Positions 1-22,208 of a stretch of DNA of 22,208 bases are shown piece by piece. Made by a program: the position numbers and the translations under genes. The stretch comes from Seison nebaliae (lineage: Eukaryota). The notes beneath the pieces are model-generated. The model saw only the letters and a program-made list of their open reading frames with translations, did not search any database and was not told the origin of the DNA. The stretch is from positions 62,001 to 84,208 of the forward strand of contig JALJEE010001986.1 of assembly GCA_023231475.1 (NCBI GenBank), written 5' to 3'. The first letter of the stretch is position 1; each line of letters opens with the position of its first letter.

Positions 1-12790: not shown

Positions 12791-14620
12791 TTAATTTTTT
12801 GATTTTTTTTCCGTAGAAATTTCACTATTAGGTGAGCATTCTAATTTTCGTTTAATACCAGCTTTTGCATCTGTCGCTATAACAGGTTTGAGCATTTTAT
12901 GGACACTAAGTGCATTTGTCTCATAGGAAACAGATTCGTGCCAAAATATTCCATGAATATAAAAATTAAAATAAACTGGATCCGATTTGTCCAATAGAAA
13001 TTTCTTTAAATTTTTAATATAATGTACGTTACGATCGCTAATTAAATACCATTTCCATTCAACCATAGATTTGATGATAGCTAAAGAATGCGATTTCCCT
13101 TCACCTCCAATTGTTTCATATGGGATAAATATTGAATGATCTACGTTTTTTCCTTTCAGTTTTTGTTGAGCGTAATAAAATGCCCCTGCATTGACTAATG
13201 ATTCTTGCCAAATCGTTCGGTTAACGAATCTTTTTAAGTAACTTATTACTCTTTGTTTTTCTTCTTCGGTATACTTTTCCAAACTTGTTGAATTAAAACG
13301 TGAGAAGACCTCTTCATTACGACGATTATTCCATTCATGAGTTCCTTTTGGAAGGGCCACCGGATACGAATATTTATCTACTATATCATAAATAGTAGCA
13401 CTAGTTTCTAAGTGAAACGCATAAATAGTATAATCCACAAATGGATCTTCTGTGTCGAAGTCTTTAAACAATTTCATGGGCACAAATTGATCTTTGTTCC
13501 AAAAATTTTCAGGTAAAGTTGGATAGTATGGTGCAAAAACGAATGCTTCTGGAATAACTGTTATATATTTTTCGTATTTTAGAAAAGTTTTGATAGTTTT
13601 ATCGGTATTATATGATCTTAAAAGTTGGTCTACAAATTCCATTGTCTGTCCACTAGTTTGGGCAGCGAAGAAATGAACACGTTCAATTTGTTCGGTCGTA
13701 ATTACTATCTTGGGGAATCCGTGATCCATAATTATTTCCTCAGTTTGAAATTTAATCCACATCTCATCTTTAAAACGTTCCGAAAATGTTCGAATTTTGA
13801 GACTTTCCATATATTCGGTTAATGTTCCATCGAACTTATAGTATTCGATGTCAGATCTAACATAATCCAATTCAAAATGTATTAACTCTAAGGTTGGATA
13901 ATGTACGATGCATTTGTCACAGTTTATTGGAGAAAGTTTTTTTGATCCAACAACAGATTCGGAAGAAAAATCTGGTTTATAAACTGTCCGAATTATATCT
14001 TTGTCCGAAACATATTCAGGACCAAGGAAAAGTTGAGGCAACATAAATGCCATTGTGTTCCTTAAATTGTATGTTAACTCTTTTTTTTTTAGCGTATCTC
14101 TGTAGTACTTCATTTCCATCGTGAAATTTAAATCACTAGAACTATCCGGCTTTAATGAACTCCAAACGTTTTTATTCAGTTTGCAAGTTTTACCTTTTTT
14201 CAAAGATATTTGAACATTAGAAGCTGTTCTTTTTCCGGGAAATTTTGATATCATAGTGAACATTCTAAAGAAATTGTACAGGCATAAACTTGCCACTCTA
14301 TCACTATGGGAACCAACAGTATATTCAGATTTCTTATCTAAGTCATTTTCATTGACTTTATGAGCGCCAGTTAATATTAATACCTCATGTATCAAATACA
14401 TAGAAGGGAAAGTTTCGTTTAAATTAATCATATCACAAGTCCTAGTAGAATTGATGTTATTCAGTATATTACAAACATCTGGTGAACATTTATTATTTTC
14501 CAATATTTTGGTTATTAGAAATGGTGTGAATATGATAAATTGTAATGCAGATATTGATTGACATATCCCTCCTATGTTTTCGATGGCAGGAGGACTTACC
14601 ATCAGATTTCTATTAGTCAT
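12791..14620 (-). CDS. Intronless 609-aa divergent ubiquitin-specific protease-like (peptidase C19/USP) protein
   Basis: Cys-box-like AIENIGGICQSISALQFI (C20, codon 14563-14561) has the same spacing as GLxNxGNTCYxNSxLQxL. His-box-like GKSHSLAIIKSMVEWKWYLISDRNV (H511, codon 13090-13088; D529). C-terminal bipartite NLS-like KRK-x11-KKSK. That the ORF is coding is well supported; the USP assignment is motif-based only. Confidence 0.7.
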   Translation of the reverse strand: MTNRNLMVSPPAIENIGGICQSISALQFIIFTPFLITKILENNKCSPDVCNILNNINSTRTCDMINLNETFPSMYLIHEVLILTGAHKVNENDLDKKSEYTVGSHSDRVASLCLYNFFRMFTMISKFPGKRTASNVQISLKKGKTCKLNKNVWSSLKPDSSSDLNFTMEMKYYRDTLKKKELTYNLRNTMAFMLPQLFLGPEYVSDKDIIRTVYKPDFSSESVVGSKKLSPINCDKCIVHYPTLELIHFELDYVRSDIEYYKFDGTLTEYMESLKIRTFSERFKDEMWIKFQTEEIIMDHGFPKIVITTEQIERVHFFAAQTSGQTMEFVDQLLRSYNTDKTIKTFLKYEKYITVIPEAFVFAPYYPTLPENFWNKDQFVPMKLFKDFDTEDPFVDYTIYAFHLETSATIYDIVDKYSYPVALPKGTHEWNNRRNEEVFSRFNSTSLEKYTEEEKQRVISYLKRFVNRTIWQESLVNAGAFYYAQQKLKGKNVDHSIFIPYETIGGEGKSHSLAIIKSMVEWKWYLISDRNVHYIKNLKKFLLDKSDPVYFNFYIHGIFWHESVSYETNALSVHKMLKPVIATDAKAGIKRKLECSPNSEISTEKKSKN

Positions 14621-14784
14621 TTTTAAGATAATGCACTTTAAAACTAGGTGAAACAGAAAACAACCAAACTAACACAAAACGAATAATTGAAATACAAAAA
14701 GTCGTATAAACTACCAATGATGAACTTCTTATACGTTCGTGATGAAAATGAACTTCTGTATGAGTTCGTAAGAAAAAACCGAGC

Positions 14785-14866
14785 AGATCTTGTAATTTGT
14801 TATTTGAGTTTAATCCAAGATCGTATAAGTTAATACATGTTGACTTGCAAGATCCTGCAGCGTCTT
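14785..14866. repeat. Copy A of an 82-bp diverged direct repeat rich in AGATCT/CAAGATC units
   Basis: Ungapped manual alignment to 15190-15271 gives 62/82 identities. Confidence 0.85.
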
Positions 14867-14887
14867 GTTTTATCTATATATGTAAAC

Positions 14888-15159
14888 GGATGTAAACGTC
14901 CACTCAATCGAACATTTATGTTCCGCCTAATGGGCATCTCTTCTTTCCCATTGTTAATCGTTAAGAGATATTTGTCCCTCGTTTTCGATATTAAAGCATA
15001 TCCAGGGAACATTTGGAAGCACTCGTTGACAACTTTAGTTTCGAATCATTTATTCCTATTCATCTAAGGGATGAGTTGTCTCGTGGTCGTGATTTTATTT
15101 TCAGTAACAATTTTTCTTCCATTATTCATTTTCTTTACGCTTTACCCTATGGCCCATGA
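14888..15159 (+). mobile_element. Degraded 3' fragment of a non-LTR retrotransposon ORF, related to the element at 21757-22208
   Basis: GCKRPLNRTFMFRLMGISSFPLLIVKRYL vs GCHKPFNRAFMFTICELTPLPLLLAQRYL is 14/29 identical. In another frame from 15088, RDFIFSNNFSSIIHFLYALPYG vs RNLILNNSFKELSFFLFNLPRG is 9/22 identical. Confidence 0.75.
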
Positions 15160-15189
15160 CGAATTTCTTATATGAGTTGAAATTGAAGA

Positions 15190-15271
15190 AGATCTTGTTG
15201 TTTCTTATTTGAGTTTGACACAAGATCTTGCAAAATAGTACATTTGAACTTGCAAGATCTTACAAGATCTT
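15190..15271. repeat. Copy B of the 82-bp repeat; contains the CAAGATCTTG palindrome and a perfect 12-bp inverted repeat
   Basis: AAGATCTTGCAA (15222-15233) is the reverse complement of TTGCAAGATCTT (15250-15261). Four AAGATCTT units lie between 15189 and 15271. Confidence 0.85.
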
Positions 15272-15581
15272 ATCGGGTGTTATAAATTTCTGTTATATAT
15301 TTATTAATAAACTATAGTATAATATATATATATTTCATATAAATAATGATTAATAATAATATGTTCAAAAGTATAATTTAAAAAACTTTAACAAAAAAGA
15401 ATTATTTAGTATTTTATAAATATAATGACAAGTTTAATTAATATTTCAAATTTTGTTTTGCTCGTCGAATATCGTTGCACAACTGTGCCAGGGTCTTTTA
15501 CACTTTTCGTTCCCATTCAACGTCCGAAGATAAATGAAAAGATATAAAAGTTCCTAACCTGAATTTCTTCGTTTGATAACG

Positions 15582-15866
15582 TTAGTTCTCCAATTGCAAA
15601 CGATATTTTTTAAAATTAATTCGTCGTGCTAAAAGCAACGAAGAGATTATTCTAATATAATTTCTAATTTCGTCTATTATATCGTTCTGAAATTCCGTAA
15701 TTATTAATACATTCCTACTGAACCAATCTGCACTTAAGTTCTCTTTTCCTTTTCTATAGATGATGTGGTAATTGAATTGACTTAGCCTGATTGGCCAATT
15801 GTGTAAGCGCCTATTTGTTTCTCGTTGTTTCCATAGACTAATAAGCGGTTTGTGATCGGTGAATAT
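15582..15866 (-). mobile_element. Ty3/Gypsy pol fragment (RNase H C-terminal part), absent from the ORF track
   Basis: Manual translation IFTDHKPLISLWKQRETNRRLHNWPIRLSQFNYHIIYRKGKENLSADWFSR matches the Gypsy pattern TDHKPL...RLxxW...IxYRxGxxNxxADxxSR. Confidence 0.9.
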
Positions 15867-16102
15867 TTATTTATGTGTAATTATTTTATTACTTATAGTT
15901 TAATAATATGTTGTTTTATATATAATAATTATAAAATTATTTAATACAAATTAATAACATTAATTAAATATAATAATGTTATTATTTAAAATAAAAGTTC
16001 AAATTTAAAATTAAAGTCTATTAAAATACTCACGTGATAAGATATATAGTGATTTTGCCATCGTTTAAAATTTATTCATTAAACTATGAATCACGGTTTA
16101 AA

Positions 16103-16560
16103 TTACAATTTTCTCAACTCTAACGAGGAATCGGTAAACTTACCGTCATGCTTCAATCCGCCAGTGGAGATCGATGACTTGAATGGTGATAAACCATCTG
16201 CATTCACGAATAAACAAATTGTGTTATTACCGAAACTCTGAGTAAAGTGTTGAAATGTGGAGGAATTTTGGATGTCGACTGGAAATATGTTTCGCCGTTC
16301 ACCAACTACGAGAACGAATCGTTCACGATCGAAATTTTTCAAAAAAAATTATGTTTTGTTGTTTTCTTTCACATGGACTTTGAAATTAGGACATTCTTAA
16401 TTAATGCAATATGAGTCAATAGATTGCATGCAAATATGGCATATTGCCTGAGGCAGATAGTCTTCTTTTGCTTTAAACTTGTTTAAACAGCTTTCAAAAT
16501 AATCTATTGAAATATGTTTCTCAACGAAAATCGTAGAATTTTTAAAAAGTCATCAATTGA
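16103..16560 (-). mobile_element. CMC/EnSpm (CACTA-like) transposase remnant
   Basis: ICLFVNADGLSPFKSS (NADGLSPFKSS at 16204-16172) matches the NxDGxxxFKSS first-Asp motif of EnSpm-type transposases. An upstream Cys cluster CHIC-x7-C-IN*E-C (16441-16391) carries a stop codon. Confidence 0.7.
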
Positions 16561-16562
16561 CG

Positions 16563-17646
16563 CTATCGAACAATTGGACTGCTCTTACTTCTCCATCGTA
16601 CCATATCGTACAATTCCGTAACTATTGCCATATGCAATCTATTTCGTGGGAGTTGTTCATCGTCGACTAGCACCACTTCGCCTTTCTCAATGTGCCTAGT
16701 GGCACCGAACGATCTTCTATAGTTGTCGCGTAACTCTCTTAGATATTCGGCGTTGAAGCGATCTACTATCTCCGTTCCTCTATTTTTATATTCCCATAGA
16801 GTCTTCTTATGATCATGAGAGTTTTCGACTCCAATGGTTTCGATCAATCTTGGCGTTAAAATAATCGGTTCCCCAATGTTATCCTCATAAACATAACCAA
16901 GAGGGCGGGAGTTGATTTGTTTTTCAATTTCCTTTATTACAGTCTCGCATTCTTCGAAGGACTTATCATGTAATTGACCCACATTTCTCAATTGACTTTT
17001 TACAATTCCGACCATTCTTTCATAGAATCCTCCCCACCAAGGCGCTCGCGCTGGAATGAATCTCCATTTGGTGGCGACCATACTTCGATCCACTCGAAAT
17101 TGGTTCTCTATTGATCCCTTTGCACCAATAAATGTGGGAGCATTATCGCTTACAACTAATTTCGGGGCATCCTTTTGAGCCTTTGACCTTTATTGTCACA
17201 TGATCGATGACCACATTCAAATACACATTCCTAGTCACTGCGCATGAGAACAACAGCACATAGATTTATCGTCCATCCATTAGTTTCTCTTCTCCACTTT
17301 TAAGCGAGCGTATCAAATCGCCAAAGCATTGCTTTTGGTGTTGAATATAGATGTACTTGGAAGGCTTATCCCAAATTTCTTTTAATCTCTGCAACCGCGA
17401 CTTGTTTTTCTGTATCACTCTAAACTTTGTTAATACTCGTACTAGAGTCTTTAACACCCTCAAATGTTTAGAGAGCCCATTATAACGATCTAATGGGACG
17501 ATATCACTTTTAGATACCTTGATGTTGTCATTGTCGAATGGGCACAGTATGGCTTCCCCCGGCAATTTCGACCAATCTTGCGGTCATAGGTTGCTTCTTT
17601 CCGTGTCTGCTTTATAAGTTCCCCGAGAAAGCATGTCCGTTGGATT
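16563..17646 (-). mobile_element. BEL/Pao LTR-retrotransposon pol remnant (RNase H end plus integrase), internally deleted
   Basis: Motifs NPTDMLSRG (17646-17620), YVLLFSCAVTRNVYL, VVSDNAPTF, WRFIPARAPWWGGFYERMVGIVK, INSRPL, ILTP, GEVVLVDDEQLPR. Stops and frameshifts present. Confidence 0.92.
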
Positions 17647-17770
17647 AAGGGAGATTAAGGGATAAGGGATATGTGTCGTATTTCGCAACTTCCAACATCC
17701 AACAATTTATTGGGATCCAACGAATTTACAATTCTATATCCCAGTTTTTATCCAATATAGGGTTATTCAT

Positions 17771-18550
17771 TTGGTTATAGACCTTTATTCGGATTTTGAG
17801 GACTTTTATTCATCGGATATAGATTTCTATTCATCAACTAATGGATTAGCTATTGATGGAAGCCACATCCCTATAAAGAAACCTCCTGGAAAGAATACAG
17901 ATTTTTTATATTTTTATCGAAAGAGATTTCTATCAATAGATATCGCTGCTGTCGATGGAAGAAAATTATTTAAATTTGTCGAGATCGGAAGAAAAGGTAG
18001 GAAACACGATAATTCCATTTTCGAGCAATCTTCTCTTCGAATTTGGCTAAGTAGTTGTTCTACCAATAAGTTTTATTATGAAGATCAGCAGTTAAAGCCG
18101 TTAATAATCAGAGATGCCGCATTTCGCTTAGATTGCGACGTAATGAAGCCATATCCTTCTGAAGAAAGTTTGCTTCTGTCTATTTTATAATTTATGTACT
18201 GTTTAATCTTATCTATCTTTAATTTATTACCTTAGCTTCATTGAAAAAAACATTCAACACCATTTTGGCACAATACCGAATTGTCGTTGAAAATGCATTT
18301 GGAATGCTCAAAAATAAATGGCGTATTCTGACAACTGTAATATGTAATTGTATAATTAATATGACAAATGTATAATTCTGTATGCGTGCTGCATCCTTTA
18401 CAATTTCCATTTAATAAGATCAGAATATTTTTTGGAATTTCCCTGCCAAATGGAACCCGATGTGGAGACAATAAATGAAACCGATGTAGAAACTGGAACA
18501 ATATCAGGTAAATCTATTCGATATAAAATTGCAAATTATCTTCGTTTATT
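17771..18550 (+). mobile_element. PIF/Harbinger DDE transposase remnant with a putative intron at 18168-18235
   Basis: AIDGSHIPIKKP, GRKHDNSIFEQS, DAAF, MKPYP, then after the intron FNTILAQYRIVVENAFGMLKNKWRIL. Downstream stop and frameshift. Boundaries approximate. Confidence 0.9.
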
Positions 18551-21294
18551 TCACAATAATTGAATGTAATGTTCGGTAACAAACGAAAAGTCCAAAAGGT
18601 TCATTTGCCATCTCCATATTTTGTTACTTATTTCGTTGGATTTAAGTAAAAGTCGACATGCCGCCGTATTATCTGTTCTTATGATAAATTTTTTGTGAAG
18701 AAGATGATATCGAAAGTGACGTATAAAATGATATATCGCGAATGCTTCGATTTCATTGATATGCCATTTTGTTTCTGAAGCAGTTAAAATTTTTGAAGCA
18801 TATTCAATAATAAATTCGACGTTGTCGCTTAATTGGAAGAGAACTGCACCAATGGCTTTTGTTGAAGTGTCTACTTGTAGAATAAACTTGCGGTTCCAAT
18901 CCGGTTTCGCCAGTACTGGTGGATGAATTCGATGAATTTCCGTCCATTGAAGCTTATTCCATTTGATTATATCGTATAAAGGTGATAATATTTCATTGAA
19001 TTTTGGCACGAATTTTCGATAGTAATTAGCCATACCGAGACAAGATCGGACTTCTTTCAGATTATTCGGTTCTGCGATCTTTTGTAATGCGACAACTTTT
19101 GCTGGATCTGCCTTCAAACCTTTCTTGGAGACTATATATCCTAGGAATGATATACGTTTACGAGGACGATGTTCGAACACCAGCTACTGATAGATTTACG
19201 GATTATCCCTTTCTTTAGCATGTCGTCACATAATTCGTCGATTATTATACTTTCTCCGTGAGCGTAACGTCTTTGTTTTGTCTTAATTGGCGATTCCGTT
19301 ACCGTCTCGATTCGATGTTCCACTAGTGAAGTACAATGATCGATATTGATTTTCAATTGTTCGAATTGGATATTTTCTTGAGGTGTCGTTGCGATTGATG
19401 TAATTGAACCAATTTTCTCTTGTAGTCCGTCGAGAGAATTAAGGATGACGATGCATTGTTGATTGTAGTTAATTGCGAGATTATATTTCGCAAGCATATT
19501 ACTGCGAATTATGCGGTTATAACGACATGATGGTACGACATAATAAGCCGTATGTATTTCTTTGTCGTCGATTTTGATGCATGTTTCTAATTTTCTCGAT
19601 ATTGAAACTTGACCCACATTTAATGGTCCCTGAAGGATTTTGATCGTTTTTTCAAATTCGATAGACGGTAAACCTTCAGCGAGCTCTTCGCTAATGATAC
19701 TTTGCTGAGCTCCACCATCTATGAGCGCTTCCACGTTGATCCCATGAATATTAATTGCCGAAAAAGAAAGATTGTTTTTGAAATTAAGGTTCCCTGCCCA
19801 TTCATGTCGCTCTGGATGGTGGTTATTGTCAATGTAATTACATATGTATAACGAATATTCTTCTTTGGAATTGTTATTTATCGAGAATATTCGAGTGCTT
19901 CTTGGGACTTCTGTATCCTTGATGCTTAATGCATGTGTTTAATTTGCACCATTTGCAGTTTCGATCTTTATGGTGATATGTACATTGATTTGCTACACAT
20001 TTCCTGCATTTTCCTTTGTAATCATTTCGCCGTGACCTCGTGTTGTTTGTTGCGTATTATTATAAGAGAGATTTGATATGTTTGAGTTGAGCAGTTCAAC
20101 ATTTTTCTTTCCTAAATTGTTCGATGCATATTTTTCCTCTTCTTCGATGTCAGATGCTGCGATAATGAGATCGGCAGTTCCAACATTCGGGTTACTTTTT
20201 ATCATCCTGAAGAACTTTTTTCCGATTTTTTCGTCATGTATGCCCTTCATAAATTGATTCCGAATAAGAATTAACAACTCTGAATCATTTGTATGTTGAT
20301 AAGCGATTTCTCTGATTTCTTTCACCCGTACATAGAAGTCCGCTACATGTTCGTTGCTTCGACGATAAAGTTGCTGAAATAGTTGATTTGTATGAAAGAT
20401 AATTGATTATTTCATATAATGTAGAATGTCGTTTTGAATCTTTTAATCGTTCTACTTCTATCATCGCGCGTTCCTCGTTTCTCAATGCATTCCAGAAAAT
20501 TTCCATATGCATTTCTTCTGGGATTCTATTTGAAGATAAGTAGAGTTTCATTCGTTTACTCCAAGAAGGAAAGTTTTCCTCTTCGTTTTTTTTCGATTAT
20601 TGGCTGATTTTTATCGCCTTTTTCCAAATTTGGTGAATTTTGGAAAAGTTTTCTTTCGTTCGAAATATTTTTCTCGAATGGGAGTTCGTAATGGGATGTA
20701 TTATTCAAACGATTAATGACGAGTTGGTTTAATGATTTGCTTCGATTTAACAACGGTGTGACGTTGTAATCATTTTCCACGAGAAATTATAGAAATTGTT
20801 CCAATCTTCCAATTTGCTTAGAGAAGGACGTAATGTAGTTGAGGTTATCATCAGATATCGTTTTAAATTTCGAAAGCGTTCGATTTTTTTCGTTTAAATG
20901 AGATTTTATATTCGTTTTTCTGTCATTCACCATTGTTACGAAAGTTGATCCTTTCGGCATTGTCACTACTATGACTTCCTCGCTTCCTATAGTTTCCACG
21001 GAAACATTTATTTTGTCTTTAGATAGATCTGGTTCGAGTGCGTTGAATTCGATCTTCTCCGCTTCATCTATCGAATTGATAACTTTTGAAATTTCTTTTA
21101 TTTTCGTTTCGCCGATAGTTACTGATTGTGGTGAATTCAATTTTTTTGTCATTTTAAGACTTATTATGTCTTCATTAATTGCTTTGAGACTTTTGTTGGT
21201 CATCGTCATAAATGTGGTGATTTGGTTCCGTAAAAATCTTTGATTTTCTTCCATTAATAATCTTAATTTATTAATTTGAAGATTTATCCATCCG

Positions 21295-21305
21295 CGTGGT
21301 CGCCA
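21295..21305 (-). promoter_or_regulatory. Primer-binding site of the Gypsy element, probably for tRNA-Arg
   Basis: Minus strand reads ...CACAACA|TGGCGACCACG: an LTR-terminal CA directly followed by TGG plus sequence complementary to a tRNA 3' end ...CGTGGTCGCCA, which I recall from animal tRNA-Arg(TCG). It lies ~40 nt upstream of the gag ATG at 21254. Confidence 0.8.
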
Positions 21306-21636
21306 TGTTGTGGATCGGGGTCTACAATGACAGTGTCACTGAGATCATAGTAGTTTATAAGAAAGATATAATTTTATTAAGGAAGAGATTTTATTGAGGA
21401 AAGAATATTAAATGTTGTTGTTTTCTTTTTTTGTTTCTTTTTCATGTTCTTCTTCAGCCAACTGCTGAGGACTGATCTATATAGTTCTCTATGTTAATAA
21501 CTTAAAACTTCACTTTACTTTTTTTATCCTTATTCATTTTATCTTCCCTCTATAATCACTTCCCGACTTCTTCAATCTTCAGATTATTACTAATCGACTC
21601 AAAGATGAATCAAGATTTTACGATGGACCGACAATA
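21306..21636 (-). repeat. Putative 5' LTR (~330 bp)
   Basis: Ends in CA next to the PBS. Imperfect terminal inverted match (TATTGTCGGTC at the start vs GATCCACAACA at the end). TATA-like CTATATAG at 21477-21484 is followed on the minus strand by AATAAA at 21395-21390 and 21378-21373. The outer boundary is inferred because there is no second LTR to compare. Confidence 0.6.
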
Positions 21637-21756
21637 TTAGGTAATAATTAATAGTTTATCGAATATTGTAAGAACTTTAAACATTTTAAATCTCTCTATA
21701 CGTCTTTTCTATTTTGTTTTTATTTTCAATTTATCGCGAAGGGTTTCGATTTTATA

Positions 21757-22208
21757 TTTTTTTTTTTTTTATTTATAGCAAATCTCCGCGGGGTAAATTA
21801 AAAAGAAAAAAAGATAACTCCTTAAAGGAGTTATTTAAGATTAGGTTCCTGCTCGTTACAATAAAATGCTTGAGTGCTTCAGGAACGTGATAAGACAAAT
21901 CAAAATTAGATGTCACCGATAAAGCGTCTTCCACTGAAAGAGGATAATTTAACGAGTAATAACGGCAGAAAAATTGGAGAGGCGACGAGAAGCTCTCACA
22001 TTGTGTATACGTTGGAACTGAAAGAGTTGAACTGCGAACAGAATCAACTATTTTCAGATACCTCTGTGCCAGGAGTAATGGCAAAGGAGTCAATTCGCAA
22101 ATCGTGAACATAAATGCTCTATTGAAAGGCTTATGACAACCGAGCATCATCCGAACTGATCTATTATATGTTCGATCAAGACATCGTAATGACTTATCAG
22201 TATTCGAA
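21757..22208 (-). mobile_element. 3' end of a non-LTR (LINE-like) retrotransposon with poly(A) tail; runs off the window
   Basis: Open frame from the window edge: SLRCLDRTYNRSVRMMLGCHKPFNRAFMFTICELTPL, resembling the post-RT region of LINE ORF2. Stop TAA at 21775-21773, then AT and A14 (21770-21757). The RT core is not visible in the window. Confidence 0.72.

Follow-up and report, generated by a model that had tools for sequence, protein, structure and literature searches.

A long open reading frame (ORF) at the edge of decayed transposable elements in the genome of Seison nebaliae raises two questions, namely whether its product is a deubiquitinase (DUB) and whether it belongs to the host or to a mobile element. 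This relative of the rotifers lives as an epizoan on Nebalia and reproduces strictly sexually; its genome is compact, at about 46 Mb (44–46 Mb), and is described as 16% repetitive and as having lost many genes (PMC8351084). The window analysed here is a stretch of 22,208 nucleotides (contig JALJEE010001986.1, positions 62,001 to 84,208). An earlier, sequence-only reading of it had proposed an intact, intronless and highly divergent gene of the ubiquitin-specific protease (USP) type, possibly cargo of a transposon or a virus.

A single-frame gene with a shortened public model

Translation of the window bore out the ORF of 609 codons plus stop, free of disablements, and placed it on the minus strand, a detail absent from the sequence-only reading; the plus strand across the same interval is full of stops. 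The stop-to-stop frame comprises 625 codons; when the bases of the window were shuffled 200 times, the longest frames averaged 111 and never exceeded 183 codons. The start at M1 is consistent with the paralogues described below, with which the protein shares an Arg-x-Pro..Pro-Pro stretch ahead of the Cys box. The intronless state was confirmed in so far as the gene occupies a single frame, but it is not special to this gene, because two further long ORFs in the same window, one of 349 and one of 501 codons, likewise run in a single frame. No poly(A) remnant, which might have pointed to retroposition, was found directly after the stop codon, and an Rfam search over positions 11600–16600 of the window gave no match. 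The features of the locus are collected in Table 1.

Table 1. Positions in the window of the USP-like gene, its predicted functional elements and its neighbours.
Feature	Position	Strand	Basis
Single-frame gene, 609 aa, predicted USP-fold and likely cysteine protease	12791..14620	-	ORF, motifs, predicted fold
Public gene model, 420 aa from M190, Cys box missing	12791..14053	-	Match to own database protein
Cys box from N15 (putative oxyanion Asn) to C20 (putative nucleophile)	14561..14578	-	Conservation, USP7 spacing
Four predicted strands, residues 209-250, candidate fingers sheet	13871..13996	-	Model secondary structure
Predicted three-helix insertion, residues 427-488, between conserved Y397 strand and catalytic His	13157..13342	-	Model
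H511 (likely catalytic His) and S512 at the place of the aromatic gatekeeper	13085..13090	-	Alignment
S528-D529, probably the critical residues at the third and fourth positions	13034..13039	-	USP7 spacing
Host PCNA, downstream neighbour, 100% identical to SNEBB_003578 of S. nebaliae	10873..11673	-	Protein search
High-copy repeat, decayed, 270 bp upstream of the gene	14887..15152	+ (opposite)	Depth, loose ends
85-nt direct repeat pair, 75% alike, flanking the repeat 14887..15152	14782-14866 + 15187-15271		Repeat search; raised depth

Predicted fold

The AF2 model built from the single sequence had a pLDDT of 29.9 and no usable fold; with a family alignment of 28 rows the pLDDT was 82.3 and the pTM 0.86. 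Foldseek, one of the checks that had been suggested from the sequence, gave USP7 as the best match (E 3.9e-4); the global TM was low (0.28 by query and 0.46 by target). With VIA, superposition of the model (range 8–578) on USP7 (5kye) gave a Z score of 17.9 and an rmsd of 3.7 over 263 of 330 residues, and all 50 rows of the result were USP-family chains. In a search of 48,161 chains, ranks 1–36 were occupied by USP-fold chains (Z 17.9–9.3), followed by viral (coronavirus) PLpro at 8.3 or below. The predicted similarity extends over the whole USP/C19 catalytic domain (Z 17–18 to USP7, USP54, USP11, USP25/28 and USP1). USP7, USP54, USP11 and USP25 were tied near Z 17.5, ahead of CYLD (14.2), USPL1 (12.9) and TssM (9.3), and no USP subfamily stands out in these scores. 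From the model, a USP fold with thumb, palm and fingers may be assigned to the protein with good confidence.

The proposed divergence from known USPs is also evident. The protein is only 10–15% identical to USP/C19 domains and falls below the Pfam cut-off; the Pfam UCH profile (PF00443), which had been named as a first check, does not match the 609-aa product. Two of the 28 family members reach UCH at the His box with 15.3 and 12.9 bits, below the cut-off of 23.9, and searches of PDB sequences with the gene product, the alignments and two paralogues yielded chance matches only.

Within the model, the four strands at residues 209–250 are likely to form the fingers sheet; conserved Cys pairs were not found in this candidate sheet (alignment columns 233 and 236). 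Compared with a USP catalytic domain, the family has about 300 extra intradomain residues, among them the predicted helical insertion ahead of the His, and no accessory domains. The spacing from Y397 to H511 is 106–123 residues in 23 of 24 rows and 84 in the remaining one.

Putative active site

The canonical USP motifs GNTCY and GHY read GGICQ and SHS in the translated ORF, as the sequence-only reading had noted, and N15, C20, H511 and D529 were found at the positions that it gave. A box of the QQD type, which binds the ubiquitin tail, is not visible in alignment columns 104–120, a poorly aligned stretch (pLDDT below 50 at 93–108). Among the rows that cover them, N15 is conserved in 15/15, C20 in 16/16 and H511 in 24/24, and these three residues belong to the six invariant columns of 585 (at least 12 rows each), the others being P10, E79 and W374.

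The critical residues of USP7 are N218, C223, H464, D481 and D482 (PMC10867860). Compared by spacing, the Asn-x4-Cys arrangement of the Seison family and the two positions that follow the His correspond to those of USP7, with equal steps of 5, 17 and 18 residues; S528 and D529 are located 17 and 18 residues after H511. The third position is Ser in eight, Asp in seven, Asn in six and another residue in four of 25 rows, thus Asp, Asn or Ser in 21/25, as in human USPs. The fourth position is usually Asn (22 rows, with Asp in two and Ser in one), whereas human USPs have Asp there in 96.4% of cases (PMC10867860). Ser is found at the third catalytic position of USP16, USP30 and USP45, which are active human enzymes (PMC10867860), and the S528-D529 pair of the present member is alike; this resemblance extends to the eight Seison rows with Ser only, and the fold scores of the model to USP30 and USP16 (Z 15.6 and 15.2) are lower than to USP7.

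Catalysis by the family is strongly implied by these sequence features, and the present protein is likely to be an active cysteine protease, because N15, C20 and H511 are invariant and have the spacing of USP7. By the same invariance and spacing, C20 would attack the peptide bond after activation by H511, with N15 and S528/D529 presumably orienting the His and holding the oxyanion. That the proteins are instead dead USP scaffolds with a structural use, like the poxvirus core protein A3 or the PAN2 pseudo-USP, is highly improbable. Pox P4B clusters do occur among the Atlas features of two members, and the length is similar (640 aa), but A3 is described as a dead USP whose catalytic residues are Leu/Leu/Val (10.1101/2022.11.22.517515), whereas the corresponding residues of the Seison family are the invariant ones. 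A3 is not among the matches listed in the fold searches, which need not mean that it is unlike the model.

A family of paralogues in one species

A phmmer search of 1,835,955,588 representative proteins (E ≤ 1e-3) returned 28 matches, namely the gene's own public model and 27 others with 21–44% identity, the long relatives having 589–641 aa. Each of the 27 is annotated as a hypothetical protein and comes from S. nebaliae, and no relative outside this species was detected among the 1.84 billion proteins. The sequence-only reading had held out, as the alternative to a mobile origin, that an ordinary host USP might have the gene as its single-copy orthologue, and this was not what emerged; judged by sequence, the gene belongs to a family of at least 28 paralogues restricted to one species, whose parent USP would by default be a host gene.

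The members have diverged far from each other (median pairwise identity 21% over 372 pairs). The library was clustered at 50%, which would hide closer copies; at 90%, however, 26 of the 27 relatives form clusters of their own, and the remaining pair shares a locus tag. Members are found on about 27 contigs, and one pair, P0026 and P0029, seems to share a contig; the two have neighbouring locus tags and a contig of equal length and are apparently local duplicates. The family may be compared with mammalian USP17/DUB, the known species-specific multi-copy USP expansion (PMC2874809); USP17 genes, however, are in tandem repeats, and the Seison members are about 21% identical and dispersed, with at least 28 of them in one genome of 44–46 Mb.

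Both catalytic boxes are present in 15 rows, and 13 of 28 are without one or both; the latter may be truncated models or pseudogenes. The family tree (27 rows, no outgroup) has two deep groups and long terminal branches; P0002, P0016 and P0021 were omitted from it, with P0030 standing in for P0021. At 80% likeness, other contigs match short parts of the gene's DNA only, about 80–85% alike and mainly at codons 10–79 and 511–528, that is, at the two catalytic boxes. We read the matches to both parts as lying on the same 9-kb contig, and in one of the partly matching contigs the depth is only about one sixth. Of the differences in the Cys-box region, 15 are listed out of a larger number, and these fall on third (8), first (5) and second (2) codon positions.

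Word-based homologue searches with the protein and the alignment matched the gene's own truncated model only and were blind also to the known Seison relatives. In the openly accessible literature that was searched, nothing was found in print on deubiquitinases of rotifers or Seison, nor on a lineage-specific expansion of intronless ubiquitin-specific protease paralogues, and the word 'ubiquitin' is absent from the main texts of PMC8351084 and PMC12256650 and from two supplements of the former. Within these searches, the species-restricted family of at least 28 members is undescribed.

Genomic setting and the question of a mobile origin

The USP-like gene is chromosomal and not an assembly artefact, because one contig joins it to host genes. 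This contig, obtained from runs of two studies, covers 5017–14956 (two runs) or 9340–14956 (one run) with 2 to 4 differences; in its longer form it joins the kinase, PCNA and USP-like ORFs, and its end falls at a repeat. Three differences in these contigs lie inside the ORF (L542L, S512S and T354K). A near-identical second copy that would break the contig was not found in the runs of the two studies.

On one side of the gene, a domain scan of 17 of the 35 long ORFs of the window identified PCNA, a kinase, GPDH and ST7. The next-best matches of PCNA are at most 61% identical, so that even this protein points to fast divergence of the S. nebaliae lineage. The decayed elements that had been noted beside the ORF are real but confined to its 5' side, where a BEL/Pao-type integrase piece, DDE_Tnp_4, gypsy-type RT/RNase H and aspartyl protease pieces and LINE scraps were found. 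The nearest repeat (14887..15152) has 40.5% identity over 37 aa (E 3e-11) to an ORF at 21773–22207, and both are presumably LINE-like. This repeat is an upstream insertion and not the carrier of the USP-like gene.

The gene is therefore unlikely to be current transposon or virus cargo, as the sequence-only reading had supposed: one contig holds it together with host genes, the neighbouring repeat is a LINE scrap, and neither recognisable termini nor near-identical copies were found, nor viral neighbours among the ORFs scanned. The accompanying remark, that no described C19 cargo family of this kind was known, also needs correction, since UCH domains are reported in Helentron/HLE2 Helitrons (PMC11417382) and a protein combining a transposase with C19 in Trichomonas (PMC2836005). 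Transposon cargo proteases, which further include the OTU and Ulp1 types of Ginger, MULE and Helitron elements, resemble the present case in that a protease of the ubiquitin system lies near transposon sequence; they differ in being detectable by Pfam and located within or fused to their elements, whereas the Seison gene is stand-alone.

An older mobile past is a separate matter. The family could have been spread long ago by a transposon, of the Helentron or another type, or by a large DNA virus, and then been kept or left behind, with counter-silencing or the processing of element proteins as its job. Its restriction to one species, the position of this single-frame gene next to decayed elements and the known C19 cargo of HLE2 Helitrons and Trichomonas all fit such a history. 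Furthermore, only five of 27 member contigs are as long as 45.7 kb (p 0.0008 in a binomial test, provided that the published N50 holds for these records), and short member contigs suggest repeat-rich sites, with which a mobile past also agrees. Giant-virus USPs are listed by both Atlas and BFVD, if weakly, and among the named Atlas clusters those of giant-virus USPs and of poxvirus P4b come closest (0.91–0.92, with recognition below threshold), a weak lead away from a host USP as parent.

Against this stand the absence of a near-identical copy of the gene, the isolation of nearly all relatives in their 90% clusters, and the length of the longest relative (641 aa), which means that none is fused to a transposase. 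Neither terminal repeats nor a target duplication were found and the flanks share short AT-rich chance matches, although termini of great age would no longer be recognisable. A scan that covered 17 of the 35 long ORFs and, in the flanks of the gene, 14 of 37 short frames revealed no Helitron (RepHel) or viral domain, and GC content by codon position resembles that of host ORFs. Giant-virus USPs and poxvirus A3/P4b share the USP fold and a weak likeness of Atlas features with the family but no sequence similarity, and viral genes are lacking among the window ORFs scanned. The best viral fold in BFVD has an E of 6.6e-3, with none below 1e-3, compared with 3.9e-4 for the best PDB match in a different library, and a pattern scan of viral and metagenome contigs with the gene product, sensitive to close relatives only, was blank. 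Three PHROGs matches (E 0.03–0.09) were disregarded. We regard an ancient mobile or viral origin as rather improbable. Under the host origin that we prefer, a host USP would probably have been duplicated many times, its copies diverging fast in regions of the genome rich in repeats; this assignment is by default only, since no sequence link to any host USP was found.

The missing gatekeeper and the substrate

The designation as a deubiquitinase holds for the USP-type fold and the catalytic residues, but deubiquitination itself has become doubtful, because the change from GHY to SHS is one instance of a loss that affects the whole family, namely that of the aromatic gatekeeper. The His is followed by Ser in 15 rows, by Ala in three and by Gly, Ile, Met, Val, Leu or Thr in the others, and by an aromatic residue in none (0/24). 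The motif His-[Phe/Tyr/Trp] is reported as the only predictive mark of Gly-Gly-cleaving DUBs across their classes, with a 477-fold enrichment; its aromatic residue packs on Gly75, is described as absent from UFM1 and ATG8 proteases, and on removal admits bulkier probes, in USP21 among others (PMC7391069). The USPs tested need this residue, as exchange of Tyr for Ala abolished chain cleavage in three Simkania USPs (PMC10643670), and two Simkania Josephins without gatekeeper cut before the di-glycine and are thus clippases (10.1101/2024.07.24.604956). We do not file the family as USP deubiquitinases, since one of the defining marks fails. Loss of the gatekeeper alone, however, does not fix the substrate, because the ZUFSP and VTD families are DUBs without the aromatic motif (PMC10643670, PMC7391069) and many clippases have kept it (10.1101/2024.07.24.604956).

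The members might accordingly still be conventional deubiquitinases that cut after Gly-Gly, with another residue or the helical insertion in place of the gatekeeper, and so form an invertebrate counterpart of the USP17/DUB expansion. Retention of the whole predicted USP domain, the fingers-like sheet included, the Ser-Asp pair shared with active human USPs, and the precedents for both motif-less DUBs and species-specific USP expansions (PMC2874809) favour this reading. It is nevertheless unlikely in view of the gatekeeper lost from every row, Asn at the fourth position where human USPs nearly always have Asp, the unseen QQD-type box in its poorly aligned stretch, and the loss of activity that removal of the gatekeeper Tyr causes in USP-family members (PMC10643670).

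Judged by its sequences, the family is likely to be a species-restricted expansion of USP-derived proteases in which the substrate or the cut site has changed. In its specific form, to which we give a probability of about 0.55, this reading holds that the chromosomal gene, with its at least 28 paralogues, encodes a protein of predicted USP fold that is probably an active intracellular cysteine protease and that, lacking the gatekeeper, probably cuts a ubiquitin-like tail at a shifted site or after a bulky residue rather than after Gly-Gly. A folded ubiquitin-like domain would then be held by the retained fingers sheet, the pocket which in canonical USPs takes Gly75 only would be open because of Ser512, and the helical insertion ahead of the His may reshape the cleft. 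We suggest more tentatively, and without counting on it, that S. nebaliae has some 30 active animal USP-derived proteases off the Gly-Gly rule, which would be the first USP-fold family to clip ubiquitin irreversibly ahead of its di-glycine, to take off modifiers such as UFM1 or ATG8, or to cut unrelated proteins, hidden from Pfam and half of them mis-annotated without their Cys.

A family with the predicted USP fold and invariant catalytic residues but no gatekeeper would amount to a natural experiment in change of deubiquitinase substrate, with 15 apparently complete variants for comparison. Any of these that clip ubiquitin would count as animal clippases and might serve as reagents. One would not expect such an expansion in a compact genome known chiefly for gene loss (PMC8351084), and it indicates that large enzyme families missed by profile searches can be present in genomes of this kind.

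Functional parallels also exist outside the USPs. SnJos1/2, FMDV Lbpro and the UFM1 and ATG8 proteases are papain-fold Cys-His proteases acting on ubiquitin-like tails, as the Seison proteins may be, and SnJos1/2 and the UFM1 and ATG8 proteases also have no aromatic motif and do not cleave after Gly-Gly. USPs have been grouped with the FMDV leader protease by fold (PMC10318531). These enzymes nevertheless belong to other fold families, the Seison model scoring only Z 6.1 to Josephin, 6.1 to Lbpro and 5.4 to ATG4A, and the parallel is one of functional analogy only.

An intracellular role is likely, because C20 is too near to the N-terminus for a signal peptide to precede it, and in the complete members the windows of highest hydrophobicity lie on the catalytic helix or within the domain. 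The secreted, host-manipulating role entertained by the sequence-only reading is left without support for the same reason. Other single-exon, fast-evolving enzyme families have a germline or sperm role, and by analogy with these such a role might be considered for the Seison family.

Gene models of the protease family

The public model of the protease gene, P0002, starts too late to include the catalytic cysteine, and the Cys box is likewise missing from 12 further gene models of the family, so that current annotation may conceal additional complete enzymes.

Features of the window discussed here
Feature	Position	Strand	Remark
Single-frame ORF	6029-7108	-	long open frame, 349 codons from Met
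Single-frame ORF	7221-8735	-	long open frame, 501 codons from Met
PCNA	10873-11673	-	host gene
Short stretch	12370-12530		multi-copy
P0002	12791-14053	-	begins at M190, catalytic Cys left out
Small repeat, two copies	14719-14866, 15187-15271		either side of LINE-like scrap
Single frame	16103-16348	-	region multi-copy in the sequencing runs
BEL/Pao-type integrase (DUF5641)	16563-17583	-	nested, decayed
DDE_Tnp_4	17666-18513		nested, decayed
Gypsy-type protease/RT/RNase H	18551-20596	-	nested, decayed
End of window	21646-22208		LINE-like repeat

Surroundings of the protease gene

About 260 bp past the stop codon lies the multi-copy short stretch, with a depth 8-10 times that of the local contig and no match in Rfam. 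The small repeat upstream also occurs at raised depth at other genomic sites; it may represent either a short element or part of a promoter that paralogues have in common. Among the nested elements, the DDE_Tnp_4 piece is of the PIF/Harbinger type, and a relative of the integrase piece with better coverage is present in the runs. The frame at 16103-16348 carries a motif known from CACTA/CMC-type transposases; its single, weak Pfam match is unrelated to these.

Seison PCNA, with at most 61% identity to each of the 119 other matches listed, is strongly diverged for such a protein. Neither long ORF matched Pfam; the 501-codon product has a start rich in Ser, Arg and Lys and an acidic, coiled-coil-like part. 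The repeat at the end of the window is abundant, with a depth more than 200-fold that of a single contig.
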